Shown: one piece after another, positions 1 through 64,000 of the stretch
How the letters are laid out: every line of letters starts with the position of its first letter
Position numbering within the stretch: the stretch's first letter is position 1
Virus record (IMG/VR): IMGVR_UViG_3300024054_000362
Span: 124,001 to 188,000 of that record
Length of the DNA: 64,000 bases
Strand: one strand, 5' to 3'
Notes under the pieces: generated by a model
Told to the model about the DNA's origin: nothing
Seen by the model: only the letters and a program-made list of their open reading frames with translations
The model's database searches: none
Position numbers and translations under genes: made by a program

Positions 1-441
1 TGTGCACAGTGTCAAGGAGTGCTTCATCCAAACGATCTACGGTTCCCTGCGACGGGGCGGTTCAGTGGATCGATCTGTGATTCATGTGAACAGCGGCGCC
101 TCGCCGCGCCAAGCAGGCCGCCGCGAGGCGGCATCAGATCGGCGCTTGTGCGTGCGCGCCGAGCGCATCTTCCGGCGACGCTTACCGAGAAAGAATGGGC
201 ACGCACGGTCGAGTTTTTTGGTGATCGTTGTGCGCTTTGTGGTGGTGCTTGGTCCCTCGTCGAGCATGCGGTGCCTATCGATTTGGGGGGCGGCACGACG
301 GTAGGAAACTGTTTGCCGGCATGTGTCGGCTGCAACGTTCGCAAGGGCAAACGAGTTCTCGATGCCCTCAGCACACATGAATTTTCGTCGGAACGGCTTC
401 GCAACGCACGTGAATGGCTTCTCAGGAGTGAACATGGTTGA
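1..441 (+). CDS. HNH endonuclease (5' truncated at window edge)
   Basis: CALCGG...VEHAVPIDLGGGTTVGNCLPACVGCNVRKG HNH/Zn motif; frame is open from position 1 (CAQCQG..., extra CxxC). Confidence 0.85.
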   Translation, partial: CAQCQGVLHPNDLRFPATGRFSGSICDSCEQRRLAAPSRPPRGGIRSALVRARRAHLPATLTEKEWARTVEFFGDRCALCGGAWSLVEHAVPIDLGGGTTVGNCLPACVGCNVRKGKRVLDALSTHEFSSERLRNAREWLLRSEHG

Positions 442-700
442 TGACGATGATCGGATCGCGGCCAAGGAGGCTCTTCGAAGGGCTCAGCTCGAAGCCGCAA
501 GAAACCTGGAGCCGGACTGCGCCTACGGGGCCGTCGGCGCCGGGCGGTATCGTGCGGACAACGAGCGTAGGCGGGCGACCGCCGGCATTGACCCAGCAGC
601 GACCCCGCAGGCCGGCGACTTTATCGCTGTGTACCCCAACGAGCAGATGTACTTGTTCGAGGACGAGCGCGGGCGTCGCGCGCTTCGGATGAAGGAGTAG
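434..700 (+). CDS. hypothetical phage protein
   Basis: AGGAG RBS before ATG 434; overlaps the upstream stop. Confidence 0.6.
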   Translation: MVDDDDRIAAKEALRRAQLEAARNLEPDCAYGAVGAGRYRADNERRRATAGIDPAATPQAGDFIAVYPNEQMYLFEDERGRRALRMKE

Positions 701-703
701 TCG

Positions 704-943
704 ATGAACACACCCACGAAGCAGCGTCGTCGCCACGAGATCTACGAAGCCACCAAGCCGTGCAAGAACCACAAAGGCTGTGCTTTGTACGGTGAGTGTG
801 CCGATCCACCGTGTGAGATCACCGTCGTCGACATGATCGAGTACGTCCCCAAGGAGAACTGGGAGGATTTCGAGAAGCAACGCCTTGCGAACTACGTCAG
901 GCAGACGGGCCGCTTTGCCAATGGAAGGAGCCGACCAATATGA
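704..943 (+). CDS. hypothetical Cys-containing protein
   Basis: AAGGAG RBS; operon packing. Confidence 0.6.
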   Translation: MNTPTKQRRRHEIYEATKPCKNHKGCALYGECADPPCEITVVDMIEYVPKENWEDFEKQRLANYVRQTGRFANGRSRPI

Positions 944-1317
944 ACGTCGCCGACACTAAGAAGTGGCTTCTCGTCGCCGGGCGCGCTTACGTGCGAGCGA
1001 TGGAAGCCAAGTCGTGTTCTCTCGCCACCACGAACCTTCGGCTCGGTCAGCAAGCCGAGCAGCGTGCTCGTGAAGGTCTACGTGAACATCTTCCTCGTAA
1101 GCTGGAGCCCCGGTTTTATTCGTCAGTGCAGCGCGAGTTGAGCAAGCTTGATGCACAACTCCCCAACGCGGAGATGAACGCGCACCTGCACCGCCTCGAA
1201 CGGTGCGGCATCACGCAGATGCAACACGAACAGCGTACCGCGAAGGAACGTCAGGCTGTCGACGACAATCGGGCGCGTGATCGTCACGATCGCAAGCGCC
1301 CCAAGGTCAGGAAGTGA
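940..1317 (+). CDS. hypothetical protein
   Basis: ATGA overlap with upstream gene. Confidence 0.6.
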   Translation: MNVADTKKWLLVAGRAYVRAMEAKSCSLATTNLRLGQQAEQRAREGLREHLPRKLEPRFYSSVQRELSKLDAQLPNAEMNAHLHRLERCGITQMQHEQRTAKERQAVDDNRARDRHDRKRPKVRK

Positions 1318-1859
1318 TGAACAAACGCGACAAGGAGCGCCTGAAGGCGGCCTACGAGATGGAAGGCGACGCTACGATTGGTGCGGGCGCCGGTTTCGAC
1401 AAGTACACCAAGGAGGTCGCGATGCGTATCCGTTGGCGCGGCACCAAGTTTGATCCGCGGTGCGGTTCACAGGGCGTCGACGGCGACGGTCACTGTATGC
1501 GTTGCGGCCTGCGTGTTCACGAAGACGCCGATGAGAACTGTCCTCCAGGTTTCCTGCCGGCGCCGCCGACAGAAGCCAAGACCGAGGCCGCGCCCGTCGA
1601 ACGCATCGTCGCAGCCGCGATCAATTTCGATGACATCACCATGTCCATGCCGCCGCCTGCGCGGCACCACACGATCTTGTGGAAACTGGTCGAGCTGAAC
1701 CTACCCGAAGGCTTCATGGACATTCGCAACCAGGGCTTCGTGACAAGCACGGGCCGCTTCGTCGATCGCTACGAAGCGTGCAAGATCGCGCGTGCTGCAC
1801 GGCAGCTGGTTCGAGAGCCGACGCCGAAGGACGTGTTGACCTCGGAGGACGTCTGGTGA
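1314..1859 (+). CDS. conserved phage hypothetical protein
   Basis: C-terminal IVAAAI...ARHHTI...QGFVTSTGRFVDRYEACKIARAARQ resembles a widespread phage family (from memory). Confidence 0.7.
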   Translation: MMNKRDKERLKAAYEMEGDATIGAGAGFDKYTKEVAMRIRWRGTKFDPRCGSQGVDGDGHCMRCGLRVHEDADENCPPGFLPAPPTEAKTEAAPVERIVAAAINFDDITMSMPPPARHHTILWKLVELNLPEGFMDIRNQGFVTSTGRFVDRYEACKIARAARQLVREPTPKDVLTSEDVW

Positions 1860-2107
1860 GTCGCTTCGAAGACCGAAATCACGCCATTTCCGGTTTGCGT
1901 AACGCGAACGGCTCAGCCTTACGCGAGATGTACGACGCAGGACGTTCCCTCGACGAGATGCGTGAGTATCTGCGCCATCACATTGATCTGGCCTGGCTAC
2001 CGGACGATCTCGCCGACAAGTACGCCGTGTCTGATCGTGCCTGGAATCGATTTTTGAACGACATCATTCGGGATGTCGTGCCGTACGCATTTCGAGGGCA
2101 ATCGTGA
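1856..2107 (+). CDS. hypothetical protein
   Basis: GTGA overlap at 1856; GC3-rich codons. Confidence 0.55.
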   Translation: MSRFEDRNHAISGLRNANGSALREMYDAGRSLDEMREYLRHHIDLAWLPDDLADKYAVSDRAWNRFLNDIIRDVVPYAFRGQS

Positions 2108-2394
2108 TCCTACTTCGGGTCATCACGCCGCAGGATCCGGCGCGCGCGATCTACGACCGCCACGAACACGAAGGCATGATCATCTGTCGTGAGTGTCTCG
2201 TTCAGCTCGACACAGATCCAACGTGCGATGAGATTCCGGCCGAGCAGGTCGAGTTCTGGGGCTACACGTGCCTCATGTGCAACACCAAGCCGTCGCCGGG
2301 ACGGACGTGCGGCAACGAAGACTGCCTTCGACCGCTCCATCCACAATGGCCAGCCGTCTACTGCACCAACCGCTGCGCCATGTTGGATGTATGA
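2104..2394 (+). CDS. Cys-rich putative zinc-binding protein
   Basis: CRECL, CLMC, CGNEDC, CTNRC motifs; GTGA overlap. Confidence 0.6.
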   Translation: MILLRVITPQDPARAIYDRHEHEGMIICRECLVQLDTDPTCDEIPAEQVEFWGYTCLMCNTKPSPGRTCGNEDCLRPLHPQWPAVYCTNRCAMLDV

Positions 2395-2645
2395 ACTGTC
2401 CACACTGCGATGAGAGTTGCGATCGCGAATCGGCCGATGTCGGCATCGGCATCATGTACGGCCCATGGGGCTGTCCGCGATGCGGCTGGTCGGAGAACGA
2501 AGAGTACGACAGTCGTGAAGGCATCCGTCGCGATGGTGCCGACCGTGTCCTCGACCAGTACGGTGTCAGCCATCACGTCAGTCGTGTCGACGGCGTTGCC
2601 GTCCTCGCAGGCTTCAACGTCGAGGACCGCGGAGCGACCAAGTGA
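2391..2645 (+). CDS. zinc-ribbon protein
   Basis: MNCPHC...WGCPRCGW; ATGA overlap. Confidence 0.65.
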   Translation: MNCPHCDESCDRESADVGIGIMYGPWGCPRCGWSENEEYDSREGIRRDGADRVLDQYGVSHHVSRVDGVAVLAGFNVEDRGATK

Positions 2646-2956
2646 ACTACGGACGTGCGATCAGGACGCTCTGCGCGCTTCGCGAGATGTCGCAGCAGGA
2701 TCTCGCCAAAGCGATGGGCGTCGAAGAAAGTTTCGTGTCACGGACCTTGTCGAAGGGTGCTTCACCGACGATGAAGACCCTCGAAAAGGTCGCGACGGTG
2801 TTCGACGCGCCCGTGTTCCTGATCGTACTTCTTGCAACGGACGACTTGCCAGCGTTTGAGAAGGCGCAAGCAGAAGCCCTTGGTGCGTTGTTCTTGGAGC
2901 TACTTGTACCCAAACAGAAGATCAGCGCCAGAAACGCACCGGTGCGCCGACGGTGA
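2642..2956 (+). CDS. XRE/Cro-C1 family helix-turn-helix regulator
   Basis: IRTLCALREMSQQDLAKAMGVEESFVSRTLSKGASPTMKTLEKVATVF. Confidence 0.85.
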   Translation: MNYGRAIRTLCALREMSQQDLAKAMGVEESFVSRTLSKGASPTMKTLEKVATVFDAPVFLIVLLATDDLPAFEKAQAEALGALFLELLVPKQKISARNAPVRRR

Positions 2957-3281
2957 TGCCGTTCTTTGCTGCCCAGCCACCGTTCACTTCGAGAACGTAC
3001 GATGACGGTCGACCGACGCCGCGAAGTGTTTCCGTCAACGGGGTCGCGTTCGATACGACTCCAACCACACGCAGATCGCGTCCAATGAAGATCATGTCGA
3101 GAGGGATGAGCGTGTTCCGCATGAAGAACTTGTGGTCCGACTCATGAGGCAGCACGAACAGCATCCCCGCGTCGGGCGCGAGCTGCGTACGGAACATGAG
3201 GCCCCGTTGGATGGTTTCTGGGGTCGACACGACCTCGGCGAGGACGCCGTGGTTGCCGATCATCACCAACCAGCGTTGCAT
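2922..3281 (-). CDS. DUF192 family protein
   Basis: RGLMFR...GMLFV...FFMRNTLIPLDMIFI...YVLEVNGGWA signature; GGAGG RBS before ATG 3281. Confidence 0.9.
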   Translation of the reverse strand: MQRWLVMIGNHGVLAEVVSTPETIQRGLMFRTQLAPDAGMLFVLPHESDHKFFMRNTLIPLDMIFIGRDLRVVGVVSNATPLTETLRGVGRPSSYVLEVNGGWAAKNGITVGAPVRFWR

Positions 3282-3310
3282 CCCTCCACGATACGCGATC
3301 GAGGTGCCTC

Positions 3311-3628
3311 GTGAGTTTTTGTCTTGGCCTCTTTCACGTCGACGTGTTCCCAGATGGAGCACGTTTTGAAGACGTATGTGCGGCGATCTCGGCGGCGTGG
3401 CTGGCAGGACACCGAATTCTGGCGAAGGACATCGCACAGAGGTACGGCCTCTTTGACCAAGTTTGTTTGCGTTGCGCAAGTGAGTTCATCTCCGGGGCAC
3501 CGGTTCACGTTGAACGTCGTCAGCAGTTTTCGGAACTGCTCTATCAGCTTTGTACGGACTGTCTATTCAAAGAGACGATCGACGAACGTATGGAGGCTGT
3601 TCATAAATATTTCAGGCGGCCATCCTAA
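3311..3628 (+). CDS. hypothetical protein
   Basis: 105-aa ORF filling an AT-richer gap; CxxC pairs. Confidence 0.45.
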   Translation: MSFCLGLFHVDVFPDGARFEDVCAAISAAWLAGHRILAKDIAQRYGLFDQVCLRCASEFISGAPVHVERRQQFSELLYQLCTDCLFKETIDERMEAVHKYFRRPS

Positions 3629-3640
3629 TCATACATCACA

Positions 3641-4864
3641 TCAATATCCCACGTAGAAGATGTGCTTGACTCCCGTCCCGCCGTTGCCGCCGGCCGCGCC
3701 GGGGCCGCCGCCGCCACTCTGTGCGCCACCGGCGCCGCCCGTACCGCCCGTGACGTCTACGCGCGAGGAAGGGAAGTCCGTCGACGTGGTCGTCGTGACG
3801 ACGACGGCGATGCCGCCGGCACCACCGCCACCGCCGCCGCCGCCGCCATTCTGACCACCCACGCCGTTGCCGCCGTTGCCGCCGTTGCCGCCCTTCGACT
3901 GGATGGGCGTCGTCGATGTACCGGCGATGAGCCGCAAGGCCGCCACCGTGTAGCCGCCCGCCGAGCCGCCACCACCGCCGGCTCCCTGTGTTCCGGCTCC
4001 GCCAAGTCCGCCATTACCGCCACCGCCGCCGCCGGTTCCCGCGCCGAGCGTCGTGCCTGTGCTGCGAACCTGCGCGCCGATGTAGGCCGTCAGGATCTCG
4101 GCCGTGTCGCTGCCGAGCCTGACGCCGCCGAGCGTCACGGCGCCGCCGCTGCCGCCGGCTCCACCCGTGCCAGTGAGATGACCGCCACCGCCGCCGGCGC
4201 CGCCACCCTGACCGACGCCGCCATTGGTACCAACGGTTCCGGCTCCTGCTGCAATCCCACCAGCTCCACCGGCGACCGATCCTGCCGTCAGGCGACGCGA
4301 GCCCGTCGCCTGAGCGCCGCCATTGTTACTGCCTCCTGCTCCACCTGCGACACCATTCGCGAGGAGCTGATTCGTGCCACGTGCGGCGGCGCCTGCAGCT
4401 CCGGCGATGTTCGCCACAGCATTCCCACCGTTGTTACCGTTGCGAGAGATGTTGCCGGTGCCGTTGATCGTGCACGTGCCATTATCGAAGTAGCGATAGC
4501 CCGCCGTATCGACGGTGACGCCATTGTTGATCGTCGAGTTGACCACCATCACGTCGCGCGTGAGCGTGTACACGTTGGCCACGGGAACGAAACCGAGGAT
4601 CGTGGTGGCGCCGTCCCAGGTCACCGTGCCGTCGGATCCGTCGCCGAACCAACCGATGGCCTGCGGCGTCGTGTTCGTGGGACCAGTTGGACCTGTCGGA
4701 CCTGTCGGACCTGTAGCGCCTGCAGCTCCAGCTGGACCTGTCGGACCTGTCGGACCTGTAGCGCCTGCAGCTCCAGCTGGACCTGTCGGACCTGTCGGAC
4801 CTGTCGGACCTGTCGGACCTGTTGTTCCGTCGGACCCGCAGCAGCACGCATTCAAAATCGGCAC
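3641..4864 (-). CDS. collagen-like (GPT/GPA repeat) glycine-rich fibre/spike protein
   Basis: N-terminal CCC then about 17 G-X-Y triplets, followed by a long Gly-rich domain; preceded by tandem late palindromes. Confidence 0.75.
4681..4822. repeat. 9-bp tandem repeats (GGACCTGTC) plus a longer internal duplication encoding collagen triplets
   Basis: Repeats visible directly in the sequence. Confidence 0.9.
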
Positions 4865-4870
4865 CTACCG

Positions 4871-4915
4871 ACGCTACCACGATCGCTGCTGCGATCGACG
4901 ATCGCCATAGCGATC
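4871..4915 (-). promoter_or_regulatory. putative late promoter: two GATCGC-N4-GCGATC palindromes (4881-4896, 4900-4915) + GTGG + TAGCGT -10 box
   Basis: -10 box ends 6 nt before the GTG at 4864. Confidence 0.7.
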
Positions 4916-4972
4916 GAGGTCGGACCGTAGAGCTGTACGTTTTCAAAACGGTGCGGTACCCCTGGGGTAGCG

Positions 4973-5533
4973 ATGGCGCGATCACTAAAGCCGCTCGGAC
5001 CCGGCACGGCACGGTTCAGTGCATGTAGAACCTGGCGATACGAACTGACGCGAGATCTATCAGGCTACCCGCGTCCTGCGGATCAGTTTCCGCCGAAGGG
5101 TGTACTCGTGTCGATTGGCCTCAACCCGTCGACGGCGACCGGTGACGACGACGATCCGACCGTTCACAAGGAATCGTTCTACACGATCTGGTGGGGCTAC
5201 GAACGCTTCATCAAGCTGAACGCGTACGCTTACCGCGCGACGAAGCCCGTCCACATGTTCGAGGCGCGAGACCGCGGCATCGACATCGTCGGACCTGAGA
5301 ACGACGCTGCCATCCGGTGCGCCGTCCAACTCGTCCGCCGGAACGGCGGACGCTTACTCGTGGCCTGGGGGAAAAACATCGAGCCCGAGCGTCAACGACG
5401 GATCGCGCAGCTGATTGGGCGCGACGTGCAAGCGTACTGCGTGGCCGTTAACAAGAACGGCACGCCAAAACACACATGCTATACCCGAGGTGACGCTGTC
5501 CCGATCCGGTGGATTTGTCCATATGGCGCGTAA
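4973..5533 (+). CDS. DUF1643 domain protein
   Basis: ARFSACRTWRYEL.R...IGLNPSTAT...DDPT...LNAYAYRATKP...VAWG. Confidence 0.85.
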   Translation: MARSLKPLGPGTARFSACRTWRYELTRDLSGYPRPADQFPPKGVLVSIGLNPSTATGDDDDPTVHKESFYTIWWGYERFIKLNAYAYRATKPVHMFEARDRGIDIVGPENDAAIRCAVQLVRRNGGRLLVAWGKNIEPERQRRIAQLIGRDVQAYCVAVNKNGTPKHTCYTRGDAVPIRWICPYGA

Positions 5534-6047
5534 AAAGAAGCTCGCTGCTGATGGTACCATTAGGCTATGGCTCGCCTACAAACGGCGTCGCGGTGAGAAA
5601 CCGCTGTTCGCCTTGATCGATCCCGAAGACTGGAAGTTAGCGGCGATTCCTTGGCGTGCCCAACGATCACACACTGGAGATTTTTACGCCGTCCGCGCGG
5701 TGTCCCTTGGGAAAGATCAAAAGACGCGGATGTTGTATCTGCATCGGGAAGTATTACAGGCACCCGAGAACGTGCAGGTAGATCACAAGAATGGCAATAC
5801 GCTAGACTGTCGTCGCGCCAATCTGCGCCCAGCGACGCATAAACAGAATCTTCAGAACGCGCGAAAGCCTCGACACAACACCTCAGGGTTTAAGGGCGTC
5901 GCACGCAGTGCCAACAACCGCTGGCGGGCGTACATCAAAGGCAAGTACCTTGGCCTGTTCGATTCGCCTGAGGAGGCCGCGCGTGCGTACGATCGCGCGG
6001 CCCGCGCGCAGTTTCAAAATTTCGCGCGGTGCAACTTTTCAGTGTAG
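5523..6047 (+). CDS. HNH endonuclease with C-terminal AP2 DNA-binding domain
   Basis: LHREVL...VDHKNGNTLDCRRANLRPATHKQN; SGFKGV...WRAYI...YLGLFDSPEEAARAYD. Confidence 0.9.
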   Translation: MARKKKLAADGTIRLWLAYKRRRGEKPLFALIDPEDWKLAAIPWRAQRSHTGDFYAVRAVSLGKDQKTRMLYLHREVLQAPENVQVDHKNGNTLDCRRANLRPATHKQNLQNARKPRHNTSGFKGVARSANNRWRAYIKGKYLGLFDSPEEAARAYDRAARAQFQNFARCNFSV

Positions 6048-6048
6048 C

Positions 6049-6414
6049 TCAGCCGCACGGAGGTCCGTCGGGACCTGACGGTGCGAGCAGATCGCAAGGT
6101 GGCATCTGATTGCCGTCGAAGATGTCTTGCATCTTCGAGAACAAATCGCTGACGTCACCGAAACCCGACTTTTCTTCATCGACAGGCTTGGGTTCTGGAA
6201 CGCCGAGCTTCTCGCGAAGCGTCTTCTTGACGTCGGCAAGCTCGCTCTGAACCTTGCGATGCTCCTCAGCGAGACGTCGCTCGGCCTCTTCAAATTCGCG
6301 TCGCCGCGCTTCAGATCGCAAGCGAAACGCGAATTCGGCGCCTTGAAGCAGCTGCAGTCGCTCGACGAGCTTGTAGATCTCGGCGCCCTGCAGCTTGATG
6401 AACGGGTCGCTCAC
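6049..6414 (-). CDS. hypothetical coiled-coil protein
   Basis: Glu/Arg/Lys helical heptads; overlap with upstream gene. Confidence 0.6.
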   Translation of the reverse strand: MSDPFIKLQGAEIYKLVERLQLLQGAEFAFRLRSEARRREFEEAERRLAEEHRKVQSELADVKKTLREKLGVPEPKPVDEEKSGFGDVSDLFSKMQDIFDGNQMPPCDLLAPSGPDGPPCG

Positions 6415-6698
6415 GATGGATCCTGCCGTTGGCGAATCTCGTCGAGCTTGGCGAGAATCGCTTGGGCGAACGGTTGTAGTGCCTCCATGAAGCGATCGAC
6501 GTCGCTCTCGTCACCACCATCTGAAGGCCGCGCCGGAGGCACGTGACTGGAATCGAATTTTGTCGTCAAGGTGATCTTGATCGGCCCGGCGATCTCGATC
6601 GTCTTGACCTGCGTTGACGTGTACGGGGTCTTGGTGGCGTCGGTGTCGCCATCGGAAGCTGGCTTGGCCATAAGGCGTTTCGATAATGCTCGCGACAA
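6411..6698 (-). CDS. hypothetical protein
   Basis: 95-aa ORF coupled to the downstream gene. Confidence 0.55.
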   Translation of the reverse strand: MSRALSKRLMAKPASDGDTDATKTPYTSTQVKTIEIAGPIKITLTTKFDSSHVPPARPSDGGDESDVDRFMEALQPFAQAILAKLDEIRQRQDPS

Positions 6699-6729
6699 GC
6701 GCTGTCAAGGCGGCTTGTTAGGCCGACCC

Positions 6730-6755
6730 GATCGCTCGCGCGATCGTGGTAATCT
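6730..6755 (+). promoter_or_regulatory. putative late promoter GATCGCTCGCGCGATC-GTGG-TAATCT
   Basis: Palindrome 6730-6745; -10 at 6750-6755; ATG 9 nt later; no SD. Confidence 0.7.
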
Positions 6756-6764
6756 TACATCACC

Positions 6765-7649
6765 ATGCTCACAGTCTATCGACAGCAAGGGTTCGGCTTA
6801 CCGCTGGGCCAAGGAGCGGCGCCGTCGTCGGCGATTGATCAGGCCGCCGCGACGCTCATGGTTGCGCTCGAAGATGGGACCGTTCCCGAGGGCGTCGTTG
6901 CGATGCTTCGAAATTTCTCAGCCCTCGATCTGACCTTGATCGCCGGTCGCGCCATCGGCCTGGGGGCGAACGCGGCTCTGGTGCGGCAAGCAGTCGAGGC
7001 AGCTGCCGGAGCGGGGACGGCGAGCCCGACAGCTCAAGCCGACCCAACCACCATCCGACTACTACAGGCGCAGATCAATCGATTCTTCGTCGGTTCATTC
7101 GGCATCGCGCAACAGATGGCCGAGACTGGCGTTATCGATGCTGAGACCGTCGCGCAGCTACCCCGCGCGGCACAGATCGCATTGGACATAGCAGGCCCGT
7201 TGGATCTTAGCGCGATCGCAACGCTGGCTCCTGCCGCGGCCGCCAATCTAAACGCACAGGGAATCGCGCAGAATGCGTCCGCGCTCGTCGACGCCTTCAC
7301 GCGAATCATAATTCCGGCTGCAGAAGACGCCGCGATCGCGGAGCAAGCTACCGTCGAGCTGGTTCACGAAGACATCTCCGCCGAGCAACGTCCGAAGATC
7401 GTCGCCGCGGCGGCGCAGGCAGCAGCTCAGGTCAAAGCGCAGGGCGGCTCGCAGGCTGAGCAGCAAGCAGCCGCCCGGACGGCTGCACAGCAAGCTGTCG
7501 TCGCCACCAAGAAGAAGTTTTTCGACGTGAAGAATCCGAAGTTCTGGGTCGCCGTCGGTGGTGGCGTCGCTGCCGTGGTCGTGATCGGCGCAGCGATCAA
7601 GTTGTTCGCCCGCCGCCCCGCCGTCATGGTGACACGCGCCGCGCGCTAG
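6765..7649 (+). CDS. Ala-rich putative virion protein with C-terminal membrane anchor
   Basis: C-terminal FWVAVGGGVAAVVVIGAAIKLFARR hydrophobic helix plus basic tail; N-terminal QGFG/PLG motifs. Confidence 0.7.
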   Translation: MLTVYRQQGFGLPLGQGAAPSSAIDQAAATLMVALEDGTVPEGVVAMLRNFSALDLTLIAGRAIGLGANAALVRQAVEAAAGAGTASPTAQADPTTIRLLQAQINRFFVGSFGIAQQMAETGVIDAETVAQLPRAAQIALDIAGPLDLSAIATLAPAAAANLNAQGIAQNASALVDAFTRIIIPAAEDAAIAEQATVELVHEDISAEQRPKIVAAAAQAAAQVKAQGGSQAEQQAAARTAAQQAVVATKKKFFDVKNPKFWVAVGGGVAAVVVIGAAIKLFARRPAVMVTRAAR

Positions 7650-7945
7650 CAGGTCGGCTTGCGTCGTGCGTAGAACCGACCGCCAATCGCGCCCACAGTG
7701 ACGGCACCTGCCGCGGCGAGGCCTGCTTTGAGGCCTGGCTTTGGTGCAGGAGCGCCAGCGACTTTTTGAAGTTGACGATCGCGCGTTGTGGCGATGAAGA
7801 ACCCCGCGGTTGCGGCTACTAGGCCGATAGCACCGCCCGCGAGCATGCCGTAGATGCCGCGTTCTTTCTTTGGCGTGAACGAGCACTCGGCGTCCGCCAA
7901 GGCGTCATCGTGGTTCCGTCGGCGTCCGAGCGTGGCCTTCTTCAT
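7646..7945 (-). CDS. small two-TM membrane protein
   Basis: MKKATLGRRR N-terminus, two hydrophobic segments; ATG 7 nt after a -10 box. Confidence 0.65.
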   Translation of the reverse strand: MKKATLGRRRNHDDALADAECSFTPKKERGIYGMLAGGAIGLVAATAGFFIATTRDRQLQKVAGAPAPKPGLKAGLAAAGAVTVGAIGGRFYARRKPTC

Positions 7946-7952
7946 GTCGTTG

Positions 7953-7978
7953 AAGTTACCACGATCGCGCGAGCGATC
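7953..7978 (-). promoter_or_regulatory. putative late promoter, palindrome 7963-7978 + GTGG + TAACTT
   Basis: 24-nt inverted copy of the 6729-6752 element. Confidence 0.7.
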
Positions 7979-8033
7979 GACACACCCAGAACGGCCGTGC
8001 GCAGATGTCAAGACGATCTGTTAGGCTGCGGAT

Positions 8034-8246
8034 ATGGCGAAACGAAAGCGCGCTCTTGCCGGCCTGATGGACACGGTTCGTGCGGGATGCCGCGTCACGA
8101 TCGTCGATCGTTTCGGCGCGCAACGAACGGGTCGTGCCGTCATGAAGGGACCGCACGGCTGGGTGTTGAATCTCGGAGGACGACACGGAACCCCTGGGAT
8201 CGCGAGCGCGGATAACATCGTCAAGGTCAGCTGTTCGAAGAGGTAA
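8034..8246 (+). CDS. small beta-rich basic protein, paralog of the N-terminal half of 53831-54346
   Basis: RVTIVDRFGAQRTGRAVMKGPHGWVLNLGGRHGTPGIA vs RVTIVTPQGQQRTGTAVMRSSHGGWVLNMGGKHGTPGIA; TAGGCT lies 6 nt before the ATG. Confidence 0.7.
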   Translation: MAKRKRALAGLMDTVRAGCRVTIVDRFGAQRTGRAVMKGPHGWVLNLGGRHGTPGIASADNIVKVSCSKR

Positions 8247-8255
8247 GCTCCGCGG

Positions 8256-8680
8256 ATGGCGACCGATTCAGAGATCGCGTGGGCGGCTGGCCTGTTCGAA
8301 GGCGAAGGTAGTTGCTACGGCACCGTACGCAGCGATCGTTACAACACGAGGCGAATCCGTATGAACTTGCGGATGACGGATCAAGATGTCGTTGAACGCT
8401 TCGCGAAGGTTGTCGGTGTCGGCTCCGTATACGGCCCCATTCAACACGTGCGCGCCAGCGACGGCGTCCGGTTGAAGGACGTGTACGAATGGGGAACGGG
8501 TAGTTGGCACGTCGTCGTTGATCTGTACGCGTGTTCAAGCCGTGGTTGTGCACACGACGGCGTGGACAATTTGAACACGCGCTTCAGACAGCAAAACCGA
8601 AGTCGCCGGTTCGGCGCGCACACAAACTTGGTCCCAGACAAAATTTCAACTACAAGCAACGTACCGAAGTGACGCGATGA
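8256..8680 (+). pseudogene. free-standing LAGLIDADG endonuclease, frameshifted near 8532
   Basis: IAWAAGLFEGEG motif; the natural continuation FKPWLCTRRRGQFEHAL resumes in another frame at 8534 and ends at TGA 8680. Confidence 0.7.
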
Positions 8681-8722
8681 TCCTCAACATCACCAACGTT
8701 CGTTGCAGAAAGAAGAAGTGAC

Positions 8723-9025
8723 ATGGCGCGCAAGTTCGACGAGACGGTTCGCAAGATCGCCGATCGTATCGCCGACGGTCGGATCATCCTGACCGAACGT
8801 GTTCGACAGGGTCGCAAACGGAACATCTCCGTCGGTCCCTACCGAACCGCGACGTCGTCCAAGCGCCAGTACGCGATGTGCACGCTGCCAGCGCTTCCAG
8901 GCTCCGACGACTGCCAGGTATCCCTGAACCCCAACCGTGTCGCGAAGCAATTCGTTCGCCTCGTCGGCACGGACAACGCGCAGAACGCGCTTGTTCGCGA
9001 ATCGCAGAAGCGTCACGGTAGATAG
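8723..9025 (+). CDS. hypothetical basic protein
   Basis: 100-aa ORF coupled to the Nudix gene. Confidence 0.55.
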   Translation: MARKFDETVRKIADRIADGRIILTERVRQGRKRNISVGPYRTATSSKRQYAMCTLPALPGSDDCQVSLNPNRVAKQFVRLVGTDNAQNALVRESQKRHGR

Positions 9026-9408
9026 TGTCGACGTACGGCGCCGCCGTCATCATCGAAGACGACCGCGGACGCGTGTTGCTTCTCAAGCGCAGTCCCACGA
9101 TGTCGTGGAAGCCGGGTCGCTGGAATCTTCCTGCCGGTCACGTCGAGCCAGGTGAGTTGGCCGCGGAGGCGGCCGTCCGGGAGGCATACGAGGAGGCGGG
9201 TCTTCGTGTGGCCAAAGTGATGCCAGTCGTGCGCGTGCACTTTGCGCCGTTCGTCGTCGACGTCTACCACTCGGTCGATTGGACCGGACGTGTTCGTCTG
9301 AACGCCGAGAGCATCGCCTTCAAGTGGGTTCCCGTCGGGGATGCGTGCCGGGATGACCTTCTGCGGACGCATCGTGATGCTCTTCGATGGTTTGCTGATC
9401 GTTACTAG
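9025..9408 (+). CDS. Nudix hydrolase
   Basis: Nudix box GHVEPGELAAEAAVREAYEEAGL. Confidence 0.92.
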   Translation: MSTYGAAVIIEDDRGRVLLLKRSPTMSWKPGRWNLPAGHVEPGELAAEAAVREAYEEAGLRVAKVMPVVRVHFAPFVVDVYHSVDWTGRVRLNAESIAFKWVPVGDACRDDLLRTHRDALRWFADRY

Positions 9409-9430
9409 GTTGGGTGTCCGTTTGCGTCTT

Positions 9431-9457
9431 GGTCGCCGGAGGTCGACCCCGTTTTTT
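9431..9457 (+). terminator. possible intrinsic terminator
   Basis: GGTCG/CGACC stem followed by a T6 run, downstream of the Nudix gene; stem is weak. Confidence 0.3.
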
Positions 9458-9623
9458 CGACGGCCGCGTGTTCACGCGAGGGTCATCCACCGGCCGAACG
9501 TCTCCGTTCACGATGATCCATGACGAGCGAATTTTCACGAGAAGCAAGTAGCACAACCGCCGCGTCCACGCGCGGCTCTTCATATTGTCGGATGCATGTA
9601 GCTCCTCCGTTTGTCGTCGAGGA

Positions 9624-10175
9624 TCAGCGTGCGAGCGCGTGCGCACACCAGAACGCGTCGGCCGCTTCACGCTTCTTGCGGAGCGCGACGATCTTTCCGT
9701 AGACCTCGGGATCGAGTCGCGCGCGTTCGTTTTCGTCGGAGAGGCCCATGCCGGGATCGGGCTCGCCACGCATCGAACGTTCGCGACGCAGCTTCTCGAC
9801 AGCTTCGAGCTGCTGACGAACGTCGCCCGGCTCCTGTGGCGCCAACGGACCGCCGTACACCGTGTAGACGATGCACGCGTGCCCGTCGTGCGGACCCGCG
9901 ATCACCGTCAACGTCCGAACCTGGCGCACCGGCCACTCGACGAGCCGTGACTTCCACGTCCGCGCGCCTCGCGGCGCGGCTACCACACTGGCGTCGTCGA
10001 CGGGCGCATCGCCCATGATCGGGCCGTAGAGGCCGCACGGGACGGTGCCCAGCTCCTCGGGCAGTTCGATCGTTTCGACGAAGAACGCGTCGCGATCCGC
10101 GAAGCGCTTCATCACGTGTTCGATCTGTGCCTCAGTGAGACCATGATCGAAGTGACTTTCCTTGTGCCTCTTCAC
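9624..10175 (-). CDS. hypothetical phage protein
   Basis: GTG 10175 overlaps the upstream TGA; coding-like composition. Confidence 0.65.
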   Translation of the reverse strand: MKRHKESHFDHGLTEAQIEHVMKRFADRDAFFVETIELPEELGTVPCGLYGPIMGDAPVDDASVVAAPRGARTWKSRLVEWPVRQVRTLTVIAGPHDGHACIVYTVYGGPLAPQEPGDVRQQLEAVEKLRRERSMRGEPDPGMGLSDENERARLDPEVYGKIVALRKKREAADAFWCAHALAR

Positions 10176-10522
10176 TGCTCTTCTACTCCTTCCTCGTCGG
10201 ACGCGACGAGCCGTTGTTCGTAGGTCGCGCGCAGTAGCTCTTCCGGCGCGGCGAGAACGAGCCATCCACCGGGCTGCGCGCGATGTTGATCGAGCCACTG
10301 CTCGTAGCTCTCAGACGTCGTGCTCGACGACTTCTGACAGTTCACGATTTGAAAACGCGTCCGCTTGAACGCGCGCATCGTCGAACCACATTGGCAGCGC
10401 GGGGTCCCGTCCGAGTCGAAGCTCGCGACGATCTGACCGCGGCGCCAGTTGCGACCCTCACGGAAGCCGCACCCGCCGGCCGGGGCTTCACAGATCGCGA
10501 GCTGTTTTCCGATTTTCGACAT
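10172..10522 (-). CDS. zinc-ribbon protein
   Basis: CEAPAGGC...CQCG motifs. Confidence 0.6.
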   Translation of the reverse strand: MSKIGKQLAICEAPAGGCGFREGRNWRRGQIVASFDSDGTPRCQCGSTMRAFKRTRFQIVNCQKSSSTTSESYEQWLDQHRAQPGGWLVLAAPEELLRATYEQRLVASDEEGVEEQ

Positions 10523-10603
10523 CCGTCCCTTTCAAAGGACCAGACGCCGCGCAGCTCAGGATCTGACAGGTCGACCGCCCGTTCCCGACGAATCTCGGGT
10601 AAG

Positions 10604-10740
10604 TTATTGCAAAGCGAGAGCTTTTTTACATCGCGACGAGTCCTACCGTTTGGATCATCCCGACCAGTCGCCCCAGGGATCGCATCTTTTTTCGCTGGCC
10701 GTGCTCCTATTTGCGAAATAGCTCTCGCTTTGTCGAATAA
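10604..10740. promoter_or_regulatory. divergent pair of CTCTCGCTTTG elements (10604-10626 minus; 10711-10740 plus)
   Basis: TTGCGA-AATAGCTCTCGCTTTGT-CGAATAA on plus and AAAAGCTCTCGCTTTGC-AATAAC on minus. Confidence 0.6.
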
Positions 10741-10794
10741 GGTCGTTTAGTCTGACGTCTGTATCCACGAACCAAGCAAGCAGGGAGCAGAGAG

Positions 10795-11007
10795 ATGACC
10801 CAGGAGAACATCCGTTACCGCCGTGACGTCGCGATCCAGGCCTACCTCAAGGCGCGCAAGGGCAAGCGCCGCTCGCGTCACCTGCTGCAGCCGGTGCAGG
10901 TGTACGTCTCGATGCTGCGAGAGGCACGCTCGACGCGGGTCATGACCCGAGAGCAGTTGGTGCAGCAGGAGGTCTCGGCGTACTTCGCCGGTCAGCGCGC
11001 GGCTTGA
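10795..11007 (+). CDS. hypothetical basic protein
   Basis: First ORF after the early motif. Confidence 0.55.
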   Translation: MTQENIRYRRDVAIQAYLKARKGKRRSRHLLQPVQVYVSMLREARSTRVMTREQLVQQEVSAYFAGQRAA

Positions 11008-11041
11008 GATGGAACGCCCGCGGGTGCACAACCCGCACGAT

Positions 11042-11108
11042 GGCTCTGCCGAGCACGGTGCCGGCCGAGGTTTGAATCCCAGTGGTGGTTCGATCCCACC
11101 CAGAGCCA
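11042..11108 (+). tRNA. atypical tRNA-like RNA (perfect acceptor stem and T arm; non-canonical D and anticodon arms)
   Basis: GGCTCTG/CAGAGCC 7-bp stem + discriminator A; GGTGG-TTCGATC-CCACC T arm; only 35 nt between them; weak anticodon stem around TTTGAAT; no encoded CCA. Confidence 0.5.
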
Positions 11109-11198
11109 CGAAGTGTCCGGTCTACGGGAAGTACCCCATGGGGCAACTGGGCTGTTAGGTCCGGCCGGACGCTGCCTGATTTCGACGAGGAGCATCAC

Positions 11199-11408
11199 GT
11201 GAAGAAGACCTGGTTGTTCAACTGGATCGGCGGTGGCTACAACACCGTCTCCGCCGAGACGCGCGATGAAGCGCTGCGACTGGCGCGCAAGAAGGGCGCG
11301 CCGTCGAGCACCTTCAAGGGTCTCACCGTCGACGAGAGCACGCTCCACGTCGCGACGCCCGCCGAGATCTCCAAGTGGGATCGTTGGGGCGCGAGCATGT
11401 TCAACTGA
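11199..11408 (+). CDS. hypothetical protein
   Basis: GAGGAG RBS before GTG 11199. Confidence 0.65.
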   Translation: MKKTWLFNWIGGGYNTVSAETRDEALRLARKKGAPSSTFKGLTVDESTLHVATPAEISKWDRWGASMFN

Positions 11409-11421
11409 GGAGTCGCACATC

Positions 11422-11895
11422 ATGACGATCCACAAGCAACCCGAAGACATCGCCGACGAGGCCGCCAGGGCCAGTTGGGACGGTGATCATCGTGGCGCTG
11501 AGAGGCTGTACTTGTTGGCCGCCGCACGCGGCGCGGCGTACACGAACCAGCCGACGAGACAGAAGAAGGTCGCGCAGTGGGACAAGGCCGCTTCGCGTGA
11601 GCGTCGTCTCGCTGAGCTGACTAAGGGCTCGGGCGGCGGTAACGGTTCGACGCCGACACAGAAGCCGCTGCCCGACTGGGCGTCTGGGAGCGACGGGCTC
11701 ACTTTCGTGGATCATCCGAAGCTCGCGGACGGACACAAGCACAGCGAGCCGCACACGGTGAGCGATCGTCCGTTCACCGTCGAGAGCGCCTACGCCGACA
11801 TTGCGGCCATTCTCGGGAACGTCGAGCGTGTGTTCGGTCGCCCGGCGTCCCACGAGATCGTCAAAACACTTCACCGCGAACGCGAGGAGTCATGA
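11422..11895 (+). CDS. hypothetical protein
   Basis: GAGGAG RBS; operon packing. Confidence 0.6.
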   Translation: MTIHKQPEDIADEAARASWDGDHRGAERLYLLAAARGAAYTNQPTRQKKVAQWDKAASRERRLAELTKGSGGGNGSTPTQKPLPDWASGSDGLTFVDHPKLADGHKHSEPHTVSDRPFTVESAYADIAAILGNVERVFGRPASHEIVKTLHREREES

Positions 11896-12320
11896 CCAAG
11901 CTCAACGCCACCAAGATCGTGTTCGAACGCGCCGAAGGCCGCGTTGAGGAGTGCACGAGGCACGTCTTCGAGGGTCCGACGTGCTGGGACGATGTCGAGG
12001 CGCACATCCGCAAGGCGCGCATGACCGCACCGGCGACGGGCGGCTACGACAAGTGCGACGTCGAGATCACGTGGGAGCCGGACGCGACGGGCGACCCGCT
12101 CACGTACACGCTGCGCTACGACATGGTGCACCCGGATCGCACCGGTGTCTTCGACACGCTCGCGAAGCACGTCCGCAGCAGCTGGCTGTTCTACTCGATG
12201 CGCGAGACGCCGGTGCACCTCACGCGTGAGCGACACGCGGCGGTGCTCAAGAGCATGGGCGCCGACACGGCCGAATGGGGTCGGCTGATCGACAACTACA
12301 CGGTGCCGGGGCTGTCGTGA
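11892..12320 (+). CDS. hypothetical phage protein
   Basis: ATGA overlap; TGGYDKCDVEITW motif. Confidence 0.65.
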   Translation: MTKLNATKIVFERAEGRVEECTRHVFEGPTCWDDVEAHIRKARMTAPATGGYDKCDVEITWEPDATGDPLTYTLRYDMVHPDRTGVFDTLAKHVRSSWLFYSMRETPVHLTRERHAAVLKSMGADTAEWGRLIDNYTVPGLS

Positions 12321-12529
12321 CCAAGCGTCCTCGCAGCCTCTATCACAAGGCGATCGTAGCGGCGACGAGCTGCTCCGACGATGAAGTCCCGTACATCGAG
12401 GCTTTGATGCGAGATGCACACGGCGGCACGCTCGATCACCTGACGTCGGTTCGGTTCAACGTCGCCGCGAGGACAGCCCACAAGGCGTATCCGGCGATGA
12501 AAGCGGCAGATCCGGACTGGGTGCCGTGA
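12317..12529 (+). CDS. hypothetical protein
   Basis: GTGA overlap. Confidence 0.55.
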   Translation: MTKRPRSLYHKAIVAATSCSDDEVPYIEALMRDAHGGTLDHLTSVRFNVAARTAHKAYPAMKAADPDWVP

Positions 12530-12759
12530 CGGATTTGTTTCACGGAAAAACGCCGACGGATCGCGAGATTGCGATCGCGCTGATCAGTGAAGCGCGCAAC
12601 GCGCTCCTGCCCGCGCAGTATCGACTCAAGCAGTCAGCCGCCGCGACGCTACAGGCGAGACGCGAACCGGACAGTCGCGTCGCGTTGGCGTTGGTAGAGA
12701 TCCAACGCGTCCTCGACTTCGCCACTGAGTGCGCCGAACACCTAAACAAAGGCGGATGA
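12526..12759 (+). CDS. hypothetical protein
   Basis: GTGA overlap. Confidence 0.55.
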   Translation: MTDLFHGKTPTDREIAIALISEARNALLPAQYRLKQSAAATLQARREPDSRVALALVEIQRVLDFATECAEHLNKGG

Positions 12760-12998
12760 CCATGGCCTGCTTCTGCTTTCAGAATCCGAACGACGGTTAC
12801 CCGATGGTTCTCATCGAACGACACGGTGATAGCGAACCCGTCGTCGAGCCCGCCGATGTCGATGCGTGCGACCCACAGCCGAGCGAGAACACCCTCAAGG
12901 ACGCCAAGAACATGACCCGCGCGGTGCGCGGCTTGAAGCTTCGTGACGCCGCCAAGCTGCTCAAGCGCGAATTCGGCGCGGCCGACATCTTCGACTGA
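12756..12998 (+). CDS. hypothetical protein
   Basis: ATGA overlap. Confidence 0.55.
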   Translation: MTMACFCFQNPNDGYPMVLIERHGDSEPVVEPADVDACDPQPSENTLKDAKNMTRAVRGLKLRDAAKLLKREFGAADIFD

Positions 12999-13006
12999 GC
13001 CGTGCG

Positions 13007-13309
13007 ATGACCAGCAAGAAGATCATCTCGGACGCCGAATTTGGGGCTTGGTGCGAGCGCAACAAGCCTTGCCGCTACTGCCAGACCTGGTTCGTCGGGC
13101 CTAAATGTCCCTCGTGCGAAGGCCCCAAGGCCCCGGCGATGTTCAAGCCCCTACCGGCTCTGCCGATCCCGGGAGCGATCGACCAACCCCGTAAGTCCGC
13201 GAAACCCCAAGGGAACCCTTCAGCCTCCAAACCCGGACCGATCCCGGCAGCGATCAAATCGCAAGTTACTCTCGCTTTGTCGAATAAACGGCGCCGCCCG
13301 CGCGTCTGA
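13007..13309 (+). CDS. hypothetical Zn-ribbon/Pro-rich protein
   Basis: CRYC...CPSC; contains an early motif at 13263-13287. Confidence 0.5.
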   Translation: MTSKKIISDAEFGAWCERNKPCRYCQTWFVGPKCPSCEGPKAPAMFKPLPALPIPGAIDQPRKSAKPQGNPSASKPGPIPAAIKSQVTLALSNKRRRPRV

Positions 13310-13354
13310 CTCAACGAAGCGCGAGACACGAGACGATTCTAAACTGTCTGACGT

Positions 13355-13987
13355 ATGATTCTGAACATGAGCAACCTCAAGGGCTACCAAGTGCGCCTCG
13401 CGTCCGATCAGAAGGACGAGATCCGTGCTCTGTATCTCGGCGGAACGCCGTATCAGAAGATCATCAAGCAGTTCAAGTGCAGCCCGAGCAGCTTCTGGAA
13501 CGTGGTTCGCGGTCTCCAGTTGCAGGTGCGCGACGAGAAGTTTCAACAGGGCGTCGTACAGATGCAGGCGCTCGCCGACGCACAGAAAGGCTGGATCGCC
13601 GGGATCGTTGACGGCGAAGGCTACGTTGGGCTTGTCGAGAACGCGACGCCGAACCGCGCAACGTCGCTGACGCCTCGGATCGATGTACACAGTGCGACGA
13701 GGTGTATGCAATTAGAGCTGCGACGCCTAACAGGCATCGGCTATATCGGCCGTAAGCAGCGACCTGAAAACCAACGAGACGTCTTCGGTTGGTCGCTGTG
13801 GGCTGTCGAAACAGTTGGACCGTTCCTTGAAGTCATCACCCCGTATCTGATCGTCAAGCGACGCGTGGCGCACGTCGTTTTGGAGTTCTGTTCGCGCCGC
13901 CGCGCGTTGCGCGGCCAACCGTACGACGCTCGCGACTGGCACGCTCTCAAGCGTGTTCGTGAGCTGAACAAGCGAGGTCGATCGTGA
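13355..13987 (+). CDS. LAGLIDADG homing endonuclease with N-terminal HTH
   Basis: GWIAGIVDGEGYV...FLEVITPYLIVKR. Confidence 0.85.
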   Translation: MILNMSNLKGYQVRLASDQKDEIRALYLGGTPYQKIIKQFKCSPSSFWNVVRGLQLQVRDEKFQQGVVQMQALADAQKGWIAGIVDGEGYVGLVENATPNRATSLTPRIDVHSATRCMQLELRRLTGIGYIGRKQRPENQRDVFGWSLWAVETVGPFLEVITPYLIVKRRVAHVVLEFCSRRRALRGQPYDARDWHALKRVRELNKRGRS

Positions 13988-15291
13988 GCAAAATCGAGCT
14001 TTCCATCAAAGTGGACTACCTTCCTGAATGGGGGGCATGGCAGGGAATTCGCGAGCTGATTCAGAACGGCAAGGATGCGGAGACGGAGTTCAACGCTCCG
14101 CTCGACGTCTCGTTCCACAACGGCACGCTCCGCATCGAGAACGACGGTGCGGAGATGCCGCGCGAGTCGCTGCTCTTCGGCGCCACGACCAAGGCGGACC
14201 GCAAGGACATGATCGGCAAGTTCGGCGAGGGGCTCAAGCTCGGCACGCTGGCGCTGGTCCGCAACGGTCACGAGGTCAAGATCCGGACGGGCAACGAGGT
14301 CTGGACGGCTTTCATCGAGCGCAGCGAGAAGTACGACGCGGATGTCCTCAAGTTCGACTGCGTCGGTGGTCGCGAGCCCAAGAAGCGTGTTCGCGTCGAG
14401 ATCGGGAACGTCTCCGAGGAGGTCTGGAACGAGCTGCGCGAGCGTTTCCTGTTCCTCGCCAAGTTCAAGAAGGACGAGCGGGTCAAGACGGGTCGCGGCG
14501 ATCTCCTCATCGGCGATCGGTTCCGCGGGCGCATCTACGTCAAGGGCATTTTCGTTCAGACCGACAAGCGCCTCAACTACGGCTACAATTTCTACGACGC
14601 CACGGTCGATCGCGACCGCAAGATGGTCTCCTCGTGGGAGTTGGAGTACAAGACCAGTGCGATCTGGGGTGAGGCAGCGGAGGCGCGTCCCGATCTCCTC
14701 AAGGCGTACTTCCAGCTGATCTCCGACGGTGACGCCGACATCAGGTCGGAAGCCGTCTACGCCCCCAAGAAGGTTCGCGAGGCGGTCGCGACCAAGTTCG
14801 TGAAGCAGTTCGGCAAGGACGTCGTGCCTGTCGCGAATCTGGCCGAGTCGCACGAGGTCGAACACCTCGGCAAGCGCGGTGTTGTCGTCAACAAGAGCCT
14901 TGCCTCGATCCTCGCCGACACGCTCGGTACGAAGGACACGATCATGAAGGCGATGCGCGAGGAGGTCACGCGCAAGCTCGCCTGGGGTGATCTCGACGAG
15001 ACGCAGCGCACGAACCTGTTCGATGCGCTCACGATCACCGGCGCGGTCCGTCCCGAGTGCACGCTCGATCTCGTCGACGTCGTCGACTTCCGCTCAGAGA
15101 CGCTGCTCGGTCAGTTCAAGGACGGCCGCATCCTGCTCGCGGCGCGCATCCTGACCGACCGCGACGAAACGCTCGCCACGCTCGTGCACGAGTACTCGCA
15201 CAAGGTGGGCGGCGACGGCGAGAAGGACCACGTCATGGCGATCGAGAACCTCTGGCGCGACATCGTGAAGCACCTGCGCAAGGGTGCCTGA
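13984..15291 (+). CDS. GHKL-type ATPase with C-terminal HExxH motif
   Basis: RELIQNGKDA (N box), IENDG (G1), GKFGEGLKLG (G2); LVHEYSH near the C-terminus. Confidence 0.8.
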   Translation: MSKIELSIKVDYLPEWGAWQGIRELIQNGKDAETEFNAPLDVSFHNGTLRIENDGAEMPRESLLFGATTKADRKDMIGKFGEGLKLGTLALVRNGHEVKIRTGNEVWTAFIERSEKYDADVLKFDCVGGREPKKRVRVEIGNVSEEVWNELRERFLFLAKFKKDERVKTGRGDLLIGDRFRGRIYVKGIFVQTDKRLNYGYNFYDATVDRDRKMVSSWELEYKTSAIWGEAAEARPDLLKAYFQLISDGDADIRSEAVYAPKKVREAVATKFVKQFGKDVVPVANLAESHEVEHLGKRGVVVNKSLASILADTLGTKDTIMKAMREEVTRKLAWGDLDETQRTNLFDALTITGAVRPECTLDLVDVVDFRSETLLGQFKDGRILLAARILTDRDETLATLVHEYSHKVGGDGEKDHVMAIENLWRDIVKHLRKGA

Positions 15292-15520
15292 TGCGAACCT
15301 GGGCGGAACTACAGACGCGCCTTGCGGTCTTTGGGACGAGACGCACCCGACGAACGTCCGGTGGAAGCAGCGCGACATGGATGGCCGTGAGTGCGATCGC
15401 AAGCGGCTCGAAGAACGTGCGGCGCTCGAAGCCGAAGTGCTCGAAGAAGAGGCGCGCGAAGCCAAGTGTGATGTCGCGAAGCGCGCACAAGAGGCGCGTA
15501 GGAACGAGGTGAGGTCATGA
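15284..15520 (+). CDS. hypothetical protein
   Basis: Overlaps both neighbours; charged helical tail. Confidence 0.5.
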   Translation: MPDANLGGTTDAPCGLWDETHPTNVRWKQRDMDGRECDRKRLEERAALEAEVLEEEAREAKCDVAKRAQEARRNEVRS

Positions 15521-15819
15521 AGCCTGCAACGGTACATGCGACGTTCAAGACGCCGAACGGCGAGATTACGGCGCGTGCACACTGGATCATCGAACGTCGC
15601 GGCGACGTTCCGGTGGCACGGTCATCTGCGATCGCACACATGACCGATGTACACGTTCACGGCGACTGGACGGTGATTCTCGCGTCGACGGATGAGCGCA
15701 TCGAATGGCGCCACGAGGGCGCCATCGTCGGCGCACCGTTCGATCACCAACTGCCGTCAGAGCTGCGCACGGAGTTGCTCAGGACCGCGCGCGTGATGCT
15801 CGCATGGTGGACGTCGTGA
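15517..15819 (+). CDS. hypothetical protein (tandem paralog of 15816-16136)
   Basis: TVHATF..GEITAR / LPSELRTELLRTARVMLAWW. Confidence 0.6.
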   Translation: MKPATVHATFKTPNGEITARAHWIIERRGDVPVARSSAIAHMTDVHVHGDWTVILASTDERIEWRHEGAIVGAPFDHQLPSELRTELLRTARVMLAWWTS

Positions 15820-16136
15820 GCACGGTCATCGTCAAGGCAACGTTTTGGGTGTTGGCGGTCGGCGAAATCGACGCACGCGTGACACGCACCGACGACGGTG
15901 TTTGGATCTCTGCGTACTGTCTCGGCGACGGCAGCCCCGGAACGCACGACTATCAAGACTGGAGCCTCTTGCGGAAGGTGGGGCCGAACGATCGCGATCT
16001 TCCGCCCGACGAGCTGGCCGAATGGACGCTCGGAGGAGAAAAGTTTCAGTGGACGCCGTCCGAGGACGATCTTCCTCGCAACGTTCAGAACGCACTCATC
16101 AACGCCGCGCGCGCCATGCTCGCGTGGGTTTCCTAA
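15816..16136 (+). CDS. hypothetical protein (tandem paralog of 15517-15819)
   Basis: VKATF..GEIDAR / LPRNVQNALINAARAMLAWV. Confidence 0.6.
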   Translation: MSTVIVKATFWVLAVGEIDARVTRTDDGVWISAYCLGDGSPGTHDYQDWSLLRKVGPNDRDLPPDELAEWTLGGEKFQWTPSEDDLPRNVQNALINAARAMLAWVS

Positions 16137-16163
16137 ACGAATCGAGCAAGGGGTAGACGAGTC

Positions 16164-17219
16164 ATGGTCGATAAGAAGTCGAAGAAGAGCGACAAGCGTG
16201 GGCGCACCGAAGCGTCGCGCGGCAACCTGTGGGGCTTCGATCCGAACGCCCTCTGTATCATCGGCGGCCAGAAGATCCGCAACAAGGACGAGATCGGTCC
16301 CCTCGACACCGACGACGGTGAAGAGCACGACCACTGGGACGAGCGTCTACTGACGCCGATCACCGAGGAGGAGATCGCGCACGCCGACGCGTTTGGAATC
16401 GACGGCGTCGCGTACATCGCCAAGAAGAACGGGATCGACGTCGTCGTCGCCGGCCGCCGCAAGACGCGCGTGGGTCGCCTCGTCAACAAGCGTCGCAAGG
16501 AACGTGGCGGAGATCCGCTCGTCATCGACTGCAAGGTCGTGCGCGGCTCCGATCTCGATCTCATGGGCAAGGCTGTCAGCGAGAACGAGATGCGCGTCAA
16601 CGACGGCGTCTTGGTCAAGATCGCAAAGGCCAAGCGCCTCAAGAACAAGGGCCTCTCCGACGAGAAGATCGCGCTGCGCTTCGGCATCAAGCGTCCCGTG
16701 CTCGACGGCTGGTGGAAGTTCGACGATCAGGCGATCGACGAGACCAAGCGCGCGGCCGAGATGGATCGCTTGTCGCCGACGGCGGCAGCCCGTATCGCGT
16801 CCATCAAGGATCCCGTCGCGCAGAAGAAGGCGCTCGACGAAACGCTCGCCTTCGAGGGCAAGGCGTCGTCACGTACGGCGCGTGTCATCGCCGGCAAGCA
16901 CGGTTCGGGCGGGATCGTCGGGATCACCGACAAGAAGACGCAGCGCCGCCTGATCTCGTACATCGAGGAGACCCCGGAGCGCTCGAACACGAGCGAGGAA
17001 ACGATCGCGCGGCGTGAGGGTATGATCGCGGCCCTGAAGGCGGTCGTCGGCGACGAGATCAACGATCCGTGGCTCTCCAAGAAGATCGACGAAGTCTACG
17101 GCCTCATGAAGACCGAGGCGCGTGCGAAGCGTCTGGAGAAGGTCCAGAAGCAGGCGAAGAAGGCGAAGAAGGCGAAGGCGGAGGCGGAAGCCGCCGAAGT
17201 CGAGGTCGAGGTCGAGTAG
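16164..17219 (+). CDS. ParB/Spo0J-like protein
   Basis: VVVAGRRK (GxRR-like), SENEMR, HTH (GLSDEKIALRFGIKRPVL), Lys/Ala/Glu-rich tail. Confidence 0.65.
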   Translation: MVDKKSKKSDKRGRTEASRGNLWGFDPNALCIIGGQKIRNKDEIGPLDTDDGEEHDHWDERLLTPITEEEIAHADAFGIDGVAYIAKKNGIDVVVAGRRKTRVGRLVNKRRKERGGDPLVIDCKVVRGSDLDLMGKAVSENEMRVNDGVLVKIAKAKRLKNKGLSDEKIALRFGIKRPVLDGWWKFDDQAIDETKRAAEMDRLSPTAAARIASIKDPVAQKKALDETLAFEGKASSRTARVIAGKHGSGGIVGITDKKTQRRLISYIEETPERSNTSEETIARREGMIAALKAVVGDEINDPWLSKKIDEVYGLMKTEARAKRLEKVQKQAKKAKKAKAEAEAAEVEVEVE

Positions 17220-17222
17220 ACC

Positions 17223-17645
17223 ATGCCGTCGATTCGCAAAGACAGCGGCTGGGTGAAGGTCCCGCGCGATCCCGCGGTGTCCGTCGACCCCGACCGGCTC
17301 GGCGTCGAGAACTACGTACGCACGGTTCAGTTCGGGACCTCGTTGAACCAGGCGCAGTTCGAAGCGTTCCGACGTCAGCTGGAAGAGAACAGCTCCTGCC
17401 CTGGGCTCCGCGTCGACGGTGAGCTGATGTTCGGCACCAACTCCACACCGGCCGAGTATCGCTTCGTCACCGTCTACAGTCCTGCACGGCATCCGTCGAT
17501 GCTGCACCTCACGGCGGTAACGCCATCGGGCATGAGTCTTCTCTTCGGCTCGCCTGAAGCAGAGAAGTTGCACGACAAGTTCATCGCCAAGGGATGCCAT
17601 CCCGACGAGTTCGTCGAACAGCTTCACAAGTTCGTGGCGGCATGA
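17223..17645 (+). CDS. hypothetical protein
   Basis: Operon packing. Confidence 0.6.
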   Translation: MPSIRKDSGWVKVPRDPAVSVDPDRLGVENYVRTVQFGTSLNQAQFEAFRRQLEENSSCPGLRVDGELMFGTNSTPAEYRFVTVYSPARHPSMLHLTAVTPSGMSLLFGSPEAEKLHDKFIAKGCHPDEFVEQLHKFVAA

Positions 17646-18259
17646 AGCGTACGTCGATCTGGATCGTCGAGCCGAACCGAATCGACAACCTATCGGAACG
17701 GGTCGACTTCGACGAGAACGATGCCCACGAATGGGCGCGGTACGCGATCAAACAAAGCGCGTGGCAGGTTGCGTGCGAGATCGGACCGTCATCCCAAAAA
17801 CCCGTCTGGACCGGACTGTTTCGAACCGAGGTCGCCATGGTGATCGCGTCGCCAGACGGTCGCGCTGCTGTGTGGTACGGCGTCACGTTAGGCGGTGCCA
17901 CGCAGCCACATGCCGCGCGTGAAGTTACCTATGTTGAAGCCGCATTCGCAGCGACGCGCTCGGAAGCAGCATCGCGCTTCTTCGACAGTAAGACCACGCG
18001 AGGCGGCGATCGCGACGTCTCGCCGCTCGCACTCGCCGCGTGTCGCGTCCTCCACGCGAAGGCGTTCGCCTACGAGCCGGCACAACGCGATCTGTTGCTG
18101 GCCGAGTTCGCCGTTCTCATGGGGCCGCGCCGGCCCGACACCACCCATCTTGTTCGCGCCGACAACACGACGCTCGAAGCAGCGTCCGCGCTCGTCACCA
18201 TCAACCAGTACGCCGCCGCGCGGCGACTACTCGCTGGCAAGGGAGTCCACGCACCGTGA
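17642..18259 (+). CDS. hypothetical protein
   Basis: ATGA overlap. Confidence 0.6.
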   Translation: MKRTSIWIVEPNRIDNLSERVDFDENDAHEWARYAIKQSAWQVACEIGPSSQKPVWTGLFRTEVAMVIASPDGRAAVWYGVTLGGATQPHAAREVTYVEAAFAATRSEAASRFFDSKTTRGGDRDVSPLALAACRVLHAKAFAYEPAQRDLLLAEFAVLMGPRRPDTTHLVRADNTTLEAASALVTINQYAAARRLLAGKGVHAP

Positions 18260-18546
18260 GGATCACGATTCTGAAGTACGACCACCGTCACGGCTGTGAC
18301 CTCAGCGCGTTCGCGGACTACGAGCTGGCGAACCTTGCACGCGCCGAGATCTGTGCGAACGGCATCGACGAACGCGTCTACGTGCCGACGCCGATGATCG
18401 ACGAGGATCCCACGATCACGGTCAGCGAACGCGTGAAGCAGCTCTTCGAGGCAGGCGACTACGACGAGTGCGTCCGCGTCTACCTCCACTACAACCAAGA
18501 CGAGTCGTTCTCCCTCGAAGAGGTCGACGTGCAGGGGCTCCAGTGA
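18256..18546 (+). CDS. hypothetical acidic protein
   Basis: GTGA overlap. Confidence 0.6.
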   Translation: MRITILKYDHRHGCDLSAFADYELANLARAEICANGIDERVYVPTPMIDEDPTITVSERVKQLFEAGDYDECVRVYLHYNQDESFSLEEVDVQGLQ

Positions 18547-19100
18547 GAGATCCCAACCACATCCGTCTCGATCGCTTCGCCGTCGGCAACGGCGGCTTTA
18601 CCAGCGCCTCGACGGCACTCATCGCCGAAGAGGGCAGCCAAGCGATCAACTGGGGCAACGCGAGTCATCGAGGTGACCTGAGCCCGATCGTGACGGTCAA
18701 GATCGGCTTCTTGTCCGTCACCGTCGACGAGGACGTCGTCGGTCGCGACAAGCTCTGCGCGCTGCGAGACAGCTACCACTTCAAGGCCCGCGAACGACGC
18801 GAGAAGTTGCACGCTGCAATGCAAACATCGGCGACGAATCGTTTCGAGGCCGCCGTCGCGGCAGTACTTGCCGGTCAGTACGTCGTGGCGTGCGAGACGA
18901 ATCCATCCGTCGTGTTCAACATGGTCGTCGTGATCGTTCTGCGTGAATTCGCGCAGCAGCTCACGCCCGAACACATCGTCGACATCTTGAAGGCCGCGGA
19001 GTCGGCAGGTGCCGACTGTCGTCGTGAAGGCTACGCGAAGGCCAAGGAAGAGCTGCGACGCTGGTTGCACGACGACTTCGGCGGCGTCTGGTCCGCTTGA
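18543..19100 (+). CDS. hypothetical protein
   Basis: GTGA overlap. Confidence 0.6.
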   Translation: MRDPNHIRLDRFAVGNGGFTSASTALIAEEGSQAINWGNASHRGDLSPIVTVKIGFLSVTVDEDVVGRDKLCALRDSYHFKARERREKLHAAMQTSATNRFEAAVAAVLAGQYVVACETNPSVVFNMVVVIVLREFAQQLTPEHIVDILKAAESAGADCRREGYAKAKEELRRWLHDDFGGVWSA

Positions 19101-19125
19101 CAAGTTACTCTCGCTTTGTTACAAC
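19097..19125 (+). promoter_or_regulatory. sigma70-like promoter TTGACA-17-TACAAC whose spacer is the AGTTACTCTCGCTTTGT motif
   Basis: Exact -35 box, 17-nt spacer, ATG at 19130. Confidence 0.7.
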
Positions 19126-19129
19126 CGAT

Positions 19130-20662
19130 ATGCGAAACCAACGAGCACCCATGCAGAAGAACTGGTTCGACGTCGACCGTAAAGGTCTCGCCAAGCTGAT
19201 CGAACGGCGCGGCAAGATCGCGCTGCTCTTCGAGCTGGTCGGCAACGCACTCGATGCGGACGGCGTGACAACGGTCGAAGTTGTGTTGGAGCCCGTAGAA
19301 GGTGTTCCACACGTCGAGGTGACCGTGTCCGACGACGCCCCCGACGGCTTCACGAACATGTCCCACGCGTGGACGTTGTTTGCAGAGTCGAGCCGGAAGA
19401 GCTACGCCAACAAGCGCGGTCGCTTCAACCTCGGCGAGAAGCTGGTCCTGGCACTCTGCAATGAGGCGTCGATCATCTCAACCAAGGATGCCGTGATGTT
19501 CGATGCACGTGGGCGTACGACCATGAAAGCGCGGCGTCCGCGTGGCACCGAGTTCTACGGCATCGCGCGCATCACGCGCACCGAGCTGGCCGAGATCACG
19601 CTCGGTCTTCGACGATTGATCGTCCCGGAGGACGTGACGATCATCGTCAACACGGAGAAGATCCCGACGCGTAAGCCGATCAAGACCGTCGAGGCTACAC
19701 TCGCCACCGAGATCGCCGACGAAGACGGCAACCTGAAGCGCAGCACACGCAAGACCACGGTGAACATCTACGAGCCGCTGCCTGGCGAGACGGCCTACCT
19801 GTACGAGATGGGGATCCCGGTCGTCGAGACCGGCGACCGGTGGCACGTCGACGTCCAACAGAAGATCCCGCTCAACATGGATCGCGACAACGTCACGCCC
19901 GCGTACTTGCGTGACGTCCGTACGCTCGTCGTCAACGCGCTTCACGAACAACTCTCGCCGGACGACGCCAACGCGACGTTCCTCAACGAGGCGCTCGCGG
20001 ATGAGAACGCCACGCCGGAGACGGTCGCGAAAGCGCTCGACCTGAAGTACGGCGAGAAGCGTGCGATCTTCGACCCGAACGACGCCGAAGCGAACATGAA
20101 TCTCACGTCGCAGGGCTACACGTTGATCAAGGGCGCGCAGCTCACCAAGGAACAGTGGACGAACGTCAAGAAGCACGACAGCGAGCGCACCAAACCGGCA
20201 GGACAGATCGCGCCGACGAAGAAGGCGCGGTTCTCACCTGACGGTGTGGACCGTTGGGTGCCGCGTGAGAAGTGGACGGCGAACATGGTGCGCGTTATCA
20301 ACTACACGCGCGACGTCGCGACGGAGTTGCTCGGTGCTCCGGTCGCCGTCAACGTTCTCTCCGACGTCACCGAGAGTTACGCCGCGTGCTTCGGTGATCT
20401 CGGCTTCGTGTTCAACCTCGGTCGGCTCGGTCACAAGTTCTTCGACCGCGCGATGAACGAGTACGCGCCAAACGACGAGGCCCCGTCGGGATCGTATCGC
20501 CCGTCCGTCGAGCTGAACCAGCTCATCATCCACGAGCTGGGACATCACTTCGAACACAATCACCTCGACGAGAAGTACCACGAGGCGCTTTGCGATCTCG
20601 GCGCACGAATGGTCAAGCTCGCACTCACCAGGCCGACGCTGTTCTACCGAGGCGTGAACTGA
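19130..20662 (+). CDS. second GHKL-type ATPase with C-terminal HExxH motif
   Basis: FELVGNALDA, VSDDAPDG, GRFNLGEKL; IIHELGHHFEHNH; start is 19130 or 19151. Confidence 0.8.
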   Translation: MRNQRAPMQKNWFDVDRKGLAKLIERRGKIALLFELVGNALDADGVTTVEVVLEPVEGVPHVEVTVSDDAPDGFTNMSHAWTLFAESSRKSYANKRGRFNLGEKLVLALCNEASIISTKDAVMFDARGRTTMKARRPRGTEFYGIARITRTELAEITLGLRRLIVPEDVTIIVNTEKIPTRKPIKTVEATLATEIADEDGNLKRSTRKTTVNIYEPLPGETAYLYEMGIPVVETGDRWHVDVQQKIPLNMDRDNVTPAYLRDVRTLVVNALHEQLSPDDANATFLNEALADENATPETVAKALDLKYGEKRAIFDPNDAEANMNLTSQGYTLIKGAQLTKEQWTNVKKHDSERTKPAGQIAPTKKARFSPDGVDRWVPREKWTANMVRVINYTRDVATELLGAPVAVNVLSDVTESYAACFGDLGFVFNLGRLGHKFFDRAMNEYAPNDEAPSGSYRPSVELNQLIIHELGHHFEHNHLDEKYHEALCDLGARMVKLALTRPTLFYRGVN

Positions 20663-20783
20663 TGGACCGCATCGAAGACGGATCGATCGATCGACAGGAG
20701 CAGCGCATCTGGCGTACGTCGGAGGTCGACACAACGTCGCGTGTCGCATCAACGACCACGGACGCACTTGCGATCGCATCGGC

Positions 20784-21233
20784 ATGCCGGAAGAACGGCT
20801 CGCGCTATGGGCGCACCTCGTGTCCGAGCACGCGTCGGCGATCTCGATGGACACGCCGCTCGAAGTGCTCATCGACATGCACACGAACGAGCACAAGGGT
20901 CCCGGTACGATTCGGAATCACGACGCGACGTTCCGCGGTGCCACGCACGTCAAGCTCGTCGAGGTGCTTAGCGAGCGCGATGACGTTTTCGAAAACATGT
21001 CCGAGGGCCAGCTTCGCGCCTTCACGAAGCGTCTGCAGGCTGAGATCGCGCGTCGACTGGGTCAGGCCATCAACGAGATCAGCGCCGACACTGAGATCGA
21101 CGAGATCTACTGGAAGGCGGCACGTGACATGTGGGAGCAAGTCTCCAAGCTCGTCGACGACTGTCGTTCCAAGATGGCGTCGCTCTCGAAGACGCTCACC
21201 AAGCCCTTCTCCGAAGAGAGCCCCAACACGTGA
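20784..21233 (+). CDS. hypothetical protein
   Basis: 149-aa coding-like ORF; start uncertain. Confidence 0.55.
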   Translation: MPEERLALWAHLVSEHASAISMDTPLEVLIDMHTNEHKGPGTIRNHDATFRGATHVKLVEVLSERDDVFENMSEGQLRAFTKRLQAEIARRLGQAINEISADTEIDEIYWKAARDMWEQVSKLVDDCRSKMASLSKTLTKPFSEESPNT

Positions 21234-21430
21234 CCGCTGCACAACGTCAAGCGGCCCTCGCTCGCGTCGAGAAGCTCGCCCGACAAGCACGCAACCTCGT
21301 CGCAGAGGACCACCTGGGGCCACCCGACTGGCGGCCGTTCATCGCAGAGCTGGCCGACGAGGTCGCCCTGCTCTGGACGTTATTGCTCAATCCGCCTGTG
21401 GCACGGACACGCGCGAAGCGAGGCAAGTAA
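21230..21430 (+). CDS. hypothetical protein
   Basis: GTGA overlap. Confidence 0.55.
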   Translation: MTAAQRQAALARVEKLARQARNLVAEDHLGPPDWRPFIAELADEVALLWTLLLNPPVARTRAKRGK

Positions 21431-21431
21431 C

Positions 21432-21692
21432 TTGGCGAAGTACGAATTTGATATCCATATTCTGCCCAAAGACGTCGACAAGCGGCGGACGTTCACGAGC
21501 CGCCTCGACGTCGCCCTTGCGATCAACGGTTGCCGTATTACGGCCGGCGAGTACATGGTCACCATCGAACGCAAGAGCGCGGCGCAGGTTCGCAGCGAAG
21601 CCAGGTCTGCGCAGTGTCTCGGCTGCGGACGGTGGGACTGTGATCGTCCTGAATGCAAGACCAATCACAACGCCGACGGTTCAGATCCCTGA
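21432..21692 (+). CDS. hypothetical protein with C-terminal Cys cluster
   Basis: CLGCGRWDCDRPEC. Confidence 0.5.
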   Translation: MAKYEFDIHILPKDVDKRRTFTSRLDVALAINGCRITAGEYMVTIERKSAAQVRSEARSAQCLGCGRWDCDRPECKTNHNADGSDP

Positions 21693-21913
21693 TGCACACC
21701 GAGTACTTCATCGTCTACGACGACGGCGTTCGAGCGCGCGTCTACGGAACGCGCGAACGAACGCGTGAAGTCGCATCCGGTCGCTACGAAGATGCGCTCA
21801 GCGAACAAGGGCGGCTGCTGGGCCTTGTCGGCTGGCGCCGTCGCGAGTTCGCCGAACGTCACTACAAGCGGTTCCACTTCCCCGTGAAGATCATCGAGCT
21901 GGAGATCGCATGA
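21692..21913 (+). CDS. hypothetical protein
   Basis: TGATG overlap. Confidence 0.55.
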   Translation: MHTEYFIVYDDGVRARVYGTRERTREVASGRYEDALSEQGRLLGLVGWRRREFAERHYKRFHFPVKIIELEIA

Positions 21914-22319
21914 AACGTATGGCCAGTTCGAAGAAGACAACGCGAACGCCTCGGCGCGACCGGGTGCGAAGTACCGAACAGCGGCGATTCACTGCGACCG
22001 CTCAACGACAAGAAGAGCAACTCCGACAACTCAACGTCGTCGCCGCAACTACCATCGGCTTCAGTCGTGCAGCGGCCGAAGTTCTTCCTCCACCAACGGT
22101 GGCGTTCCACTTCGGGCTCGTAGGACACGGCTTCGAGATTCACTTCTTGGTCTTCTTCACAGCTTGGCTGTGCGGCCTTACTGCGTGCGATGAACCAGAA
22201 CAGCCCGATCCGCGACTTCCAGGCGTGGGAATTCTTCCGCGCCGGTTGGGAGGCCAAGGAGGCCGCCGACGAGCGCGGGAAGCACACGACGCGCCGTTGA
22301 TCGCAGGCAAGGGGATCCC

Positions 22320-22835
22320 GTGAGCGCTGAGATCGACACCAGCAAGGTCGCCGTCAAGCCGGCATGCCCCAAGCCGTGCAGCTCGTGCCCGTGGCGTCTC
22401 GCGAACCAAGGCTCCAAGCCCGATCCGCACAAGTTCTACACGAAGGCCAACCTCGCGCGACTATGGCGCGGCCTTCGCGACGGTGCGCGGATGTCGTGTC
22501 ACCCGACCGATCCGCGCATAAGCGAATTCGCCGGCTACGAAGCGCTCGCCGATCGCGAGGACACGCACGAGTGCGCGGGTGCGTTGACGTTACAGCAGCG
22601 CGAGCTGGTGGAATTTCAGGACATGGCAGCGGCCGATCCGAAAGGTCCGACGATGAAGACCTACCGCAAGCTCCGTTCGAAGGGCCTGACGCGGAACGGC
22701 CTCGTCGCGATCTTCGAACGCGCCATGTTCAACGGCACCGGGCTCGCCGGTACGAAGATGTCCACGCCGGATCTGAACGACCAAGAGATCGGCTACGACG
22801 TCCTCGGCGTGTGGAAAGCTCGAAAGGCGCCGTGA
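22320..22835 (+). CDS. DUF6283-like Cys-motif protein
   Basis: PCSSCPWR...MSCH...CAGA. Confidence 0.65.
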   Translation: MSAEIDTSKVAVKPACPKPCSSCPWRLANQGSKPDPHKFYTKANLARLWRGLRDGARMSCHPTDPRISEFAGYEALADREDTHECAGALTLQQRELVEFQDMAAADPKGPTMKTYRKLRSKGLTRNGLVAIFERAMFNGTGLAGTKMSTPDLNDQEIGYDVLGVWKARKAP

Positions 22836-23200
22836 TGGCTCTTGATGCGTGGCGTCCGCATCGAGAGCTTTCCCATGAAGCGGGTAGCAGTTGGTATCCC
22901 TTCGTGATGCGACTCAAGCTGAGTTGTTGGCCCGAGACCGAACGAACGATGCTCCGCGGTCAGGACGGTTGGGCCTTCAACGCCGCTGTTCGATTTCAAG
23001 AAGCGGCTTGCAAACTGGCCGAAACCGACGAGCAGGTCTTCTGGTCCAGCTACTACCTACTCGCGTGCCTCATCGAGCGTGCACGTACCGACATGACCTT
23101 CCTCGAAGCACTTGAAGCCTTGGCGATTGCTCACCTCTATGGTGGACTGACCGTATCGCAGGTGACGCAGCAATTTCGATCGTTGGAGGTGTGGCCATGA
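22835..23200 (+). CDS. hypothetical protein
   Basis: TGATG overlap. Confidence 0.55.
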   Translation: MALDAWRPHRELSHEAGSSWYPFVMRLKLSCWPETERTMLRGQDGWAFNAAVRFQEAACKLAETDEQVFWSSYYLLACLIERARTDMTFLEALEALAIAHLYGGLTVSQVTQQFRSLEVWP

Positions 23201-23400
23201 AGCTGTTCAAGGGACGACTGACCGAGTGCGAGCACGGCAACTTGATCCTGACGGATATCGAGCCAGTTCGTGACAGCGACGTCGCGTACAGCGCACCTGA
23301 CGCTGACAGGATCTTGGGTTCGTCGACGATTCACTGGAGCCGTGCGTACGTCGACAACTGGGATGCGAACTTCGGTGAGAAGACCGACGTCGTGAACTGA
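23197..23400 (+). CDS. hypothetical protein
   Basis: GGAGG RBS; ATGA overlap. Confidence 0.55.
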   Translation: MKLFKGRLTECEHGNLILTDIEPVRDSDVAYSAPDADRILGSSTIHWSRAYVDNWDANFGEKTDVVN

Positions 23401-23825
23401 TGAAATCGCTCGTCTTCCAGACCGACGCGACGACCTACGAGCTGGGCTTACAAGAACAGCACAAGCTCGTCACCGGACCGCGCGGTTTGGAAGTTCGAAC
23501 GCGTGTGGTGTTGATCGTCCCGCGTCGAACGCTGACGAGCATGCTCACCGAAGTCGACGACGGCACGCAAGAAGATGACATCCGTGAAGCGATCAAAGCG
23601 GCATCTCTCGCCGACAACTGGACACTCGCCAGTGAGATTGCACAGCGCTACGGTCTGGTTGTTTGTTTGGCGTGCGCTGCTGACGTCGGTCAGCGGCCGA
23701 CATGGCGTCTCCATCGACTGATGCGCGAGCTACGCGATCTCGACAACCAACCGGCGTTCGCCGCAGACTGGGGCGAGATCTGCGGCTCGTGTGCCGTCCA
23801 ACTCAAGGAGCAATACAGTGGGTAA
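23400..23825 (+). CDS. hypothetical protein with two CxxC motifs
   Basis: CLAC...CGSC; TGATG overlap. Confidence 0.6.
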   Translation: MKSLVFQTDATTYELGLQEQHKLVTGPRGLEVRTRVVLIVPRRTLTSMLTEVDDGTQEDDIREAIKAASLADNWTLASEIAQRYGLVVCLACAADVGQRPTWRLHRLMRELRDLDNQPAFAADWGEICGSCAVQLKEQYSG

Positions 23826-24313
23826 AGAGTGGCCGTACATTCAGTCGAGCGGCGCCGATGTCAGCGCCAAGAAGGCGCGCGAGCGTTTCACGTCGCTCGA
23901 AGCCGAACTGGCTGCGGTCGGCGCCAAGATCAACGTGCCGATCCTGATGATCCACGACGAGATTCGTTTCGATGTCGATGTTCCCGAGGGCATGGAGGCG
24001 CAGGTCGCCGCGATCATGGACAAGTACTTCCCGAATCCGACGCTGGGGCTACGCGAGCGCGTCGGTCAGATCATGTCGCAGGTCGGCCCTACTCCGTTGA
24101 CCCTCGATGTCACCCCCAGGCACGGTCAAACGTGGGAGCGTCTTCACCGGTCTGCTCGACACGCTTCGTGGCGGGTTTCCGAAACTGCATCTGTACGTCG
24201 AGAACGTCTTCGAAGACCGTTTCCAGAGCTTCCTCAAGGGCTACGGATTCGTGTTGGTCGACGAGACCTCGTGGCCGCCGTCGTTCATTCTGCCGGCAGG
24301 AGTTCCGTCATGA
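23818..24313 (+). pseudogene. hypothetical gene with apparent one-base frameshift at C5 run 24113-24117
   Basis: Removing one C joins ...LTLDVTP to GTVKRGSVFTGLLDTLRGGFPKLHLYVENVFEDRF..., which ends in an ATGA overlap with the next gene. Confidence 0.5.
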
Positions 24314-24723
24314 GCCTAGAGCACGACGATCGTCACAACCCGCGCGGCTTCGAGAACCCAAACGACGTCGCGCGCATGCACGGCGAACAGTTCTGCGGTG
24401 CCGTCCCCGAAGGCGAGGGTAGTTACCCGCGCCACTGTTTCCACGGCACAGGCGAGAACCTTGCGTGCTGCTGGTGCGGTGACTGCTTCGTCGGCGACAA
24501 CGCACACAGCGTCCACGGCGACAACTTCCACCCATTGACGCCTCGCGAGGTCGAGGTCGTCACGTTGATGGCCGAGGGTCTTTCGAACAAGCTGATCGCC
24601 GAGCGCCTCGACATCAGCGACCACACAGCCAAGTTCCACGTGCGCGCGGTAACCAAGAGGCTCGGGCAACAGACGCGTACGGGTGCAGCTGTCGCTGCGA
24701 TTCGTCGAGGGATCGTTCCATGA
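24310..24723 (+). CDS. LuxR-type HTH regulator with Cys/His-rich N-terminus
   Basis: LTPREVEVVTLMAEGLSNKLIAERLDISDHTAKFHVRAVTKRLG. Confidence 0.88.
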   Translation: MSLEHDDRHNPRGFENPNDVARMHGEQFCGAVPEGEGSYPRHCFHGTGENLACCWCGDCFVGDNAHSVHGDNFHPLTPREVEVVTLMAEGLSNKLIAERLDISDHTAKFHVRAVTKRLGQQTRTGAAVAAIRRGIVP

Positions 24724-24989
24724 CCGCCGAGAACAAACCGAACCGCGCGGCCAGCAAGTCGATCCAGGCACTGGTCACGCCTGAAGAAGCGGACGCCATC
24801 GAAGTGATCCGCCGCGATCGCAAGATGAGCTTGCGAGACCTCGTCGTCAGCACGATTCTTGGTTCAAAACCGAGCGACGAGATCAAGCGCATCTGCGAGC
24901 TGGAAGCGGCTGTCGTCAACCTCAAAGCCGAGATCGCCGAGCTGCGTCAGACGGTGCTCTATTCATCCTATGGATCGAGGAACCCATGA
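24720..24989 (+). CDS. possible ribbon-helix-helix/coiled-coil protein
   Basis: SIQALVTPEEADAIEVIRRDRKMSLRDLV. Confidence 0.55.
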   Translation: MTAENKPNRAASKSIQALVTPEEADAIEVIRRDRKMSLRDLVVSTILGSKPSDEIKRICELEAAVVNLKAEIAELRQTVLYSSYGSRNP

Positions 24990-25447
24990 TCACCGATGAA
25001 GCGCGCATGACCGTGGAGGCGTTGAACGCGCTCTGCGAAGACGCTCTCGCCGATGATGTTCGAGCTACGCCCGGCCCGTGGGAGTGGTGGACGAGCAACT
25101 CGGTTCGACGTCTGAGTGCGCGGGGCGACGGTGATGTTCTTCATGGATCGAAGCATCCGCTCGACGGTGTCGTCGACATCGTCGGCAACGACCATGACAA
25201 GAACTTCATCGCAGCAGTGCGTACGCGTGAACCGCAAATCGCACAGGCACTTCGCGGCATCTTGCAGATCTTCGAGCACTGCTTCGAGCGCAACCAACTG
25301 TCAGCCGACGGGTTCATTGAGATTCTCGAAGCGAACCGTCGGCTACGTCTCAAGCTCCTCGAAGCTTGCGACCTCGCCGAGAAACTCATCGGGGACCGCG
25401 ATGACCCTCGCATCATCGCACTTCGCCAGGAGGCAGCAAAACGATGA
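24986..25447 (+). CDS. Ead/Ea22-like phage protein
   Basis: ATPGPWEW...DKNFIAA motif. Confidence 0.65.
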   Translation: MITDEARMTVEALNALCEDALADDVRATPGPWEWWTSNSVRRLSARGDGDVLHGSKHPLDGVVDIVGNDHDKNFIAAVRTREPQIAQALRGILQIFEHCFERNQLSADGFIEILEANRRLRLKLLEACDLAEKLIGDRDDPRIIALRQEAAKR

Positions 25448-26232
25448 CGAGCCCACTTCGACTTGGTGTAGCGCTGCCAGCATATGGTTTTCAACTCGAC
25501 GTCGGTCACGCTGCCATGTGGGTGGGCGTGGGCGCCGCCCTCTTCCAGGCTGCGGACAAGGTCGAGTTGGTATCGTTCGTCGAGTACCACGTCAACGGTG
25601 TCGATCTTTGTCGTAACACGGCGCTGTACGACGCGATCGAGGCGGGTTGCGACTGGGTATTCATGATCGACGCGGACACGTTTCATCGTTCGCGTGTTGA
25701 AGGCATCGCTGATGCAGGTGTCGACATCGTTCAAATGATTCGCGACGCTGATCGCAACGCGACGGCCAAGGTCAACGACAAGGGCGACGTCGTGTTGACG
25801 CCGATCCAAGAGCTTTCGAATCGAAACGGTGTCGCGCTCGTGGGGGCACCCGTTCGAGGACGCGGCGGGGACGCGGGCGGTGTTTGCGTCAAATCGGTTC
25901 GCAGCGCGCCGAGCCCGGACGAACCTGGTAGGGACTACTGGGCGACGGGCGAATCGATGGACCTCCAAGATCTCGTCGGCAAGGTCCAGCCTGTTGGCCG
26001 AATCGGCGGGGCCTGCATCGCCGTCAACTGTGGCTGGTTTCGTCGGTTCTGGCCCAAGGCTCCGTGGTTCGTGATGGAGCACGAGTATGCCGAGGGTCGA
26101 CCCTTCAACAAGCGCGGCGAGGACTACTCGATCTGCGACGGCATCTGGTCGCGCGGCGGCGTCGTACTCTGCGATGGTCGCTTCGTGCCGTCGCACGTTG
26201 CGCGTCGCAAGCTCGTCGGAGAGGACTCGTGA
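25444..26232 (+). CDS. GT-A fold glycosyltransferase-like protein
   Basis: CRNTALYDA...WVFMIDAD (DxD)...GEDYSIC. Confidence 0.75.
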   Translation: MTSPLRLGVALPAYGFQLDVGHAAMWVGVGAALFQAADKVELVSFVEYHVNGVDLCRNTALYDAIEAGCDWVFMIDADTFHRSRVEGIADAGVDIVQMIRDADRNATAKVNDKGDVVLTPIQELSNRNGVALVGAPVRGRGGDAGGVCVKSVRSAPSPDEPGRDYWATGESMDLQDLVGKVQPVGRIGGACIAVNCGWFRRFWPKAPWFVMEHEYAEGRPFNKRGEDYSICDGIWSRGGVVLCDGRFVPSHVARRKLVGEDS

Positions 26233-26528
26233 AGCTCGTCCGGCTTTGGCTGATCGGCTGCCTAGCCGCAGGCGGCTGCAACCTCCTGTTCGAGGCGACG
26301 GCAGCCATCGACGCAACACCTGACGGCGACGGTGCTGCAACGCTGATCGATGCTTCACCGGATGGTCCTGTCGACGCCGGCCCGGACGCTCCACCGGACG
26401 CTTTTGCGTGCACGGTGCACTCTCAGTGCAGCTCGCAGACGCCCGGTACGTGTTGTGTCAGCCCGGGACCCGGCGGCATCTGTGCTGAGGGCATCGTCAT
26501 CGGTGGTGTTTGCGTTCCGCCCACCTGA
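26229..26528 (+). CDS. putative lipoprotein, myxobacterial style
   Basis: Signal peptide with lipobox LAAGGC, DAxxDA linker, Cys-rich C-terminal domain. Confidence 0.7.
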   Translation: MKLVRLWLIGCLAAGGCNLLFEATAAIDATPDGDGAATLIDASPDGPVDAGPDAPPDAFACTVHSQCSSQTPGTCCVSPGPGGICAEGIVIGGVCVPPT

Positions 26529-26639
26529 TCGCGCACACGATCGGCCATCGCAACACGCTCTTGACTTGTTTAGCTATACCCGGCATCCTTCTTGTCAAGA
26601 GCAGAAAGGGCCGCCTTCCAGCATCGCGGCGTTGCGCGC

Positions 26640-27167
26640 ATGAGTAGTACCGTTCGAGTTTTGAATTCCGTTGAGACCTTACGTACGACCGCTCACGACG
26701 TCGCGAACGTCTTGTGCACCAGCGACATCGTAGGAGAGTGCTACCTCGGCGGTAAGCACACCTGCTTCGCAAGGCAGGGACGGAAGCCGTTGCCCTTGTA
26801 CAAGGTCGCCGAGTTGTGCGAGCGCTGCGCGGCGACATGGCATGCCGTCATGGCCGCATCACTACTCGACTCGGTCGTGATCGGTCAGCAGTTCCTCGTC
26901 GGAGACAGCGTGACCGTTATGGCGTCGACCGGCGTTGCCGTCCACGGAAAGTCCGTGCCAGGACGTCACAAGCCCGGATCTGAAAACAGTGATCTAGTTC
27001 TGCCTGTCGAGATTCGCGCGATCGCGCCGAATCCTGCGGGCGCATACACGTCTGAAGAGCGCCGCCTGCTCGCAAAGTTCTACCAATCTGCACCACGCGC
27101 TGCGAAGTCAGCGTTCAACGCACGCTTCCACGTCAAGGCCTGGCAGATGCGGGACTGGGCGAAATAG
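26640..27167 (+). CDS. hypothetical Cys-containing protein
   Basis: Long ORF after an AT-richer intergenic region. Confidence 0.55.
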   Translation: MSSTVRVLNSVETLRTTAHDVANVLCTSDIVGECYLGGKHTCFARQGRKPLPLYKVAELCERCAATWHAVMAASLLDSVVIGQQFLVGDSVTVMASTGVAVHGKSVPGRHKPGSENSDLVLPVEIRAIAPNPAGAYTSEERRLLAKFYQSAPRAAKSAFNARFHVKAWQMRDWAK

Positions 27168-27176
27168 GGAGAGACC

Positions 27177-27584
27177 ATGCCGAACCTCAAGCACCTCGCG
27201 ACGAATTCTCGCGTCCGAAACATTTTTCAGAAGCACCTCAGCGCGCTGACGCGCGATCTCGTCGCACTTTCGCAGATGCAGACGCAAGAGCTAACCGAAG
27301 AGCTGACAACTGCGATGCTCGCGAACTGGGGGCTCACGAACGAAGATCTGCAGCTCCAATCTGTCGGTCCGGTGGTGGAGTTGCATGCGCTCGTGCCATC
27401 GGCGTTGATCTACGACACCGAAACGCGACGATGGACGTGCCCGCGCTGTCACGTGTTCTCGGATCACCGACGAAGATCCGTGACAGCGCACCTGCGTTTC
27501 TGCAAGGCTGAGCCTCCTGTGGCATCGATCCCGCTGCGAAATGTGCCGCGGAAGAAGCCCCGCCCCGTCAAGAAGACCACATGA
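27177..27584 (+). CDS. hypothetical protein with zinc-finger-like tail
   Basis: WTCPRC...HLRFC; GGAG RBS. Confidence 0.6.
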   Translation: MPNLKHLATNSRVRNIFQKHLSALTRDLVALSQMQTQELTEELTTAMLANWGLTNEDLQLQSVGPVVELHALVPSALIYDTETRRWTCPRCHVFSDHRRRSVTAHLRFCKAEPPVASIPLRNVPRKKPRPVKKTT

Positions 27585-28516
27585 CCACACTCGAAACGGC
27601 TGTCACGCGAAGCAGAAACCTCCGGCCTCGGACGAAGCAGTTGTACTTGCAACACGTCCGTGCGTTCCTGACCTTCGTTCGCGAAACGAAGGCGGGTACG
27701 GATACTCAGAAGGACATCGCCGAGGTTGCGATCACGGATGCTGACTTCACGCAGGAAGTTGTTGTCGCGTGGTGCGACGACATGCGCAGCCGGAAGATCA
27801 AGCCACAGAGCGTCAACGTCGCGCTCAACGCACTTCGTTACGCGGCAGATCGCGCCGACTGCAAGAAGTTCGTCGACGGTGTCGACCGTCTTCCTGTGCG
27901 ACAACATCGAACGCCTTCACAAGCGAAGGCTGCTCGTGCTCTCACGTGGAGCGAAGGCAAGCGTTTGGTCGCCGCGTGTGACGGGTTGCGAGGCCGGGAT
28001 CTTCGCGACAACGCCATCATCACTCTCGGTTTGCGCACAGGAATGTTGCGTTTTTCGATGTGTCAACTCACGTTCGAGGATATCGAGGACAACTCGTTGA
28101 CCTTCACCAAGAAAGGCGGCGGACGGCACTCGATCGTTCTCGACGCCGTAACCTATGCTGCCTTGCGTGCGTGGATGGACTGGCTGACCGCGCGTGATGA
28201 GGAACAAGGACCCGTGTTTCGTTCTCTCGGACGGCAACGCATCAGCCTCGACGACGACGTGTCGATCGGAGCGCAGCTGACGCCCGACGGGCTATACCGC
28301 GCACTTCAACTACGCGCCAAGGAAGCAGGTCTCGGGGATCTTCGACCACACGTTTTTCGAAAGACGTTTTTGGCATGGGTCAAGCGTGCAGGCGCGAGGC
28401 CACAACAGATCGAGGCAGTGACGGGTCACAAGTCTGACGGTATCGGCGATAGCGACGACGCGGGTGAAGAGGCAGCAAACCTGCTGCTGCCCGATTGGGA
28501 CGGAAACCTCAAGTGA
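27581..28516 (+). CDS. tyrosine recombinase-fold protein, probably catalytically inactive
   Basis: RDNAII...TGMLR, PHVFRKTF, TGHKS; no Tyr after GH. Confidence 0.8.
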   Translation: MTTLETAVTRSRNLRPRTKQLYLQHVRAFLTFVRETKAGTDTQKDIAEVAITDADFTQEVVVAWCDDMRSRKIKPQSVNVALNALRYAADRADCKKFVDGVDRLPVRQHRTPSQAKAARALTWSEGKRLVAACDGLRGRDLRDNAIITLGLRTGMLRFSMCQLTFEDIEDNSLTFTKKGGGRHSIVLDAVTYAALRAWMDWLTARDEEQGPVFRSLGRQRISLDDDVSIGAQLTPDGLYRALQLRAKEAGLGDLRPHVFRKTFLAWVKRAGARPQQIEAVTGHKSDGIGDSDDAGEEAANLLLPDWDGNLK

Positions 28517-28944
28517 GACCACAAGGTGGTGGCAAAGAGGCCGAGACGACTCCCTACCGTAAGGTGAAGTTGATCGGCCACCCGTTAGCACACGCCGATG
28601 GCGTGGTTTACCTCCATCGGCTCAACCTGTGGAACAAGATCGGCGCCGGTATCCACCCTTGTCATTGGTGTGGAACCGCCGTCGTGTGGAACGGTGACTA
28701 CAAGGAGCGCTTGGTCACGGACCATCTCGATGGAGATGGTTGGAACAACGTTCCGAGCAACTTAGTTCCGTCATGCATCGGTTGCAATGTTGCACGATTG
28801 ATGCGTGCGTCGTCTGCGTGCGAGAACGGCCATCCTTGGACTGAGAAGAGCACGTACATTCGTACCGATGGGGGTCGTATGTGCCGTCTTTGTGCACGCG
28901 TTCGAGACGCGCGTCGTCGAGCGCGCAGAAAGCTGGCAACGTGA
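28513..28944 (+). CDS. HNH endonuclease with C-terminal zinc domain
   Basis: CHWCG...DHLDGDGWNNVPSNLVPSCIGCN; CENGH...MCRLC. Confidence 0.85.
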   Translation: MRPQGGGKEAETTPYRKVKLIGHPLAHADGVVYLHRLNLWNKIGAGIHPCHWCGTAVVWNGDYKERLVTDHLDGDGWNNVPSNLVPSCIGCNVARLMRASSACENGHPWTEKSTYIRTDGGRMCRLCARVRDARRRARRKLAT

Positions 28945-29690
28945 AGTTGCGCAAGCCATGTGAGTCGTGTCCTTGGCGCGTCGACGCACCGAGAGCGCAC
29001 TGGGATCCGACGCACTTCGAGGAGATCTGGCGCAACTGTCAAGACGACGGCATGAACATGATGCTGTGCCACAAGGCGAACAAGATGCCGGAGGGGGCAC
29101 CATCGACAGAGAAGCCAATCTGCCAAGGCTGGATTCGTGTGATGGGGTTCGATGCGATCGGCGTTCGTCTTGCTGCCATGGGTGGTCGCGTGACGCTCGC
29201 CGAGGTCGAAGACAAGACGTCCGTCGAACTGTTCCCGACGTTCGCGGCGATGCTCGAAGCGAATCGCATCGCCCCGCCGCGTCGCAATCGTTGGGGCAAC
29301 GACATCGTCGATGCACTCCAGAACCGTTGGGTGCATCGACGACAGTACACCCGCGAAGAAACCCCCGAGGAAGATCTTCCCGTGAAGAACAAGACGAAGA
29401 ACAGCCAGCCGATCGACATCCAGACCGGATCGCGTTGGAAGCATCGGAAGAACAAGCGCGTGGCGACGGTCGTCTCCGGCTTCCGACCGGAACCGTCGAT
29501 GTTGCTCTACGAACTGGACAGCCGTCGAGCGTCTCGTGACGACGGCGACGACGCGTACGAGGAGCTGGCGAAGACGGCGCGCGAGCTTCGTCAGCAGATC
29601 CTCTACAAGTGCATCAAGAAAACCGGCCGACATGTAGCAACGTGCTCGATCACCGTCGAGAAGTTCCTTCAAACGTTTACGCCGGCCTGA
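28941..29690 (+). CDS. DUF6283-like Cys-motif protein with C-terminal extension
   Basis: PCESCPWR...MLCH...ICQGW. Confidence 0.65.
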   Translation: MKLRKPCESCPWRVDAPRAHWDPTHFEEIWRNCQDDGMNMMLCHKANKMPEGAPSTEKPICQGWIRVMGFDAIGVRLAAMGGRVTLAEVEDKTSVELFPTFAAMLEANRIAPPRRNRWGNDIVDALQNRWVHRRQYTREETPEEDLPVKNKTKNSQPIDIQTGSRWKHRKNKRVATVVSGFRPEPSMLLYELDSRRASRDDGDDAYEELAKTARELRQQILYKCIKKTGRHVATCSITVEKFLQTFTPA

Positions 29691-29692
29691 CC

Positions 29693-29887
29693 ATGCATCG
29701 CATCGGTCAAGTTGCACATCTTGCCTTCATCGACATCGACCGCGAGTCGCTTCGGCGCGGCGGTACGACTCGGTTCGCGACTTGTTGTTGCGGCTGGCGA
29801 GGTCCGTCGCGCGCGACGTTGGAGCTTGCCACCGACGATGCTTTGCAGCATGAAGGCTCCGACATGTGGATCACTTCCAAGCCGTAG
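29693..29887 (+). CDS. hypothetical protein
   Basis: ATCCCGWRG motif typical of small phage Zn proteins. Confidence 0.45.
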   Translation: MHRIGQVAHLAFIDIDRESLRRGGTTRFATCCCGWRGPSRATLELATDDALQHEGSDMWITSKP

Positions 29888-29897
29888 AAAGGGAACC

Positions 29898-30425
29898 ATG
29901 GGCGCGCACATCGTTGGTGGACAGTTTCAGAGTGACAAGTACCCGACCTGCCCGCCGGGCAAGGTCCCGCTGAGCGTCAAGGACAAGACGGCGCAAGATC
30001 TTCTTTGGGAGTACTCACACCGTCGTCGGTCCGTCGATCCGGAATTCTCCGACGATCTCCAGACGGCGCTTCTCGCGGCGGGCTACAAACCACCGACGAA
30101 CGAGAGCGTACTTGCGACGGCGGTTCGCGCCGTCCTCAAGGAGTGGGACGAGGGGACGTTGAGCAAGGGTGCTTTCGAGCACCGCATGCGCGAGACGATC
30201 AGTCACTTCGCGCGCGTGTACTTCCACAAGGACGGCGATCTGGATAAGCTCGTCCTCGTCGCTAAGCTCGCCTACAAGTTCAAGCGCGGCATGCAGGCGT
30301 TCTTCATCGGCGGCAAAGGTGTCACGCCGTTCTGGGAGGCGATCGAGAACCTCCCCAGCAGCCTTCTCAACGAGGCGTTCCGCGAGATTCAGGAAGCCGA
30401 AGCATCGAAAGAGAACGTGCCGTGA
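29898..30425 (+). CDS. conserved phage hypothetical protein
   Basis: MGAHIVGGQFQSDKYPTCPPGKVPLSVKD...AQDLLWEY. Confidence 0.65.
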   Translation: MGAHIVGGQFQSDKYPTCPPGKVPLSVKDKTAQDLLWEYSHRRRSVDPEFSDDLQTALLAAGYKPPTNESVLATAVRAVLKEWDEGTLSKGAFEHRMRETISHFARVYFHKDGDLDKLVLVAKLAYKFKRGMQAFFIGGKGVTPFWEAIENLPSSLLNEAFREIQEAEASKENVP

Positions 30426-30619
30426 AGCGTCGACGCACCAGCTGGGCGAACGAACTGCCGTACTACGTCATCACCAAGGGCGGCAAGATCATGCGAATCC
30501 CGTACGAAGAATTCAAGCCGATCGACCCGACGCGGCCGTTCCACACGTACGACTACGCGACTGTGGAGAAGCTCATGCTGGAGAGACTTCGAGGAGGAAA
30601 GATCAATGGCGGTACGTGA
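30422..30619 (+). CDS. hypothetical protein
   Basis: GTGA overlap. Confidence 0.55.
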   Translation: MKRRRTSWANELPYYVITKGGKIMRIPYEEFKPIDPTRPFHTYDYATVEKLMLERLRGGKINGGT

Positions 30620-30986
30620 AGACCAGGCGGTTACCATGACCGCGAAGGCGCCGATGCGTCTCGACGACAAGTTCCACGCTCTCACACGGTTCGTGACGCG
30701 CTGGTGGCCGTTGACGGCGACCGAACGCCGGCACGGGCACGCGCGGGACAAGGCCATGAAGCTTCGCGCCGACGAGCTAATGGCGGCCGTCTGCAGTCGC
30801 GCGGTCTTCGTCGAGACCGTTCCCGACGAGTGCCAGAGCATCTGGTCGTTCGTCGTCTGTGCTGGCCCCAACAAGGGTCGCACCGCGCTCATGGTCGTGT
30901 CGTTCGACGGGACCGTTCGAACGGTGCTACCGCCGGACACGCGTCGGCCGACGCGCTACCGACCGAAGAAAGCCAAGTCGAAGTGA
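30606..30986 (+). CDS. hypothetical protein
   Basis: GAGGAGG RBS. Confidence 0.55.
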   Translation: MAVREDQAVTMTAKAPMRLDDKFHALTRFVTRWWPLTATERRHGHARDKAMKLRADELMAAVCSRAVFVETVPDECQSIWSFVVCAGPNKGRTALMVVSFDGTVRTVLPPDTRRPTRYRPKKAKSK

Positions 30987-31171
30987 TGACCCTGGCGATC
31001 GGATGGGTCGTGCTGCACAGCGCGATCTGGACTTCGCGACGTCTTCGTCGCCGGCATGGCCACGAGCCGCGACTCTGGCCGGTTCGCGTTCGCGACGTTC
31101 CGACTGGGGTCGTCCGCCACGAACTGTGGAAGTACGACGACAAGCTTCAAAGAGAGGTTCCGCGATGCTGA
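30986..31171 (+). CDS. small hypothetical protein
   Basis: TGATG overlap. Confidence 0.4.
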   Translation: MTLAIGWVVLHSAIWTSRRLRRRHGHEPRLWPVRVRDVPTGVVRHELWKYDDKLQREVPRC

Positions 31172-31635
31172 TCGAGCGCAAGTACACGTTGGAGCGCGAC
31201 GACGAGAACGGCTACTGGATGCTGCTCCACGACGGCGTCGGGATGGCCAAAAGCAAGTCGCGGAACGTGCTCAAGCGAATACGCGATGCACTCGAAGCCG
31301 TTGAGGGCGGTGGCGTCTACGGCCTTACCGTGGAGGCGGCATACGATCACAGACGCGGCGTCGTGCTCGCGTTGCAAGGCGCCCACCTCATCGTTCGTAC
31401 GTCGACCGGCCAGCTCGAAGACTGGAACGCGACCGGTTGTCACGTCGTCGAGCCTGCACGTCCCGACAAAGCCACGCCGTGGAACGATCCCGCGATCGGG
31501 GTGCTGTCTGCTGTTGCCCTGCTCAAACGTTGCCTCGCGTATGGCATCAGCACGCAACACGCCGAGGGCCAGGAAATCGTCGATGACGTGCGAGCGTTTC
31601 TGAAGGCCCGCGAGGACGCGCAACCCGTACCATGA
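31165..31635 (+). CDS. hypothetical protein
   Basis: GAGG RBS; coding-like composition. Confidence 0.55.
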   Translation: MLIERKYTLERDDENGYWMLLHDGVGMAKSKSRNVLKRIRDALEAVEGGGVYGLTVEAAYDHRRGVVLALQGAHLIVRTSTGQLEDWNATGCHVVEPARPDKATPWNDPAIGVLSAVALLKRCLAYGISTQHAEGQEIVDDVRAFLKAREDAQPVP

Positions 31636-32039
31636 AAGACCCGATGTCCGAAGCTGCCACGAGAGTCACGCAGAAGATCAAGCCGGCGAAGTCTCGCGAC
31701 TCCGCTGCGAACCTGTCGACGGCGCAACACCCGCCGCAGCTCACGTTCGAACAGCTGACCGATGTCGTCAGTGAGGCGGCGGGTTACAGCAACGGCGCCG
31801 ACATCACGTTCGTGGCGTCGAGATCGTTGCCTCGCACGGTTCGTGCGACGGTGACGATCCACGGCACCACGACTGTTCTGGCGGCGGGAGGAACCGATCA
31901 TCGACAAGCGCTCATCGCGCTGTTGACGGTCATCGAGAAACACCATCGGGACTCGCTCCAGTGGCACAAGGAGCGCTGCACAGGGGCGCGTGCGCTGCTC
32001 GACAGGTACGGGCTCTTCTACCAGAAGAGCAACCTGTGA
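31632..32039 (+). CDS. hypothetical protein
   Basis: ATGA overlap. Confidence 0.55.
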   Translation: MKDPMSEAATRVTQKIKPAKSRDSAANLSTAQHPPQLTFEQLTDVVSEAAGYSNGADITFVASRSLPRTVRATVTIHGTTTVLAAGGTDHRQALIALLTVIEKHHRDSLQWHKERCTGARALLDRYGLFYQKSNL

Positions 32040-32239
32040 GCACCGAAGAGACTCCAGACGGATGGGTGTTCTACACGCAGGCGAGCCGACTGATCCATCA
32101 GTATGGCCGCGACGGCGCGCTCAAGGCCGTCAAGAAGAACGTCAAGAAGGCCGTTAGCGAAGCTCAGGAAGATTTCTGGATCGCCGTCGGTGATCTGATC
32201 GAAGAGACCTGTACCCGAACCAGCGAGGAGCTTGCATGA
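32036..32239 (+). CDS. hypothetical protein
   Basis: GTGA overlap. Confidence 0.55.
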   Translation: MSTEETPDGWVFYTQASRLIHQYGRDGALKAVKKNVKKAVSEAQEDFWIAVGDLIEETCTRTSEELA

Positions 32240-32940
32240 CCGAACCGAAGAAGACCGAACTGATCGTCGCACTCGACGTTTCCTCCTACAACGAAGCCGT
32301 CGACCTCGTCACCGATCTCGCCAGGATGCAGGAACCTCGCGTCACATGGTTCAAGGTCGGCTTGGAGCTGTTCATCGCTGACGGCGATCGCATCGTTCGG
32401 ACGCTCAAGAACATCGACCACAAGATCATGCTGGATCTCAAGCTGCACGACATCCCGGAGACGGTCGCGCGGGCGACCAAGAAAGCCGTGGAGCGCGGCG
32501 TGGACATGCTGACCGTTCACGCAGCGGGCGGTCCCGAGATGATGGAAGCAGCCGTCAAAGGTGCCAACAACAAGGCTACGATCCTCGCCGTGACGGTTCT
32601 GACGTCGCTCGACGAGGAGCGCCTCCGACAGCTCGGCATCAACATGACTCCGCGCGAGTGGGCGTTCCGCCTCGCGAACTTTGCGAGCCTGTCGGGCGTT
32701 CCTGGCCTCGTCTGTTCGGCGCATGAAGCTGCCGAACTTCACGACTTCTTCCCGAGCATGTTGCTCGTAACGCCAGGGATTCGACCGACCGGTAGTGTTG
32801 TCGGCGACCAGAAGCGCGTCGCGACGCCAGCTGATGCGCGTGCGGCGGGCGCCGACTTCATCGTTGTCGGTCGGCCAATCCGCGACGCTCCTGATCGTGC
32901 TGCTGCTGCCAAGGCAATCATGGCAGAGTTGACAGGATGA
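32236..32940 (+). CDS. pyrF: orotidine-5'-phosphate decarboxylase
   Basis: LIVALD, FKVGLELF, LDLKLHDIPETV (DxKxxD), LAVTVLTS, VTPGIRP, GDQKRV, IVVGRPI. Confidence 0.97.
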   Translation: MTEPKKTELIVALDVSSYNEAVDLVTDLARMQEPRVTWFKVGLELFIADGDRIVRTLKNIDHKIMLDLKLHDIPETVARATKKAVERGVDMLTVHAAGGPEMMEAAVKGANNKATILAVTVLTSLDEERLRQLGINMTPREWAFRLANFASLSGVPGLVCSAHEAAELHDFFPSMLLVTPGIRPTGSVVGDQKRVATPADARAAGADFIVVGRPIRDAPDRAAAAKAIMAELTG

Positions 32941-33149
32941 ACTGGCACGTCATCAACGTATTTGGAGCCTTTGGACTGTGCCTACTCGCCTGGCTTCACT
33001 GTCGCCGTAACTACCGTGACCAGATCCGCGACCTGAAGGGCTGGCTCGAAACCGAGCGCGATCGTCGCATCGAGGCTGAAGAACGCGTCGATCGTCTCAC
33101 CGAAGCGCTCTACAAGCGTCAGCACAAACATATCAGCAAGTGGAACTGA
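32937..33149 (+). CDS. small TM + coiled-coil protein
   Basis: N-terminal hydrophobic helix, then a charged helix. Confidence 0.55.
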   Translation: MNWHVINVFGAFGLCLLAWLHCRRNYRDQIRDLKGWLETERDRRIEAEERVDRLTEALYKRQHKHISKWN

Positions 33150-33152
33150 ACT

Positions 33153-33410
33153 ATGACCGACGAAGACAATCAGACCGGCAACCGACCTGCACGCGAAGGC
33201 TTCCTGTTCGTGTGCGGCGCATGCGGCAAGACCAGCACATGGCGTTACGGTTTCGCGAGCATCGGACAGTTCAATCTTCTCAACCCGGAAACACCGGTCG
33301 TGACTTCGCCCGGCTGGGATGAGTCGTGCATGCTCAACGCGTCCGAAGTCGAGATCGAGCGGATCGTCTACGAGAACGGTCGTCTCATCGAGGTTCTACC
33401 CATCCAATGA
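33153..33410 (+). CDS. hypothetical zinc-ribbon protein
   Basis: FVCGACGKTS...WDESCMLN. Confidence 0.6.
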   Translation: MTDEDNQTGNRPAREGFLFVCGACGKTSTWRYGFASIGQFNLLNPETPVVTSPGWDESCMLNASEVEIERIVYENGRLIEVLPIQ

Positions 33411-33619
33411 GGGGAGGCATCGGTCGGCTAGGCGAGTCCTGCGGACGACGGCGCTGCAGCTGTCCACAGTGTTTCATCGCGGCTCGATGGCGCGGCTGCA
33501 TCCACACCGCCGAGAACATGCGCAACGACGGTGGTGACGCGGATCGACCGGGACACCCGCTACCGCTCGGACGCGAGAACCCGGGCTATGTCGCGCTTCT
33601 CAAAGCACTTGGTCGATGA
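33407..33619 (+). CDS. small Cys-rich hypothetical protein
   Basis: ATGA overlap; CSCPQC. Confidence 0.45.
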   Translation: MRGGIGRLGESCGRRRCSCPQCFIAARWRGCIHTAENMRNDGGDADRPGHPLPLGRENPGYVALLKALGR

Positions 33620-33629
33620 GGAGGATCTG

Positions 33630-34112
33630 ATGAGCAGCAAGTCGTACGAAGGCAAGATGTTGATCGTCACGCCGGACATGGACAAGGGTTGGATCGTCTT
33701 CGCAAACAAGCACGTGATGGACGATATCGACCAGCTGGGATCGCACGCGATCGACGACATCCTCGGGAAAGAGCAGCCGCCTGAGCCCGGCGTCTGGATC
33801 TGGGAGGGCAAGGTCGTTTGGTCGTCACACCAGAGCTTCGAAGGCGACTACGATTGTGACGTCGACTACCGCAACGGCACGTGGCGTCGGCCGACCGACG
33901 AAGAGACTGCCATGCTCGTACGTGGCGAGTCGCCATGGCCGATCCCGCCGGAGAAAGAACCTTGGATCGATCCGAACCACAAACCGGAGGCACGGAACAT
34001 GTGCATCTGCTGCAACTGCAACGGTCATCAAGTCCCTATCGGTGACCTGAACAACACCTGTCCGTTTTGCGGACAGACGCAAGCAGAGATCAACAAGCTG
34101 GAGGGACCATGA
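33630..34112 (+). CDS. hypothetical protein with C-terminal zinc ribbon
   Basis: GAGGAGG RBS; CICCNC...CPFCG. Confidence 0.6.
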   Translation: MSSKSYEGKMLIVTPDMDKGWIVFANKHVMDDIDQLGSHAIDDILGKEQPPEPGVWIWEGKVVWSSHQSFEGDYDCDVDYRNGTWRRPTDEETAMLVRGESPWPIPPEKEPWIDPNHKPEARNMCICCNCNGHQVPIGDLNNTCPFCGQTQAEINKLEGP

Positions 34113-34273
34113 TCTCCGGGTTCCATGCGACGGTCGCAGCGTTCGTCGCGTTCGCGATCGCCTTGTCGCTTTACGCCGTCGGAGAGCCGTTGCTGCTTGC
34201 GGGCGTGTGTTGGTTCACGCTCAGCTGGTTCATCAACGATCTCCTCGACGATCGACTGAAACAGTCGAAGTGA
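34109..34273 (+). CDS. small two-TM membrane protein
   Basis: Hydrophobic; ATGA overlap. Confidence 0.5.
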   Translation: MISGFHATVAAFVAFAIALSLYAVGEPLLLAGVCWFTLSWFINDLLDDRLKQSK

Positions 34274-34608
34274 TGCCTCCGACCCTGGCCTGCTATCTCT
34301 TGCGCGAAGACGGTGAGTGGTACGACCTCGGCAACGTCTACCTATGGCGATCAGCCTTCACGACGTTTCCTGGACCGGTAGACGGTTCTGTAGTGCTTCG
34401 CGGGGCCGAGGACACTCGCGTGCTCGGTCTTCGCCTCGACGGTTACGGTCACGACCAGGTCACATTGAACCGCATTGCGGCTGATATCGTTCGATGGGGT
34501 GATGGCAAGCGGATGCTCTTCGTGACTGAGTTGGACCCTGAAGTAGACCCCGACGTACGACCGTCGCCGATCATGGGCAGCGTGCGCGAAGCGCTCATGT
34601 CGTGCTAG
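34273..34608 (+). CDS. hypothetical protein
   Basis: TGATG overlap. Confidence 0.55.
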   Translation: MPPTLACYLLREDGEWYDLGNVYLWRSAFTTFPGPVDGSVVLRGAEDTRVLGLRLDGYGHDQVTLNRIAADIVRWGDGKRMLFVTELDPEVDPDVRPSPIMGSVREALMSC

Positions 34609-34745
34609 GTTCCGCAGCTTCATGCGGGAACTAGTTACTCCAGCGATCGCCACCGAAGCCGACCAGAACGAACTGGAGCTGCTCGTGCTCGAAATCGTCG
34701 AAGGTCAGCTCAACCGCGCACGGCTTGTGTATAGTCGAGAACAAG

Positions 34746-34997
34746 ATGATTGCCGCGATCGAGCTACCAGACAAGCTGTGCGTGATCCGTTGGGTAGGTC
34801 GTGAACGTCTTCACGTAGCCGTAGTAACCGTCTGTGGCACCAAAATGAACGTCGACAGAGGCGTAGTGCAAGTACCGGACTTCGTTCTCGATGGTCGGCC
34901 CGTCATGAGCTTCTCCGACTTCGACGGCCAGGGCCGTCGTCCGCTCAAGATCTGCGAAACCTGCAAGAACGCGATCGCGGCTGCGATCAAGGGCTGA
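34746..34997 (+). CDS. hypothetical protein
   Basis: VCGT...ICETC motifs. Confidence 0.5.
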   Translation: MIAAIELPDKLCVIRWVGRERLHVAVVTVCGTKMNVDRGVVQVPDFVLDGRPVMSFSDFDGQGRRPLKICETCKNAIAAAIKG

Positions 34998-35742
34998 CGC
35001 GCGGGTTCAGTAGTCGATCGCGCAGCGCCAGTTGCTTGGCGGCGCGAAGCGCTAGGGCGCTGATGCCGATGACGGCGACGAGGCCGAGTGTGCCGATGGC
35101 CAACTTGGTGTTGGGCGACATGCCTGCGATCGGTGTCGGGGTTGCGGTCGTCAGGACTGCGTTGGCGAGCTGAGGGCCTGCATTCGCGGCACCGGCCACG
35201 GTGAAATGAACGCCGTCGGAGGTGTGCTCAGCGTCGCGTGTCAGGTTGCGTGCATCGATCGTGTGATCGACACCGAAGACGTTTTGCATCACCTGCAACA
35301 GGGTCGGTGCCCCTTGCGTGTAATGGTCGTTTGTGTACGACGGTGGCCCGATCGCGAAGACCTCTGCTCCCATCGCGCGATACGCATCGCGGATCTTCGT
35401 CATCGCGTTCGTAGTTTGTGCAAGCGCGGCAGCCGTCAGGCCTTGATCGATATCGTTCGTACCGAGCATGACGATGACCTTGCTCGGACGAAACGTACGG
35501 TCGCTTGCGAGAAGGCCCGCGCTGTCTTCGTTTGAGAAGAAGCTCTGTGCCGAGCGACCGACGCGCGCATCGATGCGGACAGCTTGCGCGCCACCGTTGA
35601 GCAACTGCTGACCTACGATCTCGCCGGGCGCCGACGACGCCGTAACACGTTTGGCGAGATCGACGATCGTCGGGCCGCTATCGCTGCCTGGATGCGACAA
35701 GCTGTCGCCGAAGATGATGATGCGTTCACCGACGACGTTCAC
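34987..35742 (-). CDS. SGNH/GDSL hydrolase with C-terminal TM anchor
   Basis: FGDSL, LGTND, DGVHF blocks; LAIGTLGLVAVIGISALALRAAK tail; GGAGG RBS. Confidence 0.85.
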   Translation of the reverse strand: MNVVGERIIIFGDSLSHPGSDSGPTIVDLAKRVTASSAPGEIVGQQLLNGGAQAVRIDARVGRSAQSFFSNEDSAGLLASDRTFRPSKVIVMLGTNDIDQGLTAAALAQTTNAMTKIRDAYRAMGAEVFAIGPPSYTNDHYTQGAPTLLQVMQNVFGVDHTIDARNLTRDAEHTSDGVHFTVAGAANAGPQLANAVLTTATPTPIAGMSPNTKLAIGTLGLVAVIGISALALRAAKQLALRDRLLNPRVSP

Positions 35743-36694
35743 GGCGCCTCCCACGCAACACCGCCGTGGTGGCGAACTTTTTTGCGAGACGGATAGCACC
35801 GTAACCAAGGCCGACGAAGCCGCCTACGAGAAGGAGGCCCGCAAGAAACTGTCGACCGCTCGTTTGTGCGGGCTGCCCAGGTACGTTTGTGCAGATCGGC
35901 AGACTGGCGGACCAAACTGGACGCAGGCTTTGCGCAATGATGCCGTTGGCGTCGTAGACCGGATTGCCGAAGACCTTGCGAGCGCGTTCGATCAGTTGCT
36001 GACCTTCGAACGAATTTGCGTCCAAACCAAGCTTTCGAAACTGCGCCGTCTTCCAGTGATCGACACCGGGAATTGGCCCAACCCAGTAACTGCCGCCCGA
36101 CTGCGTGCAACCTGTCCGTTTTTTGCCGAATGCCTCACACAAAACTCGTTCCATCGGAACCGGGAAGAACGCGCGAAACTCAAGGCCGTCCTGATCGTCG
36201 GCGCCGAGGTTGATGTTCTCGCTCTTGCCGCTCATGACGAGATCGGCGAGTAGAGTTGTCAGAACGCTTGGATCGCGACTTGTTGCTGCGAAGCGGTTGC
36301 CGATGTTGCCGTGACCGGGAACGTTGATCTCGCCGTAGAGTTTGGACGGCTGTGTAAACAGGAGCAGGCCGTTGACGTCCGTCTTGCGGCGCGCGGCCTG
36401 GTTGACGGCGACCTCGCCGACGGCGACACGTTCTTCGACGGTGCCGTCACCGACCTCGCTGTGCATATAGCGCGCGAGCGTATACGTCAACAGTGTGAGC
36501 GGCTTGTCAGCAGGCCAGAAGCCAGATGCTTGGAGCTGTTTCTCCGCGCTCGCACGCATGGCTTCCGGGTCGCAGCGAATCTCTCCTAGCTCGTCGGTAC
36601 GACAGCCCGAATTCAGGATTCGAAGATCGGCGGGACCACCGCGCATCGGCGCGAACTTCGGGTGCCACGTCGGGTAGCAATCAAGCACGGCCAT
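35726..36694 (-). CDS. SleB/Hydrolase_2-like cell wall hydrolase with C-terminal TM and poly-Arg tail
   Basis: LARYMHSEVG...ERVAVGEVAVN; FLAGLLLVGGFVGLGYGAIRLAKK...RGRRRERRR. Confidence 0.65.
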   Translation of the reverse strand: MAVLDCYPTWHPKFAPMRGGPADLRILNSGCRTDELGEIRCDPEAMRASAEKQLQASGFWPADKPLTLLTYTLARYMHSEVGDGTVEERVAVGEVAVNQAARRKTDVNGLLLFTQPSKLYGEINVPGHGNIGNRFAATSRDPSVLTTLLADLVMSGKSENINLGADDQDGLEFRAFFPVPMERVLCEAFGKKRTGCTQSGGSYWVGPIPGVDHWKTAQFRKLGLDANSFEGQQLIERARKVFGNPVYDANGIIAQSLRPVWSASLPICTNVPGQPAQTSGRQFLAGLLLVGGFVGLGYGAIRLAKKFATTAVLRGRRRERRR

Positions 36695-37379
36695 AGCGCC
36701 TCCGTCGACCAAGCGTCATCGCGGCGCCTTTGGCGAAGCGCAGTGCGAGCCAGCTGAGTCCAACGAGTGTACCGAGCGCAGCGACGCCGACGAAGAAATC
36801 GCGTGTCGCGTGGCTTGTCTCTTGAACGGTGACCGCCGTCTGAGGACGATCGCGGAACAGCGGAATGCCGAGTGTCTTCGCGTTCGCGACCACCGATGCC
36901 GAATAACCGTCGACAGGGAGCCACGGCTCGGCGGGGATTCCAACGCCGAAACCGAAATCAGAGAAGAAGCCCGTCGACGGCTTGCCAACGGCCTGTACGA
37001 CAGCTGCGGTCAACGATTGCGGCACGAACAGATCGAAGTGGAGATGCGGTCCACCAGAGAGACCCGTCGAGCCTGAAAGGCCAATCTGTTGGCCCTTGGT
37101 GACCGCTTGACCTTGAGAGATCTGTGCTTGCGAAAGGTGCAGGTAGCGCGAGACGACGCCATCGGCGTGTGTGAGCGCGATGAAGATGCCAGCATCACTA
37201 GAGTCGGTTGGGACGACGCGCGTTGCAACGCCGTCAGCTGCAGCAAGGATCGGTGTCCCGACGGCCAACGGAATGTCAAGCGCGGGATGAAGTCCGGTCG
37301 CGCGCTGCGACCAACCGTCCAGCACTGTCAACGTGACGTTGCTGGGGGCGACGCGACCGAGATCGGGATCGAAAGCCAT
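36681..37379 (-). CDS. M23 family peptidase with C-terminal TM and LG-RRRR tail
   Basis: HPALD, YLHL, GSTGLSGGPHLHF; FFVGVAALGTLVGLSWLALRFAK...TLGRRRR. Confidence 0.9.
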   Translation of the reverse strand: MAFDPDLGRVAPSNVTLTVLDGWSQRATGLHPALDIPLAVGTPILAAADGVATRVVPTDSSDAGIFIALTHADGVVSRYLHLSQAQISQGQAVTKGQQIGLSGSTGLSGGPHLHFDLFVPQSLTAAVVQAVGKPSTGFFSDFGFGVGIPAEPWLPVDGYSASVVANAKTLGIPLFRDRPQTAVTVQETSHATRDFFVGVAALGTLVGLSWLALRFAKGAAMTLGRRRRYGRA

Positions 37380-37380
37380 T

Positions 37381-38019
37381 TCATGCTCGACGACGGAAGT
37401 ACTTGGGCGTGCGGTGGTTGCGACTGAAGCGACGGCGGCCGAATCCTGCCCGATGCTTGGGTTTGCCGAAACCTTGAGCAATCGCAATCGTCGGCGTGAT
37501 GATGGGGAACAAGGCTCCGAAGATACCCCAGACGATCGCCCAGCCCACGCTGTCGTTGCGTTTGTAGCCGTGATAGACGCTCGCCGCGAACGACGCCGTT
37601 GCGAGGACGCTCCAGATTATACGAACGGGCGTTGGTAGTCGCTTGAAGATCGTCGTGATACCGTTCGCCTTGGCAAGTGCCGCGTTGATCTGATTCGCCT
37701 GCGCGCCAAGCTTCACGGCACGCAGAGCGACATCAGAGCGATCACTGGCGTCGGGGATTGTCTGAAGAACCGCAACGGCTTGATCGAAGTTTTCAGTAGT
37801 CCCGAACTGTGTAATCAGGTCCAAAAGTCGTTTCGCGAGCGTATTCTTGTCGTCTTCGGTAAGCGCTCCTAAACCATTGAAGTGAACATCACCGTCGGGC
37901 GGCAGATCCCACGGGACTTTCTGAATGCTTCCGCCCCCGCCGGTGACGAAGACCGTCTCGTGCGGATGGACGGGGTAGAGGGTCTCGATACCAAGGGGCG
38001 TCGACACGGCGGCGAGCAT
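37381..38019 (-). CDS. putative virion membrane protein (two TM, Arg-rich tail)
   Basis: Internal NGLG; YHGYKRNDSVGWAIVW...AQGFG; AGFGRRRF tail. Confidence 0.7.
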   Translation of the reverse strand: MLAAVSTPLGIETLYPVHPHETVFVTGGGGSIQKVPWDLPPDGDVHFNGLGALTEDDKNTLAKRLLDLITQFGTTENFDQAVAVLQTIPDASDRSDVALRAVKLGAQANQINAALAKANGITTIFKRLPTPVRIIWSVLATASFAASVYHGYKRNDSVGWAIVWGIFGALFPIITPTIAIAQGFGKPKHRAGFGRRRFSRNHRTPKYFRRRA

Positions 38020-38086
38020 GTTGCCTCAATCCTACACCGGAAACAGCACCTTGATCGCGCGAACGATCGCGCAGTAAGGTCCCGCG

Positions 38087-38341
38087 ATGCCACGAGGTAA
38101 GAAGCCGGACACCGACGAAGCGTGGGGATTCTACGGCGGTCCGCCGCACGAAGAGGGACGTTCGGCGCGAGCGCTCGCCGAGCTGGTTCGCAACACGAAG
38201 CTACGCACGCTGCACGACATGTCCGAACGTGAGATCCGTGCGCTGGAACGCTTCTACGGCTGTCCTGTGATCAGACCGGCTAGACTGCCGAAATCGTCGC
38301 GTCAACGCAACCGCGCTGTCCTCGCGGCTCTCGTAGCTTGA
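38087..38341 (+). CDS. hypothetical basic protein
   Basis: TAAGGT lies 6 nt before the ATG; near-palindrome at 38053-38068. Confidence 0.5.
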   Translation: MPRGKKPDTDEAWGFYGGPPHEEGRSARALAELVRNTKLRTLHDMSEREIRALERFYGCPVIRPARLPKSSRQRNRAVLAALVA

Positions 38342-38520
38342 ACTAGACGCGGGCTGTCGCGTCGTAGCTCGCGGGCCATTGCGTGATCACCGCGTCGCTC
38401 GGCACCACGCGCGAGTGCTTCGATGACTCGTGCGTGGAGTCGATCGGCCGAGGGGCTCGGCAAACGCAGCTGCAAAAAGATCGTCGATCGTGGGGTCGGA
38501 CGGGACTGTTTGGGAGGCAT
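38302..38520 (-). CDS. possible small DNA-binding protein
   Basis: IFLQLRLP...helix pattern, RHH-like; weak. Confidence 0.35.
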   Translation of the reverse strand: MPPKQSRPTPRSTIFLQLRLPSPSADRLHARVIEALARGAERRGDHAMARELRRDSPRLVQATRAARTARLR

Positions 38521-38628
38521 ACCTGACGTATCGAGCGTCTCAGGGATGGGTCAGGATCTACTTGATCTAGGCCCCAGAACCGGCTAGATCCTCGAAAATA
38601 CGCTCAAATTCGCCCTAGGAAATCGCAT

Positions 38629-38721
38629 ACTTACAAGTTACTCTCGACAAGTCTGAATAAACTGGTGATCTGAGGCGTCGTTCCTGGCAGAGTTGCCAAG
38701 TAGCTCTCGCTATTTTAATCC
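38629..38721 (+). promoter_or_regulatory. two tandem CTCTCG early motifs; the second is TTGCCA-17-TAATCC
   Basis: AGTTACTCTCGACAAGT (38635-38651) and AGTAGCTCTCGCTATTT (38699-38715). Confidence 0.6.
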
Positions 38722-38749
38722 ACGGCGATTCGCCGCTTCGGAGGATACC

Positions 38750-39196
38750 ATGTCGGCAGGGCAGATTACGGACGGCGCGCAGGCACGCAAGTTCATCTTG
38801 GGCGGTAACGCGCGGGTGACCCTCGTCTCCCAAAGGACGGGCACACGGTTCACGTTCCGTGTCAAGGCGAAGGACATCCCCAAGGCGGGCGCGCCCGAGG
38901 CCCCGTGGTTTGTCTCGCTGCTGCGCGGCCCGGAGAACACCACGGACTACACGTTTCTGGGGACGATCTTCGAGGACCAGACCACATACCGTCACGGGCG
39001 TAAGTCGACCGTCTCGGACGGGGCGCCGAGCGCCAAGGGCTGGGCGTGGGCCTGGTCCTTCCTGGCGAAGGGCGAACTGCCGCCGGGCTGCGAAGTCTGG
39101 CACGAGGGCCGGTGCGGCCGGTGCGGTCGGGCACTCACGGTGCCCGAGTCGATCGAGGCGGGTCTGGGTCCCGAGTGCGCCACGGCGGGGTTCTAG
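38750..39196 (+). CDS. DUF6011 family phage protein
   Basis: FILGGNARVTLVS..TGTRFTFRV...GPENTTDYTFLG...HEGRCGRCGRALTVPESIEAGLGPEC. Confidence 0.85.
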   Translation: MSAGQITDGAQARKFILGGNARVTLVSQRTGTRFTFRVKAKDIPKAGAPEAPWFVSLLRGPENTTDYTFLGTIFEDQTTYRHGRKSTVSDGAPSAKGWAWAWSFLAKGELPPGCEVWHEGRCGRCGRALTVPESIEAGLGPECATAGF

Positions 39197-39198
39197 TC

Positions 39199-39357
39199 AT
39201 GTCCAAGCCCAAGTCCAACAAGAAGTGCACGTGCGAGGGCAAGCTGCTCCCTGCACGGCTCAGTCTAGCACCGCCCTCGATGATCACTGCCTTCTTCAAG
39301 AAGCGCGCGAAGCAGAACAAGCGTCGCGCCGAGCTTCGTCGTCAGAAGGGACGCTAA
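39199..39357 (+). CDS. small basic protein
   Basis: Operon packing. Confidence 0.45.
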   Translation: MSKPKSNKKCTCEGKLLPARLSLAPPSMITAFFKKRAKQNKRRAELRRQKGR

Positions 39358-39360
39358 GCC

Positions 39361-39726
39361 GTGAAGTACTCAGTCCGCTACGTTCACAAGGTCACGCAGA
39401 CGTGCAGCTGCAAGCACGTCGAGGGAAGCCACTACAGCTACGTCGCCGATGCGAAGGCGCCGAACGGTCTGCAATGGACCCGCGGCAAGTGCACCGTGCG
39501 TGACTGTCGTTGTGAGGGCTACGAGCCCGACGTCGAGCACCACGATCTGCCAGACGGCGTGCCGGGCGATCGCAACGCGGTTACCAAGATCCTGTGCGAG
39601 CACCGGCTGCTCAGCGGTGGCCAGAAGCTGCAGGAAGTCCGTCGCAACAACGCCGGCCAGGTCGTGTGCTTCCTCAAGAACAGCACGTTTCACTCGATCA
39701 TCCTCACCCGCTCGAAGGGAGCCTGA
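39361..39726 (+). CDS. hypothetical Cys/His-rich protein
   Basis: CSCKHVEGSH...CTVRDCRCEGY. Confidence 0.6.
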   Translation: MKYSVRYVHKVTQTCSCKHVEGSHYSYVADAKAPNGLQWTRGKCTVRDCRCEGYEPDVEHHDLPDGVPGDRNAVTKILCEHRLLSGGQKLQEVRRNNAGQVVCFLKNSTFHSIILTRSKGA

Positions 39727-39728
39727 AC

Positions 39729-40922
39729 ATGAAGATCACGTCTTTCACGCTCGGCGGCGCGTTCGGCATCGACGCGATTCCGGTCTACATCACGTGCACT
39801 GTCGACGCCGATCGGCTCGATGCGTTCAAGATCACCGGTGTATCGCCGGTGCGCGCCAAGGAAATCGAGGTGCGTGTTCGTTCTGCGATCACGTCAGTCG
39901 GGCTGTGCGCGTGGCCAGTCGGTCAGGTGACGGTCGATGTCGATACCCGAGGCGCCAAGTTCCCTTCGGCAGCGCTCGATCTGCCGGTTGCTTGTGCGAT
40001 CGCGGGCGTGAACGTCGACGGACTGCTCGTCGCGGGCGAGCTTGGACTCGACGGGCGCACGCGTCCCGTGCGCGGCATCGTGCAGGCGACGCTCCTCGCC
40101 AAGAGCCTCGGGCTGCGCGGCGTGCTGATTCCTGCCGACAACGAACGTGACGCGAAGGAAACGATCGGCGATGCGATCGACGTCTATGTGCTCTCGCATC
40201 TCGTCGACTTGAACGGCGACATCGACGTTCTGAAGCTCGAATACACGGTGCGAACGTCGCGCACGAGGGCGACGTGTGACTTCTCCGAAGTCCGTGGACA
40301 GTCGGATGCGGTCTTGGCAATTGCAAACGCAGTCCGCACGCGCAGCAACGTGCTCCTGTCAGGACCGCCGGGCGTCGGAAAGACCATGATCGCGCGCCGG
40401 ATCCCAACGGTGCTCTCCGCGATGACCAAGGACGAACAGATCGACGTGACGGAAGCCTACAGCGCGGTCGGCATGTCCGACGGGCTCGTGACCGAGCGTC
40501 CGTTTCGCGCTCCGCACCATACGGTCTCGGTTTCTGCCTTGACGGGCGGCGGGATCGCGCCGCGTCCGGGCGAGGTTCAACTCGCAACCCACGGCGTGCT
40601 GTTCCTCGACGAAGTCGACCAGTTCTCGCGCGGCGCGATCGATGGTCTGGTCTCGACGCTGAATGCGATGCCGGTGGCGTCGCGGCCCCTCGTGGTCGCA
40701 GCTGCGAACCCCTGCCCGTGCGGCTGGCACGGTTCGACGGTGCGTCCCTGTGCGTGTTCCCCGGGGTCGATCAAGCGGCACGAGACGCGGGTCAACGAAG
40801 TGGCCGGGAAGTTGCGCCTGACGGTTCGTGTGGAGCTGCAGCATGTGGATCTCGCCCAGCTTCGTACGGCGCCGGTCGGCGAGTCGAGCGCGACGATTGC
40901 CGCCCGAATCGCCGGCTGCTAG
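39729..40922 (+). CDS. ComM/YifB-like AAA+ ATPase, shortened
   Basis: GELGLDG, DFSEVRGQ, GPPGVGKTM, RPFRAPHHT, GVLFLDE, ANPCPCG. Confidence 0.88.
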   Translation: MKITSFTLGGAFGIDAIPVYITCTVDADRLDAFKITGVSPVRAKEIEVRVRSAITSVGLCAWPVGQVTVDVDTRGAKFPSAALDLPVACAIAGVNVDGLLVAGELGLDGRTRPVRGIVQATLLAKSLGLRGVLIPADNERDAKETIGDAIDVYVLSHLVDLNGDIDVLKLEYTVRTSRTRATCDFSEVRGQSDAVLAIANAVRTRSNVLLSGPPGVGKTMIARRIPTVLSAMTKDEQIDVTEAYSAVGMSDGLVTERPFRAPHHTVSVSALTGGGIAPRPGEVQLATHGVLFLDEVDQFSRGAIDGLVSTLNAMPVASRPLVVAAANPCPCGWHGSTVRPCACSPGSIKRHETRVNEVAGKLRLTVRVELQHVDLAQLRTAPVGESSATIAARIAGC

Positions 40923-40972
40923 ATTTACTCTCGCTTTGTTGAATAAGATGCCTTCCTCAGGCGTCTACTGTC

Positions 40973-41155
40973 ATGAAAGACAGAAGAATGAGCGACGAGA
41001 ACAACGACAAAGCTCCCTGGGCAGACGACGTGTGGCGTGCCATCTGGGCCCGAATCACGACGCGGCGTGAATGGCGTCGAAAGCGTAACGAGCGTCGCGT
41101 ACAGCGTCGCCTTTGCGCGTTTGCTGAACCCTTCAAAGCTGAAGGGAAAGGATAG
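40973..41155 (+). CDS. small Arg-rich protein
   Basis: Follows the early motif at 40923-40946. Confidence 0.45.
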   Translation: MKDRRMSDENNDKAPWADDVWRAIWARITTRREWRRKRNERRVQRRLCAFAEPFKAEGKG

Positions 41156-41161
41156 AAATCG

Positions 41162-41716
41162 ATGCGCGAGCGAGCAGTCGGTGGGTACGAGCCGGATGAC
41201 GTCGAACAGCGTGAGCTGGTCGAGCTGTGGCACCTCTCGCGGGGGATGGCGCCGTTCAGTGTCGAGCTGCTTTCGAAGCACGGCACGCCGCGCGGCGTCC
41301 GAATCGCGTGGGTGGTCGATGAGTACATGAAGCAGCACGAGGGCAAGCCGAACGTCAAGCGCAAGTGGATCTACGTCTGGTGTGAGGCTGCACTCGGTCA
41401 CTTGGTCGATCGCACGGTCACCGAGGTCGACTCACGCGGGCGCGGCGGCGTGGTCGCCGCTCAGCAGTGGATGTCGTGCTGCACGCATCACGCGACCGGT
41501 GGACCGACAACGGTCGCGTGCTCCGACGAAGTCTGGCACCGCCGCGCGCGAGTTCGCGTCCACGGTGGTGAAGTCACCGTCGGCGTGACTCGTATCTCGG
41601 ACGTCGTGCCGCGCGATGATCTCAAGGTCTGCAAGGAGTGCAAGCTGCCGCGCCTCATGCACGGCACGCCGATGACCAACTGTACTGCGATGACGTCGTC
41701 ACCGAGGAGCAAGTGA
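41162..41716 (+). CDS. hypothetical protein
   Basis: 184-aa coding-like ORF. Confidence 0.55.
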   Translation: MRERAVGGYEPDDVEQRELVELWHLSRGMAPFSVELLSKHGTPRGVRIAWVVDEYMKQHEGKPNVKRKWIYVWCEAALGHLVDRTVTEVDSRGRGGVVAAQQWMSCCTHHATGGPTTVACSDEVWHRRARVRVHGGEVTVGVTRISDVVPRDDLKVCKECKLPRLMHGTPMTNCTAMTSSPRSK

Positions 41717-41918
41717 TGCGAGGCCGACGGAAGCAGTCACCACCGCCTCCCCAGTCACCGCCTTTCCAAAAGGGTATTACGGCGTGGCTTGCAGCGAAGA
41801 CGCAGATGGATACGGACGGACTTACCGTTAATCTATTTCGTCAAGTCGCGAAATGTATGTACGCGGAGTTGGCGGAGGAAGTTTCACCTACGCTCGGTGG
41901 CCGTCAACGTTGGCGGCA

Positions 41919-42506
41919 TCACCCGACGCTTCGAACAGCGGCGCTTCGTGCGAGGCGCAACGCGAGCCAACTGAGTCCGACGACGCTCCCGACTACAACT
42001 AGACCGGCGGCGACCTTTGCACCCGTCGATGACGTCGGCGGCGCGGCTGGCTTCACGAGCGCGAGTTGATCTTTCAACCACTGGTTTGGATCGATCGTGT
42101 TCGGTGGGATGACCCCAAGACGTTGCTTGCGGACCTCCCAGTGCGTGTGCCCAGTGGCCGCGTCGAATTTCGCGAGGAGCGTGCCCTCAAGCACCGTCTG
42201 ACCAGGACGCACCGTGATCGAATTGAAATCGAGATGCGAGAGCAGGTGGAAGAAGCCACTCTTGCCCTGCATTAGTACAACGCCGGGACCGTAGCCGACA
42301 AACGGCGCTGAGTTGCCGTCGGCAACATCGATGACGGTACCGTCCTCGGGTGCGAACACCTGCGGCGCGGTCGCGAACATGTCGACCCCGAAGTGCTGAC
42401 ACGGGAACGTCCCGATGCCGCACGAGCCGTCGGCAGGCGTTTGTCGAACGCACCCGAAGCAACCCGTCCGGTGCGTGTCGAACGGTCCGGTCGGGAAGCG
42501 CGCCAC
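41919..42506 (-). CDS. second M23 family peptidase with C-terminal TM anchor
   Basis: HFGVD, LSHL, GHTHWE, IDPNQWL; KVAAGLVVVGSVVGLSWLALRLAR tail. Confidence 0.85.
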   Translation of the reverse strand: MARFPTGPFDTHRTGCFGCVRQTPADGSCGIGTFPCQHFGVDMFATAPQVFAPEDGTVIDVADGNSAPFVGYGPGVVLMQGKSGFFHLLSHLDFNSITVRPGQTVLEGTLLAKFDAATGHTHWEVRKQRLGVIPPNTIDPNQWLKDQLALVKPAAPPTSSTGAKVAAGLVVVGSVVGLSWLALRLARSAAVRSVG

Positions 42507-42507
42507 G

Positions 42508-43122
42508 TTACGCCGCCCTGCGACGACGCGCCATCACGACGCCGACGGTGATCGAAGCCGCAACGATCGCGCCTGTGATCACGAGTGCGAAGAAGCGCTT
42601 GGGAGGCGATGGCGTCGCATCGGCGAGCATCATCTTCTTGCGCCGGGGGATTACAACCACGCCGACGCGGTCACGGAACTGCCAGCGCTGATCGAATTCG
42701 CGGCGTGAGATCGTGCGACGATTGCCGCGAACGTTCGGGTCCATAACGACCACGTTGGTCGGCTTCACCTTGGTGGCGACGACGAAGTGGCCTTGGCCTG
42801 GACGTGTGAAGCTGCGGATCGCTACGATCACTGGAACATCGCTGTTGGTGTACGACCCCAACTCGTCGATGTTGCTGAAGCGCCGTGTCTGTGCGAAGTA
42901 GTTGCGTCGACGGGCGGCCATCGTGACCTGCCATGCCGTGGAGCCCGCCTTGGGATCGATGCCGATTTCGCGGATCAGAGTCGACTCGTCGACGTGATCG
43001 CCCCAGTGTCCCATCACCGCCTTGAGTGCGGCGGCACCGCACGAGTATGGCTGGATCTGTTGGTAGGGCGCTACCTCACCCAACCCAGCATCACCAAGAC
43101 CTTGGGATTGTAGTGCCAACAT
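42508..43122 (-). CDS. C39 family cysteine peptidase with GLG-containing leader and C-terminal TM anchor
   Basis: QIQPYSCGAAAL (Cys), GHFVV (His), VMDPN (Asp); N-terminal QGLGDAGLG; FALVITGAIVAASITVGVVMARRRR tail. Confidence 0.88.
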   Translation of the reverse strand: MLALQSQGLGDAGLGEVAPYQQIQPYSCGAAALKAVMGHWGDHVDESTLIREIGIDPKAGSTAWQVTMAARRRNYFAQTRRFSNIDELGSYTNSDVPVIVAIRSFTRPGQGHFVVATKVKPTNVVVMDPNVRGNRRTISRREFDQRWQFRDRVGVVVIPRRKKMMLADATPSPPKRFFALVITGAIVAASITVGVVMARRRRAA

Positions 43123-43166
43123 TGTCCGCGTACTTCGAATGGTATCATGCTGCGGTGCCGCGCCAC

Positions 43167-43730
43167 GTGATCACCGCGCCGGACGATCCTCCGACGATGA
43201 CCTGTCCTTCGGGACCGATGGTCTATCTCGCAGGCCCGATCCAGGGCTCGGCGAACTGGCAGATGGAGGCGATCCAAATTCTTGATGATCTGGCGCCTGA
43301 GCTTCACGTCGCGTCGCCGCGGGCGAAGGACTTCAAGGGTGGCGCCGAGAGGTTTCTTGCGTGGGAGCAGCAGGCACTTGTTCGTGCGGCGGCGGACGGC
43401 GTCGTGTTGTTCTGGTTGGCGAAGGAGACCAAGCATCACTGCAGTCGACCGTATGCTGCGAACGCACGCTTCGAACTGGGCGAGCTGGCCGTGAAGGCGG
43501 CCACAGGTCTTTTGTGCGTCGTCGTTGGAATCGAACAAGGTTTCCCGGGCGGGAAGTACTTGCAGCGTCGGTTGACACTCTCGTACCCACAGATTCCGAT
43601 CTGTCGAACACTTCGTCAGACGTGTGCGGTTGCGGCCGAGCGTGCTTGCGTCGACACGCTCTCAGCGGCGCTTCCACGATCGTTGGCCGAGCTGTTCGTG
43701 GTGCCGTCGTTCGGCCGGAACAACGGTTAG
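43167..43730 (+). CDS. nucleoside 2-deoxyribosyltransferase-like / N-glycosidase protein
   Basis: VYLAGPIQG..NWQ...SPR...WEQQAL...VLFW...RFELG. Confidence 0.8.
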   Translation: MITAPDDPPTMTCPSGPMVYLAGPIQGSANWQMEAIQILDDLAPELHVASPRAKDFKGGAERFLAWEQQALVRAAADGVVLFWLAKETKHHCSRPYAANARFELGELAVKAATGLLCVVVGIEQGFPGGKYLQRRLTLSYPQIPICRTLRQTCAVAAERACVDTLSAALPRSLAELFVVPSFGRNNG

Positions 43731-44116
43731 AAGCCAGCGCGCTTGAGTGCTTCGTCGATCTCTTCTTCGACGGCTCTGGCGAGGTTGTGCTTCTGATCGA
43801 TGGTGAGGCGCTTCCACGCCTGTACAGTCATCCTTTCGGGCGACTGCCACTCGAACACGCCGACCATCTGCGTGAGCGCCGCGACCTTGCTCCTGCTTCG
43901 ACTGAATACAACGCGTTCCGCGAGCCACTTCGGGCCGAAGCCGTAGTTGCCTCCGAGCAACCAGCCAACTCGCTCCCCAACAATTTGGGGCGTATCGCGC
44001 ATGGCCTCGAAGAAGTCGTCGCGCGCTGCTTGTCGATCGACGAGCGGAGCTGCGTTGACTTCCTGGGCCTGCCTGCGCGCGATCGCGATCTCGCGCTTCT
44101 CGTAGTCACCGGACAT
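43727..44116 (-). CDS. hypothetical protein
   Basis: 129-aa coding-like ORF. Confidence 0.6.
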   Translation of the reverse strand: MSGDYEKREIAIARRQAQEVNAAPLVDRQAARDDFFEAMRDTPQIVGERVGWLLGGNYGFGPKWLAERVVFSRSRSKVAALTQMVGVFEWQSPERMTVQAWKRLTIDQKHNLARAVEEEIDEALKRAGF

Positions 44117-44119
44117 GAG

Positions 44120-44380
44120 TTACCGATGGCGACGGCGACGGGCGATCTTCTTGAGGGCCATCATCTTGCCGCCGCTTCCGACGACCTTGTACGACGTCTT
44201 GCGCCCGCGCTTCAGCGGACAGACGCGGATTTTGCCGACGGGGCAGTAGCGACCTTTGCCCTTGTAGCGGCGGCCACCGATCTTGATGCTGCAGTCGCTG
44301 GCCGTGAACGTTCGGCAGTAGGCCGACTTGCCGTGCCGAGCAGCCGTGAACCGACGACGACGCTTTCTGCGCTTTGCCAT
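44120..44380 (-). CDS. Arg/Lys-rich small protein with Cys (putative core protein)
   Basis: MAKRRKRRRR...RRRRHR. Confidence 0.65.
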   Translation of the reverse strand: MAKRRKRRRRFTAARHGKSAYCRTFTASDCSIKIGGRRYKGKGRYCPVGKIRVCPLKRGRKTSYKVVGSGGKMMALKKIARRRRHR

Positions 44381-44419
44381 ACCCTATCCATACCATCGAT
44401 CGCGCACGGGAAGCGAGTT

Positions 44420-44446
44420 GATCGCGCGAGCGATCGGGGGTACCGT
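44420..44446 (+). promoter_or_regulatory. putative late promoter, palindrome 44420-44435 + GGGGG + TACCGT
   Basis: Upstream of the 44498 operon. Confidence 0.6.
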
Positions 44447-44497
44447 TCAGGCACCTCGCTCGACTTCGTCGAGCCCGGCTACGGCTAGGAGGCGATC

Positions 44498-44848
44498 ATG
44501 GCTCTGGTTCTGAAACGCGAAGGCGCGTCGCCCAATCTTCTGAAGTACAGCGTCGTGGCCGACGCCGAGGGCGGTGAAGTCGTGTTGAGCCGTGATGCCT
44601 TGATTCGAGACACCGTACGCGGACCCTTGCAGACGTACGTCGAACGCGGTGTTCGCGTCGACGATCCCTGCCGCTACCTCCTGTGCAACCCGTCGATGCG
44701 GACTTTCGTGACGCCACGGACGTTCGCGCGAGTTGCTGTCGACGCGGTCACCGAAGGTCCGTCGTCGGCAGTCGCCTTCAAGATCATGGCAGAGCCCAAC
44801 GCGACTGCGATCGTTGCGCTCGAATTTCGACACACACTCGCAGCGTAA
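44498..44848 (+). CDS. beta-rich hypothetical protein (putative structural)
   Basis: AGGAGG RBS; alternating hydrophobic pattern. Confidence 0.65.
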   Translation: MALVLKREGASPNLLKYSVVADAEGGEVVLSRDALIRDTVRGPLQTYVERGVRVDDPCRYLLCNPSMRTFVTPRTFARVAVDAVTEGPSSAVAFKIMAEPNATAIVALEFRHTLAA

Positions 44849-44857
44849 AGGGACCCC

Positions 44858-45250
44858 ATGAGCAAGAACGCAGGACAACTTCTTTGGAACCGCCAACGGA
44901 TCAATCTCCCGGCGGGAACGACGCAAGTCAACACCGGTCTCACCCAGATCAACCGGTCGTTCGAAAGCGAGTCGATCGGCGAACCACCACTCGGTGTGAC
45001 TGCGGCGCCTCCAGGGCCGGCGCCTGGCACGTTGCCGGCATCACGTGTCCAGGTCATCCCGCTCGCTCAGACGGACAAGTGGGCCAACGTCACCCACGGC
45101 GAGCCGTACCTCAACCCGGCGACGAACACGATTTTCGTCGCGTTTCAGAACGCCTCTGAGATTGGCATCACCGATCTCAACGTCCTGTTCTGGTTGCCGC
45201 ACTCGATGATCGGTCCGGGCGACGCCGATACGTACAACCTCGCGGACTAG
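44858..45250 (+). CDS. putative virion protein, paralog of 49175-49570
   Basis: Near-identical blocks GQLLWNRQR, TGLTQ(I/V)NRSFESESIGEPPLGVT, THGEP, GPGDADTYN. Confidence 0.75.
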   Translation: MSKNAGQLLWNRQRINLPAGTTQVNTGLTQINRSFESESIGEPPLGVTAAPPGPAPGTLPASRVQVIPLAQTDKWANVTHGEPYLNPATNTIFVAFQNASEIGITDLNVLFWLPHSMIGPGDADTYNLAD

Positions 45251-45257
45251 TCGGAAC

Positions 45258-45749
45258 ATGCTCCGGCGGTATTGCTGGAACGATCCATCGACGTTCCTCG
45301 ACGCGCTTCGAGGGGAGGTTCTTCGTCGCGCATCACTCACGCCGTCGTTCTTCTCGCACAACGTCGGCGGTTGGCGCTCCGAAGACGATTTTTTCGAATG
45401 GCCGTTGGAGCAGGCGACACAGCTCCGTGTGCGCTTCGCCGAGATCGTCGGTGAGTTACCGTCGACCAAGGACCCTCATACGTACCGGTATCGTGCATGG
45501 GCGATCGTGAACCGCGCAGGTAGTTTCCACCGCAGACACGTCCACGGAGGATCTATCTGGTCGGGCGTCTTCTATGTCGACGCGGGCGGTCATCCGAGTG
45601 CGCGAACACTTTTCGAAATCGAAGGACGAGTCTTTCACATCGATCCAGAATCGGGCCTGATGACGGTGTTTCCGTCGTGCACACCTCACAGCGTAGAACC
45701 TCACCTCGGCGGCGGCGAACGCGTTACGATCGCCTTTGACGCATATTAG
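45258..45749 (+). CDS. putative 2OG-Fe(II) oxygenase
   Basis: WAIVN...HRRHVH...WSGVFYV...FPS.TPHSV...RVTIAF. Confidence 0.85.
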   Translation: MLRRYCWNDPSTFLDALRGEVLRRASLTPSFFSHNVGGWRSEDDFFEWPLEQATQLRVRFAEIVGELPSTKDPHTYRYRAWAIVNRAGSFHRRHVHGGSIWSGVFYVDAGGHPSARTLFEIEGRVFHIDPESGLMTVFPSCTPHSVEPHLGGGERVTIAFDAY

Positions 45750-45758
45750 GAGGCACAC

Positions 45759-45941
45759 ATGTTAGCGATGACGTTTAGTGGTCCGCGTGGCGGACACGGT
45801 GGAGGGCACGGTGGTGGCGGACATGGCGGTGGACACGGCGGTGGCGGTTTCCGTCGCGGCGGCGGTTTTCGTCGCGGCGGTGGATGGTGGCCCAACTACT
45901 ACGGCTACGGTCCTGAGGTTGTAGTCCTCCCGCCCGTATAG
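45759..45941 (+). CDS. small Gly/His/Arg-rich protein (possible readthrough to 46052)
   Basis: AGGAGG RBS; GGGH and GGGFRR repeats. Confidence 0.6.
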   Translation: MLAMTFSGPRGGHGGGHGGGGHGGGHGGGGFRRGGGFRRGGGWWPNYYGYGPEVVVLPPV

Positions 45942-46038
45942 ACGGACTGTCAGTTCACGATCCGAATGCCGACCGGTGAGCAGATCATCGTGGTTGGTCC
46001 GTGTCCGACGGCGCTGACCCAACCCGTCAACGCGTTGA

Positions 46039-46728
46039 TCACGCCGCGCTGAGCGTTGTCAGCCGGCGTGCCGCGATCAACCAATCGGTGGCTTCATCCG
46101 GGATGGCTGTGTGTTCGGCGTGCGAGAGCGTGCGCCACGACGGTGGTACGTATCGTCGAGGGCTGGTGTTGTTGACGTGCGTCGATGCGATCAGGAAGGT
46201 CCGTGCAGGCATCGCTGGGCGTTCACGGTGTGCGTTGCACCAGAGGACGTCTTCGCCCGAGTCGACGTCATCGAAGGGATGCTTGTGCCAGAGGTCACGT
46301 AGGTATAGGAGCGACGCACCAACAGCTCCGGGAAGCTCGGCCGAATATGTGTACTGCCAGTAGTCGCCGGTTCGCAGGTCGAAGAACGGAAGTGTCCGTA
46401 GTCCTGAAACTGCGACACCGCCCGCACGAAGGACGCCAACCTGCTCTTGAAGTCGCCACGGTGCGTACCAATCGTCGTCATCCCAGTGCGCCACGATGGT
46501 GCCGCGAGCGTGCGTGAGCCCGAGGTTGCGTTTGGCGCCGAGTCTGAGGCCGTCTGTTTCGATGAACCGGATGCGTTCGTCGTTTGGCAGCAGTGACGCG
46601 ATTGGTCGTGGTCCGACGACGATCAGCTCACGATTGTCGTAGGTCTGTGCCTGCCAGCAGCGGAGCGTGAGAGGAATCCAGAGGGCGCGCCGAACGGTCG
46701 TCGGCATGATCGCACTTACGAGTGTCAT
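46039..46728 (-). CDS. family 2 glycosyltransferase
   Basis: VSAIMPT...QTYDNRELIVV...GAKRN...AHWDDDDWY. Confidence 0.88.
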   Translation of the reverse strand: MTLVSAIMPTTVRRALWIPLTLRCWQAQTYDNRELIVVGPRPIASLLPNDERIRFIETDGLRLGAKRNLGLTHARGTIVAHWDDDDWYAPWRLQEQVGVLRAGGVAVSGLRTLPFFDLRTGDYWQYTYSAELPGAVGASLLYLRDLWHKHPFDDVDSGEDVLWCNAHRERPAMPARTFLIASTHVNNTSPRRYVPPSWRTLSHAEHTAIPDEATDWLIAARRLTTLSAA

Positions 46729-46767
46729 CGTTGAAATCGGCGGTGAGGATCTTCATCATACCGTTCG

Positions 46768-47418
46768 ATGCAGGTGATCGTCAGCATGACGTCGATTCCG
46801 GCGCGCAACGGCCGACTCGCGTCGACGCTCGCCTCGTTGCAATCACAGACACGGCTGCCAGACGAGATTCGGCTCTACCTCGGGCCTGGATGTGCGCTCG
46901 TCGCAGACGTGACGTGCGTCGATGTTGAAGATCGCGGGCCGATCACCAAGTTGTCAGCGGTCGTGGATCCAGAAATTCCTGACGACGCGTTGATTGTTAC
47001 CGTCGACGACGACATCCTCTACGAACCGACTTGGCTGGAGACGTTGGTGGCTGCCGCTGAAGCGTCGCCGGGAGCGGTAGTTGGACGTTCGGGCTGGTTG
47101 GTTGCAGACTTCCTGCGTAGCGAGCATCACGGCTACTTCATCTGGGCGCAGGAAGACACGTGCGACGTCCTAGAAGGCTGGGCGGGCGTTGCCTATCGCA
47201 AGAGCTTCTTCGACGGATCCGTACTCGAACCGCCGCCGGAGTTTCGACTTGTCGATGACGTTTGGATCTCTGGTTACCTCTATCGGCGTGGTATCGAACG
47301 TCGCATCGTTCGTCCACCGATGGCCATCCCCGATCCGAAGGGTCTGCCGGGTCTTCACAACAGGTCTGACTTCGTCAAACTCAACCGCAAAGCCGCACGG
47401 ATCGCCTTCGCACCATGA
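46768..47418 (+). CDS. GT-A glycosyltransferase-like protein
   Basis: IVSMTSIPAR...DRGPITKL...VTVDDDILY. Confidence 0.8.
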   Translation: MQVIVSMTSIPARNGRLASTLASLQSQTRLPDEIRLYLGPGCALVADVTCVDVEDRGPITKLSAVVDPEIPDDALIVTVDDDILYEPTWLETLVAAAEASPGAVVGRSGWLVADFLRSEHHGYFIWAQEDTCDVLEGWAGVAYRKSFFDGSVLEPPPEFRLVDDVWISGYLYRRGIERRIVRPPMAIPDPKGLPGLHNRSDFVKLNRKAARIAFAP

Positions 47419-48626
47419 ACCCTATCAAGCTGTCCATCTGCATCAGTTCGCTCAACAGTCGGCACGCAACGTTGCACCGTCTCGTACGGCAGCTCCAGAC
47501 ACAACCACGTAGCGACGAGATCGAGATCCTGATCGCTGCCGACGAGCGACGACATCCCACCGGTGCCAAGCGCAATCGGTTGGTGGCTTCTGCCGTTGGT
47601 GCCTACGTCGTTCACATCGACGACGATGACATGGTTGCGGTCGACTACGTCCCCAAGGTACTTGCTGCGATCGATGCGAATCGTGGCGTCGACGTCATCC
47701 TGCTTCGCGGTCGCCGTACGCATGTGGGTGGAGCTGCAGTCGTGTTCGACTATCGGCTCGGCGGTGAAGAAGGCGAAGTCGACAAGAACGGCGTCCTCTG
47801 GCGCAACCCGGCCCATTTGTGTCCCATCCGTGCGGACATCGCCAAGTCGGTTCCGTTTGAGGAGATCTGGTTCGCTGAAGATGTTCGTTGGCTCGAACAG
47901 GTCAAGCCTCTTCTCAAGACCGCTGCGCGCGCAGGCACACCTAACGAAGTGCTCTACAACTACCTATGGGAACCTAACAAGGACGTCTATATCTCCATGG
48001 TCACCGATCCGAAAGCCCCCAAGCCCGTCATGAAGATCGGCGGCGTCGTCATCGCAAACCCGGCAGCGACCGTCGACGTTTCCGATCACGAGTGCATCTT
48101 CGCGCCACAGTACGTCGAGCGATCAGGACCCGGCTCGACGGTCGAATTCAGTGCGCCGTACCGCGAGTTTCTGCGCAACTTCATCCGCGATCTGAAGATC
48201 CGTTCGATCGTCGATCTCGGCTGCGGTGACATGACCATCATGTCGAACGTCGACATGAACGACGCGCAATACCTAGGACTCGACGTCATTCCCGAACGCA
48301 TCAAGCGCAACCGCGTGAAGTGTCCGCAGCTGGCTTTCGAGCATCGCGACATTCACAAGGGGCCGTTCCCGGCTGCGGACCTCTTCATTTGCAAGGATGT
48401 CGTCCAACACTGGTCGAACGAGGACATCCAAGGCTGGCTCGTCGATCTGCGAAGGGCACACTTTCGCTTCGCGCTCGTTACAAACTGCAACTACGGGCCG
48501 ACGGTCAACACCAAGATCGCGACCGGCGGCTGGCGTGCAATCGACTTGACCAAATCGCCGTTCTCCGTCGGCGAAGTCGTCTTCACCTGGGGCAACAAGG
48601 ATGTCGTCCTACTGCGAGGCATGTGA
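47415..48626 (+). CDS. GT2 glycosyltransferase fused to a class I SAM methyltransferase
   Basis: GAKRNRL...VHIDDDD; SGPGS...IVDLGCGD...KDVVQHW. Confidence 0.85.
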   Translation: MNPIKLSICISSLNSRHATLHRLVRQLQTQPRSDEIEILIAADERRHPTGAKRNRLVASAVGAYVVHIDDDDMVAVDYVPKVLAAIDANRGVDVILLRGRRTHVGGAAVVFDYRLGGEEGEVDKNGVLWRNPAHLCPIRADIAKSVPFEEIWFAEDVRWLEQVKPLLKTAARAGTPNEVLYNYLWEPNKDVYISMVTDPKAPKPVMKIGGVVIANPAATVDVSDHECIFAPQYVERSGPGSTVEFSAPYREFLRNFIRDLKIRSIVDLGCGDMTIMSNVDMNDAQYLGLDVIPERIKRNRVKCPQLAFEHRDIHKGPFPAADLFICKDVVQHWSNEDIQGWLVDLRRAHFRFALVTNCNYGPTVNTKIATGGWRAIDLTKSPFSVGEVVFTWGNKDVVLLRGM

Positions 48627-49174
48627 TGCATCTCCACGAAATTCTCACTGCCGAGTTCAACCGTTTCGGCAACGCACCGCTCAACATCATCGAGACCGGT
48701 ACGATTCGCGGCGACAGTGAGGCGTCTCGCCTCGGTGACGGCTGGTCGACGCTCTGGTTCGCAGAGCGTCGTGCGCGATGCGGCGGTGAGCTGCTCTCGA
48801 TCGACCTGGACGTGTCGACGGCGGCAACGGTGCTCGCCGAGCACGGCGTCGCGGATGGCGTCGAACTGGAACAAGGCCACAGCATCGATCGTCTGGCGTT
48901 CCGTTGCCGTCGAGGTCGACGATGGGACGTCATCCTTCTCGACAGCGACAACGACGCACAGCTCATCCTGCACGAGTTTCTGATCGCGCAGCACCTCGTC
49001 ACCGATGGCGGTCTCGTCATGATCGATGACGTCCGTATGCCGAACCAACCGATCGGCGCCCTCAAGGGCGATCAGGTATGGCCCTACATCAAGAAGCGCG
49101 GTCTCGCGCATCACATCGTAGAGCGTGAAGGCTGGAACGGTTATCGCACGGGCGTACTCACCGTCCAGCTGTGA
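48626..49174 (+). CDS. class I SAM-dependent methyltransferase (Methyltransf_24-like)
   Basis: IIETGT...WST...SIDLD...ILLDS...GGLVMIDD. Confidence 0.8.
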   Translation: MHLHEILTAEFNRFGNAPLNIIETGTIRGDSEASRLGDGWSTLWFAERRARCGGELLSIDLDVSTAATVLAEHGVADGVELEQGHSIDRLAFRCRRGRRWDVILLDSDNDAQLILHEFLIAQHLVTDGGLVMIDDVRMPNQPIGALKGDQVWPYIKKRGLAHHIVEREGWNGYRTGVLTVQL

Positions 49175-49570
49175 CTACTGGCCGGGGTTGTACGTGTCCG
49201 CGTCGCCGGGTCCCACGATCGAGTGTGGATCCCAGAAGAGCACGTTCGGTGTCACTGTCACCGGTGGCGAGCTGGTGTTGGTGAACGTGACCTTTACGGT
49301 GTTGGTCGCTGGGTCGACGAACGGCTCGCCGTGGGTGATGCCTGTCCAGTCCGATAGCGGCGCCATCGGGATCACCTGGATACGCGACGCCGGAAGGGTA
49401 CCGTCGGCAGGTCCCGGTGGTGCCACTGTCACACCGAGAGGCGGTTCGCCGATCGACTCGCTCTCGAACGACCTGTTGACCTGGGTGAGACCGGTGTCGA
49501 TGGTCGTCACGCCGCCCGCCAGCGTCATGCGCTGACGATTCCAGAGAAGCTGTCCTGCCTTCTTGCTCAT
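49175..49570 (-). CDS. putative virion protein, paralog of 44858-45250
   Basis: Direct alignment with the paralog; AGGAG RBS. Confidence 0.75.
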   Translation of the reverse strand: MSKKAGQLLWNRQRMTLAGGVTTIDTGLTQVNRSFESESIGEPPLGVTVAPPGPADGTLPASRIQVIPMAPLSDWTGITHGEPFVDPATNTVKVTFTNTSSPPVTVTPNVLFWDPHSIVGPGDADTYNPGQ

Positions 49571-49623
49571 GGTTTCTCCTGTGCCGTAGCCGGATCCCGC
49601 AAAATGCGGGACGAGGTTCCATG

Positions 49624-49650
49624 AAGCTACACCCGATCGCGCGAGCGATC
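49624..49650 (-). promoter_or_regulatory. putative late promoter, palindrome 49635-49650 + GGGTG + TAGCTT; 5' UTR hairpin at 49595-49611
   Basis: Seen directly in the sequence. Confidence 0.65.
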
Positions 49651-50332
49651 AACGCCGCCTACGATAACGTCGACCTACGCCCGCGCTGCCGTGCCGCTTG
49701 GCGCGCCAACGGGACACGCCATACACGATTCCGGCACCGAGCCCAGCAAGCACAACGGCCGCGCCGGCTCCGACGAGGATCGGATGGTCGAGGGCGAACT
49801 GGGCCGCCGGATGCTTGTTGAGGAAGATCGCTGTGTCGAGGACAGGAATCAGCTTATCGACGCCGGAGCCCGTCGAAGTAGCTGGCGCAGAACCGTCAGC
49901 GGGTACGGGTGCCTTGGCAGCTTCTTGCGCCTTCAAGGTCTGAAGGCGTTCGATCACCTGTGGAAGTGCAGGGTCCTGTGCGATCTGAAGAATCGTGTCG
50001 AGGTGCGGTCCGGCTTGCGTGAGGATCTGTTGGAGCTTCGCAAGCAGCTCGGGAGCCTGCTGCACGATGGCGGCGATGTCGCTGGTGATGTCGCCAAGGC
50101 CGTTCGACATGAAAGGCAGCCGCGCAAGGCGGGACTGCAAATCGAAATCGTCATCGGTCGACCACACCGTCGGCCAGTTCTTGGGCTGACCTGGGATCGC
50201 GCCGACGCCGGCAAGGCCGGGGGGTTGCGGGATGAAATGGAAGACGCGACCAGCGCGTGCGATCGCGTCTTCTTGCGCATCGGTCGAGAGCACTCGCACG
50301 GAGCCGCCAAGCTGATGTTGAAGTGCGAGCAC
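49649..50332 (-). CDS. putative virion membrane protein (internal NGLG, C-terminal TM, GVG-RRYRRRR tail)
   Basis: LVGAGAAVVLAGLGAGIVYGV hydrophobic helix. Confidence 0.7.
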   Translation of the reverse strand: MLALQHQLGGSVRVLSTDAQEDAIARAGRVFHFIPQPPGLAGVGAIPGQPKNWPTVWSTDDDFDLQSRLARLPFMSNGLGDITSDIAAIVQQAPELLAKLQQILTQAGPHLDTILQIAQDPALPQVIERLQTLKAQEAAKAPVPADGSAPATSTGSGVDKLIPVLDTAIFLNKHPAAQFALDHPILVGAGAAVVLAGLGAGIVYGVSRWRAKRHGSAGVGRRYRRRR

Positions 50333-50338
50333 GGTCCA

Positions 50339-50365
50339 AGCCTATCATCGATCGCGCGAGCGATC
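50339..50365 (-). promoter_or_regulatory. putative late promoter, palindrome 50350-50365 + GATGA + TAGGCT
   Basis: GTG start 6 nt after the -10 box. Confidence 0.7.
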
Positions 50366-50418
50366 ACGACTCAGCCTTTGTGCTTCCCCATCGCGGATCC
50401 CGTAGTAGGGTCGCCGAC

Positions 50419-51000
50419 ATGACGATCGAATCTCTCATCGTTGCGATCCTTGCCATCACGGGCACAGCAGCGCCGCACACGTCCAAGAATGCGCGCGTGC
50501 ACGCAGAGAGCGCACAGGCAGTCGCCACCGTCGATTTCCCGGTCGAAGTTCTCCTCGGTACGGCCTACGTCGAATCGCGCTTCTATCAGACGGCGCTGAG
50601 TCGGTTGGAGGATTGTACGGATCCGAAGGATCCTAAAACCTGCATTCGAAAGACCGGCGTGTGGGCCAGCCATGTACCGCCGCCGACGGCGCGACCGGAC
50701 TGGTACTGTGGGCCGCTACAGACGGGCGGCTGGGTCACGTGGGCCGAGTGTCAGCGGATGCGGACGGACGTGCTGTACGGTTACCAGCAGGGCGTGCGCG
50801 AGCTGACGAAGTGGTGGAACGATCCGAGCTGTTCGCGACTACCGGATGACGATCGGCTGCGTTGTACGCTTGCCGGACACAACGCCGGGTATGCAGGTGC
50901 GGCGAACTACAAGGTCTCGCCGTACGTTCGTGACGTGTTCAAGGCGCGCGATCGGATCGTGAAGATCACCGAGCACGAAGAGTTGAAGCCGGGTAGCTAG
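50419..51000 (+). CDS. lytic transglycosylase (SLT-like) with N-terminal hydrophobic signal
   Basis: AYVESRF (catalytic Glu), GPLQ, AGHNAG, YVRDV. Confidence 0.7.
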   Translation: MTIESLIVAILAITGTAAPHTSKNARVHAESAQAVATVDFPVEVLLGTAYVESRFYQTALSRLEDCTDPKDPKTCIRKTGVWASHVPPPTARPDWYCGPLQTGGWVTWAECQRMRTDVLYGYQQGVRELTKWWNDPSCSRLPDDDRLRCTLAGHNAGYAGAANYKVSPYVRDVFKARDRIVKITEHEELKPGS

Positions 51001-51326
51001 CGGCGCTTCTTGCGGCGGCTCTTGCGCTTGCGCGAGCGGCCGAGATTCGTGGGACAGAGACTGCCGTGGTAGAGCAGCGTGCCGGCAGGGTATCCACGGT
51101 TTTGCCGAGTCTGATTCCGCTCGGTGTACCAGTCGACGACCTTACGGTTCGTCGAGGACGAACACGGCACGTAGCATTGGATGTCGCCGCGCTGGCTCGG
51201 CTTCCCCGACGCCATCGCGACGTCGACGCACTCGCGCGTACTGAGGCCGTGGCGCTGCGCGGCGCGGCGCGCGCTTTTCATTGGGCCCTTGACGATCAAC
51301 GAGACGCTGTTCGCACGTGTCGCCAC
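50997..51326 (-). CDS. Cys-containing basic protein with LG-Arg tail, paralog of the C-terminal half of 53831-54346
   Basis: VSLIVKGPMKS...CV...DIQCYVPC...W...GTLLYHG. Confidence 0.7.
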   Translation of the reverse strand: MATRANSVSLIVKGPMKSARRAAQRHGLSTRECVDVAMASGKPSQRGDIQCYVPCSSSTNRKVVDWYTERNQTRQNRGYPAGTLLYHGSLCPTNLGRSRKRKSRRKKRR

Positions 51327-51328
51327 GG

Positions 51329-51766
51329 TTAGCGTCCTGCGGTGCGGTTCTTGGTGCGGCCCGCGTAGCGGTAGAGCGCGACGCCGAACACTGCGAGCGC
51401 ACCACCGACGGCGAGCGCGCCACCGGCGACGAGCATGTTCGAAACCGTCGGGCTCTGGTTCGCGAGGAACGAGTCGATGCCGCCGAACTGACGTCGGTAG
51501 GGGATCACGGTCTGGCCTCCGTTGATGGACGTGAAGTAGCTGGGGTCGCAGTAGTCGCAGACAGGTCCGCGTGCGGGGTAGCGGCGGCGGTACATCTGCG
51601 GCGTGCCGCCGGGGCCGTAGACCGGTGTCGCGACGCGGGTCGGTCCGACGATGGCCTGATGTGGCGCGAGCGGCTGACCAGCCGATGGAAAAGACACCGT
51701 GGGCTCGTCGCGCAGCCCTGCGAGCTGCGCGTCACTGAGACCTTCCAAGGTGAATACGTGGGGCAC
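51329..51766 (-). CDS. Pro/Tyr-rich protein with C-terminal TM anchor
   Basis: MLVAGGALAVGGALAVFGVALYRY + basic tail; AAGGAG RBS. Confidence 0.65.
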   Translation of the reverse strand: MPHVFTLEGLSDAQLAGLRDEPTVSFPSAGQPLAPHQAIVGPTRVATPVYGPGGTPQMYRRRYPARGPVCDYCDPSYFTSINGGQTVIPYRRQFGGIDSFLANQSPTVSNMLVAGGALAVGGALAVFGVALYRYAGRTKNRTAGR

Positions 51767-51787
51767 TGGGTCAGCTCCTTGCTCTAC

Positions 51788-51813
51788 AACCTACCACGAT
51801 CGCGTGCGCGATC
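51788..51813 (-). promoter_or_regulatory. putative late promoter, palindrome 51798-51813 + GTGG + TAGGTT
   Basis: Seen directly in the sequence. Confidence 0.7.
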
Positions 51814-51814
51814 G

Positions 51815-52348
51815 TTACTTACGTCGCCGCCCCCGTAGTGGCATGTCGGGCGGGAAATCGAACTTGCCGGTCGCGGCCCACGTGCCACAGGCGGCGTTTG
51901 CCTTGGCGACCGCATCCATGGGCGAGTCGACGTCGACGCGCACACCGGGCTGCTTGTCCGTGGTGCAGAAGCGCAAGAACGGTTGGCCCTTGTCGAATGC
52001 AAGTTGAACTGGGCAACCCTTGCGCTTGAGCGCACCTGCGCACGGCTTGGGACAGGGGCGTGGCTTTATCTTGCCCTTGTGCTTGCCCTTCTTGACTTCG
52101 TACTGGCCACACGACTTCCCGTCGACGGAATCGACGCTCTTGCTCGTCGAACGGAAGCTGCGGTTGAGGTCGAACTGCGTGACGGCAACGCGGCTCTCGC
52201 CAACGATCGTACACGCATTGGCGTCGACCTGTCCCGTTCGACCTGACTTGGCGCCGACAACGACACGAAGACAAGGCACGCTTGACGTGTCTGGCTTTGG
52301 CTTCTTGATCTTCTTGGGCTTGGTCGTGGTCGTTTGGGATTTCGCCAT
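51815..52348 (-). CDS. Lys/Cys-rich basic protein with RG-RRRK tail
   Basis: Composition; operon packing. Confidence 0.65.
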   Translation of the reverse strand: MAKSQTTTTKPKKIKKPKPDTSSVPCLRVVVGAKSGRTGQVDANACTIVGESRVAVTQFDLNRSFRSTSKSVDSVDGKSCGQYEVKKGKHKGKIKPRPCPKPCAGALKRKGCPVQLAFDKGQPFLRFCTTDKQPGVRVDVDSPMDAVAKANAACGTWAATGKFDFPPDMPLRGRRRK

Positions 52349-52356
52349 GGCGATCC

Positions 52357-53730
52357 TCAGTGAAGAGAGTAGTTGACGATCTCACCGGGAGCGATCCAAC
52401 AAGCGCGACAGCCCTTGCCGTCCGGTCCGCCGAGACCTGGCGGTGCTACGGCTTTGCGACACGTGTGCTTCGCGTCTTCGGTCGCATACGCTTGGCAGTT
52501 CCACGTGTAGCGAGGATCGGGACCCGTCATCTTCGGCTCGAAGCGTTGGGCATGTTGATAGACGTACTGCTCGCGCTCCGGCGTCATGCCGCGGTTCTGT
52601 TCGACTTGCAGTACGACCGTCGCGCCCGCCCAGCCAGGACCGAGATGCTGTCCGACGGGGTCGTAGCCTTCGATGCGACGATTCCAGCCGGGACCGGGTT
52701 CGTTCACTTCGTACGCGCTCGGTCGGATGATGAAGTTGCGCGGATCGCGGTTGATGTCATTGACCGCGTCGGTACCCCATTCGGTCGCCCAGATGCGCGA
52801 CGGCGCCCAGAACGTGATGTCAGGAAGGCGATCTGCGATCATCTTCCACTGCTGCAGGTATTCAGGTTCGAAGAAGTCGCCCGAGTCGTGGATCCGAAAG
52901 AAGCGCCGACCGGTCGGTTCAGATGGCAGCGCTTGCGTCTTCTCGACGACCTTCTCTTCACCGGTCTCGGTGTTGACGATCTTCACCTCTTCCTTCACCG
53001 TGCCGCCGTTCAGCTTGTAGTCCGCGTTGTTGATCGCGTAGACCATTGTCTCGACGAACGCGGTCGACGGTCCGTACGGGCCTTGAACATTGAACTTGAT
53101 CGCTTGCCGCGCCCACAGGAACCGAAGGATCTGCGCGAACTGCACTTGGCCCGTCGAGTACTGTCCACCCTGCGCGTAACAGAACTGGCAGATGGCCTGC
53201 GCCAGGTTGACAGGCGCGTTGTACGGTCGACCGAGACCGTAGTTGACGTACTTCGCTGCTTTGCGCAGTGCATCTGCGGGAACGAGGCTTTGTCCAGCGA
53301 CCGCACCAGGGCACGCGCCACCGACTTGCGGCGGTCCTGCAGGGATGCTCCACGACGGCGTGTTCATCTTCGACGTCCATGACAGAAGTTGGTACTGCTG
53401 GACGTTGGGGTTGGTTGCAGGATTCCACGCCGGGCCAGGCCCGATCGGCTGATCGAGCACGACGTAGACGTTGCTCGGATCCTTGCCGTGCACGTTGCCG
53501 GGACGGACGACAAACTGCTTGGTCTCCAGACTACGGATGACGGCGTCACGTACGAACATCATGCCGAGCAGCCCAGCATGCGCATCCGCGAGAACAGCAC
53601 TGGGCGCAGGACAGGCCGGATGATCCTCACCGAGGTACGCGCCGTTCATCGACCCGACGCACATATCGTACGCACGTTCGATGGCGGTGACGTCTTCGGT
53701 GACTTCGAGGTGCGGAATGATGGCTGCCAT
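52357..53730 (-). CDS. GP88-like (radical-SAM-related) phage protein
   Basis: SWSIPAG...ACPG...ICQFCYA...FFRIHDSGDFF...FWAPSR...CRKAVA...CRACW. Confidence 0.7.
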   Translation of the reverse strand: MAAIIPHLEVTEDVTAIERAYDMCVGSMNGAYLGEDHPACPAPSAVLADAHAGLLGMMFVRDAVIRSLETKQFVVRPGNVHGKDPSNVYVVLDQPIGPGPAWNPATNPNVQQYQLLSWTSKMNTPSWSIPAGPPQVGGACPGAVAGQSLVPADALRKAAKYVNYGLGRPYNAPVNLAQAICQFCYAQGGQYSTGQVQFAQILRFLWARQAIKFNVQGPYGPSTAFVETMVYAINNADYKLNGGTVKEEVKIVNTETGEEKVVEKTQALPSEPTGRRFFRIHDSGDFFEPEYLQQWKMIADRLPDITFWAPSRIWATEWGTDAVNDINRDPRNFIIRPSAYEVNEPGPGWNRRIEGYDPVGQHLGPGWAGATVVLQVEQNRGMTPEREQYVYQHAQRFEPKMTGPDPRYTWNCQAYATEDAKHTCRKAVAPPGLGGPDGKGCRACWIAPGEIVNYSLH

Positions 53731-53735
53731 GGTGT

Positions 53736-53828
53736 TTACTCGGTGATGCGGTAGCGGTCGCGACCCCGACGATCGAACAAGTTCCCCGAGTTGGGGCGTA
53801 CGCCTTCGCGAAGATTTGGTGCACGCAT
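53736..53828 (-). CDS. 30-aa micro-ORF
   Basis: MRAPNLREGVRPNSGNLFDRRGRDRYRITE fills the gap between two genes almost exactly. Confidence 0.4.
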   Translation of the reverse strand: MRAPNLREGVRPNSGNLFDRRGRDRYRITE

Positions 53829-53830
53829 CT

Positions 53831-54346
53831 TCAGCGCCTCCGCTTGCGACGACGACGTGTGCCGTCGAGCGCGCTCAGGCACGAACCTCCGACGTACAGC
53901 AGCGAGCCGGGCGAACTCCAGGTCCGCTGCGTCGAACGGTTGGGACGGCTCGCCCTGAACCACTTGTCGAGGCGATCACGCGTCGATGGTGTGCAGGCGG
54001 TGAAGCACTGCACGTCCTTGCCGTGGGTCACGCACGACGACATCGGGATGCCGTAGCGCGCCGCCTCACGCTGGACGCTCTTCTTGGGGCCCTTCGCGAT
54101 CAGCGAGACGTGCTCGCGGCGCTTCGCGGTGCCGAGGCCGCGCGAGCCGCGCCCACCCTTGACTTTGACGGACACGACGTTGCGATCGTCGGCAATGCCG
54201 GGCGTACCGTGCTTGCCACCCATGTTGAGCACCCAGCCACCATGCGATGAACGCATGACGGCGGTGCCCGTGCGCTGTTGGCCTTGTGGCGTGACGATCG
54301 TAACGCGATCACCGGGCTTGATGACCTTGATCAGTGGATTCGCCAT
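53831..54346 (-). CDS. two-domain putative polyprotein joined at RGLG, with poly-Arg tail
   Basis: Halves match 8034-8246 and 50997-51326. Confidence 0.75.
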   Translation of the reverse strand: MANPLIKVIKPGDRVTIVTPQGQQRTGTAVMRSSHGGWVLNMGGKHGTPGIADDRNVVSVKVKGGRGSRGLGTAKRREHVSLIAKGPKKSVQREAARYGIPMSSCVTHGKDVQCFTACTPSTRDRLDKWFRASRPNRSTQRTWSSPGSLLYVGGSCLSALDGTRRRRKRRR

Positions 54347-54348
54347 GG

Positions 54349-54753
54349 CTAGCGCCTCGCTTTCCGACGGCGTCGACGGCCGAGACCGTTGTTGCGATTG
54401 ACGAGACAGTTCTCCGCGAACTCGCCCGCCGCTTTGCGGATCAGGCCTGCGTGCGACGGCGCGCTCGCACGACCGCCCGCGCTCTGGTGTGCGAGGTACT
54501 GACCGTAGTGCGTCATCATCTCGGCGTAGTCAGCCCACGCCGCACCGCACTTGCCGTTGCGCGACTTGTTGGTGACCATCGCGATCGAGTATCCGATGTC
54601 GTCGGACGCCTCGGTCATCTTCTTGGTGTGGATCGCCTCGGAGCTGCCAAGCCCGCGACGTGAACGCTTACGGCGTTGTGCATGGCCCTTCATACGACGC
54701 TCGTGCGCTTTGCGTTTGTGGAACGCGCGAGAACGCGTCTTCTTGTTCGCCAT
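54349..54753 (-). CDS. basic protein: Arg-rich leader-GLG-core-GLG-poly-Arg
   Basis: RRGLGSSE and NNGLGRRRRRKARR. Confidence 0.7.
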   Translation of the reverse strand: MANKKTRSRAFHKRKAHERRMKGHAQRRKRSRRGLGSSEAIHTKKMTEASDDIGYSIAMVTNKSRNGKCGAAWADYAEMMTHYGQYLAHQSAGGRASAPSHAGLIRKAAGEFAENCLVNRNNGLGRRRRRKARR

Positions 54754-54755
54754 GA

Positions 54756-55034
54756 CTAGCGCTTCGCCTTCCGGCGACGACGGCGACGACCGACGCCGCC
54801 GCCGACGTTGTAGCACTCGTTGCGGTTGCACTCGGCGATCGTCCGTTGCATGCCAGGCAGCCCTTCCTCGACGCGACAGACCGCGTTCGGGAACTGGCGC
54901 GAGCACGCGTGGCCGGCATCCATCGCTGCGCTGTATGACTTGTGGAGGCTGCGTCGATAGCCCGAAGGGCCGCTGACGACAAATCGTCCCGACGACGAGC
55001 CGAGTGACTTCCTACGACGACGTTTCTTCGCCAT
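54756..55034 (-). CDS. basic protein: Arg leader-LG-core-GVG-poly-Arg
   Basis: MAKKRRRRKSLG...GGVGRRRRRRKAKR. Confidence 0.7.
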   Translation of the reverse strand: MAKKRRRRKSLGSSSGRFVVSGPSGYRRSLHKSYSAAMDAGHACSRQFPNAVCRVEEGLPGMQRTIAECNRNECYNVGGGVGRRRRRRKAKR

Positions 55035-55036
55035 GG

Positions 55037-55276
55037 CTAGCGGCTCCTCTTCTTCTTCTTGCTCTTGCCCTTCTTGCGACGACGGCGCCCGAAGTTGACG
55101 GGGCACGCGCGCTCGTGGATGCGTGTGTCGACGTCGCCGACGTTGAGTCGGCGACGGCCGCCCGGGAGGATGACCGTGTGACGAGCGTCGACCTTGCGAC
55201 GCGTCGCCGTGATCGTCTCGGCGTCGAACGCGAAGCAGGCGCCGATCGGAAGCTGTCGGAACGTACGCGCTGGCAT
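55037..55276 (-). CDS. small protein with FG-poly-basic tail
   Basis: TGATG overlap; VNFGRRRRKKGKSKKKKRSR. Confidence 0.7.
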   Translation of the reverse strand: MPARTFRQLPIGACFAFDAETITATRRKVDARHTVILPGGRRRLNVGDVDTRIHERACPVNFGRRRRKKGKSKKKKRSR

Positions 55277-55539
55277 CAACGTCTCCTCTTTCGCGTGCGT
55301 CGACTGCGTCCGGCGATTTGGAGTAAACACACCGGACGAAGGCCGAAGGTCCGCTGGTACTTCTGCCGTAACTTGTCCTCCATCTTGATGCGTGCGTCGG
55401 TGCAGTCGGTCGCGGCCACGTCGACATAGACGTGTTCGGTCCCGACCGTCTTGACCTTGAGGCCTGCGCGACGAATCTTGCGACTCATCTCGACCACGGT
55501 GACGGGACCCGTGTGGACCTTCATTCGGAAGATCGGCAT
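55276..55539 (-). CDS. small protein with AG-poly-Arg tail
   Basis: MPIFRMKVH...QIAGRSRRTRKRRR. Confidence 0.7.
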   Translation of the reverse strand: MPIFRMKVHTGPVTVVEMSRKIRRAGLKVKTVGTEHVYVDVAATDCTDARIKMEDKLRQKYQRTFGLRPVCLLQIAGRSRRTRKRRR

Positions 55540-55598
55540 CAGCGACGCCTCCTGCGCGCACGCTTGCGTTTGCCGAGTCTGTAGGTAACGCCTACGGA

Positions 55599-55796
55599 CT
55601 AGCGACGGCGGCGCTTGCGCCAACGCGTGCCGCAGACCTTCGTGCCCCGCGCGGTGCGGATGCAGATCTTGCGACCCTTGCGGCGACCCTTGCGACCGCG
55701 GCGACGGCGACCGACGAGGGTGGGGAGAGCGCCCATGTGGCGACGACGACGGCGGCGACGCTTGCCGAGACCGTCGCCCTGATTCGAGGTGTCCAT
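55599..55796 (-). CDS. protamine-like Arg-rich protein (start may be 55919; possible readthrough to 55539)
   Basis: MDTSNQGDGLGKRRRRRRR... Confidence 0.65.
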   Translation of the reverse strand: MDTSNQGDGLGKRRRRRRRHMGALPTLVGRRRRGRKGRRKGRKICIRTARGTKVCGTRWRKRRRR

Positions 55797-55972
55797 CTTC
55801 TTGGTCCTTGTTGAAGTTGCCCCACAAGTCGGCGACGCCGTCTCGATGGGTGTTTCTTTCAAGAAGATCCCACGAGCGATCGAGGTCGTCAAGATGATCG
55901 CTGCTGCGATCGGTGTCATGGAAGCAGACGCCCAACGGTCACGATTGAAGGTACAGTTACGGCTCCAAACCG

Positions 55973-56680
55973 ATGAAACCGTTCAAACCTGGTAGCGATC
56001 CGCGTAAAGTCTTCAAAGGAGAACACCGCGAACGAAAGCCAACTCGACTGTTCACGTTTGATGACCTTGCTACAGCGGCTGTCGAGGCGCCAGCAACGAC
56101 ACGCAAGAAGCTGCGAACGACGACGAACGCGAGGACCGTAGCGCTCTACATCGTTGACGCACTGGCCCGTGGCTCTGTCCGACTTTCGGACGAAGAAGCT
56201 GTGCAAGCGCTCGCAGGAGCCGCGACGTTGAAGGAATGGCGAGGTCGTTGGCCACGCTTCGATCTATATCGATGCGGCTACCCCGACTGCGTGAACACGC
56301 TCCTCGATGCTGGCCTGTGTGTTAGCCATGGTGGGTCGGCTCGGCCGACCGTGAAGATTGAGGGTGACCACTTCGTGATGTGGACGGGCCGAGCGTACAC
56401 ACCGATCTGTCGGGTGATTTTTGGCGTGATCGATTCGGGTGCGGTCGAGCACATTGATCAGAACAGCTGGAACAACCACCCCGACAACCTCATCGCGCCC
56501 GCCGACGTTCACGTCCGTTCGACGAGACGCAACCGTTGGTCGTATGGCTACGCCGAGCTGGGTGACCTGTTCGGCTTATCGGTCGACGGCACACGACAAG
56601 CTGCGTCGCGTGGACTCTTCGATCCGGCGTCGCTCGACAGCGTGACGAGCTTCTGGTTCCTTCGACAGACCCCGCGTTAG
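55973..56680 (+). CDS. HNH-like/HTH DNA-binding protein
   Basis: VEHIDQNSWNNHPDNL HNH-like motif; CGYPDC...CVSH. Confidence 0.55.
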   Translation: MKPFKPGSDPRKVFKGEHRERKPTRLFTFDDLATAAVEAPATTRKKLRTTTNARTVALYIVDALARGSVRLSDEEAVQALAGAATLKEWRGRWPRFDLYRCGYPDCVNTLLDAGLCVSHGGSARPTVKIEGDHFVMWTGRAYTPICRVIFGVIDSGAVEHIDQNSWNNHPDNLIAPADVHVRSTRRNRWSYGYAELGDLFGLSVDGTRQAASRGLFDPASLDSVTSFWFLRQTPR

Positions 56681-56946
56681 CGCAGGGTCGTATCGTTGCC
56701 CTTGCACTTGCGGCAAATTCGAATCGAAAGACCGCGGTACGCGAAGTAGGTAATCTCCTGCTCGTTCAGGTTGGTCTTGGCGCACTTCAGGCAGAGCTTC
56801 TTCTGCATACCGTGGCGCTCTGCCATCTCGTACGCGGTATGCCACATGCCGATCTTGGTGGCAGCGACAACCGCGTCTCGAACGTTCCTGAGGGTCATCC
56901 CATCGGGGAAGACGTGATCGTCGGGCAGGGACGGTCGTTGCGCCAT
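56677..56946 (-). CDS. zinc-ribbon protein
   Basis: CLKC...CRKC; GGAGG RBS. Confidence 0.6.
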   Translation of the reverse strand: MAQRPSLPDDHVFPDGMTLRNVRDAVVAATKIGMWHTAYEMAERHGMQKKLCLKCAKTNLNEQEITYFAYRGLSIRICRKCKGNDTTLR

Positions 56947-56947
56947 G

Positions 56948-57838
56948 TCACTCTCCTCCCAAGAACGTATCATCGGAAACGATCAGGACCGCCGGTCGAA
57001 GTCCTCGACGTTCAGCGGTAGCACCGACAGCGTGACGTTCGTGGACAGGCGCGATGGTCGCCCAGCTGTAGAGGTCGCGAACGTACTCATGGTCGCTGTT
57101 GGACGCGACGATTGTGGCACCGCGATCGTGTGCGGCACGAAGGGCCGTGGCGAGCGTGACGTGATCGTCGTCGGAGAAGCCTCCCGCCGTGTACTTGTCG
57201 AACGTCTCGTAGTAAGGCGAGTCGGCGTAGACGACGTCACCTGCTTGCGCGGCAGCGATCGTATCTCGGAAATCGGCGTGGCGAACGTCGGCGCCGCGAA
57301 GGGCGTGCGCGACGATCGCCAGGCTTTCGGCGGTGGGAACGCTCGCGCGACTGCGATCACCGCCGTGCGGGACGTTGAACTTGCCCTTGCTGTTTTCACG
57401 GTAGAGACCGTTGAAGCCGAACCGGTTCAGGTACAGGAACCGAGCCGCCGCGAGGACCGGGCTACGCGACTCCTCGGCGCGGATGCGGATGTAGCTCTCT
57501 TTGTCGGTGCCACGATCCACGAGCGTCTTCAGCGCCCACGCGACCGATGCGGAGGTCTTCCGGATCGTCTGATACATCGAGATCAGCGGCTTGCAGTTGT
57601 CGCCGAGCACCATGTCAGGAAGCCCGAGATCGAGCGCGACCGCACCGCCACCGAGGAACGGTTCGACGTAACGTCCTCGGGTGACGGCGAGTCGTGCATG
57701 AATCGCGGGCGCCAAGAGCGGGACCAGCCATCGTTTGCTTCCGACCCACTTGAGTGGCGGGGTGCAGCCGACGCGCGGTGGAAACACGTTCGCTGTGGGA
57801 ACGGTCGATAGCGGGTTGGGCGTTGCGGTCGTCATCAT
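56948..57838 (-). CDS. dam: Dam-like DNA adenine methyltransferase (D12 class)
   Basis: LKWVGSKR, EPFLGGGAV, GFNGLYRENSKGKFNVPHG; motif IV is DSPY rather than DPPY. Confidence 0.9.
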   Translation of the reverse strand: MMTTATPNPLSTVPTANVFPPRVGCTPPLKWVGSKRWLVPLLAPAIHARLAVTRGRYVEPFLGGGAVALDLGLPDMVLGDNCKPLISMYQTIRKTSASVAWALKTLVDRGTDKESYIRIRAEESRSPVLAAARFLYLNRFGFNGLYRENSKGKFNVPHGGDRSRASVPTAESLAIVAHALRGADVRHADFRDTIAAAQAGDVVYADSPYYETFDKYTAGGFSDDDHVTLATALRAAHDRGATIVASNSDHEYVRDLYSWATIAPVHERHAVGATAERRGLRPAVLIVSDDTFLGGE

Positions 57839-57846
57839 AGAGCCCC

Positions 57847-58008
57847 CTAGAGCTGTGCGAACAGGTACAGCGCGAGCACGATCAAGGTCAGCGTGACAGC
57901 GTAGCGTAGAAGCTGTTCGAGTAGACCTGGACTTTGTAGATACGGATCGCTGCTGCGAACGAGCAAGTCGCGCCACAGGTGGTTACGGGTCTCGCGGCTG
58001 AGTTTCAC
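57847..58008 (-). CDS. 53-aa membrane protein (not in the ORF track)
   Basis: GTG overlaps the upstream TGA; C-terminal AVTLTLIVLALYLFAQL. Confidence 0.5.
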   Translation of the reverse strand: MKLSRETRNHLWRDLLVRSSDPYLQSPGLLEQLLRYAVTLTLIVLALYLFAQL

Positions 58009-58307
58009 GTTGCCGAGCCTTCGTAGTCCATGCCGAGCTTTAGCTGGTCACGAAGATCCAGGTAGAAGCTGACCGCGGCACGAACGTCGTCGAAAAATTC
58101 TTCGTCGACAGCCACGCCGTCGGCCCTGTATTGACGCGAGACGCGGAAACGACCGTCTTCGACGCGGTCGATCCAAAAATCTGCGAACAGCTCGATGCCG
58201 AAGCCTGCTGGATGCGTCAAGACAACCGCGAACGCGGCCATGAGCTGCTCGGCTTGGGCACGTTCGCGTTCTGGATCGATGTCAGCCATAGGGCGCCGAA
58301 GGTTCAC
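58005..58307 (-). CDS. hypothetical protein
   Basis: GTGA overlap with tmk. Confidence 0.6.
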   Translation of the reverse strand: MNLRRPMADIDPERERAQAEQLMAAFAVVLTHPAGFGIELFADFWIDRVEDGRFRVSRQYRADGVAVDEEFFDDVRAAVSFYLDLRDQLKLGMDYEGSAT

Positions 58308-58984
58308 CCTCGGAGGACGTCCGTCAACACCTGATCGAGGAGCTTGTCGGTCGGCAAGGTTCCGTCGAGCAGCACCGTGTTGTCGAAGTGCTGGTAGGCG
58401 TACGCCAGGTAGCGAGCGCGCAGTCGCTGTTGGTAGGCGCGGTCTTTCTTCTCATACAGCTCGTTGCGCGTTTCGGCGCGTTTGGCGAAACGTTCCTCCA
58501 TGACTTCGGGCGGGATGTCGATGATGTACACGCGATCCGGACGAAGGAACTGGACGCGCTGCTGGAAGGCGTAGATCGCTTCGACGGGGTACTCCTCGGC
58601 CTGATACACGAGGCCGCTGACCTCGACGAGACGATCGGCGATGATGTAGCAGCCGCGATCGTAGGCGGCTTGGAGGTCCGGATCGCGTTCGACGCGATCG
58701 GCGACTAGTAGATACGCCATCCCGCGCGCGGACACGTGTTCGTGCTTGCTGAACACGCGACGGATCATCTGGCCCGGCGCTGACATCGAACTGGGGAAGT
58801 TGCAGGTGTAGATCCTGTCGGTCGTGACACCTTGCTTGTGCAGCGTCTCGGCGACAGCGCGCGAGAGGGTACTCTTGCCGCTACCGTCAGGGCCCTCGAA
58901 GGCGAGGAAGCGTGCACCGCCAGGGCGTGCCGCGAGGCGCTGTTGATCTTCGTAGTCCATGTGTGCGGTCTTGGTCTCGGTCAT
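58304..58984 (-). CDS. tmk: thymidylate (dTMP) kinase
   Basis: FLAFEGPDGSGKST P-loop; LLVADR; IIADR; PDRVYIID. Confidence 0.9.
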   Translation of the reverse strand: MTETKTAHMDYEDQQRLAARPGGARFLAFEGPDGSGKSTLSRAVAETLHKQGVTTDRIYTCNFPSSMSAPGQMIRRVFSKHEHVSARGMAYLLVADRVERDPDLQAAYDRGCYIIADRLVEVSGLVYQAEEYPVEAIYAFQQRVQFLRPDRVYIIDIPPEVMEERFAKRAETRNELYEKKDRAYQQRLRARYLAYAYQHFDNTVLLDGTLPTDKLLDQVLTDVLRG

Positions 58985-58998
58985 GTTCTTCTCCGAAT

Positions 58999-61065
58999 CT
59001 ATCGTGAGGCTGATGCGAGGAACTTGCCTGCGTCGGCGAGGACTTTCGAAAAGCCGACGAACGGAAGCGAACGGCGCATCATGCCGCCGTACGACTTTGC
59101 GAGGATGCGCGTGTCGAGAAGCACGAACACACCGCGATCCGTCGTACTGCGAATCAGTCGACCGGCACCTTGCGCCAACTCGATGGCGGCGCGCGGGAAG
59201 TAGAAGTCGTCCCAGAAGGTGTCTGGGTGCTTCTGTTTCATCATGTCGACGAGCGGATCGTTGAACGATTCGAGGGGCAGCTTGTCGATCACGAGGCACG
59301 ATAGTGCTTCGCCTTGAATGTCCAGCCCGACCCAAAAGCTCTTAGTCGCGAGGAGGACCGAGTCGGTCTGTTCGCGGAACATGTGCGCGAGGGTCTTGTT
59401 GGGCGCGTCGCCCTGAACCAGCAACGGGTAGTCGATGTTGCCTTGCAACTGCTCCGCGACGTACTTCAGGCGCCGCCACGACGTGAACAGGACGAGCGTG
59501 CGCCCTTTGCAATCACGGATGAGCGTCTTGATCGCTTCAGCGGCCTTCTGGTTGTAGATCGCGTCGTTTTCTGGAATCGGCCACGGGATGCCGAGCGGTA
59601 CGATGAACTTGGCTTGTGTCGCGAAGTTGAAGGGGCTCGGTACACGCACACCGATGACGTTGGCGCCGGGGACGTTGGTGCCGCGTTGGGCGAACTGCCA
59701 GCTGTGCAGCCGGACGTCTTCGTTGCCGGCGTTGACTTTGTCGGTGCCGGGTAAAACCGCTTGGCGGACGAGGCCCAGCTCGTCGCGGATGAAGTCGAAC
59801 GTTCCGCCGCTCGTCATCGTCGCAGACACGCAGATCACCGACGGGTACCGTTCGAAGACGCGCTCGGAAAGATGCTGTCCGACGCGGTATGGGACGGCGC
59901 GAAGCCGGACGGTAGCAGCCGTGACGCGCTGATCGTCGTTTGGCTTGTCGATCCAGTACGCCGTCGTGTCGTTGAGCTGCCCTGCAAATTCCTTGATTTG
60001 GACGACGAACGTCTCAGCACGGTCGCGACAGGACTTTCGCATCGCACACGTTCCACAGAGCGCGGGCGTGTCACATCCACAGCCGCCCTGCGCAGCCCGC
60101 ATCGCATCGTCAAGCACGTCGACGATTTCGATCGTCGCCACGCAATCGACTTCAGCGACGCGGGGTGATTCCATGTTGAGCGCGTAGCGCGCGACGTCTT
60201 CGAAGAAGGGGCTCGCGGTGTCGCGCAACGCCTTGGCGAGTCCGCGATCGCCGAGATACTTCGAGATGTCGGATGCGAGCTGGTTGATGTGGGTCAGGCC
60301 CAGTTCGCGACCGAAACATCGCCGCGCGATGTTGGCAGCCTCGTGAGCCTCATCGAAGATGACGGTCTGGAAGTTCGTCCACGTCGGATCAGTTGTGTGG
60401 AGCAACTTGGAGAAGAACAGGTCGTAGTTGGCGACCACCACGGTGGCGTTCTCTGCGTTGTCGGCGGCGCGTTCGGCGAAGCACGACTCGTAGTAGGCAC
60501 ACGCGCGACGCCCGCAGCGTTCACCAGACACCGAGAAGACGTTCCACGTCCGTTGTGAGACAGCCGGTGGCGCCTCGGACTGATCGCCGGTAGGGGTGGC
60601 TGTTCCCCATGCGCTGAGCGCTTGCGCTTCGATGTTTCCGTCGAGATCGAGTCCCGGAATCGGTGCACCACTGTCGAACATCGCCATCTCGCGCTGGCAG
60701 AGGTAGTTCGCACGGCCCTTGAGGAGCGCGAAACTGAAGTCAATCTCTTCGTCGGCGGCGGCGAAGGCTTTCTCGACGACCGGAAGATCCTTGTCGATCA
60801 GCTGCTCCTGCAGCGCCTTGTTCGCCGTGACGACGAGGACGCGTCGACCCTTGTGGACGGCGTGCCGGATGGCCGGAATCAAGTACGCCATCGTTTTGCC
60901 GGTTCCAGTCGGTGCTTCTCCAAGGAGAACGAGGCGACCTTCGATCGCCTCGTCGACGGCCTGTGCAAGCTGCACTTGACCTTCACGCTTGGAGTACCCC
61001 GGGATCACGGTCGCAAGCGCACCCGTGAAGTCGTCGAACATGTTGTCGATGTAGTTCGTGCTCAT
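58999..61065 (-). CDS. DinG/YoaA family ATP-dependent helicase
   Basis: EAPTGTGKT, LKGRANYLC, DEAH, SAT, LFTS, QGAGRLIRS. Confidence 0.93.
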   Translation of the reverse strand: MSTNYIDNMFDDFTGALATVIPGYSKREGQVQLAQAVDEAIEGRLVLLGEAPTGTGKTMAYLIPAIRHAVHKGRRVLVVTANKALQEQLIDKDLPVVEKAFAAADEEIDFSFALLKGRANYLCQREMAMFDSGAPIPGLDLDGNIEAQALSAWGTATPTGDQSEAPPAVSQRTWNVFSVSGERCGRRACAYYESCFAERAADNAENATVVVANYDLFFSKLLHTTDPTWTNFQTVIFDEAHEAANIARRCFGRELGLTHINQLASDISKYLGDRGLAKALRDTASPFFEDVARYALNMESPRVAEVDCVATIEIVDVLDDAMRAAQGGCGCDTPALCGTCAMRKSCRDRAETFVVQIKEFAGQLNDTTAYWIDKPNDDQRVTAATVRLRAVPYRVGQHLSERVFERYPSVICVSATMTSGGTFDFIRDELGLVRQAVLPGTDKVNAGNEDVRLHSWQFAQRGTNVPGANVIGVRVPSPFNFATQAKFIVPLGIPWPIPENDAIYNQKAAEAIKTLIRDCKGRTLVLFTSWRRLKYVAEQLQGNIDYPLLVQGDAPNKTLAHMFREQTDSVLLATKSFWVGLDIQGEALSCLVIDKLPLESFNDPLVDMMKQKHPDTFWDDFYFPRAAIELAQGAGRLIRSTTDRGVFVLLDTRILAKSYGGMMRRSLPFVGFSKVLADAGKFLASASR

Positions 61066-61079
61066 GCTGCTCCCCTAGT

Positions 61080-64000
61080 TCAGTTGACTTCCGCCCAAGT
61101 TTTTCCGGCCTTGGCGTCGACGGGAAAATTCATCTTGTTGCCGTTGTACTCGACCTCGCGCGTGAAGCACTTCACGACGAGGGCCTTGAGCAGATCCTGA
61201 TCGTCTTCGTCGCACTCGAAGACTACGGCATCGTGGATCTGAAGGATCGGCCACGCGCCCTCGGGCAGGAGCGGCATGATATCCGCGAGCCCCAGGTTGA
61301 TAAGGTCAGCGCCCGACGCCTGAATCGGGAAGTTGACGACTTCGGTCAGGTCGAACTGCTTGATCGGAAAACATCGACGACGTCCGAGGATCATGCTTCG
61401 GATCTCGCCTTGCTGATCCGCCATCCGTTGCATGTCCTGGTGCCACTTGGTGACGCCCGGCATGCGGGTCTTCATCACCTGCACCATCTTGCCGATCATG
61501 CCGATGGTGACCTGCGGGTAGTCGCGGACGACGGCCTTCCACAACGTCTCGATCGAGCCGGCGTAGAACGCGCCGTACTCCGGGCGCTTGATCAGGTCGC
61601 GGCGGACCTTGCGTTCGTCGACAGGAACCGTGTCGAAGTCCGGCCAGACGATGCGCGCGAACTCGCTATGGATGTCCTTGTCCTTGTGGAAGATGTCGAG
61701 GAGGAACGGGTCACCTGACATGAGCGCGATCAGGCGTGCTTCGAGTTGCTTCGCATCGAAAGCGACGAACGCACGCCCGTACGGTGCGACCACCTGGCTA
61801 CGGAGGTTGGGGCGTCCCTTCTTTTTGTCGGCCTTGGGCCAGTTCTGTGCTTGTGGTCCTTCGGAGCGCCATCGTCCAGTGATGGCGTGGACGCTCCATC
61901 GTGGGTGAACACGCAGCCACGGATCGGCGAAGCCGTAACGGATCTTGCCGGGGATCGGTCGGCCTTCCTTGTCGAGGACCGGGCGATCGAGCATGCGTTC
62001 ACAGAACGTCGACAGGAGCTTTGCGTTCTCGCGGTAGTTGAGGAGCGCTTGGATTTCCGGGTACTGCGAGAACGCTTCGAGGACGTCTTTCTTTGTCGAG
62101 ATTCGACCACTGGCCGTCTGAAGACTGAGCGGCACACCGCAGGCCTTGAGGAAGGCCACGATGTGATCGCCCGAGTCGATCATGAAGTTGAACTTGCTAG
62201 CCTCGATCTCGCCGAGGCGTTTCGAAATACGTTCGTCAAGATCGATCGGATCGTGCTTTCGCGTACGCCGCGCCTGTTCGAAGGCGAGCCGTTCCTTGAA
62301 GCGCGCCAGGATCGTCGGATCCTGAATTTTGTCGTCCAGCTCTTTTTTGGCCGCATCGATGTTGGCGCGGAAGCCTTTGCGGAGTTGCCCGTTGATTTCT
62401 GGATCGATCGGGACGCCCTTCATGTGCATCACGCTGGCGGCGTGCGCCATCGCGAGATCCACCTTGTAGGTCTTCTCGGCGTTCGACTCCTTGATGATGA
62501 GCGCGATCGGACCTTCGATACGTGCCGTCGCAAGCGTGTCGCGTGCGTTGTAGGGCAGCAGCTCGTCGAGCGTTCCTTGACCATGGCGGTATTCGGCCTT
62601 CCACGGCGGAGCGGCGTAGAACTGCGTCAGGACACGCTGAAGGTTGTGTGCGAGGCCTGGGAACGCACTGTGATGCATGAGCATCGTGCAGTGGATTTCG
62701 CCGTTGATCTGAAAACCGTGACGTTCCAAGACAGGTACGTCGTAGATCCGGTTGTGGAAGATCTTGACGACGGACTCGTCGGCGAACAGTTTGTCGAGCG
62801 GTTCGAGAACCTCCGGGATGCACAGCTCCCACGCGATGCTGATCGCGCGCTCGAACGTGGCGAGCCCGAGCGCCGACATGTTGGCGTTGTAAGGTGAGAG
62901 CGCGGTGTGTTGCTTCGTGTTTTCGACGAAGGTCTCGGTGTCACACGCGAACCGACCTGAACGGTATGCGTCGACGACGAAGTCGGCGACGAGCTTCTTC
63001 GCCCGCTGCCAATCTTCTAGTTCGACCTGAATGTCGTCGGTGAACTTGATGTCGGCGCCCTGCGAGATCAGGTTCACCTTGGCCGTGTCGTAGAGCAGGT
63101 TCCAGAAGGCGAGGTCGACCGTGTGTGACCCACCACCGCCACTCGCACCGCCGCCACGAAGGATCGCAGCGGGGTGAATGCTCGGGATCACCGCACGCGT
63201 CCGTCCGCTGTTGTCGCAGTCGACCTCGTGGTACGAGCCCGCCATCTGCGTGATCGAGAACTTCTCGTTGCCAGTGAGTTGTTGGGCGGCGTGAGCCCCG
63301 AGGGCGAGGACGGGCACGCCGGGGAACTGTGCGATCTCTTGTTTGAGTCGGTCGCCACAAGCTTGACGTGCTTGCTTCTTGATGGCGTCGGAGGCGCCGT
63401 GCGGCGGTTGGCAGTTGTGAACGACGGCTCCGGGCGTGAGGAAGTTGTGCGTGCCTTCCACTTCGAGGCAGTACACGGTCGCGCCTTCGCCTTTTCGTCG
63501 GGGGCTCGTACAGACGCTCTCGGCCTGATCGTAAAAGGCCGCTGCTGGAATGGGCTCGTATGTTTGCGGGTCGTACTTGCCGCGATCTTCAGGTCGAAGT
63601 TTGTACGCCATCACAGGTGGAACGTAAGTCGCGATCGCAGCACTGAATCGCGCAGTCCCTTCGACCGTGAATCGGATACGGCCGCGCCGAACGCGGTTTT
63701 CGAAACCGCGTGCACGTAGTACTGCAGAGGCGTGAAGAAGATCTGGTTCGGGAAAGGCGACGCCACAAATCTCGGCGAGCGGACGGTGCCCGTTGCGGAT
63801 CTGCATGTACCCATCGTCTAGGTACCAGACGGCAAACAACAGCTCGTCCGCCGAAGCGAGAACAGTCGATGGGATTCGTTTCTTGCCTTCGGGGTAGAAG
63901 AGGTCGCGTGTTGCATGTCCCCATGCACCGGCAGCTGTACGGAACCCGTACTTAGCTTGCTCATTTTGTCGGGGTGGCTGTTGGAACAGTGACACGCCGA
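61080..64000 (-). CDS. polA: family A DNA polymerase with N-terminal UDG-like domain, intein-containing, 5' truncated
   Basis: CQPP...LALG...IHPAAILR (UDG-like); DTET exonuclease; DAKQLEAR, RDLIKRPEYG, QIHDAV polymerase motifs; frame open at the window edge. Confidence 0.93.
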   Translation of the reverse strand, partial: GVSLFQQPPRQNEQAKYGFRTAAGAWGHATRDLFYPEGKKRIPSTVLASADELLFAVWYLDDGYMQIRNGHRPLAEICGVAFPEPDLLHASAVLRARGFENRVRRGRIRFTVEGTARFSAAIATYVPPVMAYKLRPEDRGKYDPQTYEPIPAAAFYDQAESVCTSPRRKGEGATVYCLEVEGTHNFLTPGAVVHNCQPPHGASDAIKKQARQACGDRLKQEIAQFPGVPVLALGAHAAQQLTGNEKFSITQMAGSYHEVDCDNSGRTRAVIPSIHPAAILRGGGASGGGGSHTVDLAFWNLLYDTAKVNLISQGADIKFTDDIQVELEDWQRAKKLVADFVVDAYRSGRFACDTETFVENTKQHTALSPYNANMSALGLATFERAISIAWELCIPEVLEPLDKLFADESVVKIFHNRIYDVPVLERHGFQINGEIHCTMLMHHSAFPGLAHNLQRVLTQFYAAPPWKAEYRHGQGTLDELLPYNARDTLATARIEGPIALIIKESNAEKTYKVDLAMAHAASVMHMKGVPIDPEINGQLRKGFRANIDAAKKELDDKIQDPTILARFKERLAFEQARRTRKHDPIDLDERISKRLGEIEASKFNFMIDSGDHIVAFLKACGVPLSLQTASGRISTKKDVLEAFSQYPEIQALLNYRENAKLLSTFCERMLDRPVLDKEGRPIPGKIRYGFADPWLRVHPRWSVHAITGRWRSEGPQAQNWPKADKKKGRPNLRSQVVAPYGRAFVAFDAKQLEARLIALMSGDPFLLDIFHKDKDIHSEFARIVWPDFDTVPVDERKVRRDLIKRPEYGAFYAGSIETLWKAVVRDYPQVTIGMIGKMVQVMKTRMPGVTKWHQDMQRMADQQGEIRSMILGRRRCFPIKQFDLTEVVNFPIQASGADLINLGLADIMPLLPEGAWPILQIHDAVVFECDEDDQDLLKALVVKCFTREVEYNGNKMNFPVDAKAGKTWAEVN
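63414..64000 (-). mobile_element. intein with LAGLIDADG endonuclease domain (C-terminal part)
   Basis: AVWYLDDG block; VYCLEVEGTHNFLTPGAVVHN|C splice junction, Cys+1 at 63411-63413. Confidence 0.92.

What the first reader, a model, noticed from the sequence alone, without database searches (positions are those of the whole stretch)
53831..54346. Natural polyprotein: two domains that also exist as stand-alone genes are fused at a GLG linker
Seen: the N-terminal half (RVTIVTPQGQQRTGTAVMRSSHGGWVLNMGGKHGTPGIA) matches free-standing gene 8034-8246. The C-terminal half (VSLIAKGPKKSVQREAARYG...DVQCFTAC...W...GSLLYVG + Arg tail) matches free-standing gene 50997-51326. The junction is GGRGSRGLG|TAKRR. 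Inferred: this is independent internal evidence that GLG marks a processing site releasing mature modules.
Basis: partly seen in the sequence, partly recalled or inferred. Interest (0 to 1): 0.75.

Follow-up and report, generated by a model that had tools for sequence, protein, structure and literature searches.

The report
Mobile barrel domain fused to small phage protein
A small gene of an uncultured lake-water jumbo phage is a genuine fusion of a widespread, unnamed 60-residue barrel domain to a small basic protein, joined at a Leu-Gly hinge that marks module edges across this phage family; nothing yet shows the protein is cut there.

Summary
ORF 53831-54346 (-) encodes 171 aa. Its N-half matches ORF 8034-8246 (59% identity, E=6e-20). 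Its C-half matches ORF 50997-51326 (36%, E=2e-15). AlphaFold2 gives a five-strand SH3/Sm-like barrel, a disordered basic linker holding GLG, a ferredoxin-like domain and an Arg tail.

The fusion is real: it is identical in lake metagenomes from 2018 to 2025 and conserved in relatives of 83-92% identity. Equally close relatives carry the C-domain alone, starting exactly where GLG ends.

The gene lies in a variable, translationally coupled operon of small basic proteins between the helicase and a GP88-family gene. In six syntenic relatives the barrel occurs at most once per operon, on a different cargo (F, E or C), always followed by basic residues and Leu/Phe-Gly.

The barrel is a large virus-borne family absent from Pfam: 793 clusters, solo or inside proteins of up to 1181 aa. 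Other clades mark module edges differently (basic-Asn-Pro, z=28; GSAAR).

So GLG is a true module boundary. Cleavage is neither shown nor excluded, and I found no protease. The in-genome stand-alone genes are distant paralogues, not the fusion's parents.

The parts
53831..54346 (-). Fused gene (protein P0001, 171 aa): barrel, linker, ferredoxin-like domain, Arg tail
   Evidence: ORF list and translation. Conserved fused orthologues P0004, P0005, P0209-P0211. Identical in independent metagenome contigs.
54161..54346 (-). N-domain, residues 1-62: five-strand SH3/Sm/Tudor-like barrel with an invariant loop N-M-G-G-x-H-G-T-P-G
   Evidence: AF2 pLDDT about 95, strands 14-18, 24-32, 38-41, 49-52 and 57-61. 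13 invariant columns in 45 sequences. 793 cluster representatives at E<=1e-3. No Pfam or PHROG hit.
54113..54160 (-). Disordered basic linker, residues 63-78. GLG (residues 70-72) is encoded at 54131-54139.
   Evidence: pLDDT <50 at residues 66-74. GLG is kept in all six fused orthologues despite indels around it. The ACC codon of T73 stands where solo orthologues have ATG.
53888..54112 (-). C-domain (F family), residues 79-153: beta-alpha-beta-beta-alpha-beta ferredoxin-like fold with four conserved Cys
   Evidence: AF2. Family alignment of 29 sequences with nearly invariant C33, C42, C46 and C84. Only generic ACT/PII/RRM-like fold matches: Foldseek E>0.01 and VIA Z<=6.5.
53834..53860 (-). 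C-terminal Arg-rich tail TRRRRKRRR, preceded by Asp-Gly. Its last codons carry the Shine-Dalgarno-like GGAGG for the next start.
   Evidence: Sequence. Disordered in AF2. Stereotyped gene boundaries.
8034..8246 (+). Stand-alone paralogue of the N-domain (P0002, 70 aa), with a short basic leader MAKRKRALAG
   Evidence: In the domain tree it groups with other solo copies, away from P0001, with weak support.
50997..51326 (-). Stand-alone paralogue of the C-domain (P0003, 109 aa), from a different subfamily, ending NLG plus a basic tail
   Evidence: Its own orthologues are P0057 (89%) and P0058 (74%).
54349..55796 (-). Upstream part of the same operon: five small basic genes, A (55599-55796), B (55276-55539), C (55037-55276), D (54756-55034) and E (54349-54753). 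Each ends in Gly plus an Arg tail. D and E start with a basic leader ending in Leu-Gly.
   Evidence: Sequence and ORFs. The syntenic cluster in relatives has shuffled order and content. No Pfam family.
52357..53730 (-). GP88-family gene (PF17338), the conserved downstream neighbour of the cluster
   Evidence: Pfam E=9e-19. Same position in L004, L007, L019, L024 and L025, and in the distant L022.

Best explanation
P0001 is a natural gene fusion in a cassette-like operon of small, very basic phage proteins.

Shown: A portable 60-residue SH3/Sm-like barrel, with a short basic linker ending in Gly-Leu-Gly, stands in frame at the start codon of an F-family gene (a ferredoxin-like, four-Cys domain). 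The result is two independently folding domains on a flexible tether. In this family of lake-water jumbo phages the barrel occupies the position that short Arg/Lys leaders hold on other cassettes (M-A-K-R-R-R..x-L-G). It is found on different cargos in different phages. Leu/Phe-Gly is the hinge that sets every leader, barrel or Arg tail apart from the folded core.

Inferred: The barrel and the basic arms are alternative 'address' modules. They tether variable cores to one common, conserved partner, most likely nucleic acid or a conserved host or phage machine, judging from the invariant Gly/His loop and the polybasic arms. On this reading the fused protein works as a tethered two-domain protein, and cutting at GLG is not required for function. 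The stereotyped, repeated boundary DNA (Arg codons, SD, TAG, ATGGCGAA) probably drives cassette shuffling and made this fusion possible.
For: Homology of both halves. Two confident domains, a disordered linker and a low overall pTM of 0.45, meaning no packed interface.

The fusion is conserved at 83-92% identity and stable across 2018-2025 samples. Solo F orthologues at 78-93% identity start at the position after GLG.

The barrel is on F (ours, L019), E (L007, L024) or C (L025), or absent (L004, L017), in the same syntenic cluster. Leaders are interchangeable with the barrel: the E family always has a basic leader plus RGLG.

The barrel is solo in 42 proteins, N-terminal in 38, C-terminal in 43 and internal in 57, out of 180. 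That fits a general adaptor better than a removable propeptide.

In the genome, basic-basic-x0-2-Leu-Gly occurs 29 times against 16.8±4.1 in shuffles, and Gly precedes 14 of 53 basic runs against a 7.7% background. Boundary DNA is near-identical at several junctions. No protease family was found.
Against: The function of either domain is unknown. Fold matches are generic.

Short motifs conserved in otherwise variable, disordered linkers are unusual for passive tethers. They differ by clade: Leu-Gly here; basic-Asn-Pro 152 against 21.7, z=27, and GSAAR elsewhere. That pattern is what protease sites would look like.

The absence of a recognisable protease means little. Only the large terminase subunit, and no capsid, portal or maturation-protease gene, was recognised in this phage.

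The domain tree is too weakly supported to prove repeated independent fusions.
Confidence: 0.5

Rival explanations
1. Processed mini-polyprotein. A phage or host endopeptidase cuts after hydrophobic-Gly, here G72|T73. This releases the barrel and the F core, and likewise trims the basic leaders and Arg tails of the other cluster proteins. Other phage clades use basic-Asn-Pro or GSAAR sites in much longer multi-module proteins.
For: The motif lies in a disordered, accessible linker. GLG is kept in all fused orthologues despite neighbouring indels. Leu/Phe-Gly is present at the barrel-cargo junctions of at least seven cargo types. Natural N-termini of leaderless F and D orthologues coincide with the residue after the Gly. 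Punctuation motifs are clade-specific with extreme enrichment (NP 231 against 51, z=28; six GSAAR at module edges in P0077). A 739-aa NP-punctuated barrel protein occupies the same position upstream of GP88 as this operon. For precedents, see Closest known systems (T4/SPN3US, adenovirus, polyvalent proteins).
Against: No cleavage product has been observed. No protease of families S78, S77, C48, S14, S49 or JAB is detectable. The cluster lies in the replication region, not with packaging or structural genes. The coincidence with the solo start codon is expected from any fusion at a start codon. Pro after Asn is a poor P1' residue for most proteases, so the NP motif may be structural. Whole-genome enrichment of the Leu-Gly motif is modest (z about 3).
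Confidence: 0.3
2. Selectively neutral or recent accidental fusion. Recombination between near-identical gene boundaries happened to join a barrel cassette to F. The fusion is tolerated, with no functional meaning for the junction.
For: Boundaries are stereotyped and repeated, which favours illegitimate or homologous exchange. Cluster order and content vary between close relatives. Equally close relatives do without the fusion.
Against: The fused form persists in orthologues down to 83% identity and over seven years of sampling. The same kind of fusion recurs with other cargos, always with the same junction motif. The reading frame, GLG and both domains are intact in all six fused orthologues.
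Confidence: 0.12
3. Artefact: two adjacent genes merged by an assembly or sequencing error, such as a lost stop codon or a frameshift.
For: None beyond the prior that small adjacent genes are sometimes merged.
Against: A solo-type boundary (stop, two bases, ATG) cannot be read through in frame, and the fused junction has a different sequence. The identical protein is on 11 contigs from JGI, ENA and Logan assemblies. Independent runs show no substitutions or indels in the parts of the stretch they cover. Five diverged fused orthologues exist.
Confidence: 0.01

Closest known systems
Polyvalent proteins of phages and conjugative elements (Iyer, Burroughs, Anand, de Souza, Aravind 2017, PMC5512222)
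   Same: Modules occur solo in some elements and are strung together in others. There are many uncharacterised, element-specific domains. Some are proposed to be released by proteolysis. The paper itself draws the analogy to RNA-virus polyproteins. Two long relatives carrying the barrel also carry RadC or DUF2958, a typical polyvalent-protein setting.
   Different: P0001 has only two small domains. It has no peptidase, no LPD or other hallmark Pfam domain. It lies in the replication region rather than beside structural or transfer genes. Of 72 long barrel-bearing proteins scanned, almost none has any known domain.
Capsid-targeting leaders and propeptides cut by prohead proteases (T4 internal proteins; phiKZ/SPN3US ejection proteins; PMC3012670, PMC5694885, PMC10052503)
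   Same: Small, often basic proteins carry a removable N-terminal leader that ends in a short consensus site. Many proteins of one phage share the same site.
   Different: Those sites end in Glu (L/I-x-E, A-x-E; from my own knowledge and those papers), not in Leu-Gly. Those genes encode virion proteins. Here virion association is unknown, and no S77 or S78 protease was found.
Adenovirus core proteins pVII and pX/Mu, processed by adenain at (M/I/L)-x-G-G|x or (M/I/L)-x-G-x|G (my own knowledge, not tested here)
   Same: Arg-rich, DNA-condensing peptides are set off from the rest of the precursor by hydrophobic/Gly sites.
   Different: A eukaryotic virus. The site spacing differs (Leu at P4, against P2 here). 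No adenain/ULP-like protease was detected (PF02902).
Ordinary gene fusion/fission ('Rosetta stone') pairs
   Same: Two proteins that are separate in some genomes are joined in others, with the junction at the former start codon.
   Different: Here one partner is a promiscuous, unusually conserved domain that moves between several cargos inside one operon. The junction carries a conserved motif.
SH3-like small barrels (Sm/Lsm, Tudor, KOW) and ferredoxin-like ACT/PII/RRM domains
   Same: The same topologies: Foldseek probability 0.99-1.0 to Lsm and Tudor for the barrel, and ACT/PII/RRM-like matches for the C-domain.
   Different: There is no significant sequence or structure score (E>0.01, Z<=6.5). 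No family motifs are shared. Function cannot be transferred.

Membership tests
Proteolytically processed viral polyprotein or propeptide system | Independently folding modules in one ORF, separated by accessible linkers | tested here: met
   AF2: barrel at pLDDT about 95, linker <50, C-domain 85-90, pTM 0.45. The halves are homologous to separate genes.
Proteolytically processed viral polyprotein or propeptide system | The same short motif at the junctions of many substrates of one virus | tested here: met
   Leu/Phe-Gly after a basic stretch is found at the barrel-cargo junctions of at least seven cargos and at the leader-core junctions of the D and E families. Genome-wide it occurs 29 times against 16.8 in shuffles, z=3.
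Proteolytically processed viral polyprotein or propeptide system | A cognate protease encoded by the virus (or a defined host protease) | tested here: inconclusive
   No hit to PF04586, PF03420, PF02902, PF00574, PF01343 or PF14464 in the genome. PHROG scans of 87 ORFs found no protease, but apart from the large terminase subunit they found no structural genes either.
Proteolytically processed viral polyprotein or propeptide system | Cleavage products with the predicted new termini | not testable with these tools
   Needs proteomics. The phage is uncultured and known only from lake-water metagenomes.
Polyvalent proteins (Iyer et al. 2017) | Hallmark domains (zincin-like peptidase, LPDs, ArdC-N, RadC and others) combined in one polypeptide | tested here: not met
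   P0001 has no Pfam family at E<=1. Among 72 long barrel-bearing relatives there is one RadC, one DUF2958, and a few zinc ribbons or HNH domains.
Polyvalent proteins (Iyer et al. 2017) | The same domains also occur solo in related elements | tested here: met
   42 of 180 barrel proteins are solo. The F family is nearly always solo.
Polyvalent proteins (Iyer et al. 2017) | Gene sits with virion-structural or DNA-transfer genes (delivered with the DNA) | tested here: not met
   The cluster lies between the helicase/DNA polymerase and GP88, on the same strand, in ours and in six relatives.
T4-type capsid-targeting leader | Leader of 10-20 aa ending in the prohead protease consensus (L/I-x-E), with a gp21-like protease present | tested here: not met
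   Leaders end in Leu-Gly, not in Glu. PF03420 is absent.
SH3-like barrel superfold (Sm/Tudor/KOW) | Five-strand, strongly bent antiparallel barrel of about 60 residues | tested here: met
   AF2 strands. Foldseek probability 0.99-1.0 to Lsm 6tfl and Tudor 2xk0, but E>0.01. Atlas structural neighbours with TM 0.7-0.8 are viral hypothetical proteins. Membership holds at fold level only. No KOW, LSM or Tudor Pfam family was among the hits (no Pfam hit at all).

The most novel reading that the evidence does not exclude
The short motifs that punctuate these proteins are recognition sites of still unidentified, clade-specific phage (or hijacked host) endopeptidases. The motifs are Leu/Phe-Gly in this phage family and basic-Asn-Pro or GSAAR in others. 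On this reading a large group of uncultured tailed phages expresses batteries of small basic effectors either as operons or as true polyproteins. The conserved barrel would be a common carrier or address module. This would be a DNA-phage counterpart of RNA-virus polyprotein expression.
Probability: 0.25. Interest if true: 0.8.

Novelty: new variant of a known kind. Interest (0 to 1): 0.5.

Why it matters
Three things would follow if the reading is right.

1. It defines a large, strongly conserved, almost exclusively viral protein domain with no entry in Pfam or PHROGs. There are 793 clusters at 50% identity, and only 2 hits in about 186,000 prokaryotic species genomes. This gives a handle on a sizeable piece of phage 'dark matter'.

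2. It shows a cassette-like operon in which one domain hops between cargos at a fixed hinge. Stereotyped boundary DNA may drive the shuffling. This is a compact natural example of how multi-domain phage proteins are assembled from solo genes.

3. The clade-specific punctuation of module edges makes the old question of whether DNA phages use polyprotein processing for non-structural proteins directly testable, because the predicted cut sites are exact.

Tried and rejected
- Common origin of the two halves. MAFFT repeatedly aligned the F family onto the barrel, but hhalign gives probability 0.1%. Rejected.
- Sequence searches of solved structures with both profiles: nothing below E=0.05.
- Fold searches (PDB, BFVD, VIA-wide, ESM Atlas): only generic SH3-like and ferredoxin-like matches.
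- Cultured-phage search: no megablast or tblastn match for the locus or for P0001.
- Looking for a maturation protease or capsid gene, to test whether capsid proteins share the Leu-Gly site. Seven Pfam families were absent. PHROG scans of 87 ORFs recognised replication genes, RNR, terminase, a vWA/ATPase pair and many HNH genes, but no head genes. That test could not be done.
- Deriving the codons for L-G-T from a mutated stop-spacer-start (CTC GGC ACC against TAG TC ATG). The alignment shows about 7 of 10 matches plus one indel. This is too weak, and the E-family GLG cannot have arisen that way. Not adopted.
- Arg tails as a mere by-product of embedded ribosome-binding sites. This explains only the last three or four codons. 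Tails also occur where no gene follows closely (gene A, P0003). Partly rejected.
- Tree of the barrel, to prove independent fusions. 15 of 26 inner branches are unsupported. I use it only as a hint.
- A profile scan of one genome per species found the barrel in only two MAGs, a Solibacteraceae and a Lysinibacter. This gives no firm host.
- No complex prediction was run, because no specific binding claim is made.

Full report
**Setting.** The window is bases 124,001-188,000 of a 221,422-bp IMG/VR virus record rated complete. GC is about 62%. The locus is held identically in lake-water metagenomes from 2018 to 2025. Recognisable genes around the finding are replicative: a family-A DNA polymerase with an intein, a DEAD/Helicase_C_2 helicase and a GP88-family protein. 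Elsewhere there are RNR, terminase and many HNH endonucleases. No cultured phage matches the locus.

**Observation.** ORF 53831-54346 (-) encodes 171 aa.
- Residues 5-60 align with the 70-aa product of 8034-8246 (+) at 59% identity, E=6e-20.
- Residues 74-160 align with the 109-aa product of 50997-51326 (-) at 36% identity, E=2e-15.
- Profile searches of the whole genome find exactly two copies of each domain.
- The halves are unrelated to each other.
- The exact protein is on 11 contigs from three assembly sources.
- Contigs of independent runs match the stretch wherever they cover it without a single difference, and one (run X1) spans all of it.

**Anatomy.** AlphaFold2 with a 50-sequence alignment gives four parts:
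- a five-strand barrel (residues 14-61, pLDDT about 95);
- a disordered linker (pLDDT <50 at residues 66-74);
- a beta-alpha-beta-beta-alpha-beta domain (residues 79-153, pLDDT 82-89 over residues 81-130, falling to about 55 at the loop before the last strand);
- a disordered Arg tail.

The overall pTM of 0.45 indicates no packed interface. The C-domain modelled alone on 29 family members has the same topology. Fold searches return only generic neighbours: Lsm, Tudor and KOW-like barrels, and ACT/PII/RRM-like sandwiches. Four Cys are nearly invariant in the C-domain family. The barrel has 13 invariant positions, concentrated in the loop N-M-G-G-x-H-G-T-P-G.

**Relatives of the fused gene.** Five fused orthologues (83-92% identical; P0004, P0005, P0209-P0211) keep GLG although residues next to it are inserted or deleted. 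Equally close proteins (78-93%; P0006-P0010, P0208) are the C-domain alone. They begin MAKRRE where the fused form reads GLG|TAKRRE. The DNA alignment shows ACC in place of ATG, with the barrel cassette lying between the upstream stop and this codon. The wider F family (about 25 clusters) is otherwise always solo, and nearly all members end in Leu/Phe-Gly plus a basic tail. The in-genome stand-alone genes are distant paralogues. P0003 belongs to another F subfamily with its own orthologues. P0002 is 52% identical to the fused barrel, whereas barrels on a different cargo in other phages are 80-82% identical.

**The operon.** Upstream on the same strand lie five more small genes, A-E (54349-55796). 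Each ends in Gly followed by an Arg-rich tail. D and E begin with a basic leader ending in Leu-Gly. Genes are translationally coupled through a stereotyped boundary (..AAG AGG AGC CGC TAG YC ATG GCG AA..), in which the last tail codons are the Shine-Dalgarno sequence of the next gene.

The syntenic cluster (helicase, thymidylate kinase, methylase, cluster, GP88) was read in six relatives:

| Phage | Gene order before GP88 (N~ = barrel fused to the next cargo) |
|---|---|
| this window | A-B-C-D-E-[N~F] |
| L019 | A-E-C-D-[N~F] |
| L004 | A-x-C-D-E-F |
| L017 | A-..-D-F |
| L007 | ..D-[N~E]-F |
| L024 | A-x-B-C-D-[N~E]-z |
| L025 | A-F'-x-E-x-[N~C]-D |

The barrel therefore occurs at most once per cluster, and on different cargos. 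Each time it is followed by 8-15 basic or small residues and then Leu/Phe-Gly. The E family always starts with a basic leader plus RGLG. In L025, protein D lacks the leader and begins MASDRF, where others read SLG|SSDRF. The hydrophobic-Gly is thus a genuine module boundary, confirmed by natural N-termini in two families.

In the genome, basic-basic-x0-2-Leu-Gly occurs 29 times against 16.8±4.1 in shuffles. Gly precedes 14 of 53 basic runs (26% against 7.7% Gly content). 23 of 357 predicted genes have Arg tails.

**The barrel family.** A profile search of 1.84 billion representatives finds 793 proteins at E<=1e-3 and 567 at E<=1e-10, from 66 to 1181 aa. Of 180 examined, 42 are solo, 38 carry it N-terminally, 43 C-terminally and 57 internally. 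It has no Pfam or PHROG model. Atlas neighbours are viral hypothetical proteins. It was found in only two of about 186,000 species genomes. Partner regions are almost entirely unannotated: one RadC, one DUF2958 and a few zinc ribbons in 72 long proteins. This places the family near the 'polyvalent protein' theme (PMC5512222) without making it a member.

In these long proteins the edges are marked differently. Asn-Pro occurs 231 times against 51±6.5 expected (z=28), mostly after basic residues (152 against 21.7). It lies a few residues before and after the barrel. P0077 has GSAAR at six module edges. One such protein, P0204 (739 aa, 16 Asn-Pro), sits directly upstream of a GP88 gene, the position of our operon. 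Asn-Pro is not enriched in our phage.

**Interpretation.** What is shown: a real, conserved fusion of a mobile barrel to an F-family core at its start codon; a disordered basic tether; and a hinge motif that marks module edges throughout this phage family.

What is inferred: the barrel and the basic leaders are interchangeable address modules that bring variable cores to a common partner, and the fusion acts as a tethered two-domain protein (confidence about 0.5).

Conserved, clade-specific motifs in disordered linkers look like protease sites, and precedents exist (T4, SPN3US, P1 DarA/DdrB). Against it:
- no cleavage is observed;
- no protease was found;
- the genes lie in the replication region;
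- the match between GLG and the solo start is expected of any start-codon fusion.

A neutral accident (about 0.12) is disfavoured by persistence and recurrence. An artefact is excluded.

**Verdict.** The finding is a new variant of a known kind: modular, fusion-prone phage proteins. It brings an unnamed, widespread domain and an unexplained punctuation code, both worth experimental follow-up.

Noticed in passing
Proteins P0076-P0206 (relatives), e.g. P0204 in L022:8001-10220: Long proteins carrying the barrel are punctuated by Asn-Pro, usually after Lys/Arg: 231 NP against 51±6.5 in shuffles (z=28). The element N-P-E-L-L-V-V-x-N-P recurs. P0204 has 16 NP in 739 aa. The cause is unknown: cleavage sites, helix caps or recombination scars.
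   Followed up: partly
P0077 (783 aa): Six copies of G-S-A-A-R stand at module edges (residues 151, 237, 302, 502, 583, 660), with duplicated modules between them. This is a third type of boundary motif.
   Followed up: partly
window 53831-55796 (-) and loci L004, L007, L017, L019: Gene boundaries are stereotyped (..CGG AAG GCG AGG CGC TAG YC ATG GCG AA..). The last three or four Arg/Lys codons of each tail double as the Shine-Dalgarno of the next gene. About 30 nt are near-identical at several junctions, a likely substrate for cassette shuffling.
   Followed up: partly
window 55599-55796 (-): Gene A encodes a 65-aa protamine-like protein. More than half of its residues are Arg/Lys, with G-D-G-L-G followed by a run of Arg. 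It is conserved at the head of the cluster in all relatives read.
   Followed up: no
window 52357-53730 (-); L007:1097-3550, L019:2033-4486, L024:5761-8235: The GP88-family gene next to the cluster carries an intein with a LAGLIDADG domain in three relatives but not here. The DNA polymerase in the window (61080-63995) also holds intein and LAGLIDADG segments. Intein invasion suggests GP88 is an essential, conserved enzyme of unknown function.
   Followed up: no
window 54349-54753 (-): The start of gene E is ambiguous. Public gene calls start at the internal Met (114 aa, P0212). The upstream ATG, which follows the usual TAG-TC-ATG-GCG-AA boundary, gives 134 aa with a 34-residue basic leader.
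   Followed up: no
whole genome (G000), 23 of 357 predicted genes: C-terminal Arg-rich tails are a genome-wide habit, including on larger and membrane-like proteins (for example genome 8708-9208, 94828-95772, 159726-160694). Several other genes start with M-A-K-R-R-R..L-G.
   Followed up: partly
L023:2097-2594: In another metagenomic contig a 634-aa barrel-bearing protein (P0085) is followed by a gene with a BubE domain (PF20137), from the bacterial ubiquitination-like operon family.
   Followed up: no
genome 76608-78917 (L011:16608-18917) and 105593-106687: A 769-aa protein is 33-34% identical to the vWA-domain proteins of Ackermannviridae-like phages (LIMEstone1, phiA8-29). A MoxR-like ATPase is also present. 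These are the only clear links to cultured phages seen.
   Followed up: no
window 8256-8672 (+): The ORF just after the solo barrel gene contains a G-L-F-E-G-E-G-S stretch reminiscent of a LAGLIDADG motif but has no Pfam hit. It may be a degenerate homing endonuclease.
   Followed up: no
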